A stretch of DNA of 64,000 nt. It comes from Candidatus Paceibacter sp. GTDB lineage: Bacteria; Patescibacteriota; Patescibacteriia; Magasanikbacterales; UBA922. Under the pieces are notes generated by a model, which saw nothing but the letters and a program-made list of their open reading frames with translations, was not told the origin of the DNA and ran no database searches. The DNA is taken from the NCBI GenBank assembly GCA_020725175.1, contig DYFM01000005.1, positions 1,855 through 65,854 of the forward strand. Direction: 5' to 3'. The translations under genes were made by a program, and so were the position numbers. Of this stretch, positions 1 to 64,000 are shown piece after piece (the first letter of the stretch is position 1; every line of letters begins with the position of its first letter).

Positions 1-1076
1 TCAAGCAAACGTTTCAAATCGCCAAGCAGGCTGGTATTCGAGTAACTATGATAACGGGAGATCATCGACGAACCGCAGTCGCTATTGCTAAAGAACTAGG
101 ACTCAAAACCGATGACCATATGATTCTCGACGGCGCTGAGCTAGAAGAGATGAATGACACGCAACTTGCAGAAGCCGTAAACACCACAACGGTCTTTGCA
201 CGGGTAAATCCGAAGCATAAAATACGTATCGTACGAGCACTTCAGGCAAATGGTGAGGTGGTAGCCATGACCGGAGACGGTGTGAATGACGCCCCAGCTA
301 TCAAGGGTGCGGATATCGGTGTAGCGGTCGGGTCTGGCACAGATGTAGCGCGTGAGACCGCGGACGTAGTGCTACTGGACGATAGTTTTTCAGCGATTGT
401 TGCAGCGGTTGAAGAAGGTCGTCGTATCTACCAAAATGTCAAAAAAGTGGTATTATATCTTTTGGTCGGTTCTTTGGCGGAAGTACTTTTGATTGTTACG
501 AGTATTATTGCTGGCATGCCACTTGCTCTTCTACCGGCTCAAATTTTGTGGATTAATATTGTCAAAGAAACGTTTCCGGCAATTGCGTTTGCCTTTGATC
601 CGGGAAACCCCGGTCTCATGCGAGAACCACCTCGAAAAAAACAACGTTCTTTGTTTGATCCGATTATGAAGACGTTGATTGTAACAGTATCACTCGTAAC
701 AAATATCTTACTCTTTGTCGTCTTTGTATTCTATCTGAGAAATAATGAGACAATTGCTTTGGCGCGAACTATGATGTTTGCCGGTCTCGGTATAGGTTCG
801 TTGTTTTATTTGTATTCCATTCGAGCACAACATGAACCGGTTTGGAGTGTTTCTTTGTGGAACAATTGGTATGTCACTGCCGCTGTCTTGTTTGGTGCGG
901 CAATGATGTTGATTGGAATTTATGTTCCGCCGGTGCAATATGTTCTTCAGACAGTTCCATTGGATATTATCGACTGGATCGTTGTTATAGGTTTTTCGTT
1001 TCTTAATCTTGTATTAATAGAAATAGTAAAGTATGTTACTAGAAAACACAAATCATATGTTCAATCCTCCTCTTAG
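1..1076 (+). CDS. P-type cation-transporting ATPase, C-terminal part; the 5' end lies outside the window
   Basis: The translation contains the MITGDHRRTA and GDGVNDAPAIKGADIGVAVG motifs of the P-type ATPase hinge region, followed by C-terminal transmembrane helices. The ORF runs open to the window edge. Confidence 0.85.
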   Translation, partial: KQTFQIAKQAGIRVTMITGDHRRTAVAIAKELGLKTDDHMILDGAELEEMNDTQLAEAVNTTTVFARVNPKHKIRIVRALQANGEVVAMTGDGVNDAPAIKGADIGVAVGSGTDVARETADVVLLDDSFSAIVAAVEEGRRIYQNVKKVVLYLLVGSLAEVLLIVTSIIAGMPLALLPAQILWINIVKETFPAIAFAFDPGNPGLMREPPRKKQRSLFDPIMKTLIVTVSLVTNILLFVVFVFYLRNNETIALARTMMFAGLGIGSLFYLYSIRAQHEPVWSVSLWNNWYVTAAVLFGAAMMLIGIYVPPVQYVLQTVPLDIIDWIVVIGFSFLNLVLIEIVKYVTRKHKSYVQSSS

Positions 1077-1135
1077 AATGTATATCTCTTGATAGCCATT
1101 AAACGAATTAACAATTTATCTCATTATCTTATACT

Positions 1136-1720
1136 ATGCAACATATCAACACCACCTATCTCAACACGCTCAAAAATAATCTTCATGAGTATCACACCAA
1201 GCGCAGAGACATTATCAATAAATCAGGTGACGCGCAACATCATGCCAAACGAGCGATTTTTGCTATGCACCGAGGCGATATGAAGGAAGCCGATGAACGA
1301 TTGAAATTGGCCGGTGACACATTTATCAAGCTGTATAAAGAAATCAAAAAAGATGCCCGTATGCTGAACGAGGGCTCCTACCGTGCCGGAGTAGAGGAAT
1401 ATGTGGAAGCAATACTTTTTCATCAGTTTTTGACCAAAGGTAAAGTGGATAAAGTTCCAGGACTACCTATTGATACAGAGGTGTATCTCGGAGGGCTTTG
1501 TGATGTGCCGGGAGAATTGTATCGATATGCGATAAAATCCGCCAGTGAAAAGAACTTTGCGATGGTAAGACAGTGTGCGGAAATGGGAGAAGAAATAATC
1601 GGCGCGTTGATTGAGTTTAATCTGACCAGTTACTTGCGGAATAAGTTTGATCAAGCAAAGCAGGCGGTGCATAAGCTTGAGATTGTGGTGTATGAGGTTT
1701 CGTTGCGCAATGAAAAATAA
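1136..1720 (+). CDS. Translin-family protein
   Basis: AKRAIFAMHRGD near the N-terminus and EVYLGGLCDVPGELYRYAI ... KLEIVVYEVSLRN at the C-terminus match the conserved translin pattern (SKEAIFLLHR ... EDYLSGVLILASEL ... KVEEVVYDLSIRG). Confidence 0.55.
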   Translation: MQHINTTYLNTLKNNLHEYHTKRRDIINKSGDAQHHAKRAIFAMHRGDMKEADERLKLAGDTFIKLYKEIKKDARMLNEGSYRAGVEEYVEAILFHQFLTKGKVDKVPGLPIDTEVYLGGLCDVPGELYRYAIKSASEKNFAMVRQCAEMGEEIIGALIEFNLTSYLRNKFDQAKQAVHKLEIVVYEVSLRNEK

Positions 1721-1723
1721 TCA

Positions 1724-2305
1724 ATGGAAGGTATGGAAGTATATATTGATGAATCAGGAATTCATAAATTTTCCGGTTATAGTGTTGTTTGTTTTGTTTA
1801 TGTACAAACTGATGGAGTAAAAGAAGTAGAAAAAGCACTGATAAAAGTTGAAAATTTACTTGGAATTAGAAAGTTTCGTTGGTCCGATTTTGGTTCCAAA
1901 CGAGGATGGGTGGTACGAGAAAGTTTTATTCGTCATATAATACCACTACCGTTTCTTTTCAATATTATATATTTTCAAAACCCTATCGCATTTCATTCTG
2001 CTTTTGAGCATGTTCTACATTCTGTTATTCAGCATGATAGAATAAGGAAAATCATTATTGATGGTAAAAAATCGAGAACGTATTCTCGGCGCATAAAAAA
2101 TGTACTACGTAAACATAACATTTCTGTGAAAAAAGTAGTTATGGCAAATGATGGGGGTACTCCAGGGTTACGATTAGCAGATGCTCTTGCCGGGTTATAT
2201 CGATCACATATGGAGAAACCAACGAGCAAAACAAATGATCTGATAAGTTTAATCACTCGTAACAACAAAAAACCGTCCATTATGGACGGTCAGATTGCCC
2301 GGTAG
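1724..2305 (+). CDS. DUF3800-domain protein
   Basis: N-terminal VYIDESG and C-terminal LRLADALAG motifs are typical of DUF3800. The start lies 4 nt after the translin-like gene. Confidence 0.5.
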   Translation: MEGMEVYIDESGIHKFSGYSVVCFVYVQTDGVKEVEKALIKVENLLGIRKFRWSDFGSKRGWVVRESFIRHIIPLPFLFNIIYFQNPIAFHSAFEHVLHSVIQHDRIRKIIIDGKKSRTYSRRIKNVLRKHNISVKKVVMANDGGTPGLRLADALAGLYRSHMEKPTSKTNDLISLITRNNKKPSIMDGQIAR

Positions 2306-2467
2306 TTTGGAAGTCTTCCAAACTCTCCCCATACGGCGGATTTGTCCCGGGTTCTTGTTCTAGATAAACTATATCATTATTTAAGAAGATTGTCAATCAT
2401 TATGTCTCGATACATGTGCTGTGACTTAGACAATTAGCCAAAACCCTCTATTTCCTAAAATTAGAAA

Positions 2468-2535
2468 CAGAGGGGATTGGAGGACTGACGGTGGTGCTAG
2501 GAAGCGCCGGGAGGGGGTGTGTCAGTCCTTTTCGA
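2468..2535 (+). terminator. GC-rich hairpin (GGACTGAC ... GTCAGTCC) followed by TTTT; a terminator or small structured RNA
   Basis: An 8-bp perfect stem encloses a GC-rich 37-nt loop and is followed by a T-run. It sits inside a 630-bp ORF-free region. Confidence 0.3.
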
Positions 2536-2882
2536 ATGCTGTGGAAGTGATCATGAGGAAAATCCCCATAAAGAAGAAAAGAGGATCTTTCCCTTCCATA
2601 CAGTCCTCAATACCGATGGAAAGGACCCCAAGCCCCACATAAAATAGAAGATTTGCCACATTCTCACCTTTTCGCCTCCAGTCGACAACCAAGTCGTCCC
2701 AACCACGGGATAACTTGTGTCAGCAAGGCGAACTGGAAATAATAGCATAGAGAGAGAGTTGTCAAGGTCTTCAATGTAGGGTAAAATATCTTTGTTCTAC
2801 TCGGCTTTAGACGAGGTTTGGTTGACCTTTAGGTTAAAAGACTCAAAAAAAACGAATGCAGTTTGTGCTCTAAAGGGTACTT

Positions 2883-2905
2883 GCCCCCGCCTTCCACCCA
2901 AGGCG
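2883..2905. repeat. GC-rich hairpin repeat (CCGCC ... CCACCCAAGGCGGACA), copy 1
   Basis: The 16-mer ccacccaaggcggaca recurs identically at 4776-4791, and a related copy lies at 7803-7835. Confidence 0.5.
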
Positions 2906-2934
2906 GACAAGAAAAGTGGGCAGAATGTTGAACT

Positions 2935-4314
2935 ATGTTTATTAAACAAACCCTCAAAAAACTCATTCCCAAAAAAATCCTCAACCTTCGCCATCTTTTT
3001 TTTGCCTGGTATGGGGCAGTGAAATATCGACATCCGTCGGAGGAGCTTTTTGTGATTGGAATTACCGGCACGAGTGGAAAATCAACGACGGTTTTTTTGT
3101 TACGACAATTACTTGAGGCGGCCGGATACACCGTTGGTTCACTTTCTACAATTGATTTTTATATTGCCGGAGAAAACAAACTCAATGATCAAAAAATGAC
3201 CATGCTTGGAAAAACAGCCATTCAGAAATATTTACGCGAGATGGTTGATAAGCAGTGTGACATTGCAATTGTCGAGACAACTTCTGAGGGGCGGGTTCAG
3301 CATCGGCATCGGGTTATCAATTACGACATGATGCTTTTGACAAACTTATATCCGGAACATATAGAATCACATGGAGGATTTGACAATTATAAACAAGCAA
3401 AAGTGGATTTGTTTGAATATACCGGGAATGCAAAACATAAAAAACAGATAAAACATATAAAACCGATAAAACAAATTGAAAACAAAGTTGTGCCAAAGAC
3501 CGCAATTGTAAACGGTGAGAGTGAATATGCGAGAGAATTTTTACAATGTTCCTTTGATAATACATACATCTTTGGTAGAGAAAAACAATACAACAGTATA
3601 GCGATACAACAAAACAACAATACAACTACCGTCTCAAACATTTCAGTTGATAAAACAGGATTGCATTTTGCTATTGATGGACATACTATGAACGCGCCCA
3701 TGTTTGGTGAGCATAACGTGATGAATATTTTGGCGGCTGTGACAGTTGCTAAAACGCTTGGGATTTCGTGGAATGTCATAACCAAGGTTGTTTCTTTGTT
3801 TCAAAATGTTCCCGGGCGTTGTGAATTTATTCGTGAGGCGGAAAAACGAGGATTCCAAGTCATTGTTGATTATGCCTTTGAACCAAAAGCGATTGCGGCA
3901 TTGTATCATGTAGTTGACTTGTTACAGCCCAAACGTATTATCCATATATTTGGTTCTACCGGAGGTGGAAGAGATGTTGAGCGGAGATTTACGGTTGGGT
4001 CATTTGTTGCTCAAAGAGCTGATGTTTGTATCGTTACTGATGAGGACCCATATGATGATGATCCGGTAAGTATTATGAATGATGTAGCTTCAGCAGTCAG
4101 AAAAGAAGGAAAGAAAGATGGAGAAGGTTTATTTGTAGTCTTAGATAGAAAAGAGGCGGTGAGAACAGCTCTACAGTTGGCACGATCTGGGGATTTGGTG
4201 TTATTAACTGGAAAAGGAAGCGAACAAAAAATGTGCGTTGCGGGTGGAAAAATGATTCCTTGGGATGATAGAACAGTAGTACGAGAAGTACTCGCCGATT
4301 TACCAGAAGTATGA
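2935..4314 (+). CDS. Mur ligase family protein (MurE-like UDP-N-acetylmuramoyl-tripeptide synthetase)
   Basis: GITGTSGKSTT P-loop, Mur ligase middle and C-terminal domains. It also carries an in-frame 9-bp repeat insertion at about 3430-3485 encoding KHKKQIKHIKPIKQIENK. Confidence 0.7.
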   Translation: MFIKQTLKKLIPKKILNLRHLFFAWYGAVKYRHPSEELFVIGITGTSGKSTTVFLLRQLLEAAGYTVGSLSTIDFYIAGENKLNDQKMTMLGKTAIQKYLREMVDKQCDIAIVETTSEGRVQHRHRVINYDMMLLTNLYPEHIESHGGFDNYKQAKVDLFEYTGNAKHKKQIKHIKPIKQIENKVVPKTAIVNGESEYAREFLQCSFDNTYIFGREKQYNSIAIQQNNNTTTVSNISVDKTGLHFAIDGHTMNAPMFGEHNVMNILAAVTVAKTLGISWNVITKVVSLFQNVPGRCEFIREAEKRGFQVIVDYAFEPKAIAALYHVVDLLQPKRIIHIFGSTGGGRDVERRFTVGSFVAQRADVCIVTDEDPYDDDPVSIMNDVASAVRKEGKKDGEGLFVVLDRKEAVRTALQLARSGDLVLLTGKGSEQKMCVAGGKMIPWDDRTVVREVLADLPEV

Positions 4315-4327
4315 TATACTTCTTTTC

Positions 4328-4744
4328 ATGAACCAACTAGAGCACTCACAATCAGCCAGACGGTTTTTTCGTTCACGTCTGTTTTTACTTATACTACTAG
4401 GAATCGCTATTCTTATTTCTTTTAATTACGCTCGAGTATATTATCAAGATTATGAGATTCGGAAAGAAATTCGACAGCTTGAAGAAGAAGTGCGAAGTTT
4501 GGAACAAAAAAAGCTGGAATCGCTCAATATTTTGCAGTATGTAACAAGTAATTCTTTTGTGGAAGAAAAAGCGAGAACAGAACTCAATATGAAAAAACCT
4601 GGTGAGCAAGTCGCTATTATTCACACACCGTCCATCGAAATGGGAGAAGCTGTGGTATCACCTGAAGAAGACACCTTGACAGATGTCGCGAATCCGCTAA
4701 AATGGTGGTACTATTTTGTGAAGAAAAAAGGTTCTGAAGAATAA
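4328..4744 (+). CDS. Septum formation initiator (FtsB/DivIC-like)
   Basis: Single N-terminal transmembrane helix followed by a coiled coil (EIRKEIRQLEEEVRSLEQKK). It lies immediately downstream of the Mur ligase. Confidence 0.55.
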   Translation: MNQLEHSQSARRFFRSRLFLLILLGIAILISFNYARVYYQDYEIRKEIRQLEEEVRSLEQKKLESLNILQYVTSNSFVEEKARTELNMKKPGEQVAIIHTPSIEMGEAVVSPEEDTLTDVANPLKWWYYFVKKKGSEE

Positions 4745-4757
4745 ACGGTACATTTGA

Positions 4758-4797
4758 ATCCGCCGACAGTCCCCACCCAAGGCGGACACATGCTGCG
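4758..4797. repeat. GC-rich hairpin repeat (CCGCC ... CCACCCAAGGCGGACA), copy 2
   Basis: Shares the identical 16-mer ccacccaaggcggaca with the copy at 2883-2905. Confidence 0.5.
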
Positions 4798-4919
4798 GGG
4801 AAATTCATTACATGCTAGATATTACAAACAACAATTAATTCAATTAACCTCACTATTCTAATTAACCAATAAATTCATAAACAATAAACTCATTTATCAA
4901 ATAAACTAATATCTCTTTT

Positions 4920-6050
4920 ATGGAACAACATGAACACGAACAACAGCCTGTTCACGAAGAAACTACTCATGAGCAACCAGTAACCTCACAGGAATCACCT
5001 ACAGTAAGAACACAGCGATCCCCGTGGATTCTTTTTGGTGTAGGTATTGCTGCCGGGGTAGTAATCTGTGGTGCAGTCCTATTTACTACTGTGTTTCGAG
5101 GGACTGAACCAGGGTCAGATAGTAAGGTGGCAGGATTTTTTACTAATTTGGGAAACACGTTTAAAGGATCGGTTGCTTCAATCAATGGGAGTTCCGTATC
5201 TTATGCCAAATACGTAAGTGATTTGGCAACCTTGAAAAAATTTGTGGAAAACACTCCAGAAGCCGGGTTCAATTTTTCCGATGAAGAACTTTCTGATCAG
5301 GTACTCAGTCGCCTACTGATCAATGAACTCATGAAGCAAATGGCCGAGGATCTCGGAGTAAGTACCTCAAAAGAAGATATTGAGAAAGCCCGTCAAGACT
5401 TTTTGTCACAATTTGAAACAGAAGAGGCGGCAGCCAAAGAGCTTCAGGAACGATATGGTTGGACCTTGGAAGATTTCATGAATAATGTCGTGAAACCGGC
5501 TGTACTGGAAGGGAAGGTCTCTGAAGCATTTGCGTCGAGCACCAATCCGGAATTTGAAAAATATGGTGGTGTGCAACAAGTACGTGCCCGACACATTTTG
5601 TTCAAAGTAGATGATCCGGAAAAAGAAGCTGCGGTAAAAAAACAAGCTGAGTCTGTATTGCAACAAATCAAAGACGGCGCAGACTTTGCAGAAATGGCCA
5701 AAAAACACGGGAGCGATGGTACCAAAGACACCGGCGGTGATCTAGGATTCTTTGGCCGAGGGGCAATGGTACCGGAATTTGAATTAGCCGCGTTTGCTCT
5801 TGACGCAGGGGAGCTTAGTCAGGAACTGGTAAAAACTCAGTTTGGTTACCATATTATCAAAACCGAAGAAGTGCAACGTGGGTTAAACTTCCAACAGTAT
5901 TTAATTGATCGAGTAAAGAGTTCAAATATTAAAATTGACAAGGGTGTCCACAATCCATTTGAGGAGCTTATGAATCAACCATCTGTTTCTGATGAACCAG
6001 TAGTTGAGGTGGCTCCGGAAGAAACTGCTCCGGTTGAAGAAAACTCATAG
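4920..6050 (+). CDS. Parvulin-type peptidyl-prolyl cis-trans isomerase (PrsA/SurA-like), membrane-anchored
   Basis: PpiC-domain motifs ARHILFKV, GGDLGFFGRGAMVPEFE and GYHIIK. There is an N-terminal transmembrane segment. Confidence 0.7.
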   Translation: MEQHEHEQQPVHEETTHEQPVTSQESPTVRTQRSPWILFGVGIAAGVVICGAVLFTTVFRGTEPGSDSKVAGFFTNLGNTFKGSVASINGSSVSYAKYVSDLATLKKFVENTPEAGFNFSDEELSDQVLSRLLINELMKQMAEDLGVSTSKEDIEKARQDFLSQFETEEAAAKELQERYGWTLEDFMNNVVKPAVLEGKVSEAFASSTNPEFEKYGGVQQVRARHILFKVDDPEKEAAVKKQAESVLQQIKDGADFAEMAKKHGSDGTKDTGGDLGFFGRGAMVPEFELAAFALDAGELSQELVKTQFGYHIIKTEEVQRGLNFQQYLIDRVKSSNIKIDKGVHNPFEELMNQPSVSDEPVVEVAPEETAPVEENS

Positions 6051-6087
6051 TCACGTATCGGTACAGCCAATCATATCGGTTGGCTGA

Positions 6088-6158
6088 GCGGGATTCGTAC
6101 AGTGGCAGTACGCCAGCTTCCCAAGCTGGATGCGCCAGTTCGATTCTGGTATCCCGCT
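6088..6158 (+). tRNA. tRNA-Gly (anticodon CCC)
   Basis: I folded the cloverleaf by hand: acceptor GCGGGAT/ATCCCGC, D-stem GTAC, anticodon stem CCAGC/GCTGG with loop TTCCCAA, T-arm GCCAG TTCGATT CTGGT. Confidence 0.75.
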
Positions 6159-6169
6159 CTACCGACCGA

Positions 6170-6215
6170 TACTAAAAAAGAGAGTGCGAAATTGTACTCT
6201 CTCTTTTTTGTATGA
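6170..6215. terminator. Bidirectional rho-independent terminator between tRNA-Gly and folK
   Basis: aaaaaagagagtgcgaaattgtactctctctttttt: a hairpin flanked by an A-run on one side and a T-run on the other. Confidence 0.55.
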
Positions 6216-6232
6216 AGTGGTAGGGTAAATTA

Positions 6233-6718
6233 TTATTCTGCTGTGTGTAACATAATTCCCTTATCTCTCGGTAAACTTTTTTCTATATCAATCACTCGTT
6301 GGTTGAGAATCGGATGAAGGATGTCTGGTTCAATGTCTTTGAGTGGTGTCATGACAAAGAGTCTTTCGTGCATGCGAGGGTGGGGGATGGTGAGATGCTC
6401 GGTATCAAGCACTAGATCATCGTACAAAAGAACGTCGATATCAATGGTTCGCGGACCATTTTTTATGAGTCGTATACGTTTCATATCAAGCTCAATTGCT
6501 TGAGTGGCTTCCAAGAGTTCATCTGGATAGAGAGTGGTATCAAGTTTTACGACGCAGTTGAGAATCCATGGTTGATTTGTGTATCCAATCGGTTCAGTTT
6601 TGTAGAGTGGAGATACGGTTACAATGGTTCCAAGTTCACCAAGGCGTCGTACTGCGTCACGAATTTGCGATTCTGGCTTTCCTACATTACTACCAAGTCC
6701 TAAATATACTGTAGCCAT
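6233..6718 (-). CDS. folK: 2-amino-4-hydroxy-6-hydroxymethyldihydropteridine pyrophosphokinase (HPPK)
   Basis: VYLGLGSN, DIDVLLYDD and HPRMHERLFV are the HPPK signatures. Confidence 0.85.
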   Translation of the reverse strand: MATVYLGLGSNVGKPESQIRDAVRRLGELGTIVTVSPLYKTEPIGYTNQPWILNCVVKLDTTLYPDELLEATQAIELDMKRIRLIKNGPRTIDIDVLLYDDLVLDTEHLTIPHPRMHERLFVMTPLKDIEPDILHPILNQRVIDIEKSLPRDKGIMLHTAE

Positions 6719-6730
6719 ACAAATTAAAGG

Positions 6731-7543
6731 TTATTCTGATTGGGAATAGTGAATAGCATCTGAAATTTGGAGTGCGCGAGCTGTTTGTCTTACATCATGT
6801 ACACGAACAATTGAGGTACCATTTAGACTGGCAACGACATTGGCAGCGAGTGTTCCTTCCAGTCGATTAGTAACAGGTAGACCAGTAATATGTCCGATAA
6901 ATGATTTTCTTGAAGCGCCGACAAGCAGTGGAAATCCAAGATCGGTAAATTCAGACAACCGTCGTAATAGTTCAAGATTGTGCTGAACGGTTTTCCCAAA
7001 CCCTATTCCTGGATCAAGAATAATGTCTGAAATTCCGTCAGCCGTTGCGGCATCGATTTGACGAAGGAAAAATTCTTTGATTTCGGCTACTACATCGTCA
7101 TATGTAGGACACTCCTGCATGGTTTTCGGATCACCCTTCATGTGCATGATAATAGCGGTTGCCTTGTGTTCAGCTACAATATATCGCATTTTTGGGTCAG
7201 TAAGTCCGGTGATATCATTGATAATACTAGCGCCGTTTTCTAGCGCCACTTTTGCGACAGCTGGTTTAAAGGTGTCTACTGATATCGGAACACGAATTTC
7301 ATCTTTTAGTTCTTGTAGAATAGGGAGAATTCGATCAATTTCTTCTTCTGGCGGGATAATATCAGCTCCCGGACGACTACTTTGTCCACCGAGATCAATA
7401 ATGTCTGCCCCGTCCGCAATCATTACTTCGGTGTGGCGTAGCGCCAATTCAGTATTATGATAATAAATACCGCCATCGGAAAATGAGTCCGGGGTGATGT
7501 TGAGAATACCCATGATAGCAGTTTTGTATGGTGGAAGATGCAT
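6731..7543 (-). CDS. folP: Dihydropteroate synthase
   Basis: The pterin-binding motif GILNITPDSFSDGG and the overall DHPS fold pattern are present. I placed the start at the internal ATG (MHLPPYK...), because the longer ORF runs antisense through tRNA-Thr. Confidence 0.85.
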   Translation of the reverse strand: MHLPPYKTAIMGILNITPDSFSDGGIYYHNTELALRHTEVMIADGADIIDLGGQSSRPGADIIPPEEEIDRILPILQELKDEIRVPISVDTFKPAVAKVALENGASIINDITGLTDPKMRYIVAEHKATAIIMHMKGDPKTMQECPTYDDVVAEIKEFFLRQIDAATADGISDIILDPGIGFGKTVQHNLELLRRLSEFTDLGFPLLVGASRKSFIGHITGLPVTNRLEGTLAANVVASLNGTSIVRVHDVRQTARALQISDAIHYSQSE

Positions 7544-7707
7544 AGAACAGTGTTTACTGCTAATATTGTAATGTAATTTCAATTTTTTGCAAGAGGGGAT
7601 GTGGTCTTTGCTTATCTTGACCTTTTGACTGTTTTTATATATACTTTTTTTGCTTTTTGTTATCGGTATATAAAAGAAAAAGCAATATTCAGTAGTCAAT
7701 TTGCTAC

Positions 7708-7780
7708 GCCGAGATAGCTCAGTTGGTAGAGCGGCACATTCGTAACGTGCAGGTCGTGGGTTCAATCCCCATTCTCGGCT
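7708..7780 (+). tRNA. tRNA-Thr (anticodon CGT)
   Basis: Acceptor GCCGAGA/TCTCGGC, D-arm GCTC AGTTGGTA GAGC, anticodon loop TTCGTAA, T-arm GTGGG TTCAATC CCCAT. Confidence 0.8.
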
Positions 7781-7802
7781 CAATAAAAAAAATGTGGAGT
7801 TC

Positions 7803-7835
7803 TCCGCCCAAGGCGGATCCGCCTCGGGCGGAGAT
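7803..7835. repeat. Tandem GC-rich hairpins (TCCGCC-CAA-GGCGGA and TCCGCC-TCG-GGCGGA)
   Basis: Two adjacent short GC stems related to the CCCAAGGCGGA repeat family. Confidence 0.45.
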
Positions 7836-7857
7836 CCTCCGAGGTGGCTCAATCGGG

Positions 7858-7883
7858 ATAACGTGCAGGTCGTGGGTTCTTTG
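7858..7883 (+). repeat. Partial duplicate of the tRNA-Thr 3' half (taacgtgcaggtcgtgggttc)
   Basis: A 21-nt exact match to the anticodon-stem-to-T-stem segment of tRNA-Thr lies about 80 bp downstream of the gene. There is no acceptor stem. Confidence 0.5.
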
Positions 7884-8017
7884 AAAATACGAATTCGCCT
7901 CGGGTGGAAATCTATATTCTCGACTCAAAGAAGTTATTCACACGTTTAGACTTTCTAAACGTGTTTTTGTTCTAGGAGAAAAAAGGGAAATGTGGTATAC
8001 TTTGTTTTGTAAATCAA

Positions 8018-8085
8018 AAATCATAAATCATAAATCCAAAGTTGTGTTGTTGATTTTAGATTTATGATTTTAGATTTATGATCTC
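8018..8085. promoter_or_regulatory. Long imperfect inverted repeat immediately upstream of ftsE; candidate operator
   Basis: The arms atcataaatcataaatc and gatttatgattttagatttatgat flank a short spacer. The repeat ends 4 nt before the ftsE start codon. Confidence 0.4.
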
Positions 8086-8088
8086 ACA

Positions 8089-8769
8089 ATGATTACTCTC
8101 AATAACGTCTCAAAATATTATACCAAAGATAGTGTAGGGCTTCGTGATGTGCATCTGCATATTGATGCGGGTGAGTTTGTGTCTGTGGTGGGGCAAAGTG
8201 GAACAGGGAAAACTACTTTGGTAAAGCTCCTAATAGCCGAAGAGCGTCCAACTTCAGGTCAAATTATTATTGGTAGTTGGGATGTGACTCATATTCCACA
8301 TCGCGATGTGCCGTTTTTACGTCGTCAAATCGGAGTAATTTTCCAAGATTTTAAACTACTACAAAAAAAGACTGTTGCGGAAAATGTAGCGTTTGCGCTT
8401 CAGGTAGCAGGGGAGCGACCAAAACGTATTCGAGAGGTTGTTCCGCGAGTACTCGACATTGTAGGCTTGAAGCATAAAGCAGACCGTTACCCTGATCAAA
8501 TTTCCGGAGGAGAACAGCAACGAGTGGTTATTGCTCGGTCACTTGTTCATCGTCCAAAAATTTTAGTGGCAGATGAGCCAACCGGAAATCTCGATACAAT
8601 CAATTCACATGAAATTATTGAAATACTTAAAAAAATTAATGAGTTTGGAACAACCATTCTTCTCGTGACACACAATCGAGATATCGTGAACCAGCTTCAA
8701 AAGCGGGTGGTTACCATTCATGATGGTCATATTGTGTCCGATGAAGAAAAAGGGTCGTACCGACTGTGA
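8089..8769 (+). CDS. ftsE: Cell division ABC transporter ATP-binding protein FtsE
   Basis: Walker A GQSGTGKTT, ABC signature LSGGEQQRV, Walker B ILVADEPTGNLD. Confidence 0.85.
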   Translation: MITLNNVSKYYTKDSVGLRDVHLHIDAGEFVSVVGQSGTGKTTLVKLLIAEERPTSGQIIIGSWDVTHIPHRDVPFLRRQIGVIFQDFKLLQKKTVAENVAFALQVAGERPKRIREVVPRVLDIVGLKHKADRYPDQISGGEQQRVVIARSLVHRPKILVADEPTGNLDTINSHEIIEILKKINEFGTTILLVTHNRDIVNQLQKRVVTIHDGHIVSDEEKGSYRL

Positions 8770-8850
8770 CTAAGTATACTACGTCTGCTAAGTGGCTTAG
8801 TCAACTAAGTCAACTCAGAAAACTCAGATAACTCAGAATCAGAAACAGCT

Positions 8851-9759
8851 ATGATCACTTTCTTTCGAGCTATAAAATTTGCTTTTCAAGACATGGGAAG
8901 AAACCTGAGTTTATCCCTCATGACGGTATTTATTTTGGTATTGATGCTTTTATCCATGAATACTCTTCTTATAATACGAACCTTGACTACTGAAGCAACA
9001 TCGTCTATCAAGGATCAGCTTGATATTAGTATCTACTTTAGAGAAGAAACGACCGATGAGCAGGTGGAGGAAGTACGAAAATATTTGGAAACATTTCCCG
9101 AAGTGGTGGAGTTGACAGTCAAAAGTAGAGATGAAGTACTGTCGGAATTTCAAGCAAATTATGAAGGAAATAAGGATGTTCTTGATGCACTTGCTGAACT
9201 TGATGAGAACCCACTTGGGGCAACGATTATTGTAAAAACCAAAGACCCAATTGATTATGAAAAAATCATTGCGTCACTGACGGTCCCTGAGTACAAAAAT
9301 ATCATTGTGGATAAGCCATTTGAAGACAGTAAGACTGCTATTTCTCGTATTGATATTATTACAAAACAGGTGGAGAGATTTACCATTGCTCTCAGTGCAT
9401 TTTTTGCTTTTATTGCTTTTCTCATTATTTTCAACACGATTCGGGTGTCTATTTTTACCCAAAGAGTAGAAATTAACATTAAAAAGTTGGTAGGCGCGAC
9501 AAATTGGTTTATTCGTTCCCCATATGTTATTAGTGCCTTTATTTTCAATCTAGTGAGTGTGGGAATCGCAACTGCAATTGTCTACTACTCTGTAGGTTTT
9601 CTTGATCCCTATACAAGCGTTATTTTTGGTTCAAGCAATATCTTGACAAATTACTACAATTCGCATATACTGATGCTGCTTGGAATTCAGTTTGTGGGTG
9701 TTCTTCTTTTGACTAGTACCACTAGTTGGTTGGCAATGAGAAGACATTTAAGAGTATGA
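8851..9759 (+). CDS. ftsX: Cell division permease FtsX
   Basis: Four transmembrane helices with a large periplasmic loop, plus the conserved KLVGATNWFIRSPYV segment. It is adjacent to ftsE. Confidence 0.8.
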   Translation: MITFFRAIKFAFQDMGRNLSLSLMTVFILVLMLLSMNTLLIIRTLTTEATSSIKDQLDISIYFREETTDEQVEEVRKYLETFPEVVELTVKSRDEVLSEFQANYEGNKDVLDALAELDENPLGATIIVKTKDPIDYEKIIASLTVPEYKNIIVDKPFEDSKTAISRIDIITKQVERFTIALSAFFAFIAFLIIFNTIRVSIFTQRVEINIKKLVGATNWFIRSPYVISAFIFNLVSVGIATAIVYYSVGFLDPYTSVIFGSSNILTNYYNSHILMLLGIQFVGVLLLTSTTSWLAMRRHLRV

Positions 9760-9830
9760 CTAAGTCTTCTGAGGAGGCTGAGTTTCTGAGTAACTGAGTT
9801 GAAATATTCTTAATTTTAGGTAAAAAAAGT

Positions 9831-10193
9831 ATGGGGGGTACGGCCAATTTTAAGAATTTGTTTGTTTATCAGTGTTCATTCAAAAATGCCCTAGAGATAT
9901 ATCGTTTCTCTCAACAGTTGCCTCAATACCTACGATATGATATTGCAGATGACCTGAGAAGAGCAGCTAGATCAGTCCCTTCCAATATTGCTGAAGGATA
10001 TGGAAGGAATAAATCAAATGCTGATATTGTAAACTTTTTACGAACTTCGTTGGGATCGAATGATGAAGTGGTGTTTAATCTAGAGTTTTTAAAAGGATTA
10101 TCCTTGATTAACGAAGAGCAGTATCAACATTTTACAGGTCAAAGCAAACTTATTGGGTCGGGCTTACAAAAATTAATACAGTCACTTTCCTAG
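9831..10193 (+). CDS. Four-helix-bundle protein (TIGR02436 / 23S rRNA intervening-sequence protein family)
   Basis: NIAEGYGR motif and an overall ~120-aa helical pattern. Confidence 0.65.
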   Translation: MGGTANFKNLFVYQCSFKNALEIYRFSQQLPQYLRYDIADDLRRAARSVPSNIAEGYGRNKSNADIVNFLRTSLGSNDEVVFNLEFLKGLSLINEEQYQHFTGQSKLIGSGLQKLIQSLS

Positions 10194-10308
10194 TTTTTAC
10201 ATTTGTTGATTTTGATAGAAGTCAACAAATATGAAAAACTAAGAGAACATAAAGTTCTTAGTGAACTCAGAAGACCTAGTTTACTCAGGTCACTCAGAAA
10301 ACTCAGAC

Positions 10309-10379
10309 TCGGGGATCGTCTAATGGTAGGACTCCAGGTTTTGGTCCTGGCTATCGGGGTTCGAATCCCTGTCCCCGAA
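10309..10379 (+). tRNA. tRNA-Gln (anticodon TTG)
   Basis: Acceptor TCGGGGA/TCCCCGA, anticodon stem CCAGG/CCTGG with loop TTTTGGT, T-arm CGGGG TTCGAAT CCCTG. Confidence 0.7.
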
Positions 10380-10513
10380 CGAGGCTATTTGCTCATCTTT
10401 TTTCAGATTGACAATGGCCTGTAAATATAGTAAACTAATGTCGAAGTTTTTAGTGCGCTAAGTTATCTGAGTAGGCTCAGTCAACTTAGAACTCTTAGAA
10501 AACTCAAAAACAT

Positions 10514-10677
10514 TCGGAAGTAGCTCAGTGGTAGTCCCGACAGTGGTCGGGAGTATATCCTCAAGAGCTATATACGGATGAGAATTACAACATATTCGGA
10601 AGTAGCTCAGTGGTAGTCCCGACAGTGGTCGGGAGTATATCCTCAAGAGCTATATACGGATGAGAATTACAACATAT
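10514..10677 (+). repeat. Two tandem 82-bp units, each beginning with the first ~22 nt of tRNA-Asn
   Basis: catattcggaagtagctcagtggtagtcccgacagtggtcgggagtatatcctcaagagctatatacggatgagaattacaa appears twice with period 82. The third unit is the genuine tRNA gene. Each unit contains the hairpin tcccgac/gtcggga. Confidence 0.75.
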
Positions 10678-11087
10678 TCGGAAGTAGCTCAGTGGTAGAG
10701 CAGTTGGCTGTATATCACGGAATGCGTGTTTTATTACGCATACGACTAGCAGCTCTCGATAGGAATATCGGGATGAAGAACAAGGTGAATTGCTGGAAAC
10801 CCTATCAGGTTATGCTGAGGGTAATCAGCAGCCAAGCCCTATATCTCTACGGAGATCAGTAGGGAAGGTTCAGAGACTATCCTGTAATGGGAGTAGGCTG
10901 GTACATGTATCAGTCGAAGCGCCTTGCACCCCATCGCTTTCGAGCAATCGAAATTTGGCGAGGGTGAAGATATAGTCCACGCTTTCCTGACTATATTGTC
11001 GGGACGATAAACCGTTTCGGTTGTCGCTGGAAACAGGAGATATTACGTGTAACCAATTGGTCGTGGGTTCGAATCCCACCTTCCGAG
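10678..11087 (+). tRNA. tRNA-Asn (anticodon GTT) interrupted by a group I intron; exons 10678-10711 and 11050-11087
   Basis: The exons fold as acceptor TCGGAAG/CTTCCGA with discriminator G, D-arm GCTC AGTGGTA GAGC, anticodon stem GTTGG/CCAAT, and T-arm GTGGG TTCGAAT CCCAC. The anticodon loop becomes CT GTT AA when the exons are joined after U35. U1-A72 with G73 fits Asn identity; Thr-UGU is the alternative if the splice site is two nt upstream. Confidence 0.65.
10712..11049 (+). ncRNA. Group I self-splicing intron in the tRNA-Asn anticodon loop, ~338 nt, no endonuclease ORF
   Basis: The conserved core elements are present: P (aattgctggaaa), Q (aatcagcagc), R (gttcagagacta) and S (aagatatagtcc). 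The 5' exon ends in U and the intron ends in G. Confidence 0.7.
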
Positions 11088-11311
11088 CAAAAAAGGGTGA
11101 GCAGGTTCTAACGAGCCTGTTTTCTTGTATATGGAGCCATTTTTGAGAAGTTCGGAAGTGAGAAAAAAAGCACTAACTATTTTTTGCTTCAAATAAGACA
11201 TACTTAATTTATCTCGGTGACTAGTGTCGGTGGGGTTCGGACTACGTGTACATAATAAACAAAATAAGAGTATCATTACTCTTATTTTGAAAAATCATTG
11301 TTTTGGTTAAT

Positions 11312-12079
11312 TTATGTGACTTTTCTCAGCACTTCCCATCGGTCATTTCCTTGATTTGTGTAAAATCCTATTTTGAGAGTCTCATTAAAAATTCTTTGTA
11401 CAAACTCGTTATACTCATCTGCATTTCTATCAAATCGTGGCATTCCTTGTGGATCTAAATATGTACTCCACAAATCTGCTAATCTTCTAAAAGTATTTAC
11501 ATCAATAAGATGCGCATCACTGCTTATTTGTGCCATATCTATATTTCCATTTCCTCTAACTACATATATTTGCTTTATTGAATTTCTCCCATTTGAAAAA
11601 TGATTATATATATCCGCCAAGGAAAAAGAATATTCAGCGTTGTGGCTATGTAGTACCGCAGAAATTACTTCGTCTCGGTAAACAATGAGTCCGGAGGGCG
11701 TAGTTATTTCAGTTCGTTTCAACGGTGCAGAAATCGGAGCGCTATATTTCTCTCCTTGTATCAGTGGTCCAAGTTTGAGGTTTCCCTCATGATCGGCCAC
11801 TACCGAACAACTAAATTCAGTATCATATGAATCATGCAGGTAACGTAACTCATCAGCAATTCGAGAAAAATCGCTTGTCGGCCCGTATTCTGCAATGTCG
11901 TCGTAGGCCTCATCCATGAAATCTAATGGTCTATCAATGAGAACAGAGCTGGGCAAATTTTCAAAACTGGGGGGGGTTTCCAGAATAGAATGTCTTAATA
12001 GATCGTGTGCATCCACAAGTTGTTCACTTCTTCTATCTCTGGAATCTCCTCCAAATCTCTTTGATTCGGAATATGGCAT
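11312..12079 (-). CDS. Hypothetical protein, no recognisable domain
   Basis: 255-aa ORF flanked by a hairpin terminator at 11265-11290. It is the first gene downstream of the tRNA cluster. Confidence 0.45.
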   Translation of the reverse strand: MPYSESKRFGGDSRDRRSEQLVDAHDLLRHSILETPPSFENLPSSVLIDRPLDFMDEAYDDIAEYGPTSDFSRIADELRYLHDSYDTEFSCSVVADHEGNLKLGPLIQGEKYSAPISAPLKRTEITTPSGLIVYRDEVISAVLHSHNAEYSFSLADIYNHFSNGRNSIKQIYVVRGNGNIDMAQISSDAHLIDVNTFRRLADLWSTYLDPQGMPRFDRNADEYNEFVQRIFNETLKIGFYTNQGNDRWEVLRKVT

Positions 12080-12325
12080 ATGGTTATTTTATGAATTATA
12101 GATTTTGATATGGATAAAATATATCAAATCTTGTTGTTATAGGCAAATTTTTGCACTTGATAAATTTAAGGTAGGTGGATTTACAATCAAAAGATTTTGG
12201 AACTTGTTCCTATATTCGAGCAAACACTCTTCCATACACACTGGTATGGTAAAGACAAAAACATACTCAAAAGAGTATGTTTTTGTTATACTGTACTTGC
12301 TACTTAAACCAGTATTTATTTCTGT

Positions 12326-13197
12326 ATGAATAAAAGAGAATGCAAACAAAAAATACTTGCTGTATATCCAGGGATGGTAAATAGAAGTTTTGAGTACATA
12401 ACAACTGGTAGTGACGATGATGTGGTTATTGTCGGTAAAAAAAATGTTTTTACGTTTCCAAAAAACAAGCCTGGATGTCGTGAAAAATTTGTAACTGAAA
12501 TTAATATACTACCCTTGTTTCAACCTATTGTTAGTCTGTCAATTCCAAAATTAATCTATATTGCCCCGGATATTTCTTTTGGCATGTATAAATATGTGCC
12601 AGGTGTACCATTTACAAAAAAATTGGCCTTGACACTGACTGCAAGACAAAAAACCGCAGCTGCAAAAAAAATTGCCACGTTTCTTTCTGCATTGCATAGC
12701 TTTTCTGCGAACAAAGCCAAGAAGCATGGAGTAACTGATGCATGGTCTGAACGTGACGCACGCTCTTTCTATCTGAAACGAGCAAGGACTGTTTTCAAAA
12801 CACTGAGCTATGATTTTGGTATTGTGCAACGCTTGTTCCGAAAGTACCCGCTCAGCGAAACAACTTACCAAGCTGTTGTTCATCAAGATTTTACCAGCGA
12901 TCATATCTTATTTGACCCAGCAAAAAAGAAGATAATTGTGTTATTGACTTTGGTGATGTACAGATTGCGGATCCGGCAGTTGATATGAGTCGCCTCTGGG
13001 AGTATGGTGAAGATTTTATAGATTTGGTGTTACAATTTTATAAACGAGTAGACATCGATATAAAACAACGAAGTTACCGATGGTGGATATATCACAATAT
13101 AAACTTGATTGAATATGGGTATGAGAAAAAAAAGATTTCTATGATGAAACGAGGTTACAGGAATTTGAAACATATGTATAAAAACCGCTCTCAATAA
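12326..13197 (+). pseudogene. Aminoglycoside/choline-kinase-type phosphotransferase (APH family) broken by a frameshift in an A6 tract
   Basis: Frame 1 carries the Brenner motif HQDFTSDHILFDP. After gcaaaaaag (about 12920-12930) the +1 frame carries VIDFGDVQIADPAVD, the DFG-type motif. Reading A7 instead of A6 would fuse the two ORFs 12326-12988 and 12985-13197. Confidence 0.6.
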
Positions 13198-13228
13198 TGA
13201 AAGCGGTTTTTATGTTTAACATGTATCA

Positions 13229-16200
13229 TCACCCTCCCGTCACATAATACACAATCTCCACCGGCTTCACACTATATTCTCCGGTAATCATCAACGTCAG
13301 AGGTCCTTCGGTAACGTCAGTTGGGATGATATAGGTATCATTTGAGAAACTTCCACTTGTATTAGCATTGAACGAATGAACCACCTCCTCGCCGGTTCGA
13401 TCGGTTCGAATTTGAATTGGTTCGTTTGGCAGATAGCCGCTACCGATAAATTGTATAGCAGTACCAGGTGCCCCGGCGTATGAGCCAAGTTCTGCCCCGA
13501 GATATACTTCTCCGTGGATAAAGTTTGCTGTAGCTGTGCTACCGGTAGAGGCTCCGGTAGCAGACACGGTTCGTTCACCGGACAGAAAACCGGGGACAGT
13601 GGTGTTGAAGATAAGGTTGCCAGATTCATCGGCAGTAGTTGTACCAAGTAGAAGTCCGTCAAACGTCACTATAACATCTTCACCAGCTCCAAAACCCATA
13701 CCGCTAACAGTAAGCGCTTCTCCACCAAAGCCATAGTAGTGTGATAGTTCAATTCCGGAAGTAAGAGGGGCTACTGTGATTGGTACGGAAACAATAGTAG
13801 CACTGAGTTGTCCGGAAAAAGTAAAAATTACTTCTGTCGCTCCATACGGAATCTGTAATTTGGTATCTGCAAAGGTACCAAATTCATTGGTAGAAAGGGT
13901 AGAAAGAGGTGTGTCGTTTAGTGTAACACGGATCTCTTCACTGGCTGCAAAACCGCTACCTTCAAATGTAACATATGATCCGGCTGGAGTATACCATGTG
14001 TTTGGAGTTACTTCAGGAGTAAAACCGGATAGAGTGATTGTTACCTCTGAAAACGCGCCACTGTTTGTTCCTGAAATGATAAACGTAGCTCCACCGGTAG
14101 TCGTAACCGGGATAGTAATAGGCTCAGTATCAATTTCTCCGGCTGTACTTGAAACTGTTTCAGCAAGTATTTCATCATTTAGAGAAATGGAAACAGGTTC
14201 TTCGCCGCTAAATCCGGTACCTGAGAAGGAGATCTGGCTTCCTGGAGCGGTATACCAGGTACTTGGGGTAACTTGTGGAGTAAATGGTGCAAGCGTAAGA
14301 GTCGTGATGCCGGTCGCGTTACTCATGCCTCCGGTTATCTTTACCGGTACGGTTGAGTTTGATAGACCAAGTGGAATGACTACCGGGGTAGGAGAGACGG
14401 TTCCGTCATGTTCTGCATAGGCATTGATTGACGTTTCACCAACTTCAATTGTTACCGGCTCATTTGGAGCAAACCCAACTCCTGAAACATGTACTGGTGT
14501 TCCGGGGAGAGCATAGTATGAATCTAGTTCAATATATGGAGTAAGTGCGGCAATAGTAACCGTAACTTCAGATGTACCACCACTTTCTTGCCCGATAAAG
14601 ACATACGTTTCTGAGCCATCAGATTCGAAGCCGGTTGTAACGGTTAGGTTCTCAAAATGTCCGTCAATATCTGCCTGTGTTGTTTCTAACATGTTTCCAT
14701 CATTCCTCATGATAATGTTTTCACCGGGAGCAAATCCATCTCCGGAAAAAGTGAGGGGGCTTCCGGCTGGAAGATACCATGTCTGTGGCGTAACCATCGG
14801 ATACAAGCTGCCGAGAGAAATTTCTAGTTTACTTTCTAATCCACTCTTCATTCCTGTTGCATGAATTGTAATACGTGATCCGGAAAGGGGAGCGACAAAC
14901 GGCGCATTCTCGATAAGCACGCCTTCCTCATCGGTTTCAACTTCTATCGGTGCTCGATCATTCATACGAATTTCAACAATGTCCTCTGGAGCAAATCCGC
15001 TACCACTTACCGTAAATGGTTCTGCTGGAAGAATGTAATAAGAAGAAGGGGAGAGAGTGGGGTAAAAGGTGCCAATACTTAGTGATACAGTTGCTTTTGC
15101 TTGGCTCTCCTGACCTTCAAACCGCACTAGACGTGTTTCTTGCCAGGTGTAGGGAATAGTTATTGCCCCAGCTTCGGTAAATGCACCATCAACATCAGTT
15201 GTTATAGTAGTTAATAACTCTCCTGTTACATCGTCCATAACTTGCACCTCTTCATCCGTTCCAAATCCAGTTCCGGTAAATGAAACGTCTGTTCCGGGAA
15301 GAATATAATAGTTATTTGGTGAAACCTGGGGTGTAAATGGAGCAATGGTAATGAGTACAGTTGCTTCGGTTTTACTATTTGTTCCGGAAAGAACTATCGT
15401 GCGACTACTGTTTGACCAGGTAAAAGGAATGGTAAATGTTCCGGCAGTGAGAAATGTGCCGGTACTGTCTGAAGTAAATGAAGCGAGAGGTGTAGAATTG
15501 TTTCCTTCTGTTACCACAATCGTTTCACTATTCCCAAACCCGCTACCGGAAAAAGAAATGGTATGTCCAGCAATGTTGTGATAGCTTGATGGTTCAACGA
15601 GAGAATTGAACGAACCAATCGTGAGCGCAACCTCAGCTTGACCACCACTCGTTTGTCCAATGAGGGTAAATGTGCGAATGCTGTTTAGCCAATCATATGG
15701 AATGACAATTGCGCCGGCATCAAAAAAATTACCGTCTGAATCTGAGCTGAACGTTGCAATAGGTTCGGTGGGGTTACTGGTTTCGTACACGTCAATTGTT
15801 TCGTGGATTGCATACCCTCCACCGGAAAACATGAGCGTTTCTTCCGGAAGAAGATAGTGGGTAGAAGGAGTAACATTTGGAGTAAAGGTACCAATTGTAA
15901 TGTCTACCGAAGCCTCGGCATTACTCGTATTTCCTCGTAACGTAAACGTTTGCGATCCGGTCAGGCTGAGCGGAATAGGTATCGTACCGGCATCTGTAAA
16001 CGATCCATTTGCATCAGCCTGAATAGAGGCGAGTGGAGAGCCATCGTCTCCTTTGTAGACCTGTATTTCTTCATGGGTCGCAAATCCACTGCCGGAAAAA
16101 CTGAGTGATTGAGTAGGAAGCACATAATACGTGGACGGAGAAATACTCGGGAAAAAACCACCAACGTAAAAATAGTCAATGGTTGTTGCGGCAGAGGATT

Positions 16201-16765
16201 GCCCGGTAGCGGTGAGCTCATATGTACCAAATGCAATTGTGGGAACAGTAGCCGACGCGTCTTGAAATGAACCGTCTGCGTTGGCGGTGGTAATTCCTAT
16301 TTCTTTGCCTTGGATAGTAAACGAAATTGTTTCGTCTGGGGCAAAACCGTTTCCGTCAATTGAAAGTAGGCTGCCGGGAGTGTTATTTCCGGATACTGTG
16401 ATTGTTGGTGTGAACGGAACTATGTAATAGCTATTGCTTTGCAGCTCTTGTGTTTCAGACCCTTTGGCAAAGATGGGTAATGGGCCCTGTGGTGTATTAT
16501 CCGGAATATTAATTTGAACATTGAAAAAGCTATCCTCTCCGGCAGTTACGGTCGCAACTTCACCACTTTCCGGAGTAAACAAATACAGTGTTATCGTCTC
16601 TCCCGGTATCCAACCACCTCCTTGTACTTCAACCTCCGTGGCTGGGCCGCTAAAAGAGCTTAAGGTAAGATATGCGGCTGCTTGTATATATTGAAAAGGG
16701 ATAATTAGCATAAGACCGGCTACAGTTATAGCGGTTATGCGAAAGAAGAAAAGCCGTGTTCTCAT
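13229..16765 (-). CDS. Large secreted tandem-repeat protein (1178 aa; about 13 Ig-like/IPT-TIG-like repeats of roughly 85-90 aa)
   Basis: Signal peptide MRTRLFFFRITAITVAGLMLIIPFQYIQA, then repeated blocks such as PSTYY.LP...SFSGSGF...E.I.V. The region is noticeably richer in GC than its surroundings. Confidence 0.7.
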   Translation of the reverse strand: MRTRLFFFRITAITVAGLMLIIPFQYIQAAAYLTLSSFSGPATEVEVQGGGWIPGETITLYLFTPESGEVATVTAGEDSFFNVQINIPDNTPQGPLPIFAKGSETQELQSNSYYIVPFTPTITVSGNNTPGSLLSIDGNGFAPDETISFTIQGKEIGITTANADGSFQDASATVPTIAFGTYELTATGQSSAATTIDYFYVGGFFPSISPSTYYVLPTQSLSFSGSGFATHEEIQVYKGDDGSPLASIQADANGSFTDAGTIPIPLSLTGSQTFTLRGNTSNAEASVDITIGTFTPNVTPSTHYLLPEETLMFSGGGYAIHETIDVYETSNPTEPIATFSSDSDGNFFDAGAIVIPYDWLNSIRTFTLIGQTSGGQAEVALTIGSFNSLVEPSSYHNIAGHTISFSGSGFGNSETIVVTEGNNSTPLASFTSDSTGTFLTAGTFTIPFTWSNSSRTIVLSGTNSKTEATVLITIAPFTPQVSPNNYYILPGTDVSFTGTGFGTDEEVQVMDDVTGELLTTITTDVDGAFTEAGAITIPYTWQETRLVRFEGQESQAKATVSLSIGTFYPTLSPSSYYILPAEPFTVSGSGFAPEDIVEIRMNDRAPIEVETDEEGVLIENAPFVAPLSGSRITIHATGMKSGLESKLEISLGSLYPMVTPQTWYLPAGSPLTFSGDGFAPGENIIMRNDGNMLETTQADIDGHFENLTVTTGFESDGSETYVFIGQESGGTSEVTVTIAALTPYIELDSYYALPGTPVHVSGVGFAPNEPVTIEVGETSINAYAEHDGTVSPTPVVIPLGLSNSTVPVKITGGMSNATGITTLTLAPFTPQVTPSTWYTAPGSQISFSGTGFSGEEPVSISLNDEILAETVSSTAGEIDTEPITIPVTTTGGATFIISGTNSGAFSEVTITLSGFTPEVTPNTWYTPAGSYVTFEGSGFAASEEIRVTLNDTPLSTLSTNEFGTFADTKLQIPYGATEVIFTFSGQLSATIVSVPITVAPLTSGIELSHYYGFGGEALTVSGMGFGAGEDVIVTFDGLLLGTTTADESGNLIFNTTVPGFLSGERTVSATGASTGSTATANFIHGEVYLGAELGSYAGAPGTAIQFIGSGYLPNEPIQIRTDRTGEEVVHSFNANTSGSFSNDTYIIPTDVTEGPLTLMITGEYSVKPVEIVYYVTGG

Positions 16766-17057
16766 AGATTTTGTAATAAAAAAGAATACAGATGAGCTAT
16801 CCCGGTTTGGATGCTGCTATTTCTATTGTCCATATTTATGTAGCAATTGTCAAATTTTTTACTCTATGTGTATTTTTTTCAATATACTTGTTAATTTTTG
16901 CTTTTAGCCTATTACAGCCTGTTACTCTGTCCCAAGAAGGCAAATAAGACATGAAAGAAATGTGAATTTAAAGAAACCTTCTCATCTATACTTATTATTG
17001 CAGGGTTACAATAAAAAAAGATACCTGTGAAGTATCAATTAAAGACAAAAACTATTG

Positions 17058-17555
17058 TTATGCGCGTATCGAAAGTATACTAAATTTTTTTTCACTATCG
17101 CGAATGACAATACTACCGGTATCATGCGCTTTTTTCCCTAGTAGTGCCGCACCAATAGGCGAGGTATGAGAGATTATTCCTTGAGACGGATTTGTTTCTG
17201 AGGAGCCAAGAATTGTGAATGTTTTTTCTTCTCCATCGAGAAGAATGGTGACAGTACTGCCGACTTGTACTGTATCAGTTTGGGATAGAGTAATAATTTC
17301 CGCTCGCTTCAACTGTTCTTCAAGAACAAGAATACGACTGTTGATTCCCCGCAATCTTCCTTTGGCGAGTTGATATTCAACATTTTCTGAAAAATCACCT
17401 AGCTCTGCTAATCGAGATACTTCCAGTGTGGCAGGCTGTCTACGTTTGTATAAACTTTTTAGTTCATGTTCAAGTTCATCGTATTTCTCTTGTGTCATGA
17501 GCGGGTCCTGCCTTTGAGTCATGTATTTTCCAGGTTTTCGTTTGGGTAGTTGCAT
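17058..17555 (-). CDS. greA: Transcription elongation factor GreA, copy 1
   Basis: N-terminal coiled coil with ELGDFSENVEYQLAKGRL, and a C-terminal FKBP-like domain. The true start may be an internal ATG (MTQEKYDEL). Confidence 0.8.
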   Translation of the reverse strand: MQLPKRKPGKYMTQRQDPLMTQEKYDELEHELKSLYKRRQPATLEVSRLAELGDFSENVEYQLAKGRLRGINSRILVLEEQLKRAEIITLSQTDTVQVGSTVTILLDGEEKTFTILGSSETNPSQGIISHTSPIGAALLGKKAHDTGSIVIRDSEKKFSILSIRA

Positions 17556-17589
17556 ACATTGTATTAGTAGGGATCAAACGAATGAGGCG

Positions 17590-17630
17590 GATTACAACGA
17601 ATTCGTTATAATCCGTTCAATTCGATCAAT
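17590..17630. repeat. Palindromic element cggattacaacgaa/ttcgttataatccg; member of the AACGGAT-core family
   Basis: 14-bp near-perfect inverted repeat centred on AACGAATTCGTT. Confidence 0.45.
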
Positions 17631-17643
17631 CCGTGGTCTATTA

Positions 17644-18096
17644 TTATCGTACTTCAATTGTATCAACCACAGCATCTAGTAATTCCTTCATCTTTCGATC
17701 ATTCATTTGATAAAAAAGTTTTACCACGAATGATCCGGAAGCACCGGTGAGTGTTTTGATATCTTTGGGGATATTTCGGTCGGCATAGTCTTGTGTCTGC
17801 CCATCTTCTACACCAAATGGTAAGTCTTGTGCGTCAGAAGTTGAAACAATTTCGATACGTGAATTATCTCCTGTTATCAAAAGTATGTCTGTTTCTGGTT
17901 CACGTTCCACAACATACCCATCAGGATATTGAAATGTCATTGCGTCTGATGTGTATGAATGTTTCAATTTGTATATCTCAGCCTGGGTTGGTTCTGGGGC
18001 AGATTCATTGGAACTATCATTTCTAAACACAAAAAATGTAATGCTCGCAAGAATAATAATTCCCGATACAACCGGCAAAAAGATTTTTTTGTTCAT
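17644..18096 (-). CDS. Hypothetical secreted or membrane-anchored protein
   Basis: N-terminal transmembrane/signal segment MNKKIFLPVVSGIIILASITFFVF. Confidence 0.45.
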   Translation of the reverse strand: MNKKIFLPVVSGIIILASITFFVFRNDSSNESAPEPTQAEIYKLKHSYTSDAMTFQYPDGYVVEREPETDILLITGDNSRIEIVSTSDAQDLPFGVEDGQTQDYADRNIPKDIKTLTGASGSFVVKLFYQMNDRKMKELLDAVVDTIEVR

Positions 18097-18249
18097 ATCA
18101 AAATATTTGTTGAGAAGTAATAGATAAAAAATGCAGTAACCACACTTCCGCGGTAATCACTCATCAATCAGGACTACTCAGTAAACAAAACCAACTTAAC
18201 TTACTCCAAAAACTTAGCTTACCCAGAGAACTCAGAAAACCCAGTCAAC

Positions 18250-19125
18250 TTAGACTCTCTCCACCCAATGCACATCAACACCAACATCAAGTTCCAAAAA
18301 TACTTTCTTGTTGGTTGCTTGTTCCAGTTCTTTTCTCGCCATTTGACCAATTTCCTTGATTTTACTTCCGCGAGCACCGATAATCATGCGCTTGTATCGC
18401 TCTTCGTTGGTCAAAATCCGAGCAGAAATGACAAAGAGATCTGGTTTTTCCTCAACACTGTCTACCTCAACAGAAATAGAGTAGGGTACTTCCTTATCAA
18501 AAATTGAGAAGGTTTTTTCTCGAATTATTTCAGAAATCCAAAAGTGATGATCTACGTTCGTTAGCTGATCCTCCGGGTAGAGTGGCTCACCTTCAGGAAG
18601 AAGTTCAATAACTTTATCACGCAGTGGCTGTACATGACTGGCTCGAAGCGCAGAAACCGGAAGAACAGCATCAAAATCGTTGCCCCAAAATTCATAATCG
18701 GCTTGAAACGCGCGTTCACTACGAGATAAATCACTTTTGTTAATGACGAGTATTTTAGGTTTTTCCACATGACGAATCATACCATATACTGCTCGTTCTT
18801 CTTGACCTATTTCTCTGGTAGGATCTACGACATATACAATGACATCAATATCTTGCAGTGCCTCGTGAACTTTATTTGTTAGTTTGGCGGTAAGCGGATT
18901 TTTTCTATCTTTAAATACCCCTGGGGTATCCACAAAAATCGCTTGCCCGTGAGGAGTGTTCATGACTCCGTGTATGATATGGCGGGTCATTTGCGCACGA
19001 AAACTAGTGGCAGCAATTTTAGTGCCAACGAGTGTGTTCAATAGGGTAGATTTGCCCACGTTTGACCGACCGACGAGGACGACAAAGCCGGACTTTGGTT
19101 GGGGGGTTGTTTGTTCTTTCTTCAT
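18250..19125 (-). CDS. era: GTPase Era
   Basis: G1 motif GRSNVGKST, G3 DTPG, G4 NKSD, and a C-terminal KH domain. Confidence 0.9.
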   Translation of the reverse strand: MKKEQTTPQPKSGFVVLVGRSNVGKSTLLNTLVGTKIAATSFRAQMTRHIIHGVMNTPHGQAIFVDTPGVFKDRKNPLTAKLTNKVHEALQDIDVIVYVVDPTREIGQEERAVYGMIRHVEKPKILVINKSDLSRSERAFQADYEFWGNDFDAVLPVSALRASHVQPLRDKVIELLPEGEPLYPEDQLTNVDHHFWISEIIREKTFSIFDKEVPYSISVEVDSVEEKPDLFVISARILTNEERYKRMIIGARGSKIKEIGQMARKELEQATNKKVFLELDVGVDVHWVERV

Positions 19126-19130
19126 AGGTT

Positions 19131-19302
19131 TTACGGATTACGGATAATACGGAGCTACGGATATTGCTTATCAAAAGTGTGTATGAAAATAGGGTGTGTA
19201 TTTAGTATAAAGTAACTAGCTTATTTTACATAATTTATTTTTGAACTTAATCTTACAATTTCCATCAAACATCCGTAGCTCCGTATTATCCGTAATCCGT
19301 AA
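19131..19302. mobile_element. 172-bp element bounded by 32-bp perfect inverted repeats (ttacggattacggataatacggagctacggat); MITE-like or a divergent-promoter operator
   Basis: The left arm at 19131-19162 is the exact reverse complement of the right arm at 19271-19302. An AT-rich ~108 bp core separates them. It lies between the era and rplI starts. Confidence 0.5.
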
Positions 19303-19377
19303 CGTCATATTCAAATGTGGATATTATTATACCTAACTATTGCCAAAAAATCAACCTCGGGGTATACTGAATGGTAT

Positions 19378-19821
19378 ATGAAAGTAATTCTTCTCAAAGA
19401 CGTCCCCGGAACCGGTAAACGGGGAGAAATAAAAGAAGTGGCTGATGGGTATGCTCACAATTTTTTGATTAAGAAAAAATTGGCTGAACCAGCATCAAAG
19501 CAGTCCGTTCGTTCTGTGCAAGAAAAAGAAGCTAAGAAGCTACGAGATAACCAAAAAAATCGCCAACGCACCGAACAAATGGTCTCACGTCTTGATGGTG
19601 CGGAAATTGAAGTATCAGAAAAAACCAATGATGAAGGAAGATTGTACGCAGCCATAACGGCGCAAAAGCTATCGAGCTATATTCAAAAAAAATGTGGGAT
19701 TACTGTAGACCCAAAGCAAATCATTATTGAAGATCCAATCAAAGAAATTGGTGATCACCGAGTGCGCATCGACCTCGGTTACGGACTCGAGGCCGAACTA
19801 TCCGTCATTGTCTCCGATTAA
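19378..19821 (+). CDS. rplI: 50S ribosomal protein L9
   Basis: MKVILLKDVPGTGKRGEIKEVADGYAHNFLIKKKLA is the L9 N-terminus. The track ORF starts 63 nt earlier, but this internal ATG is the plausible start. Confidence 0.85.
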   Translation: MKVILLKDVPGTGKRGEIKEVADGYAHNFLIKKKLAEPASKQSVRSVQEKEAKKLRDNQKNRQRTEQMVSRLDGAEIEVSEKTNDEGRLYAAITAQKLSSYIQKKCGITVDPKQIIIEDPIKEIGDHRVRIDLGYGLEAELSVIVSD

Positions 19822-19823
19822 CC

Positions 19824-19852
19824 CTTTCATCCACTGAAAGGGTTTTTTATTT
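19824..19852 (+). terminator. Rho-independent terminator after rplI
   Basis: ccctttcatccactgaaagggttttttatttt: stem plus T-run. Confidence 0.6.
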
Positions 19853-20047
19853 TATTGTGATGTGCTATACTGATGGGGTTTTAAAAGTGTATCAACTATT
19901 TTGATAAACAGTTATTTCAGATGGACGCTAATTTTCTGAATGTAACAGAATTGTTACAAAATTACGTTTTGATTCGTTTTATTTATCCGATCTGTATTCC
20001 ATCAAAAGTTAGTAACTAACTCTTACTTGTAATTTATTTGTACAACT

Positions 20048-21709
20048 ATGTCAAAAAAGAAGAATCGAAAGTTCATCTTTGTGGTAGGAGGAGTATTGAG
20101 CGGGGTAGGAAAAGGGGTTACCAGTGCGTCGATCGGTGCAATATTAAAGAGAAAAGGGTTTTCCGTGACAGCACTCAAAGCCGATCCATACATCAATGTT
20201 GATGCCGGTACGATGAATCCAACAGAACACGGAGAAGTATTTGTAACGGACGACAAAGATGAGTGTGATCAAGATATGGGAAATTACGAACGTTTTTTGG
20301 ATACAGACCTAACCTCTGCGAATTACATGACTACTGGTCGAGTATATTTGGAAGTTATTGAGAAGGAACGAGCCATGAAATACAAGGGAAAGTGTGTTCA
20401 GGTTGTTCCGCATATTCCAGAGGAAATTATTCGGCGAATTACTCGAGCGGCTGAGTTGAATGATTCAGATATTACGATTATTGAGATCGGTGGTACGGTC
20501 GGAGAATATGAAAATATCCTTTTTTTGGAGGCTGTTCGGGAAATGAAGTTGACTCGGCCTCTCGATATAGCAGTAGTCCTCGTAAGTTATTTGCCAGTGC
20601 CGGCTCATATTGGTGAAATGAAAACAAAACCAACCCAGCATGCACAACGATCATTGAATCAAACCGGATTACATGCGGATCTTATTGTCGCTCGAGGCCG
20701 ACTTGAACTTGATTCTGTCCGAAGAGAAAAATTGGCAAACTTGTGTGGTATTAAAAAAGAAAATGCTATTTCCGCGCCAGATGTTTCTTCAATTTACGAA
20801 ATTCCATTGAAACTTGAGGAGCAGGATATGGGAAACAAGTTATTAAAAGCAGTAAATCTCAAACCTCGCAAAAGCAACATGTCAGATTGGGAATCATTTA
20901 TTTCCAAAGTACGAAACGGAAAACGAGAAATCAACATTGCTGTTGTTGGAAAATATTTTGGCACGGGAAATTTTACACTGGCTGATTCATACATTTCTGT
21001 TATTGAAGCGGTAAAGCATGGGGCATGGCATCATGATGTAAAACCGAAGTTGGATTGGATTGACTCAGAAGAGTTTGAGAAAAATTTAACTGCTACCAAA
21101 AAATTAGCTGAATATGATGGAGTGATTGTTCCCGGTGGATTTGGTACCCGTGGGGTGGAGGGAATCATAAGAGCCATTCAGTTTGCTCGCGAAAACAAGA
21201 TTCCATATCTCGGCCTGTGTTACGGTATGCAACTTGCAACAATTGAATTTGTCCGTAATGTGCTTGGGAAGAAGAAAGCCAATACTGTAGAAATGGATCC
21301 AAAAACTCCGGAACCGGTCATTCACATTAATCCAAATCAAGCGGAAAACGTCAAGAATAATCGATACGGTGGTACTATGCGTCTTGGAGCCTACCCCGCA
21401 ATTATTCGAAAAGGAACAAAAGTGTACAAGGCATACAATGAAGACATGATATCCGAGCGTCATCGTCACCGCTATGAATTTAACAATGACTATCGAGAAG
21501 CAATTGATGCTGCCGGCTTGAAAGTCGTGGGTATAAATCCGGAATCAGATTTAGTTGAAATTGTTGAGCTTGAAGACCATCCATTTTTTGTTGGTACGCA
21601 GTTTCATCCGGAATTTAAATCTCGACCAATGCGACCTCATCCGTTGTTTCGAGAGTTTATGAGGGCGGCTATTACTCGAAATAAAGAAATAGAGAAACTA
21701 GCCGTGTAA
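20048..21709 (+). CDS. pyrG: CTP synthase
   Basis: N-terminal synthetase domain (FVVGGVLSGVGKG) and a C-terminal glutamine amidotransferase domain (GLCYGMQ, HPEF). Confidence 0.9.
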   Translation: MSKKKNRKFIFVVGGVLSGVGKGVTSASIGAILKRKGFSVTALKADPYINVDAGTMNPTEHGEVFVTDDKDECDQDMGNYERFLDTDLTSANYMTTGRVYLEVIEKERAMKYKGKCVQVVPHIPEEIIRRITRAAELNDSDITIIEIGGTVGEYENILFLEAVREMKLTRPLDIAVVLVSYLPVPAHIGEMKTKPTQHAQRSLNQTGLHADLIVARGRLELDSVRREKLANLCGIKKENAISAPDVSSIYEIPLKLEEQDMGNKLLKAVNLKPRKSNMSDWESFISKVRNGKREINIAVVGKYFGTGNFTLADSYISVIEAVKHGAWHHDVKPKLDWIDSEEFEKNLTATKKLAEYDGVIVPGGFGTRGVEGIIRAIQFARENKIPYLGLCYGMQLATIEFVRNVLGKKKANTVEMDPKTPEPVIHINPNQAENVKNNRYGGTMRLGAYPAIIRKGTKVYKAYNEDMISERHRHRYEFNNDYREAIDAAGLKVVGINPESDLVEIVELEDHPFFVGTQFHPEFKSRPMRPHPLFREFMRAAITRNKEIEKLAV

Positions 21710-21744
21710 CTCACGCCTTTGGCTGAATATATTCAAAAGACCAC

Positions 21745-21775
21745 CTAACGGTGGTCTTTTATAATAATTCTAGCA
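21745..21775. terminator. Bidirectional terminator between pyrG and cysS
   Basis: aaaagaccacctaacggtggtctttta: a perfect hairpin flanked by A and T runs. Confidence 0.6.
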
Positions 21776-21821
21776 TTTTCATGTCCGTACTCAGGGGTAA
21801 AACTATGAGTTACTTTTTTCA

Positions 21822-23189
21822 TTACGGCCTCACCACCCGCTGCCCATCCGTACCATCCTCAACCGAAAAACCGAGCTTTTGAATTTCGTCTCGCAATCGG
21901 TCACTTTCTTCCCAATTTTTTTGTGATCGAGCGGTAGCACGTAGATCAATCAATTGTTGAACTTCAAGCGGAATCTCAGTTGGACCTTCTTGTTCATGAA
22001 GATTCAAATTTAGCCCAAGCACTTTATCAAACCGCACAATCATGTCACGATTCATTTTTTTCTCTTTGAGCGCTGTCCAAACTATCGCTAGTGCTTCCGG
22101 TGTATTCAGATCATCATTGATCGCTGACTCAAATTCATGGACGACATGAAAATCTACCGGATCAGTCGTATCCAGTGCATCAACTTGAGCACGAAGACGC
22201 TTTAGACCTTGTTCTGCCGCCTCAAGTGCTTCCCAAGAAAAACTGAGCTGTTTTCGGTAATGAGCCTGAAGCAAGAAGTATCGGTAGGCGAGAGGAGAGA
22301 ATCCGCGATCTTTTATAGTTTGCAGTGTGATAAAGTTCTCTCCGGATTTTGCCATTTTATCTGCTCCAACATTCAAGAATTCATTGTGCAACCAATAAGA
22401 TACCCATGGTTTTTCAGATACAATTCCTTCGGCTTGGGCGATTTCATTGGTATGGTGTACCGGAATATGATCAATGCCGCCACTATGAATGTCAAAATGT
22501 TGTCCGAGATACTTCATACTCATAGCCGAACATTCAATGTGCCAACCCGGAAACCCCATTCTCCCAAATGCTTCCCACTCCATTTGTCGTTGCTCGCCGG
22601 GCTTACTAAATTTCCAGAGGGCAAAGTCATTCGGGTGTTTTTTTTCTCCCATCTCCACTCGTGCTCCAGCCTTGAGGTCTTGTTTTTCAAGCATGGCCAG
22701 TTTGCCGTAATCTGCAATCTTGGCTGTATCAAAATATATTCCATCACTGGTTTCATAGGTGAGACCGCGATGAATCAATTCTTCCACTTGAGAAATTTGT
22801 TCACTGATATGATCAGTCGCTTTCGGAAGTTCGTTTGGGGGAAGAATGTTCAAATCTTTTAAGTCAGATAAAAAAGCCTTTGTGTAGTGCTCAGCTATCT
22901 CCCAGGCGGTCTTACCTTCGCGCTTGGAACCTTTTTCCATTTTATCTTCACCGGCGTCAGCGTCATCAGTCAAGTGTCCAACGTCGGTAATATTCATTAC
23001 AAAGTTGACGTCATATTCATTGTATTTCAAAATACGATGCACTATGTCGGCGAAAACAAAGTTTCGCAGGTTTCCGAGGTGTACATAATGATACACAGTG
23101 GGACCGCAATTGTAATAACCCACTTGTTTCCCACTTATGGGGCGAAAGTCTTCTTTGGTTTTGGTAAGGGTATTGTACAATTTCAACAT
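21822..23189 (-). CDS. cysS: Cysteine--tRNA ligase
   Basis: HIGH-type motif (CGPTVYHYVHLGN), KMSKS variant KMAKSG, and a Zn-binding Cys. Confidence 0.9.
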   Translation of the reverse strand: MLKLYNTLTKTKEDFRPISGKQVGYYNCGPTVYHYVHLGNLRNFVFADIVHRILKYNEYDVNFVMNITDVGHLTDDADAGEDKMEKGSKREGKTAWEIAEHYTKAFLSDLKDLNILPPNELPKATDHISEQISQVEELIHRGLTYETSDGIYFDTAKIADYGKLAMLEKQDLKAGARVEMGEKKHPNDFALWKFSKPGEQRQMEWEAFGRMGFPGWHIECSAMSMKYLGQHFDIHSGGIDHIPVHHTNEIAQAEGIVSEKPWVSYWLHNEFLNVGADKMAKSGENFITLQTIKDRGFSPLAYRYFLLQAHYRKQLSFSWEALEAAEQGLKRLRAQVDALDTTDPVDFHVVHEFESAINDDLNTPEALAIVWTALKEKKMNRDMIVRFDKVLGLNLNLHEQEGPTEIPLEVQQLIDLRATARSQKNWEESDRLRDEIQKLGFSVEDGTDGQRVVRP

Positions 23190-23344
23190 AAGAAAAAAGA
23201 TATTTCTTTCAGTATATCGAACTTCATATTTTCTGTAAAGAGAGCTATTTTGTTAAAGAGACCTGGGAGTAATTATTGACAGAAGCGGTGTGTCTGTGGC
23301 CCAATAAAGTAGAGTATGTGAATAGATGTATATTGAAACTGTTT

Positions 23345-23851
23345 ATGAATGTTGTTATTGGAGCTATTATTTTACTGTTTGTCATCGTCTTGGTAGGTGG
23401 AACGTTTTACTGGACGAAAAAAAAGACCGACAACACAGAACTACAGAAAGAAAGTAAACAGGGTTTTCTTCTTATTATTTTGATTGTTATCCTTGGTTTT
23501 TTCATGTTGTATGCCTATGCATGTACTGACCTACCTGAAGATGTTCCGACCACCACCATGGATGAACAACCCGGAAATCAAAACAACGGTTCTTTAGGGT
23601 CTGATCAAATTATTACTCCTGAACCGGAAGCAACTACCAATGATGTATCCTTTCCTGAGCAAATACTGTTATGCAATCAAGCAACCGAAGAATGTTATGA
23701 CGCGGCAGCTCGATTTTCCGGTGAGGAAACTCTTACAGCAATCATTTTTTCCGAAGATGTACTGTTTGACTATAATTCATTTCGTTGCGAGTCAAAAGGG
23801 AACTGTTTTATTCAATCTCAAACAGGGGAGAGTTGGCGAATGGTGTTTTGA
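23345..23851 (+). CDS. Hypothetical membrane protein
   Basis: Two N-terminal transmembrane helices, then a Cys-containing extracellular domain. I placed the start at the internal ATG (MNVVIGAII). Confidence 0.4.
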   Translation: MNVVIGAIILLFVIVLVGGTFYWTKKKTDNTELQKESKQGFLLIILIVILGFFMLYAYACTDLPEDVPTTTMDEQPGNQNNGSLGSDQIITPEPEATTNDVSFPEQILLCNQATEECYDAAARFSGEETLTAIIFSEDVLFDYNSFRCESKGNCFIQSQTGESWRMVF

Positions 23852-23899
23852 CTCATCCACACTACCAAAAATTACTACTTCCTGATATGATGTGCTCAT

Positions 23900-24445
23900 A
23901 TGACATATCTTCCACAGGCCTTTTCCTTGGTATACACAAAAAAAACCCAGTATTTCGTTATAACACTTGTATTGAGTGTATTTATTTTTTTGTTTGCCCT
24001 ATATCTTCCACAAAAAGATTTTGTTGCCGCTATTCTTGCTGAAAATACTTTTTCTTTTTTAACAAAGCTTCGTTTGATTGTTGGTGCAAGTGGAAGCTTC
24101 ATCACAAATTTTTCTTTATTTTCACAGCTTTCTATTATCATCATCTCTTTGTTGTTTGGAATCAACGGTGCGTTTTTGGTTTATTACTTAATAAGAAAAG
24201 TTGCCGCTGACGTGGCTTCCGGATTGAGTTTGTTTGGAATTATCGGTGGATTGTTTGGTGTAGGGTGTTCGGCATGTGGGTCTGTGTTACTTTCATCGTT
24301 TATCGGAGTTGCCGGAACAGTGCAAATACTCGGAGTACTTCCGTTTCATGGAAAAGAGTTTTCTATATTTGGAATTGGTTTGATTATGTTTTCTATTTTG
24401 TATATTGCAAAAAAAATCGCAAGACCGCCGACATGTTCTATCTAG
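23900..24445 (+). CDS. Hypothetical multi-pass membrane protein with a GCSACG motif
   Basis: Four to five predicted transmembrane helices and a CxxC-like motif in a hydrophobic context. Confidence 0.4.
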   Translation: MTYLPQAFSLVYTKKTQYFVITLVLSVFIFLFALYLPQKDFVAAILAENTFSFLTKLRLIVGASGSFITNFSLFSQLSIIIISLLFGINGAFLVYYLIRKVAADVASGLSLFGIIGGLFGVGCSACGSVLLSSFIGVAGTVQILGVLPFHGKEFSIFGIGLIMFSILYIAKKIARPPTCSI

Positions 24446-24500
24446 CCAAACATCCATGTATACAAAAATACCTGCCTTTGACGGCAGATATTTTTTTGTC

Positions 24501-24884
24501 TTACATTTCTTCTCTACCGGGGGTTGAAACACCTCCCCAAGTTGCCAGAGCAGCAACGATGATACCAAGAATGATATCGTTCCATAGTGCGGCTGACACA
24601 AAGGAGTATCCTAAGATGAATGGCGCAAAAATAAGCCAAATACCAATAACCACATTTACCCAGCTTGGCCACGCTACTTTGATTCCTTCACGAGTGGTAC
24701 GAGAAATGGCGAGTACTGCCACCACAATACCAACGATAATATCATTCCATACTGCTGCCGTAACGGCTGAATACCCCAAAATAAACGGAGCAAAAATCAA
24801 CCAAATACCGGCTAGTACATCGAGACCGTTTGCGGTTCGCACAGAGGTTTGTTGTTGTTGAAAAGTCATTGCCATACGTTTCAC
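24501..24884 (-). CDS. SPW-repeat membrane protein
   Basis: Two internal copies of GIWLIFAPFILGYS...A.WNDII.GI.VA.LA. Confidence 0.55.
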   Translation of the reverse strand: MKRMAMTFQQQQTSVRTANGLDVLAGIWLIFAPFILGYSAVTAAVWNDIIVGIVVAVLAISRTTREGIKVAWPSWVNVVIGIWLIFAPFILGYSFVSAALWNDIILGIIVAALATWGGVSTPGREEM

Positions 24885-25021
24885 CTCCCTTCTTGGTGAG
24901 ATCTATATTCCTATTTTTAGTATACGCTTCTCAAGTAAACAGTCAAATAACCTGTCCTAATTTTCGTTTATTTTGACGAAAAAAAAACGCTATGTTATGA
25001 TATATTTATAACAATCTTTCT

Positions 25022-26965
25022 ATGACCAGCCAATTCACAGCCCAGAAAAAAAATTGTACCCACGACTATACCATTGAACTAAAAACTTTGTTGCACCGTT
25101 CAAAGGATCTCTACGAAGAACTTCTTGTGAATCTCCAAAACAATGATTCGGTATTTCTTGAGGTATTTAATAAAGTGACTATAGCAATTGGAAATACCGC
25201 TAACCTGGCGGAACTCATGATGGAAGTTCATCCTGATGTGTCGGTACGAGAATCGGCTGAGCATGTTGCTCAAGAAATAGATTCTTTGACTACTTCACTT
25301 TCTCTCAATCAAGATATATACAAACGTTTTGTTCGGGTGAACACCGATGAGCATGATGATGAAACCCAACGCATGATAGAAAAAACAATTCGCGATTTTC
25401 ACCGTTCCGGAGTTGATAAAGATGAGTCGCTTAGAAAAAAATTACAGAAACTATCGGAACAAATTACCAAAGTTGGACAGGAATATAGTCGACATATTCG
25501 TGATGATGTAAAAACAGTAGAATTACCAGATCGTGAGGGGTTACAAGGGCTACCCCAAGATTATATTGCTCGACACCAGCCGAACCAACAGGGGAACATC
25601 ATTATTACTACTGATTATCCGGATTTTACTCCAGTCATGAAGTATGCACATGACGCAACACTACGAAGGGAATTGCTTCTCCTTTTCTCAAACAGAGCTT
25701 ATCCAAAAAATATACCTGTTTTACAACAGTTACTTCACCTGCGTCATGAATATGCGACACTTCTGGGATATCAATCCTGGGTAGAATATATTACTGAAGA
25801 CAAAATGGTTAACAGTGGTGTGCGAGTAAAAGAATTTATTGCTACATTACATGAAGTTGCGAAAGAACGATGTGCTAAGGATTATCACCAACTTTTATTA
25901 GAAAAGCAAAAGGTTGAGCCTACTGCAACAGAAGTGTATGAATGGGAAATCAGCTATCTTCTTGAAAAAGTACGCGCAACAGAATGTGCCTTTGATTCAC
26001 AAACAGTACGTCAATATTTTGAATATGAGCGTGTAACAGAAGGGTTGTTGTCACTGACGAGTACCATGTTTGGTATCACCTATAGACAGAATGATTCCGT
26101 ACCGGTCTGGCACGAATCTGTTATTGTTTATGATGTATATGAGGATGAGCAGTGTATTGGCAGAATATATCTCGATATGCATCCACGGGAAGGAAAATAC
26201 AAACATGCCGCGCAGTTTTCTATTGCGAACGGAATAACGGGGGTGCAACTTCCCGAAGGTGTGTTGGTCTGCAATTTTCCCAATCCACACACCAGCAGTG
26301 AACCGGCACTCCTCGATATTCGAGAAGTAGAAACGTATTTTCATGAGTTTGGGCATTTACTCCACTTCATTCTTTCCGGCAAACAACGCTGGTATCGTCT
26401 TTCCGGACTGAGTATGGAATGGGATTTTGTGGAAGCACCATCGCAACTCTTTGAAGAGTGGGTATGGGAATATGATGTACTAAAACAATTTGCTAAACAT
26501 ATAGAAACCGGTGAAGTAATTCCTGAATCACTGGTTCAGGCGCTCCAAGCATCTGATAAACTAGGAAAAGGTCTTTTTATTGCCAGACAACTAGTCTTTA
26601 CTGCTTTTTCGTATGAACTGTACCGCACGAATCCTGAAGGATTAGATCCGGGACACTTGCTGCAAGAGCTCCAGTCAAAATATTACCCTGTCTCCATGAC
26701 TCCTGATACACATGCGGAAGCAAACTTTGGTCATTTGGTGGGTTATTCTGCGATTTATTATACCTACATGTGGTCACTCGTCATTGCCAAAGATTTGAAG
26801 TCACGATTTGATTCCCGTCACGGTCTTCTTGACGTGGAAGTGGCGATGCAATACAGAAAAACAGTATTGGAACAGGCCGGTTCAAAAGATGCTTCAGAAA
26901 TGATTGAAGCGTTTTTAGGGAGAAAATATTCCTTTAAAGCGTTTCAGCAGTGGTTGACTGAATAA
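25022..26965 (+). CDS. M3-family zinc metallopeptidase (oligoendopeptidase / thimet-like)
   Basis: HEFGHLLH zinc-binding motif with a downstream E ligand, and a ~650-aa length typical of M3. Confidence 0.75.
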   Translation: MTSQFTAQKKNCTHDYTIELKTLLHRSKDLYEELLVNLQNNDSVFLEVFNKVTIAIGNTANLAELMMEVHPDVSVRESAEHVAQEIDSLTTSLSLNQDIYKRFVRVNTDEHDDETQRMIEKTIRDFHRSGVDKDESLRKKLQKLSEQITKVGQEYSRHIRDDVKTVELPDREGLQGLPQDYIARHQPNQQGNIIITTDYPDFTPVMKYAHDATLRRELLLLFSNRAYPKNIPVLQQLLHLRHEYATLLGYQSWVEYITEDKMVNSGVRVKEFIATLHEVAKERCAKDYHQLLLEKQKVEPTATEVYEWEISYLLEKVRATECAFDSQTVRQYFEYERVTEGLLSLTSTMFGITYRQNDSVPVWHESVIVYDVYEDEQCIGRIYLDMHPREGKYKHAAQFSIANGITGVQLPEGVLVCNFPNPHTSSEPALLDIREVETYFHEFGHLLHFILSGKQRWYRLSGLSMEWDFVEAPSQLFEEWVWEYDVLKQFAKHIETGEVIPESLVQALQASDKLGKGLFIARQLVFTAFSYELYRTNPEGLDPGHLLQELQSKYYPVSMTPDTHAEANFGHLVGYSAIYYTYMWSLVIAKDLKSRFDSRHGLLDVEVAMQYRKTVLEQAGSKDASEMIEAFLGRKYSFKAFQQWLTE

Positions 26966-26991
26966 TTTTACAACTCAATGTTAATAACTGT

Positions 26992-27387
26992 ATGTCAGAA
27001 CAAACAATCGGAAAAAGAATGGTAAAAGTATTATTCTTTACTCTTGTGAGCATACTGTCATTGATAGGATTAGCTACCATTATTTTAGGTATTTGGTTTT
27101 TTACGACTGATCCACTGCATATGTTTGATAAACGTACAGATGTGTCTCCGGTATCTTCAGATACAGCTACTACAACATTTGATCATCCGTATCTTTCACC
27201 GGAACAGGAGGAACAATTACAACAATATGGATTTGATATACAAAAACTACCCACAAACATAACGCCTGAGCTTCAAGCATGTGCTATTGAGAAATTAGGT
27301 GCTTCAAGAGTTGAAGCGTTGCGAGCCGGGGCTAAACCAACTGCAACCGACTTTTTTCGCGCACGAGGCTGTTTAGAGTTAAAATAA
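26992..27387 (+). CDS. Hypothetical membrane-anchored protein
   Basis: Single N-terminal transmembrane helix. Confidence 0.4.
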   Translation: MSEQTIGKRMVKVLFFTLVSILSLIGLATIILGIWFFTTDPLHMFDKRTDVSPVSSDTATTTFDHPYLSPEQEEQLQQYGFDIQKLPTNITPELQACAIEKLGASRVEALRAGAKPTATDFFRARGCLELK

Positions 27388-27437
27388 CACCTTGTTGAAT
27401 TTGGAGAGGGTGTTATACTAGCTCTATAACATAGCGT

Positions 27438-27866
27438 ATGAAATATTTTCTTCTATTCACTACCATACTATTTGTATTTATTCTCACAAATCCGGTCTAT
27501 ACACAAACAACGACACCGGCAACCTCGACTCCGCAGCCTGCCGTTTCAGAATTGGGAATCGAAGTGGGGGATTTGTTTGGCCTTCAAGCAATACAAAACA
27601 ATATTAATCTCGGAAGTAACGATCCCAGGCTTATCGCAACAAGTCTTATCAATTTATTGCTCGGGTTTTTAGGAATAATCACGGTAATAATGATTCTCTG
27701 GTCCGGAGTGCTTTGGCTATTTTCTTTTGGGAATGAAGAACGAACCACAAGAGCCAAGCGAACTCTCTTGAATACCATCATTGGTCTTATTATTATTCTT
27801 AGTGCCAATAGTATTGTAGTCTTTGTATTAAATTCCCTTACCAATGGAACTGCGCCGAATTTATAA
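27438..27866 (+). CDS. Hypothetical secreted protein with two C-terminal hydrophobic helices (possible VirB2/TrbC-like pilin)
   Basis: Signal peptide, a Thr/Pro-rich linker, then two transmembrane helices separated by a short basic loop (GNEERTTRAKR). Confidence 0.35.
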   Translation: MKYFLLFTTILFVFILTNPVYTQTTTPATSTPQPAVSELGIEVGDLFGLQAIQNNINLGSNDPRLIATSLINLLLGFLGIITVIMILWSGVLWLFSFGNEERTTRAKRTLLNTIIGLIIILSANSIVVFVLNSLTNGTAPNL

Positions 27867-27964
27867 GCCTTTTCAATGTCTTCAATATATGCTATGATGG
27901 TGGGCGTAACTCACAACACCATCACACGAGGCAGTATAAACTTCGGTGAGTAAGTTTTTTTTGT

Positions 27965-28318
27965 ATGCAAGATATTCAAGAAATTTTTAATAAAATTCAG
28001 GCGACTAGAAAACAGATAAAAGATATAAAAAAAATGATGAAAGACGCACTTGACGGAACGCAAGAGTATACAGAAATCAACGAGCAGATGAAAATATTGC
28101 GTGAAAAAAAGAAACGAGTAGAACAAGTAATAAAAGAAACCATGAGTTCAGAGCTAACAAAACTTGAAGATTTGCAAATTGATCTAGCGAGCGATCTCGA
28201 GATGATGAATGACATTTCTCTTACCAAGGCTATGAATGGTGAAACAATTACTCTAAAAGATGAGTATGACAATGAATACGAGCCGATTTTTGCAGTGAAG
28301 TTTAAAAAGGTGAATTAA
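27965..28318 (+). CDS. Hypothetical coiled-coil protein
   Basis: Charged heptad-like sequence with no recognised motif. Confidence 0.35.
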   Translation: MQDIQEIFNKIQATRKQIKDIKKMMKDALDGTQEYTEINEQMKILREKKKRVEQVIKETMSSELTKLEDLQIDLASDLEMMNDISLTKAMNGETITLKDEYDNEYEPIFAVKFKKVN

Positions 28319-28388
28319 AGTTATCCACATATTGAATGAAATAGTAAGAGGAGTATAATCGACTCAGTAATTCTTAAGCGCCTTTTAT

Positions 28389-28619
28389 ATGAGCGTTACT
28401 GTATACTCTACGCCATCTTGCCCATATTGTGTGATGGTGAAAAATTATCTAACGGAAAAGAATATTCCGTTTGAGGACCACAATGTTGGTGCCGACCGAG
28501 CCAAAGCCGAGGAGATGGTTCAAAAGTCCGGTCAAATGGGTGTTCCGGTGGTTGATATCAACGGCACCATCATCGTAGGATTTGACCAAGCTCGTATCAA
28601 TCAAGCCCTCGGAATCTAA
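28389..28619 (+). CDS. Glutaredoxin-like protein (NrdH/Grx family)
   Basis: CPYC active site, 76 aa, and a GVP...V motif. Confidence 0.75.
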   Translation: MSVTVYSTPSCPYCVMVKNYLTEKNIPFEDHNVGADRAKAEEMVQKSGQMGVPVVDINGTIIVGFDQARINQALGI

Positions 28620-28781
28620 CGGAAGTACAAGTTTACAGAACAAAAGTACCATCTAGCGGTACTTTTCTGTTTTTACAAAATATGATACACTCATGTAGTT
28701 CATTGATTCCTAGGAATTATTTCGCCCCTCCAATGAGAAACGTACAATCAACCAATAAACTATTAAACTAATAAACCAATT

Positions 28782-29378
28782 ATGTCCAAAGAAGTCATTT
28801 TCGATATAGAAACCATCGGTGATATAAAAGATCTGAGCACTATGAAAATCACAGTCGTTTCTATTTACGACTATGAAACCAACGCATACTATTCATTTGA
28901 CGAACATGAGTTACATGGTCTTTGGCCATACATGGAAAAAGCGGAACGAATTATTGGGTACAACAGTGAACACTTTGATTTGCCTATTCTCAATCGCTAT
29001 TACGCCGGTGATCTGACGAAGTTTCCGCACTTGGATTTATTGGTCGTCATTAAAGAAATGGCCGGTAAACGCTACAAACTGGATGATATAGCAAAAGCAA
29101 CACTTCAAATAAGTAAAAGTGCCGATGGATTACAAGCAATGAAATGGTATGAGGAGGGGAGAATTGATGAGATTAAAAAATACTGTGAACAAGATGTAAA
29201 AGTTACCAAAGAAGTGTATGAGTTTGGATTAAAAAATAAAATGCTTTATTATCCAACCCTCACCGGCGATCTTATGCCAATTGCCGTTAATTTTGATATG
29301 CCGGTTCAACCGGTGGGAGTATCTGGAGGAGAAGTGGGGAATGATGGAAAAAGTTTTAACTTGACTTTGCCCTTCTAA
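28782..29378 (+). CDS. DEDDy-type 3'-5' exonuclease domain protein
   Basis: Exo I FDIET, Exo II HFDLPIL, Exo III YCEQDVK. Confidence 0.55.
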   Translation: MSKEVIFDIETIGDIKDLSTMKITVVSIYDYETNAYYSFDEHELHGLWPYMEKAERIIGYNSEHFDLPILNRYYAGDLTKFPHLDLLVVIKEMAGKRYKLDDIAKATLQISKSADGLQAMKWYEEGRIDEIKKYCEQDVKVTKEVYEFGLKNKMLYYPTLTGDLMPIAVNFDMPVQPVGVSGGEVGNDGKSFNLTLPF

Positions 29379-29554
29379 GCATTGATTATACAGATTTTAG
29401 ACGGATTACGCAGAGATGTCTAAACATTGATTACACAGATTAAAAAAGATTGCACAGAGGTGTAATCTTTTTTGTCTGAATTTAGTTATAAGTAGGTTTA
29501 AGACCGATCAGTGTAATCATCCTGTAATCCCTCTAAAATCTGTATAATCAATGC
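29379..29554. mobile_element. 176-bp MITE-like element with 23-bp perfect terminal inverted repeats (gcattgattatacagattttaga), flanked by TAA on both sides
   Basis: The left TIR at 29379-29401 is the exact reverse complement of the right TIR at 29532-29554. Internal sub-repeats (gattacgcagag, gattacacagat, gattgcacagag) are present. It fills the convergent gap between two genes and abuts both stop codons. Confidence 0.55.
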
Positions 29555-30246
29555 TAAAAGATTTCAAAATGCACTTCCTTTGCATCCACTCCATTTTTTA
29601 GAAGAATCTCTCGAACATCTTTCACCATAGCAGCGCTGCCACAAAGGTAAAAACTATGGGAAACCAAATGGTGAAGAATATGTTCTGTTACACGACCGCG
29701 TAGTCCAGACCAGCCTCCATCCGGTTTTGGTTGAGAGAGAGTAATTTGATAGTCAAATAGAGGATGTTGTTGTTTTAAGACTTCTAATCTATCTGCCCAA
29801 AACACATCTTCTTCATTTCGAACTCCAAAAAGTAGTCGGATTTCTTTGCCGGTTTTTTTTACTTCCAGTTCTTCTCGTATCATTCCCATAATCGGAGCCA
29901 GTCCGGCTCCGGTAGCGACAAAATAGTAGGCCTGTACATCATTTGTGCAAACAAACCGCCCCCGTGGACCACGAAATTCAGCTGTTTCTCCTACAGTTAG
30001 ATTTTGAAAATAATTTGATGCTTTTCCATCCGGAAGACACTTTACACACAATTCCAAGTGCTCATCTTGTGAGGTGGACGCAAGTGAATATGACCGGATA
30101 ATAGGTTCATCACCGGGTACAAAAAATTGAATAAACTGCCCGGCTTCAAAAGTGAAATCAGTAGGCTTAGTGAAATGAAGTTCTAGGGTATTATTGGCAA
30201 TTTTTTCTTTTGAGATGAGCGTTGTGGTGTAGCGTTCGTTGGACAT
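29554..30246 (-). CDS. FAD/NAD(P)-binding oxidoreductase (ferredoxin-NADP reductase-like)
   Basis: RSYSLAS FAD-binding motif, a GTGLAP-like NAD motif (ATGAGLAP), and a ~230-aa length. Confidence 0.7.
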   Translation of the reverse strand: MSNERYTTTLISKEKIANNTLELHFTKPTDFTFEAGQFIQFFVPGDEPIIRSYSLASTSQDEHLELCVKCLPDGKASNYFQNLTVGETAEFRGPRGRFVCTNDVQAYYFVATGAGLAPIMGMIREELEVKKTGKEIRLLFGVRNEEDVFWADRLEVLKQQHPLFDYQITLSQPKPDGGWSGLRGRVTEHILHHLVSHSFYLCGSAAMVKDVREILLKNGVDAKEVHFEIF

Positions 30247-30295
30247 ACTGAGAGGAAATATTATTCTTTTAATTTTATGTGTGGGTGAATAGACC

Positions 30296-30352
30296 TCGGA
30301 TATAACAGATGAAACGGATCAGTTCTAATCCGTTTCATCTGTTATATCCGTG
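30296..30352. repeat. Perfect 23-bp-arm palindrome (cggatataacagatgaaacggat ... atccgtttcatctgttatatccg); AACGGAT-core family
   Basis: Inverted repeat with a 9-nt loop, upstream of the Rrf2 regulator promoter. Confidence 0.55.
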
Positions 30353-30380
30353 TTGCTATTATTTATATAAGTGTAATGAT

Positions 30381-30410
30381 TGACAATTCGCTAAATTTCC
30401 TATATCATAC
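30381..30410 (+). promoter_or_regulatory. Sigma-70-like promoter for the Rrf2-suf operon
   Basis: TTGACA, a 17-bp spacer, then TATCAT, about 30 bp upstream of the Rrf2 start. Confidence 0.45.
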
Positions 30411-30439
30411 TCCGCAAGTATGATTTTTTCAAGCTGTGT

Positions 30440-30829
30440 ATGATCAAAATCAGCAAACAAGTCGATTATGGTATTCAATTTTTGCAAGAATTAGCTAAAA
30501 AAGAAGCTAATTCACCGCTTAGTATAGCAGATTTTTCCAAAAAGTCCAGTATTTCTTTTCTTTTTCTACAAAAAATAGCCAAAAAACTGAAAGATGCCAA
30601 CATGGTTACTGCTACCAAAGGTGCCAATGGTGGATATATATTAAAACGACCACTGTCAACCATCAATATGAAAGAACTTATTGAAACCATTGATGGCTCA
30701 TTTGGAGTTGTTGATTGCCAAAAAAAAGGAAAGGCTTGCCCAAAAGAAAAGAAATGTGGAGTAAAGCCATTGTTTGAAGGAGTGAATGAACAAGTCTTGT
30801 CAGTGTTGTCTTCGACCTATCTAATGTAA
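30440..30829 (+). CDS. Rrf2-family transcriptional regulator (IscR/SufR-like) with a Cys cluster
   Basis: N-terminal winged helix (SKQVDYGIQFL) and C-terminal CxxxxxxCxxxxxC. It is the first gene of the suf operon. Confidence 0.75.
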   Translation: MIKISKQVDYGIQFLQELAKKEANSPLSIADFSKKSSISFLFLQKIAKKLKDANMVTATKGANGGYILKRPLSTINMKELIETIDGSFGVVDCQKKGKACPKEKKCGVKPLFEGVNEQVLSVLSSTYLM

Positions 30830-30897
30830 ATAATTGTTATTCGTCAGTTCAAATCCGCTTTATCTGTTTTATTCGCAGATCAATCAAGTTCAACGTT

Positions 30898-32307
30898 ATG
30901 CCTAAAAAAAAGTCACAACTTCATTTTGACGTAAACCGAACACTCTACGAACAAGCCAACGAAGATCGATCGCGATACAGAGCGACTCCGGGGCTTACAG
31001 AAGATGTGGTACGAGAAATTTCATCTCAAAAAAATGAGCCGAATTGGATGTTGGAAAAACGACTGAAGGCACTTGCGTTATTTCAAGAAAAACCGATACC
31101 CACGTGGGGACCAAGCCTAGCAAACCTCAATTTGGATGAGATTGTATATTTTGTTCGCCCTGATACCGAAGAAGCCAGAAAATGGGAAGATGTGCCGGAT
31201 GATATCAAAAAAACCTTTGAGCGTTTGGGAATTCCTGAAGCTGAGCGAACCGCTCTTGCTGGTGTCGGCGCACAATATGATTCTGATGTAGTCTATCATA
31301 GTATCAAAGAAGATCTTCAAAAAAAGGGAGTAATTTTTGAAAACATGGATGTGGCGGTAAAGGAATATCCTGAACTGGTACAAAAGTACTTTATGACACA
31401 GTGCGTACCAATTCATGATCATAAATTTGTTATGCTTCACGCAGCCGTGTGGTCAGGCGGGACATTTATTTATATACCAAAAGGTGTCAAAGTAGAACTT
31501 CCGCTCCAAGCATATTTTCGAATGAATGCTGAAAGTGGGGGGCAATTTGAGCATACACTCATTATTGCGGATGAAGACGCGGAGGTTTCTTACATTGAGG
31601 GCTGCTCTGCACCACGCTATACCACAAATTCACTTCATGCCGGTTGTGTAGAAATTTTTGTTCATAAAAATGCAACAGTGCGATATTACTCTATTGAAAA
31701 TTGGTCCAAAAATACCTACAACTTAAATACCAAGCGTGCCCTCGTCGATGCCGGTGGAAGAATTGAGTGGGTGAGTGGTAATATGGGTTCTGGAACTACT
31801 ATGCTGTATCCGGCATCAATTTTGCGTGGTGAAGGAGCTTCAGCAGATAATCTCGGCATTGCAGTAGCCGGTCCGGGACAGCATCAGGATATTGGAGCGA
31901 AAACGTTTCATGTGGCACCAAGAACCAAATCAGTTACTCGTTCTCGGTCAATTTCGTTTGGGGGAGGTATTGCCAGTTTTCGAGGAATAGTAAAAGTAAG
32001 TAGAAACGCGGTTGAAAGTGATTGTTCGGTCTCGTGTGATGCTTTACTCCTTGATGGAAAGTCCAGCGCCTACACATATCCCGGAATGGAAATAAATACC
32101 AATGATGTGACAGCAGCTCACGAAGCGAAGACGGGGAAAATTGACGAGGAAGTATTGTTTTATTTGATGAGTAGAGGACTGTCGCAAGAACAGGCGACAC
32201 AATTGGTCGTTGGGGGATTTGTCGAACCGATTGTGAAAGCACTACCGCTTGAATACGCACTCGAGCTGAATCGATTGGTGGAGATGGAGATTGAGGGGTC
32301 TGTCTAG
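30898..32307 (+). CDS. sufB: Fe-S cluster assembly protein SufB
   Basis: SufB/SufD beta-helix family and 469-aa length. Confidence 0.8.
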   Translation: MPKKKSQLHFDVNRTLYEQANEDRSRYRATPGLTEDVVREISSQKNEPNWMLEKRLKALALFQEKPIPTWGPSLANLNLDEIVYFVRPDTEEARKWEDVPDDIKKTFERLGIPEAERTALAGVGAQYDSDVVYHSIKEDLQKKGVIFENMDVAVKEYPELVQKYFMTQCVPIHDHKFVMLHAAVWSGGTFIYIPKGVKVELPLQAYFRMNAESGGQFEHTLIIADEDAEVSYIEGCSAPRYTTNSLHAGCVEIFVHKNATVRYYSIENWSKNTYNLNTKRALVDAGGRIEWVSGNMGSGTTMLYPASILRGEGASADNLGIAVAGPGQHQDIGAKTFHVAPRTKSVTRSRSISFGGGIASFRGIVKVSRNAVESDCSVSCDALLLDGKSSAYTYPGMEINTNDVTAAHEAKTGKIDEEVLFYLMSRGLSQEQATQLVVGGFVEPIVKALPLEYALELNRLVEMEIEGSV

Positions 32308-32391
32308 CTAAACATTGTCATCCTGAATGTAGCCGAAGCGATGTGAAGGATTTGTCAAAAATAAAAAGAAAATAATTGATAGAGCTTCGGA

Positions 32392-32455
32392 TTTAACGGA
32401 TTGGACGAATTAGAACGGATCAGTTAATATCCGTTTCATCCGTTAAATCCGAAGG
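32392..32455. repeat. Palindromic element cttcggatttaacggat ... atccgttaaatccgaag; AACGGAT-core family
   Basis: Long imperfect inverted repeat between sufB and sufS. Confidence 0.5.
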
Positions 32456-32524
32456 TCTATTCAACCCTTAAAAATGTAGAAGCCCGCCGTGATTCTCTCG
32501 AATGGCGGCGGGCAGTGCTCACCC

Positions 32525-32611
32525 TCACCTGTTTTTCCCCCAAAACAGGAAGAGGGCGAGCAGTACTTGGAATCCACCGAGGATTCCAAGTACGATAAAG
32601 ACGGCTTCCAT
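32525..32611 (-). CDS. Candidate small hydrophobic peptide (28 aa: MEAVFIVLGILGGFQVLLALFLFWGKNR)
   Basis: Perfect Shine-Dalgarno sequence AGGAGGTAAAAATG, a single predicted transmembrane helix, and a GC-rich hairpin (gcccgccg ... cggcgggc) with a T-run immediately downstream. It sits in a GC-rich islet antisense to the spurious N-terminal extension of the sufS ORF. Coordinates are +/-2 nt. Confidence 0.3.
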   Translation of the reverse strand: MEAVFIVLGILGGFQVLLALFLFWGKNR

Positions 32612-32665
32612 TTTTACCTCCTTTCCACCCGTAGCCGTCATTGGGTGGCTAGACTAGTATATCAT

Positions 32666-33895
32666 ATGCTTTTAAATCTAAAAGAATGTAAGATTTGCTT
32701 TCCAATATTCCAAAAACACCCCAATCTAGTCTATCTAGATTCAGCTTCCAGTACCCAAACACCACAAACTGTTCTTGATGCAGTGAACGATTACTATATA
32801 AACTACCGAGCAAATATTCATCGAGGATTATATGATTTGAGTGGTACTGCAACACAGAAATATGAGGAAGCCAGAAAAACAGTAGGAAAGTTTATCAGCG
32901 CAAGTTCGAAAGAAATTGTCTTCACATCCGGAACAACTCATGGTCTAAATCTACTCGCCTCAGGAGTACAAAATACTCTTCAGCCGGGTGATAATATTGT
33001 GTTGACTGAAATGGAACATCATGCGAATTTAATTCCGTGGCAAAAAATTGCAAAGAAGAAGGGGATGGAGCTACGATTTATACCAATGAACAGGGAACAG
33101 AGGACAGGGAACAGTTACGAATTGGGTGTTTCTGACATTGAAAATTTGATTGATGAAAAGACGAAAATCGTATCTTTTACTCTGGTATCAAATACGCTCG
33201 GAACAATTAATCCGGCGGAAGAAATTATTGCTCGAGCAAAAAAAATTGGTGCAATCACAATTGTCGACGCAGCACAGGCAATGGCGCACATGCCGATTGA
33301 TGTAAAGATATTAGACTGCGATTTTATGGTATTTTCCGGACATAAAATGTATGGTCCAACCGGAATTGGTGTTTTATACGGAAAAAAAGAAAGGTTGGAA
33401 GCACTTGAACCATTTTTTTATGGCGGAGACATGGTCCGTTCTGTATCGTATGAAGATGCAACTTGGGCAGATGTACCGGAAAAATTTGAAGGGGGTACGC
33501 CAAATATTGCGGGTGCGATTGGACTTGGTGCTGCGGTTGAATTTATTCAGTCTACTGGGTTTGATAAAATACAGAATCACGAAACACAATTAACTAATAA
33601 ACTAATAAACCAATTAAATAGTATACCTGATGCTCGGATAATTGGATTGAATTCAGAGGAAAAAAGAATTGGAGTAGTCTCATTTTTACTAAAAGACATT
33701 CATCCTCACGATGTGGCGGAAATATTGAATCGCGACCAGGTATGTGTCCGTACTGGGCATCACTGCACTATGCCACTTATGAAGAAACTTGGTTTACCAG
33801 GAACAGTACGTGCTTCAGTTGGGATTTACAATACGGAAGATGATATTGATAAACTTTTTGCGTCTTTAGCGAGAGTTATGGCTGTTTTTAAATAG
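32666..33895 (+). CDS. sufS: Cysteine desulfurase SufS (class V aminotransferase)
   Basis: YLDSASSTQ start region, PLP-binding SGHK, and the active-site Cys motif RTGHHC. I placed the start at the internal ATG (MLLNLKE). The exact coordinate is +/-1 nt because my manual count disagrees by one with the ORF track in this region. Confidence 0.8.
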   Translation: MLLNLKECKICFPIFQKHPNLVYLDSASSTQTPQTVLDAVNDYYINYRANIHRGLYDLSGTATQKYEEARKTVGKFISASSKEIVFTSGTTHGLNLLASGVQNTLQPGDNIVLTEMEHHANLIPWQKIAKKKGMELRFIPMNREQRTGNSYELGVSDIENLIDEKTKIVSFTLVSNTLGTINPAEEIIARAKKIGAITIVDAAQAMAHMPIDVKILDCDFMVFSGHKMYGPTGIGVLYGKKERLEALEPFFYGGDMVRSVSYEDATWADVPEKFEGGTPNIAGAIGLGAAVEFIQSTGFDKIQNHETQLTNKLINQLNSIPDARIIGLNSEEKRIGVVSFLLKDIHPHDVAEILNRDQVCVRTGHHCTMPLMKKLGLPGTVRASVGIYNTEDDIDKLFASLARVMAVFK

Positions 33896-33897
33896 AC

Positions 33898-33968
33898 CGC
33901 GGATTTAACGGATGGAACGAATTAAAACGGATCCGTTCCAATCGGTCTAATCTGTTAAATCTGCGGTC
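33898..33968. repeat. Palindromic element gaccgcggatttaacggat ... atctgttaaatctgcggtc; AACGGAT-core family
   Basis: Long inverted repeat between sufS and sufU. Confidence 0.5.
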
Positions 33969-33983
33969 TATTAAGCATAATCT

Positions 33984-34376
33984 ATGAAGCAAACCGACCC
34001 AATCTACAAAGAAATGATCCTATATCTATATAAAAATCCACTAAACAAAAAACAGTTGGCCGATTTTGATTGTTCACATAAAGAATACAATCCCAGCTGT
34101 GGAGACGAAATAGAAATCATGATCAAATTTGATGAGTCCGGTAAAATTATCGATATTGGACACCAAGGTGAAGGCTGTGCTGTTTCACAAGCAGCGGTTT
34201 CTTTGTTGACAGAAGAAGTAAAGGGTAAAAGCAAAGAAGAGGTGATGAGTTTGACTGAAGAGGAAATGATTAACATGCTGGAAATTCCTATTTCTCACAC
34301 GAGATCAAAATGTGCATTACTGGGTTTGAAAACTATTCTATTTTGTTTTGATAGACCTTCGAATAAGACGAATTAA
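33984..34376 (+). CDS. sufU: SufU/IscU-like zinc-dependent sulfur-transfer scaffold
   Basis: NPSCGDE, GEGCAVSQA and KCA give three conserved Cys in the NifU-N-like fold. Confidence 0.7.
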   Translation: MKQTDPIYKEMILYLYKNPLNKKQLADFDCSHKEYNPSCGDEIEIMIKFDESGKIIDIGHQGEGCAVSQAAVSLLTEEVKGKSKEEVMSLTEEEMINMLEIPISHTRSKCALLGLKTILFCFDRPSNKTN

Positions 34377-34430
34377 ACGGATATTAACAGATCCCTTCTA
34401 ATCAGTTGCACTCGTTAAATCCGAAGATCT
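34365..34430. repeat. Imperfect palindromic element (gacgaattaaacggat ... cgttaaatccgaagatc); AACGGAT-core family
   Basis: Located between sufU and sufC. It shares the ttaaacggat and atccg words with the other copies. Confidence 0.4.
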
Positions 34431-34443
34431 ATCAACATTTTAT

Positions 34444-35172
34444 ATGCTACAAACAAAAAATCTCCATGTATCAGTAGAAGAAAAAGAAATTCTTCAAAAC
34501 ATCAATCTCTCCATTAAGCCCGGTGAACTTCATGTAATTCTCGGCCCAAACGGATCTGGAAAATCTACACTTGCCAATAGTCTTATGGGACATCCATCAT
34601 ATAACGTCACAGATGGTAAAATAGAGATTGATGGTATTGATATCACACATGAACAAGTGAATAAGCGAGCCAAGGCTGGACTATTTCTTTCGTTACAAAA
34701 CACACCGGAAATTCAAGGTGTTACTGTTTCAAATTTTTTACGAACAGTGATCAGTAGCAAAACAGGTGAGAAGCTTCATCCGGTAAAATTTTATAAGACC
34801 CTACAAGAAAAAATGAAGGAGCTTCAAATAAATCCTGAGTTTGCAAAACGGTACATTAATGTCGGATTTTCCGGTGGAGAAAAGAAACGGCTAGAGATTC
34901 TTCAACTGTTGCTCCTTAACCCAAAATATGCTATTCTCGATGAAACAGATTCTGGGCTTGATGTTGATGCACAAAAAATAGTAGCTGAAGGAATAACAAC
35001 ATTTCATGGAGCAGGAAACGCGGTATTACTTATCACTCATCATCATAAACTGTTAGATTATCTGAATCCTGATATGGTACACATTATGAAAGAAGGCAAA
35101 ATCATGAAAACCGGCACCGCTGAACTAGCTAAAACAATCTTACAACAAGGTTTTTCCAATCTAACCATATGA
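34444..35172 (+). CDS. sufC: Fe-S cluster assembly ATPase SufC
   Basis: Walker A GPNGSGKST, ABC signature FSGGEKKR, Walker B ILDETDSGLD. Confidence 0.9.
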   Translation: MLQTKNLHVSVEEKEILQNINLSIKPGELHVILGPNGSGKSTLANSLMGHPSYNVTDGKIEIDGIDITHEQVNKRAKAGLFLSLQNTPEIQGVTVSNFLRTVISSKTGEKLHPVKFYKTLQEKMKELQINPEFAKRYINVGFSGGEKKRLEILQLLLLNPKYAILDETDSGLDVDAQKIVAEGITTFHGAGNAVLLITHHHKLLDYLNPDMVHIMKEGKIMKTGTAELAKTILQQGFSNLTI

Positions 35173-35456
35173 TCACAAAAGAACGAATTATTGAGGAACT
35201 TGAAACCATTATCGATCCGGAAATTGGTCTTGATTTGTGGACACTTGGACTCATTTACAACATCAATATCGAAAGTGAAGAAAAAGTCATTATTACTCTC
35301 ACATACACAACCCCCCTGTGCCCATATGGTCCAGCTATCAATACTGAGGTCACTGATGCCATGCGGTCACTCGGCTTTAAGGCAGTAGAAATTGATCTGA
35401 CGTTTGATCCGCCTTGGAAACCACCGGAGAATCTGCGAGAGATGATGGGGGTGTAA
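35169..35456 (+). CDS. DUF59/MIP18-family Fe-S assembly factor (SufT-like)
   Basis: DPEIG.....LGLIY and TLTYTTPLCP are the DUF59 signature. It overlaps the sufC stop by 4 nt. Confidence 0.65.
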   Translation: MITKERIIEELETIIDPEIGLDLWTLGLIYNINIESEEKVIITLTYTTPLCPYGPAINTEVTDAMRSLGFKAVEIDLTFDPPWKPPENLREMMGV

Positions 35457-35461
35457 TACTT

Positions 35462-35872
35462 ATGAGTACAAAATGCAGTACACCCGCATTTCGTATTTCA
35501 CGTGTAGACAGAATTATGAAAGTTCAAAAAAAAGTTCGCGTCTGCTCCTCGCGTTCCTGCACGGTATTTGGGAGTAAAAGAATCATGCAGAGTATTACAG
35601 ATGCTACTGGCTTGAAACCAGGAGAAAAAGATGATACAATGGATCTTGATTGGTGTGGTTGTTTGGGGTACTGTGCCAAGTCTCCAAATGTTCAGATCAA
35701 TGATGATCAGTATATTTTTACTGCTAAACCAGATACTATTATGCAAGATATTCAACAAGGAGGCGTCAACATGGTCGGAAAAGAACTTGATATCGAACGA
35801 GTATATCAAGATTTATTTAAAGATGATATATTGGAGCAACCATTACCAACAGTTGATATTTCAGAGGAGTAA
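35462..35872 (+). CDS. Thioredoxin-like [2Fe-2S] ferredoxin (NuoE-like)
   Basis: The four Cys in CSSRSC ... CGCLGYC fit the CxxxxC ... CxGxC pattern of the thioredoxin-like [2Fe-2S] ferredoxin fold. I placed the start at the internal ATG (MSTKC). Confidence 0.5.
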   Translation: MSTKCSTPAFRISRVDRIMKVQKKVRVCSSRSCTVFGSKRIMQSITDATGLKPGEKDDTMDLDWCGCLGYCAKSPNVQINDDQYIFTAKPDTIMQDIQQGGVNMVGKELDIERVYQDLFKDDILEQPLPTVDISEE

Positions 35873-35945
35873 TACACAGTGTAGCGCAAATAGTTAGGAC
35901 TGCACGTTAATTTAACCTACCGCAGTGTTACAATTGTAATGTTCT

Positions 35946-36266
35946 ATGCTAGATACAGCAAATAACAACACCCCACACAACGACGTGATACTTCCAAACG
36001 ATTTACCGGATGATATCTCCCAAAACGTTCGCAAAGAAGGAAAGATTCGACGTATTGTTGTAGACAGACAAGCCTGTATTGGAGCTAGATCTTGTGTATT
36101 GGTAGCCGAAAAAGTGTTTCAAATGGATGACCAGAATCTCGCGTACGTCACTACTGATGTTGACAGTACCGATGAAGATACGATCAAAATGGCCGCTGAA
36201 GTGTGTCCGGTACTAGCAATTCATTTGTACGACAAAGAGGGGAATAAGCTGTTTCCGGAAGAATAA
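35946..36266 (+). CDS. Single-cluster ferredoxin ([3Fe-4S]/[4Fe-4S])
   Basis: CIGARSC ... CP Cys pattern and a ~100-aa length. Confidence 0.55.
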   Translation: MLDTANNNTPHNDVILPNDLPDDISQNVRKEGKIRRIVVDRQACIGARSCVLVAEKVFQMDDQNLAYVTTDVDSTDEDTIKMAAEVCPVLAIHLYDKEGNKLFPEE

Positions 36267-36275
36267 TATATGGTA

Positions 36276-36305
36276 ACAAATCTAACACGACCGCTTATTC
36301 GGTCG
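36276..36305 (+). terminator. Rho-independent terminator after the ferredoxin gene
   Basis: acacgaccgcttattcggtcgtgtttttt. Confidence 0.65.
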
Positions 36306-36371
36306 TGTTTTTTGTTTAATGGGAAGTGGGCGGGCGGGTACTCGGCAACGTGCTTTTCCCCGCCCCCCTGC

Positions 36372-36464
36372 CTAGATCGACTGGTGGCACTGCCACCAGT
36401 CGACCAGGCATAGGATCACCGCCAACACTGCGTTGACGGTGATCACCCACAGGAGGATAACCAT
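36372..36464 (-). CDS. Candidate small hydrophobic peptide (30 aa: MVILLWVITVNAVLAVILCLVDWWQCHQSI)
   Basis: Perfect Shine-Dalgarno sequence AGGAGGTGAAAAATG. The SD and start codon sit inside a hairpin (cacaggagg ... cctcctgtg). The gene lies in a 170-bp GC-rich islet that contains a 27-bp perfect palindrome (tcgactggtggcactgccaccagtcga). The overlapping 61-aa track ORF has no ribosome-binding site. Confidence 0.3.
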   Translation of the reverse strand: MVILLWVITVNAVLAVILCLVDWWQCHQSI

Positions 36465-36535
36465 TTTTCACCTCCTGTGCCAAAAGTATAACAATAAACA
36501 CAGCTCATTGTAAGCTGTGTTTATTTAGTAGGTGT

Positions 36536-39178
36536 TTATTTCTTATTTATCTCAATTTTATTTTTCTTAATTCCAACGGTCACCGTATCGCCTTCAGCAA
36601 TAGTTCCTTCCACAATTTGGAGTGCCAGCGCATCAAGGAGCTCATGCTGAATAACCCGTTTCAATGGCCGTGCACCTAGGTTTGGATCATAGCCTTTTTT
36701 AGAAAGCCATTCCTTTGCCTTGTCCGTAACTTCAAGTACAATACGTTTTTCATGCATACGGCGATAGACTTGCTCCAGTTGGGTATCGACAATTTGACGA
36801 ATTTGTTTTTCTGTCAGCGGATGAAATACAATAATTTCATCAATTCGATTCAAAAATTCCGGTTTAAAATTTTCTCGAAGAGCTTCCATTACCCGAGAAC
36901 TGATTTTTTCTTCTCGTTTTGCTTTGGTGATAGTATCACTTTTTTCTGCAAATCCAAATTCACCCTTTCGTCCGAGTTGCATGATCATGTCACTCGCAAT
37001 ATTACTGGTCATGATAATAACCGTATTTTTGAAATTTACTTTTCTTCCTTTTGCGTCAGTCAAATGTCCATCTTCGAGAATCTGCAACATGATATTGAAT
37101 ACATCCGGATGGGCTTTTTCCACTTCATCAAACAAAACAACTGAATATGGTTTGCGGCGAATAACTTCAGTAAGCTGTCCACCCTCCTCATAGCCAACAT
37201 ATCCCGGTGGAGAACCAATAATTTTACTGGCCGTATGTTTTTCCATGTATTCAGACATATCCACCCGAACCAAAGCATTTTCATCGTTGAACATGAATTC
37301 AGCCAGAGTTTTAGCAAGTTCAGTTTTCCCTACACCAGTCGGGCCAAGAAAGATAAATGAACCAATCGGTCGTTTTTCCTCAGAAATACCGGCTCGTGAA
37401 CGGCGAATAGCATTTGCTACCGCTTTGATTGCTTCTTCTTGCCCAATAACTCGTTTGGCAAGTACACATTCTAAATGGGCAAGCTTACGTGTCTCATCCT
37501 CAAGCATTTTTTGAACCGGAATTCCAGTCCAACGCGCAACTACTCGCGCAATATCTTCTTCTGTCACTTCTTCCTTGAGAATCGCACGCTTACCTTGGAG
37601 TTCAGACAGTTTCTTTTCGTCCTGAGCAATTTGACGTTCCAATTCCGGAATGCGAGCATAGCGAATTTCAGCAACTTTTTGCAGATCTCCTTTTCGTTCT
37701 TCTATGTCAGCCTGCTGTTTCAGCTTGTCAATTTCTTTTTTTGCTTCCCGAATCTTGGTAATAATTTCTTTCTCGTGTTTCCAATGTACTTCTAGTTCGT
37801 TGCTTTGTTCTTTCAGATCTGCCAGTTCTTTGGAAAGCTTAGATTTCCGTTCCTCCGCCTCCGGATCATTTTCTTTTTTGAGCGCTCTTAGTTCAATCTC
37901 GGTTTTCATGATTCTTCGTTTCAGATGATCTAGGTCATCCGGCATAGATTCTATCTCCATTCGAATCGCAGAGGTTGCTTCATCAATAAGATCGATTGCT
38001 TTGTCAGGAAGAAATCGGTCGGTAATATAACGACTCGCCAATTTTACCGCAGAAACCACTGCTGAGTCAGTAATACGTACCCCGTGGTGTACTTCATATT
38101 TTTCTTTAATTCCACGAAGTATTGCGACAGCATCATCTTCACTTGGTTCTTTCACCATGACTGGCTGAAAACGGCGTTCAAAAGCCGCGTCTTTTTCAAT
38201 ATACTTCTGATATTCTTTGATGGTTGTCGCGCCAATAGTACGAAGTTCTCCACGGGCAAGTGCCGGCTTCAACATGTTTGACGCGTCTACCGCACCTTCA
38301 GAACTTCCAGCACCAATAATAGTATGAAGTTCGTCAATAAAAAGAATGATTTTTCCTTTGGAATTGGTTACTTCTTTCAATACAGCTTTTAGTCGTTCTT
38401 CAAACTCACCACGAAATTTTGTTCCGGCCACCAGTGCACCTATATCCAATCCTACCAATTCTTTTCCCTGTAAACTTTCCGGCACATCACCTTTGACAAT
38501 TCGTTGTGCCAACCCTTCTACAATGGCTGTTTTTCCAACACCTGGTTCACCAATAAGAACTGGATTATTCTTAGTTCTTCGGGTCAACACTTGCATAACC
38601 CGCCGAATTTCATCGTCTCGTCCGATCACTGGATCAAGTTTTTCCTTGCGAGCCATTTCAGTAAAATTTTGACCATACTTTTCAAGCGATTGATAGGTTG
38701 ATTCCGGAGTAGGGGAACTGACTTTTTGTGAACCACGAACTCCTGCCAATACTTTTAACACCATATCATAATCTATTCCTTCAGAAAGGAGCATGTCGCT
38801 AATGGGGTTTTTATTACTGAGAAAGGCCAGGAGAAGATGTTCAACACTTATATAGTCATCACCCATTTTTTTCGATTCTTGTTGAGCGTTTTTTAAAATA
38901 TACATGGCCCCTTGTCCCATAAGAACTTGCCCCATAGCGCCCGGACTCATACCAAACTGTCGAGGGAGCACATTCATCAGTGATTCAACGTCACCTTTAA
39001 GCTGATCAAGGTTTACGTTTAATTTTTGAAAAACTGCAATAACCACACCATCCTGTTGCTCCAATAGAGCGGCAAACAAGTGTGGCGGCTCTATCTGTGG
39101 CTGTCCATGATCGTTGGCGATTTCTTGAGCCCGCTGAATTGCTTCTTGTGATTTTTGGGTAAAATTTTGTGGATTCAT
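36536..39178 (-). CDS. clpB: ATP-dependent chaperone ClpB
   Basis: Clp N-domain, two AAA+ modules (GEPGVGKT and GPTGVGKT) and a long middle coiled coil; 880 aa. Confidence 0.9.
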
Positions 39179-39237
39179 AATGTGTATTTAAAAGACAAAA
39201 TTGACTATTTTCTCAATCAAACTGTCCGAAGAGGATT

Positions 39238-39262
39238 ATCACTCTAATATAGAGAGTGCTAA
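39238..39262. promoter_or_regulatory. CIRCE-like inverted repeat (HrcA operator) upstream of clpB
   Basis: On the clpB strand it reads TTAGCACTC-TCTATATTA-GAGTGAT, compared with the consensus TTAGCACTC-N9-GAGTGCTAA. One half is perfect and the other matches 7 of 9. It is 60-85 bp upstream of the clpB start. Confidence 0.5.
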
Positions 39263-39348
39263 TACTATACCATACTGGAAATTGTTGTCAATATATGTTA
39301 AAGTTACGTATACTATAACAAATTTTTCAGTTACTGTGGAAAAAAATT

Positions 39349-39909
39349 ATGAAACATCGGGTTTTTGTTTCATTTCCAATACCAGAAGAAATCCAGGAGG
39401 AGCTCGCACTGTTCCAGCTTCAACTAAAGAAAAAAATCGGGGATAGAGAAATAAAATGGGTAAAAAAGCACCAATTTCACATTACCGGAGTATTTATCGG
39501 CAATATTCTCGACGTACAAGTCCATACTATTGAATCTGTCTTGCTAGATATAGGACAAACGTTTACGCCACTCTTCTTCCGTGCCAATTCTATTACATAT
39601 TTTCCTCACAGAAGTAAGCCGAAACTCCTCGTGATAGACATGAAGGATATGAATGGAGTGGGTGAAAAAATGGTAAAAACAATAAAAAAACAATTACGGA
39701 TAAACAATTTTTCTATGAACGACACAGCTTGGCGACCACACGTGACGCTCGGAAGAGTAAAACAAGAACTAGAAATACTCCCAGCACCTAAACTTCTTTT
39801 AGAGACTAAACTCGAGTGGCCAGTCAATACCATTGAACTTGTGAAAAGTACGCTCACTCCCTGTGGCCCTGTATATGAAGCACTTTTTATCGGTAAACTA
39901 AATCAATAA
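39349..39909 (+). CDS. thpR: RNA 2',3'-cyclic phosphodiesterase (2H phosphoesterase, LigT/ThpR)
   Basis: Two H-x-T/S-x motifs (HITGVF and HVTLGRV) and a ~185-aa length. Confidence 0.7.
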   Translation: MKHRVFVSFPIPEEIQEELALFQLQLKKKIGDREIKWVKKHQFHITGVFIGNILDVQVHTIESVLLDIGQTFTPLFFRANSITYFPHRSKPKLLVIDMKDMNGVGEKMVKTIKKQLRINNFSMNDTAWRPHVTLGRVKQELEILPAPKLLLETKLEWPVNTIELVKSTLTPCGPVYEALFIGKLNQ

Positions 39910-39926
39910 GTTTATTTGTACCGACT

Positions 39927-40754
39927 ATGCCAATATCACGGTGTGAAACAGTTTTAGGTGTTCGGGTTGACTCTGCTTCTGCAGCTGATTTTTTACATAT
40001 AGTTGAAAATCATATTTCCAGTGCTCACAGGAGTAATCCTTGTGTTATCTTTACTCCAAATCCGGAAATGCTAGTTGCCAGTACAAAAGATACTTATTTT
40101 CAAGACGTACTAAATGAAGCCTCAATTAATCTCTGCGACGGATTCGGAACTGTATTGCTATATAAGGTATTATACCCGCGCAAGAAAAAAATTCAAAGAG
40201 TTACCGGAACAGACTTCATGCTTTCAATTTGTCAAATGGCCGCGTCCCTAGGTAAAACAGTGTACTTTCTAGGCAGTGGCCAGCAAGCTGTGCTGCAGCA
40301 AACTGTGGCCTACTTCAAAAAACACGTGCCAGGTCTTGCTATTGCTGGCTCACATCCAGGAATTTCAATTAGTATTGTAGAAAAAAAAGTTTATGGCTTG
40401 AGACGACGTGTGCTTGAAATGAACGAAACCGCGCACGATGAAATGATTCATGATATAATACTCAGAGCTCCGGATATATTGTTTGTCGCATTTGGACACG
40501 AAAAACAGGAAAAGTGGGTTATTGAAACTATCAAACATTTACCAAGCGTACAGGTAGTCATGGGAGTAGGCGGTGCCTTTGATTTTTACAGCGGAACAAT
40601 ACGACGAGCGCCACGGTTGCTCCAGTTACTCGGGCTCGAATGGTTTTGGAGAGGTATCCTCCAACCAGCTCGTTTCCGAAGAATCTTTACAGCAACTGTA
40701 CTATTTTCATTCCTAATGATTAAAGAACGATATACCAGTACTAAACATACTTAG
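39927..40754 (+). CDS. WecB/TagA/CpsF-family glycosyltransferase
   Basis: Family pattern VLGV.VD ... FTPNPE ... DG.G. Confidence 0.7.
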   Translation: MPISRCETVLGVRVDSASAADFLHIVENHISSAHRSNPCVIFTPNPEMLVASTKDTYFQDVLNEASINLCDGFGTVLLYKVLYPRKKKIQRVTGTDFMLSICQMAASLGKTVYFLGSGQQAVLQQTVAYFKKHVPGLAIAGSHPGISISIVEKKVYGLRRRVLEMNETAHDEMIHDIILRAPDILFVAFGHEKQEKWVIETIKHLPSVQVVMGVGGAFDFYSGTIRRAPRLLQLLGLEWFWRGILQPARFRRIFTATVLFSFLMIKERYTSTKHT

Positions 40755-40764
40755 TAAAACATAT

Positions 40765-41526
40765 ATGCTCACAAATACCATGAAACAACACGTGACAAAG
40801 CTGCAACAGAAGAAGTATCGATACGAATTTCAAGAATTTATTATTGAAGGAAAAAAAGCAATAGATGAAGCATTCCAAAACACAGCAAAATTGACTACAA
40901 TTTTTATTCAAGAAGAAAAATCAGAATCTGAAGAATTTGATCAGGTTATTCAACGTGCAAAAAAAGAGCATATACCAGTCTACTTTGTTAGTAAAAAAGA
41001 TATTAAAGATATTAAAACCACATCAACGTATCCTGGCATATCGGCAATCGTTACTTTTCAGCCGCAAACATTGGCAACTATCACACAAAACACACCGATA
41101 ATTGTACTTGACAGTATCAATGACCCCGGGAACCTGGGTACTATTATTCGCACTGCGGATTGGTTTGGATTTACTACTATTCTTTTGTCAGAAAATTGTG
41201 TCGACCCGTACAATGAAAAAGTGGTACGATCGACCATGGGCTCTATATTTCACATGAACCTTATTCAGAGTACAAATATTGTTCAGGATGTCGCCCTGTT
41301 AAAACAAAAGAAATACAAAGCCTATGGCTTCACTATGAAGGGTAAAAACATCAAAGGCTTGAAAAAAAGTAAGAAATCTGTTTATATATTTGGCAGTGAA
41401 TCGCACGGAATTCAGGAGGACCTACTTCCTCTCTGTAATGGATTATATTCAATTCCTGGTAAAGGAAAAGCTGAATCATTGAACGTGGCTGTATCGGCGG
41501 CGGTTGTAATGTATAAAGTAGTGTAG
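40765..41526 (+). CDS. TrmH/SpoU-family RNA 2'-O-methyltransferase
   Basis: SpoU motifs LDSINDPGNLGTIIRTADWFG and GSESHG, plus an N-terminal substrate-binding domain. Confidence 0.75.
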   Translation: MLTNTMKQHVTKLQQKKYRYEFQEFIIEGKKAIDEAFQNTAKLTTIFIQEEKSESEEFDQVIQRAKKEHIPVYFVSKKDIKDIKTTSTYPGISAIVTFQPQTLATITQNTPIIVLDSINDPGNLGTIIRTADWFGFTTILLSENCVDPYNEKVVRSTMGSIFHMNLIQSTNIVQDVALLKQKKYKAYGFTMKGKNIKGLKKSKKSVYIFGSESHGIQEDLLPLCNGLYSIPGKGKAESLNVAVSAAVVMYKVV

Positions 41527-41559
41527 TTATTCATTATTTATTCAGAATCGTAATGTTAT

Positions 41560-43038
41560 ATGATAAAGACCAGAATCGCCCCAAGTCCAACCGGTTTTCT
41601 ACACGTCGGCAATCTTCGCACGGCCTTATTTTGCTACTTATACGCCAAAAAGAACCAAGGTCAATTTTTTATTAGAGTTGAAGACACTGATCGAGAGCGT
41701 TTGGTAGAAGGAGCAATTGAAAATATGCTTCAGTCATTGCATTGGGTAGGTATTATTCCGGATGAAGGGGTTGATTATGACGGACAAAAAGTTATTCAAA
41801 AAGGGGATAAAGGACCTTATGTCCAATCGGAGAGATTGGATATATATCAAACTTATATCAACCAGCTTATTCAGCAAAAAGACGCTTACCATTGTTTTTG
41901 TAGTCGAGAGCGTTTGGAAGAATTACGTAAAGTCCAGGAGTTGAATAAGCAGCCGGTTGGTTACGATGGTCATTGTCGATCTCTTGCTTCGGAATTTGTG
42001 GAGGAGCAGTTAAATAATAAAACACCATTTGTTATTCGCATGAAAATGCCCAAAGAAGGTACAACCACTTTTACAGATTTGGTTCGTGGAGATGTTACTT
42101 TTGAAAACAAACTTGTCGATGATCAGGTACTAATGAAAACAGACGGATTTCCCACATATCATTTTGCGGTGGTGGTTGATGATCATCTTATGGGAACCAG
42201 CCATGTTATGCGTGGAGAAGAGTGGATTTCTTCGACACCTAAACACATCACTCTTTATAAAATGTTTGGCTGGGAGGCTCCACAGTTTGCTCACTTATCA
42301 CTTTTGGTAAATGAAGAAAAGAAAAAACTGAGCAAGCGACACGGTGATGTATTTGTGAATGATTTTAAGGAAAAAGGCTACCTACCGGAAGCTTTGTTGA
42401 ATTTTATCGCTTTTCTGGGCTGGAATCCAGGTACTGATCAGGAAATTTTCTCTCTCGATGAACTTATCGCCAATTTTGATTTTTCAAAAGTTTCCAAAGC
42501 ACCGGCAGTTTTCAACCGAGAAAAATTAAACTGGTTCAACAAGCAATACTTGACCGTGATGAGTGACGATACATTGGTGGATAGGGCCTTACCATTTTTT
42601 ATAAATTCCGGACTATTATCTTCTCCTAAACAATACCCAAAACAATGGCTTTCTCGAGTAGTTTCACTGGAAAAAACTCGTTCAGCTACATTGGTGGAAT
42701 TGGTGGAACATGTTTCGTTCATCTTTGCCGATTCACTTGTCTACGATTCGGAGTTGCTAGTATGGAAAAAAAGTACTGCTGAAGATGCTAAAGAAAAACT
42801 AGTACAACTATCAAATCTTTTGACTACTTTTTCTGATCAAGAATGGAACAAGGGAGATCTTGAAACTAAAGTTCTCACCTGGATTAAAGAAAATGAATTT
42901 GGAGTTGGAGATGTTTTATGGCCCACTCGAGTTGCCCTATCCGGACAAAAAAATTCCCCCGGACCCTTTGAGATTATGGATGTATTGGGGAAGGAAAAAA
43001 CTCTATCTCGCCTGAACCAAGCCATTTCCTTGCTATAA
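41560..43038 (+). CDS. gltX: Glutamate--tRNA ligase
   Basis: RIAPSPTGFLHVGN (HIGH) and KLSKR (KMSKS) motifs; 492 aa. Confidence 0.9.
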   Translation: MIKTRIAPSPTGFLHVGNLRTALFCYLYAKKNQGQFFIRVEDTDRERLVEGAIENMLQSLHWVGIIPDEGVDYDGQKVIQKGDKGPYVQSERLDIYQTYINQLIQQKDAYHCFCSRERLEELRKVQELNKQPVGYDGHCRSLASEFVEEQLNNKTPFVIRMKMPKEGTTTFTDLVRGDVTFENKLVDDQVLMKTDGFPTYHFAVVVDDHLMGTSHVMRGEEWISSTPKHITLYKMFGWEAPQFAHLSLLVNEEKKKLSKRHGDVFVNDFKEKGYLPEALLNFIAFLGWNPGTDQEIFSLDELIANFDFSKVSKAPAVFNREKLNWFNKQYLTVMSDDTLVDRALPFFINSGLLSSPKQYPKQWLSRVVSLEKTRSATLVELVEHVSFIFADSLVYDSELLVWKKSTAEDAKEKLVQLSNLLTTFSDQEWNKGDLETKVLTWIKENEFGVGDVLWPTRVALSGQKNSPGPFEIMDVLGKEKTLSRLNQAISLL

Positions 43039-43043
43039 TATGT

Positions 43044-43295
43044 ATGTTGGTTAGAAGAAAACATGACCTTCTTTCAAAAGAAAAACGTGAAGTAGTCATT
43101 GAAAAAATTATTAGCTATTTTCATACCGAAAGAAACGAAACTATCGGTATTATAGCAGCCGGAGAATTTTTAGACATGCTACTACAAATGATTGCGGAAG
43201 ATATTTACAACCTCGCCATTGAGGATGCGAAAGTAACAGTAAAACAATCCTTTGAAAATCTGGAAGTAAACTTGGGTCTTTTGCTAAATAAGTAA
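43044..43295 (+). CDS. Hypothetical small protein (DUF2164-like)
   Basis: 83 aa, starting 6 nt after the gltX stop. Confidence 0.35.
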   Translation: MLVRRKHDLLSKEKREVVIEKIISYFHTERNETIGIIAAGEFLDMLLQMIAEDIYNLAIEDAKVTVKQSFENLEVNLGLLLNK

Positions 43296-43371
43296 GCATC
43301 ACTCTCCCTATTTTATCAACACCAAACAACCTTTCTCAAACCCTCGACATATGCTATACTAAACATAGCAT

Positions 43372-44616
43372 ATGAAACGTTTCTTCGTAATACTTCTCAT
43401 TATTAGCATCGGCGCCGCGAGTCAGCCGTTTTTTGCGTATACCACGACACCCGCTACCGGAGGTACACAAGAGGAAATTAACTCGCTTAATAAAGAAATA
43501 GAAGCTAAAAAAGCCAAGATAAAGCAAATTGAAGAGACTATTTCTGCTTACAAAAAGAAGATTGAAGAAAAACGCACAGAAGCAGTTTCTATTTCCAACC
43601 AACTTGCCATTCTTGATAATCGAATAGCTCAGGTAGAACTTGATATTGAAGCAACTACCGCTACTCTTGAGGCAATTGAACTTGAGATCAAGCAACTACA
43701 GCTTTCTATCAACGAAAAACAACAGATTGTAGATAAACAAAAAGACATGCTCGGCGAGTTAGTTCGACTCCTTCACTACCAACAATCAAAGAAAACCATT
43801 GAAGTGTTGGCAGCATACGACAGTTTTTCAGAATTTTATACCACAGTTCAACACCTAGAAAATCTGGAGCGCAATCTAGGAAAACAAGCAAAAATGATTC
43901 GCCTTGCCAAAGAAGAATTGGAAACAAAACGAACCGAACAAGAAAAACGTCGTGAGTCATACAAAGAACTAACAGCTAAGCTTGAAAAGCAAAAAGAAGA
44001 CCTTGATCACCGAATTGACGGAAAAGAAGTGCTTCTAGCTGCCGCCCAATCATCCGAGTTGGAATATAAGACTGTTGTTAATAGTCTTAAAAAGCAATAC
44101 CAGGCAGTTGAAGGGGAAATTTCCACTATTGAGCGGCAAGTACGACAAAAACTTGAATCAGAAAAGAAAATCACCAAAGAACCGGAATCCCCAACCGGTG
44201 AGGTCATTCTTTCCTGGCCGGTAAATAGCCGGTATGTTACCGCCTATTTTTACGATCCATCTTACCCATATCGAAACGTCTTTGAACATAATGCCATCGA
44301 TATCGCAGTTGGGCAGGGGACAACGGTACGTGCGGCAGCCAGTGGCTATGTAGCTAGAGCCAAACGTTGTACTACCGCATCATGCTATGCCTATGTTATG
44401 ATTGTGCATTCTGGTGGCATTTCTACTGTTTATGGTCATTTGAGTCGAATTGATGTAGCTGAAGATCAGTTTGTAACTCGCGGTGATGTGATCGGTCTTT
44501 CCGGTGCCAGACCGGGTACTATTGGTGCCGGCCCTTTCACTACCGGTCCACATCTTCATTTTGAAACTCGTAAAAATGGTATTCCGGTGAATCCGTTGAA
44601 TTATTTAGAAAAATAG
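43372..44616 (+). CDS. M23-family peptidoglycan metalloendopeptidase with an N-terminal coiled coil (EnvC-like)
   Basis: Signal peptide, long coiled coil, and a C-terminal M23 domain (HLHFETRKNG, H.H). Confidence 0.8.
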   Translation: MKRFFVILLIISIGAASQPFFAYTTTPATGGTQEEINSLNKEIEAKKAKIKQIEETISAYKKKIEEKRTEAVSISNQLAILDNRIAQVELDIEATTATLEAIELEIKQLQLSINEKQQIVDKQKDMLGELVRLLHYQQSKKTIEVLAAYDSFSEFYTTVQHLENLERNLGKQAKMIRLAKEELETKRTEQEKRRESYKELTAKLEKQKEDLDHRIDGKEVLLAAAQSSELEYKTVVNSLKKQYQAVEGEISTIERQVRQKLESEKKITKEPESPTGEVILSWPVNSRYVTAYFYDPSYPYRNVFEHNAIDIAVGQGTTVRAAASGYVARAKRCTTASCYAYVMIVHSGGISTVYGHLSRIDVAEDQFVTRGDVIGLSGARPGTIGAGPFTTGPHLHFETRKNGIPVNPLNYLEK

Positions 44617-44664
44617 TAGCTCTCACAAACAACAGACTATTATTAGTCATGTTGAACAAGTAAA

Positions 44665-44742
44665 CAGACCGCGAATGAAACGGATTAAACAAAATGCAAC
44701 GAATTCGTTTTTATCTATCTAATCTGTTTCATTCGCGGTCTA
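44665..44742. repeat. Palindromic element agaccgcgaatgaaacggat ... atctgtttcattcgcggtct; AACGGAT-core family
   Basis: A 20-bp near-perfect inverted repeat around a ~38-bp core that contains AACGAATTCGTT. Confidence 0.5.
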
Positions 44743-44781
44743 TTTTGCTTCATAGCTATATAACTAAAAAATTATCTAAAA

Positions 44782-44806
44782 CTACACCAATTTGTGTAGT
44801 TTTTTC
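44782..44806 (+). terminator. Rho-independent terminator after the M23 peptidase gene
   Basis: ctacaccaatttgtgtagttttttc. Confidence 0.55.
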
Positions 44807-44824
44807 TTTGTGGATAACCCACCT

Positions 44825-44853
44825 TTGACAAGAGAACAAATGTTCTCTATACT
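44825..44853 (+). promoter_or_regulatory. Near-consensus sigma-70 promoter (TTGACA-17-TATACT) with an embedded LexA/Cheo-type SOS box
   Basis: The 17-bp spacer is the palindrome AGAGAACAAATGTTCTCT, which contains GAAC-N4-GTTC. It is about 160 bp upstream of the LexA-like gene. Confidence 0.55.
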
Positions 44854-44896
44854 ACAGACATCTTCTACCGCGGGAGGAGGAGAGAGGAGTATGTCT

Positions 44897-44982
44897 GAAC
44901 TTACGAATTGAGTACGAACATACGAAGTAAAATTATCGTTTTGTTCGTAGTTCGTACGTTCGTATTTACTGTTCGTAAGTTC
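44897..44982. repeat. Long imperfect palindrome rich in TACGAA/TTCGTA words in the lexA leader
   Basis: The outer arms gaacttacgaa (44897-44907) and ttcgtaagttc (44972-44982) are exact reverse complements, and the inner arms pair as tacgaac.tacgaa. Confidence 0.5.
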
Positions 44983-45014
44983 GAATACATATTGAATTTT
45001 AAACTAAATATAAT

Positions 45015-45593
45015 ATGACAGCTGACCTATATAACCAGCGTAAAGAAGAGTTGGTCCAATATTACAAAAAATACAAACAACTCCCAACCTACGATGAATT
45101 GGTTGAGTTGTTTCATCTGCGTTCCAAAGGATCACTACACAAATACATTCAAAAATTTATTGATGATGAACTGATTGGAAAAAGTGATACTGGCAAACTT
45201 ATTCCAACAACAAAATTGTACGGACTGAGGGTACTTGGCTCTGTACAAGCCGGGTTCCCAACCGCCGCCGAAGAAGAAGATGTAGATACCATGAGTCTTG
45301 ATGAGTACCTTATTGGCAATCCGCAAGCTAGTTTCATGCTTACTGTTTCCGGAGACTCGATGATTGACGCCGGAATCATGGAAGGAGACATGGTGATTGT
45401 GGATCGAGGGAGAGTGCCAAAAAGTGGTGATATCGTTGTTGCCGAAGTCGATCATGACTGGACTCTCAAATACTTTATCAAACGTGGTAGCACTCTGTTT
45501 CTAAGAGCTGCCAATAAAAAATACCCAGACATTCATCCACAAGAAGAACTCAAAATTGGAGGGGTAGTCACAAGCGTCATTCGCAAATACTAA
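45015..45593 (+). CDS. lexA: LexA-like repressor (winged-helix N-domain plus S24 peptidase domain)
   Basis: VSGDSM (catalytic Ser) and a downstream Lys in IKRG, a GD.VVAEV beta-strand pattern, and an N-terminal DNA-binding-like domain. 192 aa is LexA-sized rather than UmuD-sized. Confidence 0.7.
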   Translation: MTADLYNQRKEELVQYYKKYKQLPTYDELVELFHLRSKGSLHKYIQKFIDDELIGKSDTGKLIPTTKLYGLRVLGSVQAGFPTAAEEEDVDTMSLDEYLIGNPQASFMLTVSGDSMIDAGIMEGDMVIVDRGRVPKSGDIVVAEVDHDWTLKYFIKRGSTLFLRAANKKYPDIHPQEELKIGGVVTSVIRKY

Positions 45594-45688
45594 CCAACTT
45601 CTTAGAAAAAAAAGAAATCTACCTATTTTTTATAGCTCATTTTTTCGACCTCAAATAACAAAATAAACCATCTCTAACACCTACACAT

Positions 45689-47014
45689 ATGAAACACACC
45701 ACCCACAATCACCGCATGATTTTACATGTTGACGCTGATGCTTTTTTTGCTAGCTGTACCCAAGCCACTCATGTAACGTATCAAGGCAAGCCCTTGGTAA
45801 CCGGTCGAGATAGGGGGATGGTAATAGCGGTAAGTTATGAAGCAAAAGCTCGTGGAGTGCGACGCGGTATGTTGATCAGTGAGGCAAAAAAAATCTGTCC
45901 AGAGCTTATTGCGGTAGAAAGTGATTACGAAACGTACAGCCTTTTTTCCAGACGTTTGTTTGCTATTTTACGTCGATACACCTCGGAGGTAGAGGAGTAT
46001 AGTGTTGATGAAGCATTTCTAGATATTACTGGACTACGCAAACCACTCAAAATGAGTTATGAAAAAATAGCAAAAGATATTCAAAAAACTATCAAACAAG
46101 AACTCAACATCACTGTCTCGGTTGGTCTTGCACCTACCAAAGTACTGGCAAAAGTGGCCTCAAACAAAAACAAACCATACGGATTTGTGAAAATCAGCAA
46201 CTTTTCTATTGAAAAATATCTAAAAAGTTTACCAGTACATGAAATTTGGGGAGTAGGTAATAATACCGCCAGTTATATGAACAAACTGGGAATTTTTACC
46301 GCCCTTGACTTTGTTCGCATATCACCTGAATCTGTCATATATAATTTCACCAAACCACACCAAGAAATTTGGCGTGAGTTGCAAGGAGAGTTGGTCTATC
46401 CGGTTATTACCGAAGAAAAAACCAGTTACGCCTCTATATCAAAAACTCGCACTTTTAGCCCAGCAAGTAGCAATAAAACCACTGTATACGCCGAACTCAT
46501 TCGCAATTTAGAAGGGGCTTGTAGTAAAGCACGCTTCCATGGTCTAGTTGCCAAACGCATTACTATCTTCTTAAAAACACAACAATTTACCACTGTCGCT
46601 CTTGAAGCTTGCCTGACTCGCGCTTCTGCCTATCCAAAAGATATTACTGCTATTGCACACCAGCTGTTCGACTCACTTTACAAGAATACGGTACAGTACC
46701 GAGCTACCGGTATTGTACTATCGGATTTACAAGAAAATACCTCTATCCAACAATCTCTTTTTGAATCTCCGGTGGAGTTGCAACGTCTTCAGCATGTATA
46801 CGATGCAGTTGACAATCTTACCAGAAAATTTGGCTCAAAAACCATTCATCTGGCTGCCAGCATGAAACCAAAAGCCACACCATTATCACCTGTAAAGACT
46901 GTTCGTGAAATGAAAGAAGAAAAAGAACTAGCTTTTTCTGAATGGCTAAAAAATGGCGGTATTTTAGGCAATAAACACTTGAACATTCCGCAATTATTTG
47001 GTACGATGGGGTAG
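45689..47014 (+). CDS. Y-family translesion DNA polymerase (DinB/UmuC-like)
   Basis: ILHVDADAFFASC, SVDEAFLDITG, and thumb/little-finger domains; 441 aa. Confidence 0.8.
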   Translation: MKHTTHNHRMILHVDADAFFASCTQATHVTYQGKPLVTGRDRGMVIAVSYEAKARGVRRGMLISEAKKICPELIAVESDYETYSLFSRRLFAILRRYTSEVEEYSVDEAFLDITGLRKPLKMSYEKIAKDIQKTIKQELNITVSVGLAPTKVLAKVASNKNKPYGFVKISNFSIEKYLKSLPVHEIWGVGNNTASYMNKLGIFTALDFVRISPESVIYNFTKPHQEIWRELQGELVYPVITEEKTSYASISKTRTFSPASSNKTTVYAELIRNLEGACSKARFHGLVAKRITIFLKTQQFTTVALEACLTRASAYPKDITAIAHQLFDSLYKNTVQYRATGIVLSDLQENTSIQQSLFESPVELQRLQHVYDAVDNLTRKFGSKTIHLAASMKPKATPLSPVKTVREMKEEKELAFSEWLKNGGILGNKHLNIPQLFGTMG

Positions 47015-47035
47015 TAAAAAGATATTTTATATCCT

Positions 47036-47572
47036 ATGAACCCCTTTTCCAATAATATCATCTTCTACGATTCAGAATTTACGTTTCTCGATCCACGAAA
47101 AGGGGAGTTGCTTTCTATAGGACTGGTGAAGTACACCGGTGAAGAACTGTATGTGGAGTTTGAATATGAAGGAGAGATGGATCCGTGGGTAGTGGAACAT
47201 GTAATTCCACACCTCCATGGGCCAAGATACTCAAAATCAATAGCCAAAGAGCTGATCAGAGATTTCATTGGACCGTCAAAAAATGAAAAAGAAAAACCAT
47301 TTCTTGTTTCATACGTGAATCAATTCGATTCAGTTTTTTGGTACGACTTGTTTGATTCACCAACAGACCATCCGGTATTTCGTACGCCGATAGATTTTGC
47401 ATCCATCTTGTTTGGGTATGGGTATCATCCAAACAGTCTAGGACGTCACGATTTTTGGAAACAGTATGGGATAGAAGGGTTACAGTATGAGGATCGGGAT
47501 CACAATGCTCTTGAAGATGCAAAAATTCTACGAGAGGTATATATACAATTTTACAAAGAACAAGACACATAA
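47036..47572 (+). CDS. DnaQ-like DEDDh 3'-5' exonuclease
   Basis: Exo I YDSEFT, Exo II in the NQFDSVFW region, Exo III HNALEDA. Confidence 0.6.
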   Translation: MNPFSNNIIFYDSEFTFLDPRKGELLSIGLVKYTGEELYVEFEYEGEMDPWVVEHVIPHLHGPRYSKSIAKELIRDFIGPSKNEKEKPFLVSYVNQFDSVFWYDLFDSPTDHPVFRTPIDFASILFGYGYHPNSLGRHDFWKQYGIEGLQYEDRDHNALEDAKILREVYIQFYKEQDT

Positions 47573-47858
47573 ACCCAAACATAAACCATAGGTGTAAAAC
47601 CCATCTTATTACATCCAAAAAAAATTGGTTATATGTCGTACAATATAATTATAGTATATTGTATACGGTATAGACATTACAGGTACAAATGTAAATTGAT
47701 ACATAAGAATCTTATCGCAATCTAGCTAGTTAGAAGTAGATGAAATTGGATACAAAAAACATTTAAAGAAAGCGGAAAATATACTGTAAGCAATCATGTA
47801 TCAACAAATCACTAATTCTATAAAAATAACCCACTCTGTACATTCGCTTTACATATAT

Positions 47859-47888
47859 TGTGCGAATATAAATGTTATATTATAGTGG
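47859..47888. promoter_or_regulatory. Candidate dif-like recombination site upstream of the Xer-like recombinase
   Basis: GTGCGAATATAAATGTTATATTATAGTG resembles the Xer arm / 6-bp spacer / arm layout of E. coli dif (GGTGCGCATAATGTATATTATGTTAAAT). A flanking palindrome acattcgc/gcgaatat is also present. Confidence 0.3.
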
Positions 47889-47958
47889 ATAGTATTGATC
47901 AGTTAACCAGAAACTTCTTATACCCTCCTCTCTCTAATTTCTCTTAAAGTACTCTAAT

Positions 47959-48921
47959 ATGATGCACAATTCGGACAAGCCGATTATAAAACACATTCCG
48001 AACTTTCTAGATTACTGTGAGGTTGAAAAAGGTTTGCGGGATAACACACAAAAAAATTACTCTCGATACCTCAATGTATTCGAAAAATGGCTCACTCACA
48101 CAGGAGAAACTACTAAACTCCCCCACCAACTCACAGCAGAAGATGTATGGAACTATCGCTTGTTTTTAGCAAGAAGATATCAAACAAAAAAAAAGAAAAC
48201 ACTTTCAAAAAAGTCACAAAATTATTACCTAATTGCCTTAAGATCACTACTTGATTATTTTACCGATCGGGACATTAATTCATTACCTGCGAGTAAAATC
48301 AAGTTAGCGAAAGATACTCATTCTAACAGTGTAAAATTTTTAACTCTGGAACAGGTTGAACGTTTGCTGAGGGTGCCAAAAGTTGCTACAAAAGTAGGAC
48401 TACGTGATAGAGCTATCATGGAAACATTATTTTCTACAGGGCTACGAGTATCAGAATTGGTATCGTTAAATCGTGAACAAATACACTTTAGAGATCCTGA
48501 TGGACTTGAACTAACAATCCAAGGAAAAGGCGGGTCTATTAGAACTGTCTACTTCTCTCCTAGAGCATTGTACTGGGTCAAAAAGTATCTGGAGACAAGA
48601 CAAAATGATATGGAACCAGCCCTATTTATAAATTATCAAACAAAAAATGAGGAGGAACGACGTCTTAATCAGCGTTCCGTACAGTCAAATATCAAAAAAT
48701 ATTCAAGATTGGCAGGAATACCAATTTCGGTAACACCTCATGTACTAAGACATTCTTACGCAACCGACCTACTTGTTCAGGGAGTAGATTTACGTACTGT
48801 ACAAGAATTTTTAGGGCATAAAAATGTTGCAACCACCCAAATATATACCCACATAACAAGTAAACGACTTAAGGAAATTCACAGTAAGTTTCATGGCGGA
48901 AATAAATTAGACAAAAAATAA
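47959..48921 (+). CDS. Tyrosine site-specific recombinase (Xer/integrase family)
   Basis: The C-terminal catalytic region carries R ... HVLRHSYATDLL ... GH ... TTQIYTH, giving the R-H-R-Y active-site residues. An N-terminal SAM-like domain is also present. Confidence 0.8.
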   Translation: MMHNSDKPIIKHIPNFLDYCEVEKGLRDNTQKNYSRYLNVFEKWLTHTGETTKLPHQLTAEDVWNYRLFLARRYQTKKKKTLSKKSQNYYLIALRSLLDYFTDRDINSLPASKIKLAKDTHSNSVKFLTLEQVERLLRVPKVATKVGLRDRAIMETLFSTGLRVSELVSLNREQIHFRDPDGLELTIQGKGGSIRTVYFSPRALYWVKKYLETRQNDMEPALFINYQTKNEEERRLNQRSVQSNIKKYSRLAGIPISVTPHVLRHSYATDLLVQGVDLRTVQEFLGHKNVATTQIYTHITSKRLKEIHSKFHGGNKLDKK

Positions 48922-48932
48922 ACAAGTAAAGT

Positions 48933-49514
48933 ATGTACGTAAGACCAACTGTCGAAGAGTTAGTCAATATAATTCATTCCGGGGGGAATGAATTTAGGGT
49001 AGACAAACAGCAAGTTACAGATATTCACTTTCTTATACAAGAAAACTATCTTTGTCTGAGTAAAGTATTTTTTGGCGAAAAGATTCAATACGAAAAAACT
49101 GTTGAAGAGTTGTATAAAACAAAAAAAGAACACTTTGATCTTTCAGGTGGAAGTGTGGGCCACATGGCTCTCAAAAAATTGGCTAAAAATTTTTTTTCTG
49201 CTAGCTATCCTACATTTATTATAAATGTAGAGGATGAGTTTATGGGCTATCGACCTGACATACTTATAGAGGATAGTTGCGAAAAGTCAATCTACTTAGT
49301 CGAGTGTGGCAATACAGAATCTGATAAGTTTTTTAAATATTTCACGAGCGACAAGGTAAAAAGAATGTACATACTCCCCTATCCTGAAGATTTAAGTACA
49401 AAAATATTTATGTTTACTTTTACACCTACAGAGAATACGCAAGATTTTTTGTTATATCTTGAATCCGAAAGAAGAAGTAAAATAAAAAGTATAGTAAACC
49501 AGAGAACAACATAG
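48933..49514 (+). CDS. Hypothetical protein, possible PD-(D/E)xK-like nuclease fold
   Basis: GYRPDILIEDSCEKSIYLVECG resembles a D ... E.K nuclease core. The match is weak. Confidence 0.3.
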   Translation: MYVRPTVEELVNIIHSGGNEFRVDKQQVTDIHFLIQENYLCLSKVFFGEKIQYEKTVEELYKTKKEHFDLSGGSVGHMALKKLAKNFFSASYPTFIINVEDEFMGYRPDILIEDSCEKSIYLVECGNTESDKFFKYFTSDKVKRMYILPYPEDLSTKIFMFTFTPTENTQDFLLYLESERRSKIKSIVNQRTT

Positions 49515-49521
49515 ATTACTT

Positions 49522-50619
49522 TTATCGCCAATATATTTTTCCCGGAAAACGCAAATCAACATATTGTAACGCAGATCGATTAACCTTACCTTGTAACAAA
49601 GATTTGAATTCATCAAACTGTTCCTCAGGAGCCCGGTCAAGACGAACGAGTATTTCCCATCCCTCCCCTGTTTTTAGACGTGCATCGCCAAGGACATTCT
49701 CGATATACGTATACAAGACAGAAACATCTGTATAAGAAGATAAAAGTGTGATCCAAGAAATGATTGCTCGGGTGTATTGCGGCTCTAAAATAATGCTATT
49801 TACACCAGCTTCTTTCTTTCGTTGGTCGTAAATAACTGGATATAAACCCAGCTCCTGAGTAAGCTTATTCACGGGCGGAATATGTGTTCGAGACACCTCT
49901 TTTTCTTCAGTAATTTCTTTAGCTACACGTGCTAACATGCCATCTGGTAATGTGGTGGTCACCATGACAGTGCTTGTAACAGTTTCTTTATGAATGTACC
50001 ATTCATCATCGGTTACCCGACGAAGAGGCTCTATCACCTTCCCATCACTATCAACAAAAAAGTACTGTTTTTCATTATCATATATAGCAATCGGCACTTT
50101 TTCTTCAACTAAAATAGTGAGTGTGTTAGGGAAAACAGTATTTACAACCACTTCCTCGAGGGGATATCGAGCTAAAAGAATATCTTGCACCTCCTCTGTA
50201 TCAAGTAAAAAAAAGTTACTTCCAGGAAAAACATAATAATGCTTTTTTGCTAAAATTCCATTGACCGTATCTTCTACTTCAGAAGATACTATTCGCTGAA
50301 ATCCACTTACCTGCAACTGCTTTACTTGAAAAAAAGGATGGAATAAAAGAAGACCAACACTTCCACCAATCAATAAACAAATGACAATAAGAAGGATGGG
50401 TCGTTTAACTTTTTCTAGAGATGTTTGTTCTGAGACACCATGAAACGGATTTTGTTTTCTCTGTCGCCAAGCAAAATCACGCCGTGTAGCAAACGACGGA
50501 TTTGGGTCAAGCATTTCAGAACGAACTTTATTGAAACGTTTTCCCCAAATACGTTTCATTTTGTATGGATTTAATGACATGAAATAAAATCTACAAATAC
50601 TGTTCATCAAAAGTGACAA
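49522..50619 (-). CDS. Cell division protein FtsQ/DivIB-like (TM plus POTRA)
   Basis: Single transmembrane helix (ILLIVICLLIGGSVGLLLF) followed by a POTRA-like beta/alpha domain. The true start is probably an internal ATG (MSLNPYK or MKRIW). Confidence 0.55.
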   Translation of the reverse strand: MSLLMNSICRFYFMSLNPYKMKRIWGKRFNKVRSEMLDPNPSFATRRDFAWRQRKQNPFHGVSEQTSLEKVKRPILLIVICLLIGGSVGLLLFHPFFQVKQLQVSGFQRIVSSEVEDTVNGILAKKHYYVFPGSNFFLLDTEEVQDILLARYPLEEVVVNTVFPNTLTILVEEKVPIAIYDNEKQYFFVDSDGKVIEPLRRVTDDEWYIHKETVTSTVMVTTTLPDGMLARVAKEITEEKEVSRTHIPPVNKLTQELGLYPVIYDQRKKEAGVNSIILEPQYTRAIISWITLLSSYTDVSVLYTYIENVLGDARLKTGEGWEILVRLDRAPEEQFDEFKSLLQGKVNRSALQYVDLRFPGKIYWR

Positions 50620-50731
50620 GTATGAAAGGTAATCAAGACAAGAGATACCGCAAACTTCCCATGCTAATACCCTATCCCCGACTGGGCAAAGTTGGAAAAC
50701 TTAATGATACATCACCGAACAATATTGCCTA

Positions 50732-51760
50732 CTAAAATCCTCTTTTGATTCGACGAATAGTCTCTATTCCTCGAGTTATCCAATATCGAGGTGAAATAGA
50801 AAGATCATGGCACGGTAATAGATCAAATTGTCTTCCCCCAAAGCCCTTCTTAAAATGAGTAATACCGTAAAACGGATGGTCTTTTTCTGCATTTCGTGGT
50901 GCTACACCCCAAAAGTTATAGGTACGTATGCCCCGACGTTTCGCTTCTTGAATTACTCGCCACTGAATGAGGTAAGAAGAAGGAAGGCGTTTATCGAGAT
51001 AATAGGACGCACTGTGTCGATAACACGCCATAGTGCCATAAAACATAATAATTGCAGCTGCGTCAATTTGCCCATTCGGTAAATACGAAAGAAATATCTC
51101 AGCCTCACCCTTATCAGCAAAAACAGAAAATTCCTGCTCCACAAATTGTCTTGAAAACCGATGAAAATGATGTTTTTTTGCGGTTACGTCAAGCATATCA
51201 TTAAGAATTTGAAGTGCCTCCTTGTCTTTTCTTATCTCTACTTTTACTCCTTCTTTTTCACATCGACGAATAAGATTGCGATGGTTTTTATCCATTTGCT
51301 TAAATATTTCTTCTTCATTTCTATCACTGGAAATATCCAGTAACCAGGTATTTTCTGCTAGTACATGAATGGGTGAGGAACGAAAGCCAACAGAATTGTA
51401 AAGTTTTTGATGAAAAGGGGTTTCAGCGACGAAAGGACTTACTCTGACAAAATGAAACTTCTGCTTTTGTGCAAAATACTTAAGATGATTAAAAAAAACT
51501 AAGAATTTTTCCTCAGTGGGCTCAGGGATAATAGGACCATATGGTAGATATAAAAAATTTCCCCGTTTGGCATGTGTAGAGACCACCAACGATCCACCAA
51601 TTAAAACTCCGTTTTTGTATAAACCAAATATCCAACCTCTCTCCCCCATTTTTTTATAAAAGTCAATATATGCGGCAGATTGAACAAACAACGTATACGG
51701 TTGTAGTAAATTAAACTGTTCCCACTCTTCAGAATGTAGTACTTCTCTTACTTCGTACAT
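50732..51760 (-). CDS. FemAB-family peptidoglycan interpeptide-bridge aminoacyltransferase
   Basis: FemAB-type tandem GNAT-fold pattern, ~340 aa. Confidence 0.65.
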   Translation of the reverse strand: MYEVREVLHSEEWEQFNLLQPYTLFVQSAAYIDFYKKMGERGWIFGLYKNGVLIGGSLVVSTHAKRGNFLYLPYGPIIPEPTEEKFLVFFNHLKYFAQKQKFHFVRVSPFVAETPFHQKLYNSVGFRSSPIHVLAENTWLLDISSDRNEEEIFKQMDKNHRNLIRRCEKEGVKVEIRKDKEALQILNDMLDVTAKKHHFHRFSRQFVEQEFSVFADKGEAEIFLSYLPNGQIDAAAIIMFYGTMACYRHSASYYLDKRLPSSYLIQWRVIQEAKRRGIRTYNFWGVAPRNAEKDHPFYGITHFKKGFGGRQFDLLPCHDLSISPRYWITRGIETIRRIKRGF

Positions 51761-51761
51761 A

Positions 51762-53063
51762 CTATGTAACGTCTAACAAATATTGATTGATATGAAAACA
51801 TATGCTCTCAGCATCTACTTCAGAAATATTTCGATGCGTGGGTAACAATAAAACACGAGAGGAAATGTTTAATGCACTTGAACATTTTTCCTGTTCATAT
51901 TGAGCGACTTGTAGTGATACGTCTTTTGGTGCGACAGGACTGCCTGACCAAGCCGTGGAAAGTTGGATACCAAACTGTAATAAATGTGTCCTTAACGAAA
52001 AAGGTTTGTCGACAACAATAGGAAACTGAAGAAAAACGGATACTTCTAAAAGATCTTGATCAAATGGTAGTTGAATTTCTTTTGGTAATTGAGAGACATA
52101 TATTTGAGAGATTTTTTTTCTGTGGACATTGTTCGCGTCAATATCAAGAAGCTGCGGAAAGACGACTGTCGCTAATGCGTTTGGGAATGCTGTTGGATAT
52201 TCCGGTTGCCTCTCCCCTATTTTTTCACGTGATGAAATGATAGAAGGAATTAGGTGTAGTTTTTTGGCAATTGCTAGAAAAAATTTTCCAATTGAATGCT
52301 GAAAATACCAAGGTTTTGCTAGGAAAAATAAAAGGAATGAAATCAAGTACTGAACAACGACTCGAATGCTCATTTGCGGTAAAGCTTCTTGTGCCTGTCT
52401 CAGTTGATTTCCATACTGAAAATTATTTGTTATAGCTACACCGCCTCTACCACACGAAACCACCTTTTCTGACCCAAAACTAAAAATTGATATGTCCCCC
52501 CATGACCCCAGTGCTCTCCCTTTAAATGACCCACCGATAGTATGTGCCACGTCCTCAATAAGAACCAAATTATACTTATTTGCAATCTCTCGTAATTTTT
52601 CAATTTGTTCCGGAACTCCAAAAGTATGCTGAACAATGATAGCTTTGATATTCTGTTTTTTACTTGAAGAAAAAAACGTATCCAAAACATCAAGATCCAT
52701 TTGAAGAGTACTAGTAATATCCACATACACTGGCTTTGCTCCGAGTTGTGTCACTGCATTTGCCACAACAATACAAGTGTAACCTGGAATAAGAACCACA
52801 TCTCCCTCTCCAATCCTCGCGGCTTTCAAGGCAGCCTGAAGTGCACTTCTCCCACTATCAAAGGTAACAGCATACTGTGCTTGAAACCGACGTTCAAACC
52901 ATTGTTCTACTTTTTTCACTTCATTCCCACGTTGAAGCAGTGACCATTTCCAAGGAAAAAATAAAAAAGCTGCGGCAATTCGCACATCCTTCTGATTCAA
53001 GTTTGGCGCTAAACCCGTAAAGATCGGCATACGGAAAAAATAGTTTCTTATTCTGAAGAACAT
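51762..53063 (-). CDS. DegT/DnrJ/EryC1/StrS-family PLP-dependent aminotransferase
   Basis: The DSGRSAL...A motif and a conserved Lys region (SFGSEKVVS). Confidence 0.65.
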   Translation of the reverse strand: MFFRIRNYFFRMPIFTGLAPNLNQKDVRIAAAFLFFPWKWSLLQRGNEVKKVEQWFERRFQAQYAVTFDSGRSALQAALKAARIGEGDVVLIPGYTCIVVANAVTQLGAKPVYVDITSTLQMDLDVLDTFFSSSKKQNIKAIIVQHTFGVPEQIEKLREIANKYNLVLIEDVAHTIGGSFKGRALGSWGDISIFSFGSEKVVSCGRGGVAITNNFQYGNQLRQAQEALPQMSIRVVVQYLISFLLFFLAKPWYFQHSIGKFFLAIAKKLHLIPSIISSREKIGERQPEYPTAFPNALATVVFPQLLDIDANNVHRKKISQIYVSQLPKEIQLPFDQDLLEVSVFLQFPIVVDKPFSLRTHLLQFGIQLSTAWSGSPVAPKDVSLQVAQYEQEKCSSALNISSRVLLLPTHRNISEVDAESICFHINQYLLDVT

Positions 53064-54676
53064 TCTTCTTTCGTATGGTTCAAGATATATTGATAAACCA
53101 TAGGGGAAATTCTATTTTCTAGTAAAACAACACAGTCATCCTTTATTATTCGCTTTACATACTCGAGCAACGCTTCCGGCTCTGTGATAAGTCTAACGGT
53201 TGTATTGAATTTTTCTCCTACCCCTCGTTTAAGAGGTTTGTAGCTATCCTGACTAATCACCACCAACTCATCAGTCAAAAAAGCAATTTCTTCACCAATT
53301 CTCTCGTGCAGTTCATCGCTTTTTTCACCTAATTCAGCCATACCTCTGGTTATAACAATTCTTTTTTTTGATGAAGAAAAGTTTGTAAGGTATACTAGTG
53401 CCGCCTTAAAACCGACCGGGTTTGAATTATAACTATCATCCACAAAGATACATTTCTCAGATGTACGAATAATGAGTGAACGATTATTTCTCAATGTTGC
53501 ATATCGAGGTAGGCGCTCTTCTCTTGTCATTCCAAGATATTCTGCCACCAACACACAAGGCGCTAAATTGACTAAATTATGCTCCCCTTTAATCGGCAAT
53601 TCGAGCGTCACTTCTCGACCAAAAAATCTTCCTGTTGCACGAATACCGTTGTTTGTAGATTTGGCATCTGTAATAAGACACGTTGGTGAATACTCTTCAT
53701 CCAGTCCAAATGTTTGAACTTGACATCGCAGCTGAGGTAAAAACTCTCGACAATACGGATTATCACTATTCACAACCGCAAGCCCATCTTCCGGTAATGA
53801 TCGTAACAATTCATATTTTGCTTGTTGAATGTTTTCAATTGAACCAAACAAGGAAAGATGTTGTTCAATAATAGCAGTGAGTATACCAATTTTTGGCTTT
53901 ACCATATCGCAAATGAGTTTAATCTCACCCATTTTATACGCACCCATTTCAACGATGAAAATATCTTTATCATCAAATGATGTGCGTAAAATAAAACGAG
54001 CAACTCCAATCTCTGTATTCGTATTCCCCGGAGTAGTAATCACAGAGAATTTTCCGGATAGAATATGTGTAAGAAACTCCTTCACACTGGTTTTCCCATA
54101 ACTACCAGTAATTCCGATGACTACCAAACGTGGGTAGCGTTTTATTTTTCTTTTAGCTAAAAAAATATAAAGAAATTTTACAACTTTTGTTGGTAACCAA
54201 AACAGTGAAACGACAAACGAAATAATGTAAAATCGCAAGGCCATAAAGAAAACAAGATATGACCAATCTTGCGTCAAAAGTATTACGACCGCCTCAAAAA
54301 GAAGTGAGATACCAAACACTAGTACCGCCTTTGACGTAAGATCCGGTTTACGAATCAAATGTTGTCGAAATCGAAAAACATTGAAAACTAAATCAGACAC
54401 AAGAATAAACAACACGAAAAACTGCAGAGAATAAAACGTATTGTTTGGCCAAAAAAACGCGATCATCGCCAAGAGCAGTCGGACGGTGATTGGGTGACGC
54501 AAAAAATACTGTCTCCCCTGCTCTGTGGAAAGATAGTCACGAAATTTATCCCAACGATATTCTTTTAACTGCCAAACATAACAAAATTCACTATAGTCAA
54601 CAACCGCGCTAATAGACCACAGGGCAGCAATGATAATATTTAGTGGAATAATAAGAGTTGCAAGTTGATCAAGCAT
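53048..54676 (-). CDS. MurF-like Mur ligase fused to an N-terminal ~170-aa multi-pass membrane domain
   Basis: Four or five N-terminal transmembrane helices, then the GITGSYGKTS P-loop and the Mur ligase middle and C-terminal domains. Confidence 0.65.
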   Translation of the reverse strand: MLDQLATLIIPLNIIIAALWSISAVVDYSEFCYVWQLKEYRWDKFRDYLSTEQGRQYFLRHPITVRLLLAMIAFFWPNNTFYSLQFFVLFILVSDLVFNVFRFRQHLIRKPDLTSKAVLVFGISLLFEAVVILLTQDWSYLVFFMALRFYIISFVVSLFWLPTKVVKFLYIFLAKRKIKRYPRLVVIGITGSYGKTSVKEFLTHILSGKFSVITTPGNTNTEIGVARFILRTSFDDKDIFIVEMGAYKMGEIKLICDMVKPKIGILTAIIEQHLSLFGSIENIQQAKYELLRSLPEDGLAVVNSDNPYCREFLPQLRCQVQTFGLDEEYSPTCLITDAKSTNNGIRATGRFFGREVTLELPIKGEHNLVNLAPCVLVAEYLGMTREERLPRYATLRNNRSLIIRTSEKCIFVDDSYNSNPVGFKAALVYLTNFSSSKKRIVITRGMAELGEKSDELHERIGEEIAFLTDELVVISQDSYKPLKRGVGEKFNTTVRLITEPEALLEYVKRIIKDDCVVLLENRISPMVYQYILNHTKEECSSE

Positions 54677-54682
54677 AGTGTT

Positions 54683-55402
54683 CTATGTAGAAAAAGCTAT
54701 TATTTTTTCTACCAGTAATTCTTTATGAGTGAGATGAAGCCCATGTTTTCCGTTTTTTACAACAATACAAGTACAGTGTGGTATTTTTTTTGCAATTCTC
54801 TTTCCTTGATTAAGTGGTACATAAGAATCAAGTTCTCCCCACATGACCAAGGTTGGTGTTTGTATGGTTGTTAAGAGGTGGGACATGTCTTCCTTGGTAA
54901 TTTTTTGAAAAATTTGTCGCTGAATACCAGATGTCTTATTATAGTCCGGTGAATCTGCCACTTTGTAGAGGACCTTTTTTCCTATTGATTCAAATGAGTG
55001 AATAAACGGTAAACGAAACACTTGTTTTCCTATTTTAGCAAGAATCAGAAAAAAATACCATCGTAAACCATTTCTTTTTCGATAAATCGGACTCCCACTA
55101 AGAACTAATTTTTCCACAGCACCATGGTTGTGGGCCACGAGGTATGTTGCAACCACTCCGCCAAACGAATGTCCAAGTAGTATTACATTTTTATATTGGT
55201 TAGTAGAAAGTTTTTTCTCTACAAACTCTGCGTACTCCTTCACCCCCCAAACAGAATTCGGGCAGGGCTCATCCCCAAAACACGGTAAATCAATTACTGA
55301 AACATCAGCAAAAAAATCTTTTGCGTAGGAAACAAAATCAGCCCATGTTTCATGACTACCGCCCCAGCCGGGAAGAATGATGAGGGTAGATTGGCTATTC
55401 AT
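54683..55402 (-). CDS. Alpha/beta-hydrolase fold protein
   Basis: GHSFGG nucleophile elbow; ~240 aa. Confidence 0.65.
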   Translation of the reverse strand: MNSQSTLIILPGWGGSHETWADFVSYAKDFFADVSVIDLPCFGDEPCPNSVWGVKEYAEFVEKKLSTNQYKNVILLGHSFGGVVATYLVAHNHGAVEKLVLSGSPIYRKRNGLRWYFFLILAKIGKQVFRLPFIHSFESIGKKVLYKVADSPDYNKTSGIQRQIFQKITKEDMSHLLTTIQTPTLVMWGELDSYVPLNQGKRIAKKIPHCTCIVVKNGKHGLHLTHKELLVEKIIAFST

Positions 55403-56003
55403 ATATCATTTCAATTTTAGTTCCCAAAAAAAGCCCTGTGCCTTCATAGACGGTACCAAGTACATTTTTGTAAGTAAAATGAATCTTGTTACAAAATTTT
55501 TCATCACCGAACTGTGTACTTATCTCATCTGACGTTAAGTAAGGGGATAAAGGGTGTAAATATTTTCTAAACTTCTCACCATTATAAAATTCAGTTGTTC
55601 CACTTATTGTTTGCTTTTTTATATCTATTACTACAACTTCATTTGGTTCTAAAGATGATTTTTTAGGTAAAAAGTTAAAAAATTGATTTTCATTAACCAC
55701 AAGATCAGTAAATCGTAAATCTTGCACAAAATTACTACTTATATTTTTTATACAAAAATTTGATTTTGAATCAAATTCAAATTTTAAAACAGGTTTAATT
55801 GTTAGTTGAAAAGAACTGTTTTGAATTTCTCTAAGTCTATAGGTTTCTATTGTATAACTTATTACTGCAAAAAGTGTAGCAACTAAAATATAATCACCTA
55901 TTTTATAATAATCTTTAATGTAAAATAAAGACAATATTGTAAAAGCAATGACAATTAGTATTATAACTAGATGAGGTAGAATTTCTTTATGATTTTTTTT
56001 CAT
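55395..56003 (-). CDS. Hypothetical membrane protein
   Basis: Two N-terminal transmembrane helices. Confidence 0.4.
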   Translation of the reverse strand: MKKNHKEILPHLVIILIVIAFTILSLFYIKDYYKIGDYILVATLFAVISYTIETYRLREIQNSSFQLTIKPVLKFEFDSKSNFCIKNISSNFVQDLRFTDLVVNENQFFNFLPKKSSLEPNEVVVIDIKKQTISGTTEFYNGEKFRKYLHPLSPYLTSDEISTQFGDEKFCNKIHFTYKNVLGTVYEGTGLFLGTKIEMIYE

Positions 56004-57274
56004 AAAAAGTTTTCTTTCCCGCCCATATACCCCCGCAACACTTCCGGAATTACTATAGTTCCGTCTTCACATTGATTATTTTCAAAAATAGCAATTGGGA
56101 AACGACTCAACACTACCGCAGTTCCGTTCAACGTATGAACAAATTCTGTTGATCCGTCCTCTTTTCTATATCGTATGTTCAACCGTCGAGCCTGATAATC
56201 GGTACAGTTACTGGTACTTGTAATTTCTCCGTATGCACCCTGCGCACCATCTTCAGACTTCATCGTCATCCATGCTTCAACATCATATTTTCTGTATGCA
56301 GGTCCACCAAGATCTCCGGACGGAATATCGATCACTCGATACGGAAATCCCAACCCATCACAAATTTCTTTTTCAATTTTTAAAAGTTCTTCATGCATCT
56401 TTTCACTATCTTCCGGCTTACAGAAAATAAACATTTCCAGTTTTGTAAATTGGTGAACACGGTACATTCCTTTTGATGTTCTTCCATAGGCGCCGGCTTC
56501 AGTGCGGAAACAATGTGATAATGCAACGTATTTTTTTGGTCCAGTACTTAAATCAAGTATCTCATTGGCGTGATAACCGCCAACAGTAATCTCAGCAGTA
56601 CCAATAAGACTTAAATCTGTATTTTGAATTGAGTAGACTTGAGTTTCTTCTCCCCGAGGGTTAAAACCAACCCCCTCAAGAATATCAGTTTTAGCAACGT
56701 CAGGTGTTTCGATCAATTCATAACCATGCTTTGTTACAACATCAATCCCATATTGAACTAGTGCCAAATTTAGGCGTACAAGATCGTTTTTTGAAAAGAA
56801 ATACTTACTTCCTGCCACTTTCGCTCCTCGTTCGAAATCAATCAAATTCAAATTGGTCATAAGTTCCTCATGGTCTTTTGGCTGAAATGGGAAATGTTCC
56901 GGTTCACGGTTTTTAAAAAGAACCCTGTAATTATCTTCTCCACCCACAGGACTGTCCGGATGTGTAAGGTTTGGGATTTGCATGAGGATGGATTTGTATT
57001 CTGCATCAGAAGCTTTTAAACGTTCTTCTTGATTTTTTAATTTCTCATTAACAAGCTTAATTCTTTGGATCTCTTCAGGTGAAGGTTTAGATTTCGAAGT
57101 TCGATTTTTTTCCGCTCGAAACTCTTCAATATTAGTTTGCCATTTTCTTCGTGCCACATCTAGTTCAATAAGTCGATCAACATCAACAGTAACATGACGA
57201 TGTTGACAGTTTTGTTTTATGAGTTCTGTGTTTTCTCGGATGAATTTTATGTCGAGCATACGTTTATTGAACAT
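56000..57274 (-). CDS. serS: Serine--tRNA ligase
   Basis: N-terminal coiled coil, class II motifs, and the FRTEAGAYGRTSKGMYRVHQF ... GSALAVGRT-like core. Confidence 0.9.
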   Translation of the reverse strand: MFNKRMLDIKFIRENTELIKQNCQHRHVTVDVDRLIELDVARRKWQTNIEEFRAEKNRTSKSKPSPEEIQRIKLVNEKLKNQEERLKASDAEYKSILMQIPNLTHPDSPVGGEDNYRVLFKNREPEHFPFQPKDHEELMTNLNLIDFERGAKVAGSKYFFSKNDLVRLNLALVQYGIDVVTKHGYELIETPDVAKTDILEGVGFNPRGEETQVYSIQNTDLSLIGTAEITVGGYHANEILDLSTGPKKYVALSHCFRTEAGAYGRTSKGMYRVHQFTKLEMFIFCKPEDSEKMHEELLKIEKEICDGLGFPYRVIDIPSGDLGGPAYRKYDVEAWMTMKSEDGAQGAYGEITSTSNCTDYQARRLNIRYRKEDGSTEFVHTLNGTAVVLSRFPIAIFENNQCEDGTIVIPEVLRGYMGGKENFL

Positions 57275-57881
57275 CTAAAATAAAGAAGTTAGACATACAT
57301 TCCCCGGGACCTAGTGAATATGGATAATTTGGATCCCAGAGAATAGTCATTGTCACGGGTTTAGAAACTGACGATAACTTGATTCTACTCATCAATTCTT
57401 CACTTGGCTTAAACACAGGAGAGATTGGCATTATGGTTGGAAGGGTTATTTTTTCCCCAATCTTCATTTGTTCTGGAGAAGAAGTAATCGTAAAAACATC
57501 GCACTCAACCTGCCCTTCATTGCCAAAATAACGATCTCTCTTTTCGGTTTCGTAAAAACCAACAACTGTCGTGACACCAACGCGTTTTCCTGCGTTATTT
57601 TCAAAAACACAGTTTACCAAACCACAAGAATCACCAACAAGAGAAAAATCTTCCATATCGGAAAGTTTTTTTTGATTATCCTGATTTACTTTTTCACTCA
57701 AGAGAAGGTTTTGATTTTGTTGACGTAATTCACTTTCTGAAATAAATGATTTATTGTATAACATTTTATATTTTTCAACCTCATTTGTTTGTTTATAACC
57801 AAAATGTAGGCTAACAAACAAACCTAGAAGTGAGGCGATAGTAATTGAGATCATTATTACGTAAATATATTTGTTTTTCAT
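57264..57881 (-). CDS. Hypothetical membrane-anchored protein
   Basis: N-terminal transmembrane helix. The ORF overlaps serS by 11 nt. Confidence 0.4.
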   Translation of the reverse strand: MKNKYIYVIMISITIASLLGLFVSLHFGYKQTNEVEKYKMLYNKSFISESELRQQNQNLLLSEKVNQDNQKKLSDMEDFSLVGDSCGLVNCVFENNAGKRVGVTTVVGFYETEKRDRYFGNEGQVECDVFTITSSPEQMKIGEKITLPTIMPISPVFKPSEELMSRIKLSSVSKPVTMTILWDPNYPYSLGPGECMSNFFILDVQ

Positions 57882-57887
57882 AAAGAA

Positions 57888-58922
57888 TTATTTGAAAAAA
57901 TATTTAATTTCAGGTAACCAAATTTTATACATCTCTGCGTTTGTTCCCATCAAATCATACTTTAACACCTCATCCAACTCAAACCAGCGAGATTCCAAAA
58001 CCTCTTCATCATTAAACACACCATCACCAGAAACAACCTCACAGAGATACGCAATTAAGTAAACTTGATAATGAACATTTTTTTCAGGTAAAAAAACTTC
58101 TTCTGTACCAATATGAGAAAGTTGTTTCACCACTCTCACATCATACCCGGCTTCTTCTTTTACCTCCCGTACAACACACTCTTCAATTCCTTCCCCCATT
58201 TCAACCCCACCACCCGGAAACTCCCATTTTTTATGATACTTTGGTTGATGTGGATCGTTACGAAGATTCATAAGAATTTTACCGTCTTTTATAATGAGTG
58301 CAACCGGTACAATAAAGTGTTTTCCATCATATTGATTTTTGAGATAATACTTTACACGGACCAATGCCTTTCCTCGATGACTCAAGCCATTTTTTTCATC
58401 TACCGTCATTTCAGCATACGACTTTTCCGCTACATCAACATAAAAAATTGGGTCATATCCAAAACCTCCCACAGAAGTTTTTATTGGTTCTTCAAGCACT
58501 CTTCCTCGAGTTTCTCCGTATCCGATAAAAGATTCTTTTCGCATTGGGTCATACACTGCCAAGACAGCCTTAAAGGTGGCGGCTCTTTCTAACTCAATTT
58601 TTCCTGACAACTTTTCAAATACCATGTTCCAACGTTCCTCAGAAGTAGAGGCAATGCGTGCACTATGTACCCCTGGCCAACCCTGGAGAGCATCAATAAA
58701 TATTCCACCATCGTCAGACAAGGTAACAAGTCCGGTTTTATCAGCGTAGTACTTTGCTTTGTGTATCGCATTTGCTTCTAGTGTATCATATGGTTCATCC
58801 GGCTCTGGAATTCTCTCCGGTAGATCTTCCAACGTCAAAAGATTCAGATTGGGGGTGGTCTGAAGTGCGTACTTTAACTCGACAATTTTACCGGGATTAC
58901 TTGTTCCTAGGAGAATATCCAT
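57888..58922 (-). CDS. RdgB/Ham1 non-canonical NTP pyrophosphatase fused to a NUDIX hydrolase
   Basis: The N-terminal half carries TSNPGK, GFGYDPIF and SHRGKA (Ham1). The C-terminal half carries the NUDIX box GGGVEMGEGIEECVVREVKEEAGYDV. Confidence 0.75.
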   Translation of the reverse strand: MDILLGTSNPGKIVELKYALQTTPNLNLLTLEDLPERIPEPDEPYDTLEANAIHKAKYYADKTGLVTLSDDGGIFIDALQGWPGVHSARIASTSEERWNMVFEKLSGKIELERAATFKAVLAVYDPMRKESFIGYGETRGRVLEEPIKTSVGGFGYDPIFYVDVAEKSYAEMTVDEKNGLSHRGKALVRVKYYLKNQYDGKHFIVPVALIIKDGKILMNLRNDPHQPKYHKKWEFPGGGVEMGEGIEECVVREVKEEAGYDVRVVKQLSHIGTEEVFLPEKNVHYQVYLIAYLCEVVSGDGVFNDEEVLESRWFELDEVLKYDLMGTNAEMYKIWLPEIKYFFK

Positions 58923-58948
58923 AGTGTTTTCAGGCAGGAAGGGTTGAG

Positions 58949-59347
58949 CTACATTAGTTTAATAAGGCTTGATTTATATGTTTTATATTGTTTTAATCGA
59001 ACAATTTTTGTGTTCAGTTTAAACTCTCTTATTTTTTCTTTCATCAGATCCACAAAGAAGGTTTGGTCATACCCTAGTGCGATAACATCAGGTTTCACTT
59101 TTTTTAAAACCGCATACACATCTGTTTTGCTTCCCAACAATACTTGATCTACATACCGTATAGCTGAAACAATTTTCTTTCGATCCTGCTCACTATGAAT
59201 TGGTTTTTGATGTTTTACTCGCTCAACCGTTTCATCTCTCGCAATAACTACCACTAGTCTATCTCCCAATTTTCGAGCTTGTTTGATCAGCGCCAGATGA
59301 CCAGCGTGAAAAAAGTCAAAGGTACCGAAAATGAGGATGGTTTTCAT
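58949..59347 (-). CDS. Cytidylyltransferase-like nucleotidyltransferase (HxGH class; TagD/RibL-like)
   Basis: FGTFDFFHAGH motif and 132-aa length. Confidence 0.6.
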   Translation of the reverse strand: MKTILIFGTFDFFHAGHLALIKQARKLGDRLVVVIARDETVERVKHQKPIHSEQDRKKIVSAIRYVDQVLLGSKTDVYAVLKKVKPDVIALGYDQTFFVDLMKEKIREFKLNTKIVRLKQYKTYKSSLIKLM

Positions 59348-59349
59348 AA

Positions 59350-60816
59350 TTATTCATCGGTGGTGTGAAGTGGTTTCATTAGCGGAAACAATTGACATTC
59401 ACGAATCGGCTTATTGACCATAAATGCAAACAGACGCTCACCGAATCCAAAACCACAGGTCGGCGGCATTCCATGCTCTAACATTTCAACAAATTCCCAG
59501 TCCGGCATCATTGCTTCTTCATCACCTTTTTCAATAAGTTTTTGCTGCAACTCAAATCGTTCACGCTGGTCAATCGGATCATTTAATTCAGAGAAACCAT
59601 TTCCAATCTCGCTCCCAGCAATAATAATTTGAAATCGTTCCGTTAAGCCTGGCCGATCGGTATTTTCTTTGGATAGCGGGGAAACTAATTTTGGATGATT
59701 CACCAAAAATGCCGGACCTGCGATATTTTTTCGACAGTATTTCCAGAGTGTGTCAGTGAGTCGTTCCCGATTTGCACCTTCATACTTTACTCCCAACTCG
59801 TCAAGTTTTTTTGTCATGTCTTCTTCTGAAGCGGTGAGGATATCAATTCCGGTTTGTTTTTTTACTTCATCTTGATAGTCGATCTCAGGCCACTCATCAG
59901 CCAAGTCATAAGTAAATTGTTTGGAGGTAAATTTGGTAGTACCAAATACTTCTAAGCCAATTGTTCGATATAGTTCTTGAACCAACTTCATACCATCTTT
60001 ATAATTTGCGTAGGCCCAATAAAATTCCATATTAGTAAACTCCTGCAGATGATCAGGGCTAGAGCCTTCATTACGAAATACTTTGCCAATTTCAAAAGTT
60101 TTCTCAAATCCAGCCGCCATTAAGCGTTTCTGCCAAAGCTCTCCAACAGAAATACGCAAAAATACATCCAAATCAAAGTCATTGTGATGAGTTGCAAACG
60201 GAGCAGCTTCTGCGCCACCGGTCGTAGTTTCTAAGTACGGAGTTTCAACCTCAAAAAAACCTTTTGCCTTCATGAAGGTTCTTGTCACATCCCAAAATTT
60301 TGATTTTTTATAAAATAGTTCCCGGAGTTCTGAATTCAGTAGTAAGTCAAGGTAGCGTTTTCTATATCGCAACTCTTCATCCTGAATCCCGTGAAACTTA
60401 TCCGGCAGTGGCAAGAGTGCCTTTGTTAACAATTGCCAAGATTCCACCAATACTGATTCCTCACCTTTATGTGTCAGAAACCTACTTCCTTGAACAGAAA
60501 TTATGTCTCCGACATCAATTTTTTTGACAAACAACTTGTACTGCTCGTCTCCAAGTTGATCCTTTTTGAAGGCAAGTTGTATTTTTCCACTATCATCCTG
60601 TAAGTGAGAAAACGTCAGATTTCCCATTTCTCGCTTACTCATCAAGCGACCAGAAATTTTAACGTTCGTGTCTTCTTGACTTTGCAACGCCTCTCTTACA
60701 GTTTCTTCACGAACAGCTCGAGCAGGGTACGGGTTCATTCCCATATCTCGCAATTCCTGCATTTTTCGAAGTCGCACCTCACGTTCATCATTAATATTGA
60801 GTGGTTGGTTGGTCAT
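59350..60816 (-). CDS. lysS: Lysine--tRNA ligase (class II)
   Basis: N-terminal OB anticodon-binding domain, class II motifs 1-3, and the GGAEAAPF and GFGFGERL segments. Confidence 0.9.
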   Translation of the reverse strand: MTNQPLNINDEREVRLRKMQELRDMGMNPYPARAVREETVREALQSQEDTNVKISGRLMSKREMGNLTFSHLQDDSGKIQLAFKKDQLGDEQYKLFVKKIDVGDIISVQGSRFLTHKGEESVLVESWQLLTKALLPLPDKFHGIQDEELRYRKRYLDLLLNSELRELFYKKSKFWDVTRTFMKAKGFFEVETPYLETTTGGAEAAPFATHHNDFDLDVFLRISVGELWQKRLMAAGFEKTFEIGKVFRNEGSSPDHLQEFTNMEFYWAYANYKDGMKLVQELYRTIGLEVFGTTKFTSKQFTYDLADEWPEIDYQDEVKKQTGIDILTASEEDMTKKLDELGVKYEGANRERLTDTLWKYCRKNIAGPAFLVNHPKLVSPLSKENTDRPGLTERFQIIIAGSEIGNGFSELNDPIDQRERFELQQKLIEKGDEEAMMPDWEFVEMLEHGMPPTCGFGFGERLFAFMVNKPIRECQLFPLMKPLHTTDE

Positions 60817-60918
60817 ATTTTTAGCTTAAATATCAATAATAAGTGTACCAAATGTTTTATAAAAAAGCAAATCCCAGCTGTGGTTGGCTGGGAAGTGTGA
60901 TAGTAGTTATTTTTTAGC

Positions 60919-61386
60919 TTATTTTACTTCAATTATCTTATACACCTGCACCCCAGCCGGTACAGTGACTTGCACAGAATCCCCTTTTTTCTTACCCAAA
61001 AACGCCTCGCCAAGTGGAGATTCGTTGGAAATTTTTCCGGAAAGTGGATCTGCTTCTTGTTGACCGACTATAGTATACTCTTTTTTCTTTCCATTAAATT
61101 CTACTATGATAGAGGAACCAACCTGCACCACACCGGCTCTGGTAATTTCCTCTGAGATAAGCACAGCATTCTGCAAAATTGCTTCGATTTCGTGCAATCT
61201 ACTTTGAACCCACGCCATTTCTTCTCGGGCTGATTGATATTCGGCATTTTCTGACAGATCTCCCATTTGACGAGCTTCATCAATACGCTTGGCAAGTTCA
61301 GGTGCTTTTTCTTCACGTAAGTGCTTCAATTCTCCCTCAAGTTCTTGTTTTTTCTCTACGGTAATATATTGGATTGCATCCGTCAT
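60919..61386 (-). CDS. greA: Transcription elongation factor GreA, copy 2
   Basis: ITVEKKQELEGELKHL ... GDLSENAEYQSAREE ... SPLGEAFLGKK. I placed the start at the internal ATG (MTDAIQY). Confidence 0.7.
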   Translation of the reverse strand: MTDAIQYITVEKKQELEGELKHLREEKAPELAKRIDEARQMGDLSENAEYQSAREEMAWVQSRLHEIEAILQNAVLISEEITRAGVVQVGSSIIVEFNGKKKEYTIVGQQEADPLSGKISNESPLGEAFLGKKKGDSVQVTVPAGVQVYKIIEVK

Positions 61387-61558
61387 ACGGTTTAACAAAA
61401 AAATAAATCCGCTGCCTGCGGGTTCTATACAGTATAGCAGACCTATGTCTACGGTCAAGTTTGATTATCCACAGAAAGTTACGCATAGACCATAACTCAC
61501 TCTTCGTATCTCAACACTACAAAAACATGATCATGAATATCGGTTTAATCAATGAAGT

Positions 61559-63571
61559 TCATCTATTTTGCCACCACCAGCGATAGAGGTCGTAAGCCAC
61601 TGGGACAGCAAGACGACTTCCTTCCTCTCCTTCCTCAATAAGAACGGTAATTGCAATTTCTGGATTGTCGTATGGTGCAAACGACGTAAACCAGGCATGA
61701 TTGTCTTTATTGACATTCCACTGTGCGGTACCGGTTTTACCGGCAGCAGCAAATGGAAGTGATGCAAGTTGGCGACAAGAACCAGTTGTAACACAATCTC
61801 GCATTCCCAACCGAATCGTTTCTAAATGATTCTTAGATACGGGAAGCTGCAACACTTCCTCTGTCGGGATATCCTGTTCTTCTTTTGTTTCCGGATCAAT
61901 AATACTTTTGACCACATGAGGCTTGTATAGCGATCCACCATTGGCAATCGCGGCAGTCATCATGTTGATCTGAAGCGGAGTAACCAACAAATCCCCCTGT
62001 CCAATGGATAAATTATACGTGTCCCCAATATACCAAGATTCACCTTTCTTTTCTTGCTTCCATGATTTTGATGGAATAAAGCCATTCGTCTCGCCCGGCA
62101 AGTCAATCCCTATCCGTTTTGAAAAACCGAAACGAGTCAAATAAGAGTGTATTTTATCAACACCAAGACCTTCAAAATCTCCATACCCTCCTCCGATATA
62201 GTAATAAAACGTATTGACAGACTGAGCAATAGATTTTCGAACATTGGTCACTCCATGTCCACCGGCTTGCCAGTCGGGAAAAAACCAAGGTCCAATGCCG
62301 AGACCACCTCTACTCAGAAAAGTTGTCTGTGGGGTAATAATTCCCTCTTCAAGAGCCGCAGCTGCTATAGCCGGTTTGATAACTGAACCGGACGGAAAAG
62401 CACCGCCAATCGCTCGATTGAATAATGGTCGTCCCGGATTTTCCAGATACGACGCATAGGTTTCTTTATCAATTCTTCCGGAGAAATCATTGTTATCAAA
62501 CGCTGGCAAACTAACGAGCGCCAATATTTCTCCAGTCTGCGGATTACTTACTACCGCTGAACCACTCACTTTTTCATGTTTTTTTAAAATTGAATTCATG
62601 AGTGATTCCAACTTTGCTTGCAAACGAGCATCAACTGCCAAACGCACATGCTCACCCGGCTGAGGAGCCTCTTCTGAAAGAACTGTTTGTTCTCGACCAT
62701 ACGTATCTACCTCAATTTGTCTTTTTCCATAGACACCTCGCATGTATGACTCATACATCTTTTCTACACCTGTTTTCCCAATTGAATCGGATGTTAAATA
62801 TCCTTTTGGCTTAAACTCGACCAACTCTTCCGGGCTCAACTTCCCTTCGTATCCCAACACATGAGACAAAGATAATACCGGAGTAGTAGACGTCGTACCA
62901 CTTTCGCTATCTTCAAACGCAACAGTATTGAGATACAGCCGCTTACTTCCCCGAACAATGTGAAGCCCAGGTAAATCTGATCCGGCGATTTGAATTGCAA
63001 GCGCGGTATCGTAATCAACATCCTCCTTTATAATAATAGAGTTTAAACTATATGCCCCATATTTATTGAGAGTAGTTCGGATATCTTCTGCCGGTTCTCC
63101 AGTAATGAGTGCCAAACGATCAATAACCGCTTCTCGATGAGGATTTGGCTCACCATTTCGTTTGGCCGGGGGTAATTCTTGAGGAATAAGCGCAAGAGAA
63201 AAATTGGGAATGTTGTTGGTCAACTGAATACCATTTCGATCATAAATAATGCCACGTTCTGAGGGAATCGCAATCGTATTTTGTCGATTTCGTTCAGCTC
63301 GCGCTAGGTAACTACCTCCTTCAATGAGTTGCAAATATCCTACACGTAGCACGATTATTCCAAATAAAATCAACAAGAGAATAAAAAAGAATTGCCCAAT
63401 ATACTGATGAATACTTTTACCAACATGAGAAATACCGGTAGGAGTTGCTACCTGTTTTCCAGTGTTTACATCAAATACAAATACCTCCTCAGCCCACGAT
63501 GAACGAGAGTGATGAGAGACCTTTAGGGCTGACGGATCATCCTGATAGATTAAAAATGGGTCCTTCGACAT
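61559..63571 (-). CDS. mrdA: Penicillin-binding protein 2 (peptidoglycan D,D-transpeptidase)
   Basis: N-terminal transmembrane anchor, dimerisation domain, and transpeptidase motifs (the active-site Ser region SVIKP, SGN-like, KTGT). Confidence 0.85.
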   Translation of the reverse strand: MSKDPFLIYQDDPSALKVSHHSRSSWAEEVFVFDVNTGKQVATPTGISHVGKSIHQYIGQFFFILLLILFGIIVLRVGYLQLIEGGSYLARAERNRQNTIAIPSERGIIYDRNGIQLTNNIPNFSLALIPQELPPAKRNGEPNPHREAVIDRLALITGEPAEDIRTTLNKYGAYSLNSIIIKEDVDYDTALAIQIAGSDLPGLHIVRGSKRLYLNTVAFEDSESGTTSTTPVLSLSHVLGYEGKLSPEELVEFKPKGYLTSDSIGKTGVEKMYESYMRGVYGKRQIEVDTYGREQTVLSEEAPQPGEHVRLAVDARLQAKLESLMNSILKKHEKVSGSAVVSNPQTGEILALVSLPAFDNNDFSGRIDKETYASYLENPGRPLFNRAIGGAFPSGSVIKPAIAAAALEEGIITPQTTFLSRGGLGIGPWFFPDWQAGGHGVTNVRKSIAQSVNTFYYYIGGGYGDFEGLGVDKIHSYLTRFGFSKRIGIDLPGETNGFIPSKSWKQEKKGESWYIGDTYNLSIGQGDLLVTPLQINMMTAAIANGGSLYKPHVVKSIIDPETKEEQDIPTEEVLQLPVSKNHLETIRLGMRDCVTTGSCRQLASLPFAAAGKTGTAQWNVNKDNHAWFTSFAPYDNPEIAITVLIEEGEEGSRLAVPVAYDLYRWWWQNR

Positions 63572-63574
63572 AGG

Positions 63575-63988
63575 TTATGCAAAATATGTACCTGGGCGTT
63601 TCGTTTTTTTTCGTTCCCATAGCTGCCAAAGAGCGTACAGTATCAATACAAATACCATTGTTAGACTCAACTCCCATCCCACCGACTGTAATACCGCTAT
63701 TTTTGATATGGAAACTTCCGCATTAGTAAGATCCGTTACAAACAAAAGTATCATATAAAGTAATCGGTAGATAAAGACAGCAAAAAAGGTTATCCCAAGC
63801 GCCGCGTAGATGGATTGATTAGTGAAAACTGTTTCTGATAACCAAAAAGTAAGCAGTACCGTAATCGTCCCGGAAAACAAAACAATACCAAAAGGAGTAA
63901 TGGTAAACAGTTCAATGAGAAAATAACTTCCAAACGCAACCCAAACAATAGCTCCACTTCCCCGTATGAGCGTGAGAATAATGCACAT
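63575..63988 (-). CDS. MreD-like rod-shape membrane protein
   Basis: 137 aa with four or five transmembrane helices, immediately upstream of PBP2 (the usual mreD-mrdA order). It lies near the window edge. Confidence 0.35.
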   Translation of the reverse strand: MCIILTLIRGSGAIVWVAFGSYFLIELFTITPFGIVLFSGTITVLLTFWLSETVFTNQSIYAALGITFFAVFIYRLLYMILLFVTDLTNAEVSISKIAVLQSVGWELSLTMVFVLILYALWQLWERKKTKRPGTYFA

Positions 63989-64000
63989 ACCAAGAATAAC

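Follow-up and report, generated by a model that had tools for sequence, protein, structure and literature searches.

Two GC-rich islets in the suf locus of a Patescibacteria bacterium as candidate hairpin-locked genes for small membrane peptides

Type I toxins, such as those of the Fst/par, Hok/Sok, TisB/IstR-1, AapA1/IsoA1 and BsrG/SR4 systems, are peptides of less than 40 amino acids that combine a single transmembrane helix with a tail that is polar or basic. Their mRNAs are stable and highly folded, and carry a strong ribosome-binding site that is sequestered by the mRNA's own structure. The corresponding genes are intergenic and often acquired and unannotated. Small membrane proteins such as MgrB, AcrZ, KdpF and CydX are usually co-oriented or co-regulated with a partner gene and conserved across species. 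In Neisseria, minimal mobile elements are gene cassettes that are swapped between conserved flanking genes via transformation and homologous recombination. Finally, a classic screening heuristic takes GC-rich islands in AT-rich genomes to be RNA genes. Patescibacteria are a phylum of tiny episymbionts, for which the searchable literature contains no report of toxin-like membrane peptides of the type I kind.

In this study, we analyzed a 64,000-nt stretch of DNA (the window) that carries the suf locus of an uncultured Patescibacteria bacterium; those SufS matches that have a source-given name belong to Magasanikbacteria. Four public metagenome assemblies carry the locus with a sole base difference, at 36556, outside the regions discussed here (one strain), and an assembly artefact is therefore excluded. 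An earlier note on this DNA had reported two minus-strand ORFs preceded by AGGAGG, at 32525-32611 and 36372-36464, in GC-rich islets flanking the suf operon. The ORFs, their AGGAGG sites, the GC-rich patches and the hairpins were confirmed at these coordinates and are far beyond chance, but the placement had to be corrected in part. Islet 2 is indeed located past the last ferredoxin gene, with the convergent clpB on its other side, whereas islet 1 lies inside the operon, between sufB/D (30898-32307) and sufS, which truly begins at 32666. Gene callers made SufS 59 residues too long, reading through islet 1, and missed both mini-ORFs. In 80-nt windows, GC content averages 39.5% (sd 6.7%) and peaks in the islets at 62.5% and 68.8%, which is the maximum of the window and exceeds that of tRNA genes, so that the islets are, as described, far GC-richer than their surroundings. 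Adjoining islet 1, at 32385-32470, is a palindromic AT-rich repeat of the host that belongs to a separate repeat family in the genome. Our preferred reading, to which we assign a probability of roughly 45%, is that the islets are translationally locked genes for small, toxin-like membrane peptides on acquired cassettes.

All parts of islet 1 are on the minus strand. An extended -10 element, TGATATACT (32656-32664), matches the host consensus exactly and overlaps the sufS start region; transcription is predicted to start near 32649. A Shine-Dalgarno (SD) sequence, AGGAGG (32617-32622), is located 5 nt upstream of the ATG at 32611, which opens an ORF of 28 codons plus TGA (32525-32611; MEAVFIVLGILGGFQVLLALFLFWGKNR). 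The peptide has one transmembrane segment (best 19-residue hydropathy, 2.63) and a basic C-terminal tail. Initiation at another ATG in the same frame, at 32641 and some 8 nt from the predicted 5' end, would yield a 38-aa form. Hairpin A (32563-32593), in which 13 perfect base pairs close a 5-nt loop, lies within the ORF and begins 18 nt past the A of the ATG, hairpin B (32516-32562; 11 + 8 bp, one G-U pair) holds the TGA stop in its 3' arm, and hairpin C (32470-32513; GCCCGCCG...CGGCGGGC), followed by the T-rich tail TTCTACATTTTT, is terminator-like. In both the MFE and the centroid structure predicted for this RNA, base pairs involve the AUG and the 3' part of the SD, which suggests partial occlusion.

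Islet 2, also read on the minus strand, has a promoter (36485-36514) composed of CTTACA, 18 nt and the extended -10 element TGTTATACT. Its -35 element falls in the loop of the hairpin (36493-36525) that serves as the clpB terminator, and the predicted transcription start is near 36478. The ORF (36372-36464; MVILLWVITVNAVLAVILCLVDWWQCHQSI) encodes 30 amino acids, ends in TAG and is preceded by AGGAGG and 6 nt. Its peptide consists of one transmembrane segment (best 19-residue hydropathy, 2.87), the residues WW and, after these, a polar tail that includes Cys and His; GC content at codon positions 1/2/3 is 0.53/0.30/0.90. In hairpin 1 (36448-36479), codons 4-6 and the SD (36471-36476) form a 9-bp stem, CACAGGAGG/CCUCCUGUG, with the AUG at 36464 in its loop, a predicted occlusion. 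Hairpin A (36414-36444; 13-bp stem with one G-U pair, 5-nt loop) begins 20 nt past the A of the ATG; hairpin B (36369-36410; 7 + 12 bp) holds the TAG stop in its 3' arm and includes a perfect 13+1+13 palindrome at 36377-36403. Downstream of hairpin C (36329-36368; GGGGGGCGGG...CCCGCCCGCCC) is a bidirectional terminator (36284-36309) common to the ferredoxin gene. Thus the hairpin CACAGGAGG/CCTCCTGTG around the SD and start codon and the 27-bp palindrome, both described in the earlier note, are real, and the GC hairpins that it placed after the ORFs are present 3' of both stop codons.

The ORFs were examined against chance in several ways. Of the 23 AGGAGG copies on the two strands of the window, only those of the islets are intergenic and lead into an ORF of 25 codons or more that begins with ATG. 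In 20,000 shuffles per islet that kept hairpins and composition (hydropathy cut-off of 2.4 over the best 19 residues), an ORF of at least 25 codons arose in about 27%, an SD-led ORF in 1.1%, and an ORF as hydrophobic as the real one in 1 of 20,000 (islet 1) and 0 of 20,000 (islet 2); the ORFs are therefore not by-products of the hairpins. Among the six frames, only the SD-led one is hydrophobic. The contrast in GC content between third (0.90) and second (0.30) codon positions of ORF 2 is a further coding signal. The host extended -10 motif TGNTATACT is present in 13 copies in the window versus 1.84 expected, and two of these, in the right orientation, precede the two ORFs by 14-38 nt, so that each islet resembles a discrete transcription unit.

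Both RNAs are predicted to fold into four hairpins in series, and the coding regions consist throughout of consecutive near-perfect hairpins (fold z = -9.4 and -8.0; 0 of 200 shuffles fold equally well). No other 120-nt window in about 200 kb of the clade's DNA is as structured. When all SD-led transmembrane mini-ORFs in 2.94 Mb were compared, folding densities were -0.59 and -0.54 kcal/mol/nt in the islets versus -0.30 in the next-best case. The minus strand (MFE of -104.5 and -93.7 kcal/mol) folds better than the plus strand (-84.9 and -88.5 kcal/mol) in both, via G-U pairs. Hairpin geometry, including that of hairpin A, is common to the two islets, and their sequences are unrelated. Perfect stems of 13-19 bp within an ORF are, to our knowledge, unusual for any known translated gene, and this counts against a mini-gene reading.

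These folding properties are also what one would look for in structured small RNAs, either non-coding or dual-function, that exert antisense or structural control over their neighbors (sufB-sufS coupling, the clpB and ferredoxin 3' ends) and whose ORF is secondary or untranslated. Like GC islands that encode ncRNAs in AT-rich genomes, the islets stand out in the window, where nothing else, tRNAs included, deviates as strongly in GC content and folding; z values of -8 to -9.4, the advantage that G-U pairs give the minus-strand RNA, a geometry shared without shared sequence (covariation-like) and the position of islet 1, wholly antisense to the suf intercistronic spacer, all agree with such a role. 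However, hairpins rarely generate an SD-led ORF or one of this hydrophobicity, as the shuffles showed, and structure alone thus leaves the ORFs unexplained. It is not obvious what an AGGAGG-spacer-ATG arrangement would do in a regulator that acts purely as RNA, and neither islet has an Rfam match at gathering thresholds; in E-value mode, only far sub-threshold sRNA, antisense and miRNA matches appeared. We consider this explanation unlikely.

Perfect palindromes fold on either strand, and the functional strand could instead be the plus strand, with the islet 1 hairpins acting as an intercistronic processing or stabilizing element (RNase III sites) in suf mRNA and the minus-strand ORF being incidental. 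RNase III is kept in Patescibacteria (PMC12641178), and no canonical terminator is found between sufB and islet 1 on the plus strand. Nevertheless, we regard this as improbable, given the better folding of the minus strand and the location of the promoter, SD, ATG and hydrophobic frame, which are all on that strand. In addition, islet 2 is beyond the ferredoxin terminator and so is not within an mRNA unless read-through occurs, and relatives manage without any sufB-sufS spacer.

Homology searches returned no homologue of either peptide or islet in any collection searched, including the small ORFs in related genomes that the earlier note had suggested looking for. With E values of up to 10 allowed, Pfam and NCBIfam gave two weak, irrelevant matches but no toxin or small-protein family, and neither peptide matched PHROGs. 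Each islet matched only itself in the window and related loci, the two share no sequence, and an extra 10 kb of the same genome (about 74 kb in total) contained no GC-rich patch or SD-led ORF resembling them. In being clustered extragenic palindromes, the islets are similar to REP/BIME and to Rickettsia palindromic elements, the latter of which can be translated, and a mobile element of the REP/MITE type, acting at the DNA level and carrying an ORF by chance, could be proposed on this basis, the more so as a copy of the genome's separate AT-rich palindromic family lies next to islet 1. Yet REP/BIME and Rickettsia elements form conserved multi-copy families, whereas the islets are single-copy in the ~74 kb of genome and mutually dissimilar. 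Neither terminal inverted repeats nor target-site duplications were seen when the islets' own borders were inspected, and no borders are common to the islets and the inserts of relatives at the same gap. An origin of this type is very improbable.

The suf locus of relatives provides additional information. In L172, L174, L184 and L311, sufB and sufS are 4-13 bp apart, and this comparison suggests that islet 1 is an insertion within the suf operon. The same gap contains a 66-aa ORF in L186, an ORF of 72-85 aa in L187 and, in L310, an ORF whose product of about 70-80 aa has 2-3 transmembrane segments; these inserts and islet 1 are all antisense and mutually unrelated. Across suf gaps, the orphan mini-genes of relatives are unrelated, SD-led and mostly GC-rich, and nearly all suf-gap mini-genes are antisense to the operon. 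No transposase, integrase or att-like borders were found with the inserts. In its content, a gap that is filled with unrelated inserts in some genomes and empty in others resembles the minimal mobile elements of Neisseria. The suf cassettes, however, are much smaller than those elements; most exceed the host in GC content, nearly all are antisense, and they carry SD sequences although the lineage is SD-less.

SD sequences are likewise foreign to this host: none of the 58 native genes in the window, and 3 of 87 in relatives, have one, and the two islet sites, both perfect AGGAGG at optimal spacing, are therefore anomalous. Together with the GC outliers, they bear out the foreign composition that had been claimed for the islets, which, considering the SD-less native genes and the short sufB-sufS junction in relatives, were apparently acquired. 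The host normally does without SD use (the 16S 3' end is outside the window), and this counts against the mini-gene reading.

The islets may instead be inert or decaying passengers, small cassettes of acquired DNA in permissive suf gaps that look like genes but have no host function now, or never had one. They are orphans of foreign composition with a foreign SD, the same gaps in relatives are empty or occupied by unrelated orphan mini-genes, and a 246-aa GC-rich neighbor in L174 is similarly devoid of homologues among 5.8 billion proteins. On the other hand, promoter, SD, ORF, stop and hairpins are intact in both islets, the stems are nearly perfect although decay would erode them, one geometry recurs in two unrelated sequences, and exact host-consensus -10 elements are found upstream of both; we think passengers rather unlikely. 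A broader proposal, which we consider doubtful, is that suf in this clade of Patescibacteria serves as a dedicated landing pad, or nursery, where SD-bearing orphan mini-genes collect, mostly GC-rich and nearly all antisense, although the lineage is SD-less. The two hairpin-locked 30-aa genes would be its smallest members, and the system would be an undescribed one of cassette exchange or gene birth with a distinct mode of translation initiation.

We return to the reading of the islets as locked membrane-peptide genes. Like type I toxins, they encode transmembrane peptides of 28 and 30 aa, within the size criterion of less than about 60 aa, and their mRNA structure is predicted to occlude the ribosome-binding site (partly in islet 1). 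The type I toxin-like character suggested earlier is supported in part, by the non-random transmembrane-like ORFs, the host-type promoters in front and hairpins behind, the foreign composition and SD, and the SD occlusion. It is not supported by family or partner: the peptides have no similarity to toxin families (Fst, Ldr, Hok, TisB, Ibs, ShoB, TxpA, BsrG and others), and no dedicated antisense RNA gene or promoter was found. The promoter expected opposite each ORF was not found, as no sigma-70-like or TGNTATACT promoter (up to 2 mismatches) on the plus strand would give RNA antisense to either one, and the only possible source of such RNA is read-through of suf or ferredoxin transcripts. Further differences from type I systems are the host's lack of SD use and a coding region that itself forms near-perfect hairpins (-0.54 to -0.59 kcal/mol/nt). 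Because of these hairpin-built coding regions, the intra-operon insertion of islet 1 and the unrelated SD-led mini-genes in the gaps of relatives, the toxin-like label is a reasonable analogy, not membership; type I toxin-antitoxin membership is not established. With MgrB, AcrZ, KdpF and CydX, the islet peptides share size, a single transmembrane segment and being missed by routine annotation, but their genes are antisense to neighbors, orphan, GC-rich and structurally locked.

According to our preferred reading, each islet would be a self-contained mini-gene on GC-rich DNA, inserted in a gap of the suf locus. Host RNA polymerase would initiate at the consensus extended -10 motif just upstream, and the transcript of about 170 nt would fold co-transcriptionally into a four-hairpin chain burying the SD, the start codon and most of the coding region. 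With SD and start codon thus buried, translation would be off or very low by default; it could be switched on if hairpin 1 were opened by heat, RNase processing or another partner, or by ribosome loading at the 5'-proximal AUG. The RNase III kept in Patescibacteria counts in favor of this reading too. The predicted product is a single-pass membrane peptide of 28-38 aa (islet 1) or 30 aa (islet 2). By analogy, the peptide may act on a membrane protein as a modulator, or it may resemble type I toxins in damaging or depolarizing the membrane. Islet 1 is oriented against the suf operon that contains it; read-through RNA from suf would therefore be fully complementary to its mRNA and could serve as its antisense partner, and islet 1 RNA could in turn influence sufB-sufS coupling.

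If the ORFs are translated, Patescibacteria, whose small-gene content is barely charted, would have their first candidates for mini-proteins that act in the membrane as toxin-like or regulatory factors. The presence of perfect AGGAGG on acquired mini-genes only, versus 0 of 58 native genes, would mean either that the ribosome retains a functional anti-SD for a special class of genes or that the mini-genes are silent passengers. Overall, the unrelated orphan mini-genes that have piled up clade-wide in suf gaps point to an unrecognized hot spot of insertion or exchange in an essential operon.

Two GC-rich patches on the minus strand of the suf locus, islets 1 and 2, each carry a short open reading frame (ORF) led by a Shine-Dalgarno (SD) site and accompanied by hairpins. 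On the plus strand, an Rrf2 regulator gene is followed by SufB/D (30898-32307), islet 1, SufS (32666-33895), SufU, SufC, SufT, a thioredoxin-like 2Fe-2S ferredoxin and a 4Fe-4S ferredoxin ending at 36266; beyond islet 2 lies the convergent clpB (36536-39178, minus strand). The islets had been described as flanking the suf operon. This holds for islet 2, which is located between the 4Fe-4S ferredoxin gene and clpB, but from the gene order islet 1 is inside the operon, between SufB/D and SufS, and antisense to it. In public gene calls, SufS has 468 aa, including 59 extra residues from a GTG at 32489 that run through islet 1 (32489-32665, plus strand). The SufS Pfam domain and 119 homologues start from the ATG at 32666, and the extension, without a counterpart in these homologues, is an artefact that annotation drew from the open GC-rich frame. 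The nearest SufS proteins are just 65-68% identical, and lower-ranked matches with a named source are from Patescibacteria, mostly Magasanikbacteria.

Re-translation of the minus strand gave exactly the two peptides of the earlier note. ORF 1 (28 codons, 32525-32611) begins AGGAGG-TAAAA-ATG and ORF 2 (30 codons, 36372-36464) AGGAGG-TGAAAA-ATG. The reported GC-richness was also borne out: 80-nt peaks reach 62.5% (islet 1) and 68.8% (islet 2) against a window average of 39.5%, and are the window maxima, exceeding its three tRNA genes. The 12 kb around the islets occur in four public metagenome assemblies with a single mismatch, at 36556 inside clpB, so the islets are real DNA and no assembly artefact. 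At this position the window has T and the four assemblies have G, a change that would replace Ile by Leu close to the C-terminus of ClpB.

Counting both strands, the window has 23 copies of AGGAGG; the two in the islets are the only ones that lie in intergenic DNA and lead into an ATG with an ORF of 25 codons or more. Each islet was randomised 20,000 times with predicted base pairs and composition kept; about 27% of shuffles contained an ORF of 25 or more codons and 1.1% an SD-led ORF. An ORF with a 19-residue hydropathy of 2.4 or higher turned up once in the 20,000 shuffles of islet 1 and never in those of islet 2 (the real ORFs score 2.63 and 2.87). Among the six reading frames, the SD-led one is the only hydrophobic frame, and direct counts for ORF 2 gave GC of 0.53, 0.30 and 0.90 at codon positions 1, 2 and 3, a periodicity of coding type. 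The ORFs are thus no by-product of the hairpins.

The host extended -10 element, TGNTATACT, is present in 13 copies in the window (1.84 expected), mainly close upstream of genes and frequently 7-18 nt ahead of the ATG (for example, 4312-4320, 27411-27419 and 43352-43360). Several host ATGs lie only 7-11 nt past the -10, which implies mRNAs with a very short leader or none. Two of the 13 copies are directly 5' of the islets on the minus strand (32664-32656 and 36493-36485), predicting leaders of about 38 nt for islet 1 and 14 nt for islet 2. The islet 1 copy overlaps the start region of sufS, and that of islet 2 adjoins the clpB terminator, whose loop provides the -35. The native genes of the window, about 58 in number, all lack an SD, and only 3 of 87 in four related loci have even a 4-mer SD-like match. 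The SD sites thereby support the foreign character ascribed to the islets.

The structures reported for the islets, i.e., the islet 2 SD hairpin (CACAGGAGG/CCTCCTGTG), the palindrome (13+1+13, 36377-36403) and the GC hairpins that follow the two stop codons, are all present. The two minus-strand RNAs folded at -104.5 kcal/mol (z = -9.4) and -93.7 kcal/mol (z = -8.0). Both islets share the same layout. One hairpin covers the start region; 18 or 20 nt past the A of the ATG begins a second, of 13 bp with a 5-nt loop; a third, about 19 bp long, has the stop codon in its 3' arm; and a GC hairpin comes last. In sequence the two islets are unrelated. No other 120-nt window within about 200 kb of clade DNA is as structured. 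Among all 20 SD-led, transmembrane-like ORFs of 20-45 aa in the 2.94 Mb of DNA examined, their energy densities (-0.59 and -0.54 kcal/mol/nt) are extreme outliers, the next ORF having -0.30. Such folding would suit structured small RNAs in which the ORF is secondary, and no Rfam family matched either islet; set against the shuffle results, we consider this doubtful. A rule by which third codon positions in the stems pair only with one another held for islet 2, failed for islet 1 and was dropped.

An element acting in intercistronic processing on the plus strand would fit the position of islet 1 between two suf genes. Folding energies were -87.5 (minus) versus -84.9 (plus) and -98.9 versus -88.5 kcal/mol, the minus strands folding better because they have 4 and 3 G-U pairs, as opposed to 1 and 1 on the plus strands; we regard this explanation as improbable.

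Database searches gave no relatives. Neither peptide matched a family in Pfam, NCBIfam or PHROGs; phmmer with peptide 2 against 1.84 billion protein representatives, and peptide 1 in a 40-aa extended form against 5.8 billion proteins, returned nothing. The tblastn search for homologous small ORFs, run against plasmids, was empty, as were blastn against plasmids and exact look-ups. In viral contigs, degenerate DNA patterns (C-terminal peptide motifs and the shared AGGAGGT(N)AAAAATGG) hit only chance matches or ordinary gene starts. Genome contigs scanned with SufS gave matches of about 60% at best, no close relative and no islet-like sequence, including 80 SufS loci of other phyla. A metagenome scan by a clade-specific SufS motif found only 9 short contigs, and about 10 kb of further DNA of the same genome had no additional islet.

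Related genomes were informative in another way. In the suf loci of four of them (L172, L174, L184, L311), the sufB-sufS junction is 4-13 bp, indicating that islet 1 and the adjoining AT-rich host palindromic repeat are an insertion. This repeat family (about 80 bp, core GACCGCGGATTTAACGGATG...) occupies intergenic gaps at 33891-33972, 44662-44745, 17571-17632, 30297-30350 and 32385-32470; two suf operon gaps are occupied, and one copy directly adjoins islet 1.

Inserts in the relatives' suf gaps are mostly GC-rich, SD-led, nearly all antisense to suf and mutually unrelated. All but one are on the minus strand. The cysteine desulfurase|sufB gap holds ORFs of 74 aa in L172 (8307-8531) and 87 aa in L187 (7790-8053), both with GGAGG. 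The sufB|sufS gap holds 66 aa in L186 (9727-9927, no clear SD), 72-85 aa in L187 (about 9720-9940, GGGAG ahead of an internal ATG) and an antisense ORF of about 70-80 aa with 2-3 transmembrane segments in L310 (G-rich SD, GGGGG). A 128-aa membrane protein is encoded in the sufU|sufC gap of L187 (11591-11977, GGAGG), a 51-aa ORF in the sufT|ferredoxin gap of L172 (14093-14248, weak AGGAA), and a 246-aa ORF of 57% GC at the islet 2 position, ferredoxin|clpB, in L174 (13467-14207, AAGGAG). The sole sense case is a 72-aa plus-strand ORF in the sufT|ferredoxin gap of L310 (GGAGG). None of these mini-genes matched Pfam, and the 246-aa protein had no homologue among 5.8 billion proteins. An apparent Cys-motif likeness among the relatives' mini-ORFs was unsupported by BLASTP, and the L310 membrane ORF showed no similarity to peptide 1. 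Across about 187 kb (the first seven loci examined), of which suf loci make up roughly a quarter, we counted approximately nine GC-rich non-coding or orphan islets in suf loci and two elsewhere. A further GC-rich insert is probably present in the sufT|ferredoxin gap of L311 (5438-5688, 76% GC), where the segment makes up the 5' portion of a thioredoxin-like ferredoxin gene called at 222 aa; in relatives this gene has about 100 aa. The relatives also have other very strong hairpins: in L174 (14341-14460, minus strand), an imperfect one of about 38 bp lies directly past the clpB terminator and a TATACT box and before the 246-aa gene, and a MITE-like 20-bp perfect inverted repeat follows Rrf2 in L172 (6271-6390).

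The clustered palindromes could point to a palindromic mobile element, but three occupied sufB|sufS gaps showed no att-like or other common border motif, and we judge this reading very improbable. On inspection, integron attC sites were dismissed: core-site motifs misfit and the hairpins lie within the ORF, not behind it. Inert acquired cassettes would agree with the foreign composition and the insertion of islet 1; given that each islet has its own host-type promoter, this is unlikely, less so than the other alternatives.

Elsewhere in the window, a tRNA gene within 10514-11090 (plus strand), uncalled by ARAGORN, is apparently split by an Rfam group I intron (10722-10999) into a 5' half near 10677-10712 and a 3' half near 11055-11090; the same 5' half opens each of two tandem repeats, about 82 bp long, at 10514-10595 and 10596-10677. 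What looks like an integration scar at tRNA-Thr (7786-7893) comprises a GC-rich near-perfect palindrome (7801-7834) and, after it, a duplicated 3' part of the adjacent tRNA (AACGTGCAGGTCGTGGGTTC). In the region 2288-2935, a DUF3800-II RNA (Rfam, 2288-2361, minus strand) precedes a 575-bp stretch without genes that has a GC-rich patch at 2464-2559.

Promoter, SD, ATG, hydrophobic frame, stop and hairpins are co-oriented and individually non-random, so the simplest reading, to which we assign a probability of about 45%, is that each islet may be a complete mini-gene encoding a membrane peptide of the single-pass type, with an mRNA locked by structure that would occlude SD and AUG. Type I toxin genes are controlled by mRNA structure occluding these same elements. 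The earlier proposal of type I toxin-like genes stands as to a structure-locked hydrophobic peptide gene, but the plus strand opposite either ORF has no comparable promoter for a dedicated antisense RNA, and no toxin family similarity was found; the islets may be likened to these genes without being assigned to them. For islet 1 RNA, read-through transcripts of suf would provide a perfectly matched antisense partner. Patescibacteria retain RNase III (PMC12641178), to which this pairing might be linked. The literature searched held no paper linking type I toxin-antitoxin systems to Patescibacteria.

Judged by sequence analysis of one strain, the islets would go beyond the known pattern in three respects: an ORF that appears to consist almost wholly of near-perfect hairpins, perfect SD sites inside an SD-less lineage, and putative orphan SD-led mini-genes that recur in suf gaps.

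Follow-up and report, generated by a model that had tools for sequence, protein, structure and literature searches.

In the 64-kb window (the whole stretch of DNA analyzed here), three co-oriented genes, encoding a LexA-like repressor (lexA), a Y-family DNA polymerase (polY), and a DEDDh exonuclease (exo), follow a promoter with a LexA-type palindrome in its spacer and a long palindromic leader (Table 1). This arrangement raises two questions: whether the three genes form a dedicated damage-inducible module, as the initial annotation proposed, and how the leader palindrome is to be explained. We consider it likely that the locus combines a lexA-polY SOS operon, a housekeeping neighbor (exo), and a repeat inserted into the lexA leader, in a genome of the “Candidatus Magasanikbacteria” type. 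From homology and the conserved operator, we infer that LexA dimers would bind the GAAC-N4-GTTC sequence between the -35 and -10 elements, obstructing RNA polymerase; upon DNA damage, RecA-stimulated self-cleavage between Ala79 and Gly80 would free the promoter, and LexA and the DinB-type translesion polymerase would then be made together. In one clade of Magasanikbacteria, lexA-polY is set between M23 and exo of the housekeeping string SpoU-gltX-M23-exo, and this placement ahead of exo means that exo is probably read from the lexA promoter in this genome. A palindromic repeat of ~100 bp would have entered the leader of lexA before this species and its closest known relative diverged, probably as a passenger and not as a LexA operator. 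Its likely effect is to give the mRNA a highly stable hairpin close to the 5' end.

Table 1. Features of the lexA-polY-exo locus, with positions counted from the first nucleotide of the window
Feature	Position	Strand	Details
Terminator-like hairpin and T-run	44778..44803	+	10-bp stem, then TTCTTTG
Perfect DnaA-box 9-mer, TTATCCACA	44809..44817	-	7 nt upstream of the lexA -35 element
lexA promoter, TTGACA-17-TATACT	44825..44853	+	TTGACA, 44825-44830; spacer, 17 nt; TATACT, 44848-44853
SOS (Cheo-type) box, AGAGAACAAATGTTCTCT	44831..44848		Core GAAC-N4-GTTC, 44834-44845; predicted LexA operator
Inserted heptamer-array palindrome, lexA 5' leader (predicted)	~44890..44991		Gene-less repeat-family member
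lexA, 192 aa	45015..45593	+	Winged-helix N-domain, ~1-65; Ala79-Gly80 cleavage site; Ser115/Lys152 dyad
polY, Y-family DNA polymerase of the DinB/Pol IV type, 441 aa	45689..47014	+	IMS and IMS_C
exo, DEDDh 3'-5' exonuclease, 178 aa	47036..47572	+	D12, E14, D98, H156, D161; RNase_T

The lexA-polY unit and its predicted operator

The first gene product contains a Peptidase_S24 domain (Pfam ID PF00717; 99.8 bits, residues 73 to 185) and matches TIGR00498 (lexA) over residues 19 to 191 with 108.8 bits, slightly below the cut-off of 110.95. Pfam LexA_DNA_bind by itself is not detected. The protein aligns full-length with LexA from T. maritima (3k2z, residues 16 to 195) and E. coli (residues 25 to 197), and the N-domain of its AF2 model displays a helix-helix-helix-strand-strand arrangement (helices at residues 3-20, 26-32, and 39-50, strands at 54-56 and 62-64; pLDDT, 81 to 87). 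Full-length LexA and LexA-DNA structures lead the Foldseek matches of this model (~197 aligned columns). The protein carries the cleavage site VQA79-G80FP, a GDSM motif with Ser115, and a TLKYF motif with Lys152, and these four residues (A79, G80, S115, and K152) are invariant across 28 homologs. A winged helix-turn-helix N-domain is what separates LexA from UmuD. The alignments and the modeled winged helix support the assignment of the first gene product as a full LexA-type repressor with a DNA-binding N-domain, as initially annotated, and not as a UmuD-only protein.

The second gene product consists of the IMS (PF00817; 164.8 bits) and IMS_C (PF11799; 58.8 bits) domains and contains the catalytic motifs DADAFF (residues 15 to 20) and SVDEAF (residues 105 to 110), which include the acidic residues of D15-A-D17 and D107-E108. 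Pol IV (7yll; 4.7e-47) and E. coli DinB lead its PDB matches. With 232 to 237 bits, the highest-scoring Pol IV models stay below their cut-offs of 256 to 399 and outscore the UmuC model (174 bits). Judged by these scores, PolY is a DinB-like polymerase of a divergent lineage. Its C-terminal ...IPQLFGTMG tail may be a clamp-binding motif.

In 14 of the 14 surveyed polY loci whose contig includes DNA upstream of polY, this gene is directly preceded by lexA; locus L037 was left out of this count, as its contig stops before the upstream DNA. The same order is found in L171, where LexA is 79% identical. Both dinB and umuDC have been listed as core SOS genes (PMC8565304), and the unit conserved here is the two-gene lexA-polY, an SOS operon of a familiar type.

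The lexA promoter matches the consensus at 11 of 12 positions and is the top promoter-like site within positions 44400 to 48000. The SOS box occupies exactly its -35/-10 spacer, just as the initial annotation had it. The GAAC-N4-GTTC core, which is the LexA motif of Firmicutes and Actinobacteria (PMC4951493), has no other match in the 64-kb window, where ~1.1 matches would be expected by chance anywhere in it. Its location in the spacer is not a chance one, because GAGAACAAATGTTCTC-TATA(A/C)T is kept upstream of lexA in nine orthologous loci (L001, L003, L005, L008, L009, L010, L012, L038, and L171). The SOS-box 16-mer is identical in these nine promoters, and a conserved GAAC-N4-GTTC occupies the lexA promoter spacer in 10 loci. 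Conservation of the box in orthologs supports the prediction that LexA represses its own gene via a Cheo-type promoter box.

Perfect DnaA-box 9-mers are found 35 times in 896 kb of loci from Patescibacteria, and 19 of these 35 lie 25 to 63 nt from a lexA SOS box. Upstream of lexA promoters, the DnaA box is a conserved element, and by staying beside the LexA box in Magasanikbacteria it may link the expression of lexA to DnaA and replication status. The hairpin farther upstream is conserved in the locus of the closest species (L081), and an equivalent one is found in L171. It is predicted to end the upstream gltX-DUF2164-M23 transcription unit and to set the boundary of the cassette. The initial annotation let the cassette begin at position 44665; the features that it listed are all in place, but the stretch also holds this terminator of the M23 unit, as well as an 84-nt palindrome (positions 44662 to 44745) that is unrelated to the cassette.

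Gram-positive-type SOS systems (LexA/DinR, Cheo box) have the same autoregulated lexA, the same GAAC-N4-GTTC motif, and the same LexA architecture and catalytic residues, and their core regulon, too, includes a translesion polymerase. Nothing essential differs, and what sets this locus apart is the position of the box exactly in the -35/-10 spacer, with a perfect DnaA box alongside. An SOS network in Patescibacteria has reportedly been described by Sanchez-Osuna, Barbe and Erill in 2017 (Environ Microbiol 19:3465), and Jara et al. are said to have described lexA-dinB operons in Geobacter sulfurreducens in 2003. [quoted passage not shown] As in that operon, in umuDC, and in lexA-dinB, the repressor and mutagenic polymerase genes would share a LexA-repressed transcription unit. 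However, in contrast to lexA-imuA-imuB-dnaE2 and umuDC, the locus in the window encodes just one polymerase, of the DinB type, and no ImuA/ImuB/DnaE2 or UmuD. The operon here is also set within a string of housekeeping genes.

The exonuclease gene and its neighborhood

The exo product matches RNase_T with 25.6 bits (cut-off, 24), and the five residues listed for it in Table 1 are invariant in 29 sequences. Its best family match is RNase AS (NF033638), a poly(A)-specific 3' exoribonuclease, at 34 bits versus a cut-off of 200 and with residues 10 to 113 aligned. A PDB profile search returns RNase AS (3e-9), the PolC exonuclease domain (6e-7), and a partial match to epsilon (0.016), whereas Foldseek ranks RNase AS first and RNase T next, with DnaQ domains interspersed. 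The protein is a single domain without a C-terminal tail of the epsilon type. Of the “DnaQ-like proofreading exonuclease” in the initial annotation, the DEDDh assignment stands, but the solved structures closest to it are those of exoribonucleases (RNase AS, RNase T, and the Orn type). An identity as a DnaQ/Pol III epsilon-type proofreader is not supported, RNase AS being nearest and epsilon yielding only that partial match. The exo product shares the DEDDh fold and motifs with RNase AS (Rv2179c, PDB 4oke/6s0m; PF16473, Rv2179c-like), RNase T, Orn, and DnaQ domains, and in size it resembles the small DEDDh exonucleases (~170 aa, single domain). In contrast to RNase AS, it falls far under the equivalog cut-off, with only 25 to 27% identity, and belongs to a family conserved within Patescibacteria. 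By sequence and structure, it appears to be a general exonuclease that is RNase AS-like; the DEDDh substrate (RNA or DNA) is not assignable from sequence.

The gene-order survey covered 82 loci carrying exo, with L171 counted additionally. The usual order is gltX-M23-exo, M23 and exo being directly adjacent in ~26 of these loci; in Magasanikbacteria, exo normally comes right after gltX-M23, and the exo family is conserved across Patescibacteria without a polymerase neighbor. In 13 of the 82 loci (14 including L171), mostly from one clade, lexA-polY is found between M23 and exo; 9 of the 11 insertion loci that could be placed in the tree form a single clade. In 8 loci, lexA alone is located downstream on the opposite strand. 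The two loci from Staskawiczbacteria (L057 and L058) show a gltX-exo-xer order, with lexA-polY 4 kb away from exo in L058, and in other CPR classes the neighbors of exo are unrelated (SecA, FtsH, or an ABC transporter). The exo gene is a conserved housekeeping-type neighbor, not a dedicated partner of the polymerase.

In the window, the three co-oriented genes do lie behind the SOS promoter, as initially reported, 95 and 21 nt apart and without an intervening terminator. Being only 21 nt behind polY, exo is probably co-transcribed with it here and hence probably SOS-inducible in this genome. Further, the lexA-polY-exo order persists through a whole clade, so that it may bring some functional benefit, and for Bacteroidetes, DnaQ-like exonucleases (COG0847) under SOS control have been predicted (PMC8565304). 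All this would be in line with a single module for mutagenesis or repair under LexA control, with the DEDDh enzyme proofreading for the polymerase or otherwise working with it. Nevertheless, such a module is improbable: exo follows polY in only 13 of the 82 loci, its ancestral partner is M23/gltX, and the 250 nt upstream of exo contain no SOS box in any of the loci. In addition, exo is separated from the preceding gene by 247 to 365 nt in 4 of the 13 loci (L001, L005, L007, and L008), and its nearest relatives are exoribonucleases. The self-contained three-gene module with a dedicated exonuclease, put forward in the initial annotation, is therefore not borne out, and the spread of the three-gene order is mostly restricted to one clade. 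We give an equally low probability to the possibility that lexA-polY is the cargo of a mobile island between M23 and exo, with the tyrosine recombinase encoded at 47959 to 48921 as its integrase. This downstream gene of the Phage_integrase family and the variable M23-lexA interval, with 0.7 to 2 kb of extra DNA in L001, L006, L008, L009, and L012, would fit an island. However, L026, L057, and L058 show synteny of the recombinase and exo (gltX-exo-xer; 54 to 55% identity to the L057 and L058 counterparts) with no lexA-polY intervening between gltX/M23 and exo, which makes the recombinase look like a resident gene of the Xer type. Moreover, the insertion arrangement is largely monophyletic, and no flanking repeats were seen. 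A two-gene lexA-polY operon next to a housekeeping exo gene is the reading that we prefer.

The palindrome in the lexA leader

The ~86-bp TACGAA-rich palindrome initially placed at 44897 to 44982 is real, but its true extent is ~44890 to 44991. It is made of a left arm of TACGAA(C) units, a loop at 44927 to 44942, and a right arm of GTTCGTA units; its ends read TGTCTGAAC... and ...GAATACA, each bordered by TA. As RNA, it folds with -38.3 kcal/mol (z=-5.4), and the copy in L081 has z=-7.5. Since it lacks a U-tract, it is not an intrinsic terminator.

The distance from the SOS box to the ATG codon is 181 nt in the window versus 48 to 59 nt in relatives, whose lexA leaders are 29 to 59 nt long. 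The palindrome is shared by the closest species (L081), the exo proteins of the two being 81% identical, whereas L171 has the same promoter, a 29-nt leader, and an empty site. In total, the window and L081 have a filled site, whereas it is empty in L171 and nine other loci, all of which share the promoter. A profile built from seven foreign metagenome copies (nhmmer) matches positions 44890 to 44988 of the window over its full length with E=7.5e-18. Apart from L081, this profile has no further match in 890 kb. The 64-kb window has just one copy, as do the 890 kb of related loci, which tells against a dispersed repeat. The initial observation that one SOS box leaves the leader palindrome unexplained holds: the palindrome is predicted to be a lineage-specific insertion of a dispersed repeat copy, outside the SOS design.

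The heptamers do include the Cheo half-site CGAAC/GTTCG, and neighboring units are 7 to 8 nt apart, near the spacing of half-sites in the box. Promoters of lexA often contain tandem LexA sites (PMC4951493), and the clade with stand-alone lexA has two SOS boxes. The palindrome might therefore be seen as a set of extra LexA half-sites that would give cooperative, tighter repression of lexA-polY. This is very improbable, however: the element contains no inverted GAAC-N4-GTTC pair, its units are direct repeats within an arm, and the arms are at least 16 nt apart. The same arrays occur on 73 contigs without lexA or polY, flanking GxxExxY genes, while 10 other lexA-polY promoters have no arrays. Less improbable, but still unlikely, is a selected cis-acting RNA element of the lexA mRNA, such as a 5' stabilizing hairpin, an RNase III site, or a translational modulator. 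The very stable hairpin in both carrier species, its retention in the two, and the start of the L081 element ~10 nt past the -10 element, near the expected transcription start, would all agree with such a role. On the other hand, the palindrome matches no Rfam family, and 0 of 31 stem pairs show a compensatory change across 9 family members, with variation breaking pairs instead. All other lexA-polY leaders do without the element, and a mini-ORF at 44891 (MSELTN, then stop) and a GGAGG-rich tract are missing from L081. The preferred explanation is insertion of a dispersed repeat, and its retention in two species could mean that the palindrome has gained a role in lexA expression.

A repeat family associated with GxxExxY genes

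The same arm motif is found on 73 metagenome contigs, ~69 of which have extended arrays; lexA and polY are absent from all 73. The arms are TACGAAC/GTTCGTA heptamer arrays of 4 to 5 units. There are 28 distinct gene-less doublets with differing flanks, and L138 has two copies in consecutive intergenic gaps. In Magasanikbacteria, the arms also flank genes for ~134-aa GxxExxY proteins of the PD-(D/E)XK type (L087, L092, L125/L157, L161, and L163). These arm-gene-arm units are ~500 bp long and lie within operons, co-oriented with both neighbors, whereas the gene-less derivatives are ~100 bp long and scattered in intergenic regions and leaders. TA is frequent, though not universal, at the repeat ends, and the empty site in L171 is too diverged to fix the junction; given how often TA flanks occur in AT-rich DNA, there is no provable target-site duplication. 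No recurrent transposase was found near the repeat arms.

REP and REPIN elements pair with RAYT transposase genes, and MITEs include the Correia elements of Neisseria. In comparison, the family described here looks REPIN- or MITE-like: its members are short (~100 bp) intergenic palindromes, often inside operons, with gene-less doublets beside copies that flank a small nuclease-type gene, with strong hairpins expected in transcribed copies, and with frequent TA dinucleotides at the ends. It differs from REP/REPIN in having arms of 4 to 5 heptamers (TACGAAC) and not a single GC-rich palindrome. Further, the associated gene encodes a GxxExxY PD-(D/E)XK protein (PF13366/TIGR04256) and not an HUH (RAYT) or DDE transposase, and mobility of the repeat family is putative. 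No function has been assigned to GxxExxY (PMC3424549). The repeat family is possibly undescribed. Tentatively, and with somewhat less than even confidence, we suggest that the (TACGAAC)n...(GTTCGTA)n palindromes and their GxxExxY nuclease partner could make up an undescribed REPIN/RAYT- or MITE-like mobile system of Patescibacteria. If so, the GxxExxY nuclease would recognize the heptamer arrays, and the copy in the lexA leader would remodel the 5' end of the mRNA for the master regulator of the SOS response. The arms of one gene-less copy (L135) are almost identical to those of a gene-carrying unit (L092), both coming from one metagenome source.

The lexA operon, its promoter and a neighboring DnaA box

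The first of the three co-oriented genes (see the table) encodes LexA. Its product contains a Peptidase_S24 domain, scores 108.8 bits against the TIGR00498 lexA model (residues 19-191), and aligns end to end with the LexA proteins of T. maritima and E. coli, with Ala79-Gly80, Ser115, and Lys152 unchanged across 28 homologues, several of them named LexA at source. In the AlphaFold model, residues 3-64 form three helices and a two-stranded wing, and the top PDB matches are full-length LexA, a LexA-DNA complex among them. Thus, the protein is not of the UmuD-like type only, and its initial annotation as a LexA-type repressor holds. The polY product combines IMS and IMS_C domains and scores higher with Pol IV models than with UmuC, even though the Pol IV scores stay under the equivalog thresholds; in the PDB, Pol IV structures match it best. 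The exo product belongs to the DEDDh exonucleases, and its residues D12, E14, D98, H156, and D161 are invariant. Its top family match is RNase AS, which also ranks first in the PDB profile search, followed by the PolC exonuclease domain, with epsilon far lower; the confident structural model (pLDDT 88.7) is nearest to RNase AS and then to RNase T, DnaQ domains, and oligoribonuclease.

Positions of the features discussed (in the window unless a comparison locus is named)
Feature	Position	Strand	Remark
DUF3800-II RNA match	2288-2361	-	54.5 bits
Group I intron	10722-10999	+	76 bits
DnaA box, second copy	28321-28329		2 nt upstream of a -35 element
84-nt palindrome, second copy	33889-33972		75% identical; after the stop codon of another gene
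M23 peptidase gene	ends at 44616		upstream of lexA
84-nt palindrome	44662-44745		within the initially annotated interval, outside the cassette
Terminator-like hairpin of the M23 gene	44778-44803		within the initially annotated interval, not part of the cassette
DnaA box	44809-44817	-	perfect 9-mer
lexA promoter	TTGACA(44825)-17-TATACT(44853)		
Purine tract GGGAGGAGGAGAGAGGAG	44872-44889		immediately upstream of the inserted repeat
lexA ORF	45015-45593		192 aa; co-oriented with polY and exo
polY ORF	45689-47014		441 aa; co-oriented with lexA and exo
exo ORF	47036-47572		178 aa; co-oriented with lexA and polY
Tyrosine recombinase gene	starts at 47959		downstream of exo
polY-exo spacers	L001 5630-5994; L005 5754-6000; L007 1758-2100; L008 5725-6000		GC-rich, 250-365 nt, apparently structured
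Arm-framed GxxExxY units	L087 7403-7869; L092 1975-2468, with the gene at 2021-2422; L125 925-1424		

The lexA promoter is the top promoter-like site within positions 44400-48000, matching the consensus at 11 of 12 positions. Its spacer, AGAGAACAAATGTTCTC, holds the single GAAC-N4-GTTC sequence of the entire 64-kb window, and a foldable, long TACGAA-rich inverted repeat lies downstream, so that all three elements are present as initially described. No additional LexA boxes could be assigned, as a relaxed search (≤3 mismatches) returned 20 sites versus 14.6 expected. GAAC-N4-GTTC is the box that LexA uses in Firmicutes and Actinobacteria (PMC4951493). Nine comparison loci (L001, L003, L005, L008-L010, L012, L038, and L171) carry the 16-mer GAGAACAAATGTTCTC in identical form before lexA, with TATAAT or TATACT after it. 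Judging from the family, LexA would occlude the promoter spacer, and RecA*-induced self-cleavage would lift the repression. The gene dinB belongs to the core SOS genes across phyla (PMC8565304), co-transcription of lexA with mutagenic polymerases is known (PMC4951493), and a published Patescibacteria SOS network is cited in the reference lists of PMC7739468 and PMC8565304. The cassette is an autoregulated operon of lexA and a translesion polymerase, and operons of this kind are familiar. Its interest is minor: it confirms that in Magasanikbacteria, a DinB-type polymerase is still driven by a minimal LexA circuit of the Gram-positive type.

A separate clade of stand-alone lexA genes (loci L013, L014, L016, L017, L020, L027, L031, and L033) carries two boxes of the CGAACGTACGTTCG type. 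Upstream of these genes, CGAACGTACGTTCG is located within the promoter spacer and GAACAAWCGTTCG right after an AGGAGG tract, and their GC-rich leader hairpin shows compensatory changes (CCCGG/CCGGG versus CTCGG/CCGAG).

A perfect DnaA-box 9-mer, TTATCCACA, accompanies the lexA SOS box at a distance of 25-63 nt in 19 loci that represent both Magasanikbacteria lexA clades; these account for 19 of its 35 occurrences in 896 kb. Conservation of a DnaA box at lexA promoters is a reading that still stands, and it suggests that the control of replication initiation is tied to the SOS regulator in organisms whose genomes are very small. Another copy in the window precedes the promoter of an NrdH-like glutaredoxin gene, which suggests DnaA input into both lexA and nrd promoters.

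Gene order around the exonuclease

Gene order alone, with a polymerase followed by an exonuclease, may hint at a module. Alignment of exo homologues from species-representative genomes yielded 80 loci, nearly all from Patescibacteria and many labelled “Candidatus Magasanikbacteria,” onto which the window proteins were mapped, with clustering of the neighboring ORFs. The Magasanikbacteria backbone consists of a SpoU-type methyltransferase gene, gltX, M23, and exo, followed on the other strand by FtsQ-like, FemAB, and DegT genes. The lexA-polY pair lies between M23 and exo in 13 of 82 loci (the window, its closest relative L081, L001, L003, L005-L010, L012, L037, and L038) and in L171, found later. 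M23 and exo are directly adjacent in about 26 loci, and in 8 more, lexA without polY is located 3' of exo on the opposite strand. In the remaining loci, from other CPR classes, exo neighbors SecA, FtsH, ABC transporters, and other genes. Staskawiczbacteria have the order gltX-exo-xer, with lexA-polY 4 kb away in L058.

Wherever the contig covers the DNA upstream of polY, this gene is directly preceded by lexA. In a neighbor-joining tree of M23 and exo, 9 of the 11 included insertion loci form one clade, and the loci with lexA downstream form another. In none of the 82 loci do the 250 nt before exo contain GAAC-N4-GTTC, and in L001, L005, L007, and L008, exo is separated from the preceding gene by 247-365 nt. 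Taken together, the survey, the tree, the lack of a box at exo, and the long spacers indicate that the conserved functional unit is lexA-polY and that exo is the gene resident where the pair was inserted. The synteny survey thus dissolves the proposed three-gene module, and the idea of a special pairing of polymerase and exonuclease, initially called uncommon, finds no support. In the window, the polY-exo gap is just 21 nt and has no terminator; therefore, exo has probably come under the lexA promoter here through a rearrangement. Long-range complementary segments are common to the long spacers of L005 and L008, and an Rfam scan of those of L005, L007, and L008 matched nothing.

The leader palindrome as an inserted repeat

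The distance from the SOS box to the lexA start codon is 181 nt in the window versus 48-59 nt in its relatives. The only relative with a TACGAA/GTTCGTA palindrome is L081 (exo 81% and LexA 94% identical to those of the window), where it begins about 10 nt past the -10 element. L171, with a LexA identity of 79%, shares the terminator, the DnaA-box-like element, the promoter, and the SOS box with the window, but its leader measures just 29 nt and lacks the palindrome. Thus, the palindrome was inserted in the common ancestor of the two species represented by the window and L081. L171 has a GGAGG Shine-Dalgarno sequence 14 nt before the lexA ATG, and the window has none before the ATG at 45015. 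Given the purine tract just upstream of the repeat, the insertion may have moved the start codon away from an ancestral ribosome-binding site.

When metagenomes were scanned for GTTCGTAGTTCGTANGTTCG, 73 contigs matched, and about 69 of them carry extended arrays of the same heptamer. In the most common layout, TACGAA(C) units make up the left arm and GTTCGTA units the right one, with a short loop in between. The family ends are TGTRCGAAC...GTTCGYACA or CACCGAAGTACGAAC...GTTCGTACTTCGGTG. A profile HMM built from seven foreign copies matches the window at full length (44890-44988, E=7.5e-18) and L081 (1.4e-23), with no other match across 890 kb of Patescibacteria loci. Neither lexA nor polY occurs on any of the 73 arm-bearing contigs (0/73), so the arrays do not serve as SOS operators. 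A passenger repeat is the explanation adopted for the leader palindrome, which bears out the initial remark that the SOS box alone does not account for it.

As RNA, the palindrome folds into one hairpin (-38.3 kcal/mol, z=-5.4; z=-7.5 in L081), which is the likely, predicted effect on lexA: a stable structure near the mRNA 5' end. Among nine copies, 0 of 31 stem pairs show compensatory changes and variation disrupts pairing, which lends no support to a selected fold beyond the inverted-repeat sequence itself; it points instead to conservation of the sequence, most likely through protein recognition of the heptamers. The leader palindrome, like the 84-nt palindrome, is unmatched in an Rfam scan of the window at gathering thresholds, and an E-value scan of 44500-45200 returned nothing beyond eukaryotic miRNA noise below the threshold. 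A leader peptide could be encoded by a mini-ORF (ATG 44891, MSELTN*) behind a GGAGG-rich tract; this ORF is missing in L081, and the hairpin lacks the following U-tract of an attenuator, so both readings were rejected.

A phage origin of the repeat was rejected, with 0 matches in IMG/VR. When all ORFs up to 2.5 kb from the 73 arm sites were clustered, no transposase emerged beside solo arms, and only the GxxExxY family recurred across loci. A target-site duplication could not be proven, and no empty LemA-M48 site that would define the element ends was present among the loci compared. One locus (L138) has two copies in adjacent intergenic gaps of a single operon. More than 20 contigs of one metagenome project (L086-L139; SDBV01/SDBT01, GC 0.29-0.33) contain near-identical type-A copies, with ends CCACCGAAT...TTCGGTGG, inside a larger inverted repeat (gtactttgttccaccg...); they look like copies of a composite repeat that is multiplying in a low-GC genome. 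In L094 and L104, the region aligned to a Xer-like recombinase includes a solo 45-nt GTTCGTA arm (about 1278-1315), which may be an in-frame insertion in coding sequence.

GxxExxY nuclease genes and other elements

In L087, L092/L144, and L125, the arms are about 400 bp apart and surround an ORF of 133-137 aa that encodes a GxxExxY protein (PF13366 PDDEXK_3, TIGR04256), the sole gene family recurring near arms across different loci; its nearest homologues are labelled “Candidatus Magasanikbacteria.” The gene has the same arms on both sides in L157, L161, and L163 and is followed by a full palindrome in L159 and L167; variant heptamers are seen in L165 (TACAGAA) and L167 (ATACGAAA); L170 likewise combines the gene with heptamer arrays. 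The gene is always wedged among unrelated co-oriented host genes (LemA/M48, gatA, pilins, MacB/FtsX, epimerases, and glycosyltransferases). The arm-framed Magasanikbacteria genes encode PD-(D/E)XK proteins of about 134 aa, and the heptamer differs by element.

Comparison of gene-less L135 with gene-carrying L092 from the same metagenome shows almost identical arms, with 16 nt in L135 where L092 has the gene. Heptamer framing and gene-less derivatives are a signature of selfish or mobile elements; the pattern is REPIN/RAYT-like or MITE-like, and the elements are likely mobile. No function is known for the GxxExxY nuclease (PMC3424549), and almost nothing on it was found in the literature. A link between it and the heptamer-array elements is a reading that still stands; for this large family without an assigned function, the arrays offer a testable lead as a candidate DNA substrate. 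Together with the DnaA box, it is a more useful by-product than the cassette, and both leads remain testable with purified proteins and short oligonucleotides, uncultured as the hosts are.

The 84-nt palindrome directly follows the M23 stop codon. Its two copies show compensatory differences (GAATGAAAC/GTTTCATTC versus GGATTTAAC/GTTAAATCT; AACGAATTCGTT versus AACGGATCCGTT). L081 and L171 lack it, and it appears to represent a further REP-like or terminator repeat family, unrelated to that of the leader. Elsewhere in the window, the group I intron adjoins an apparent tRNA 3' half, uncalled by ARAGORN, that is probably part of an intron-split tRNA gene.
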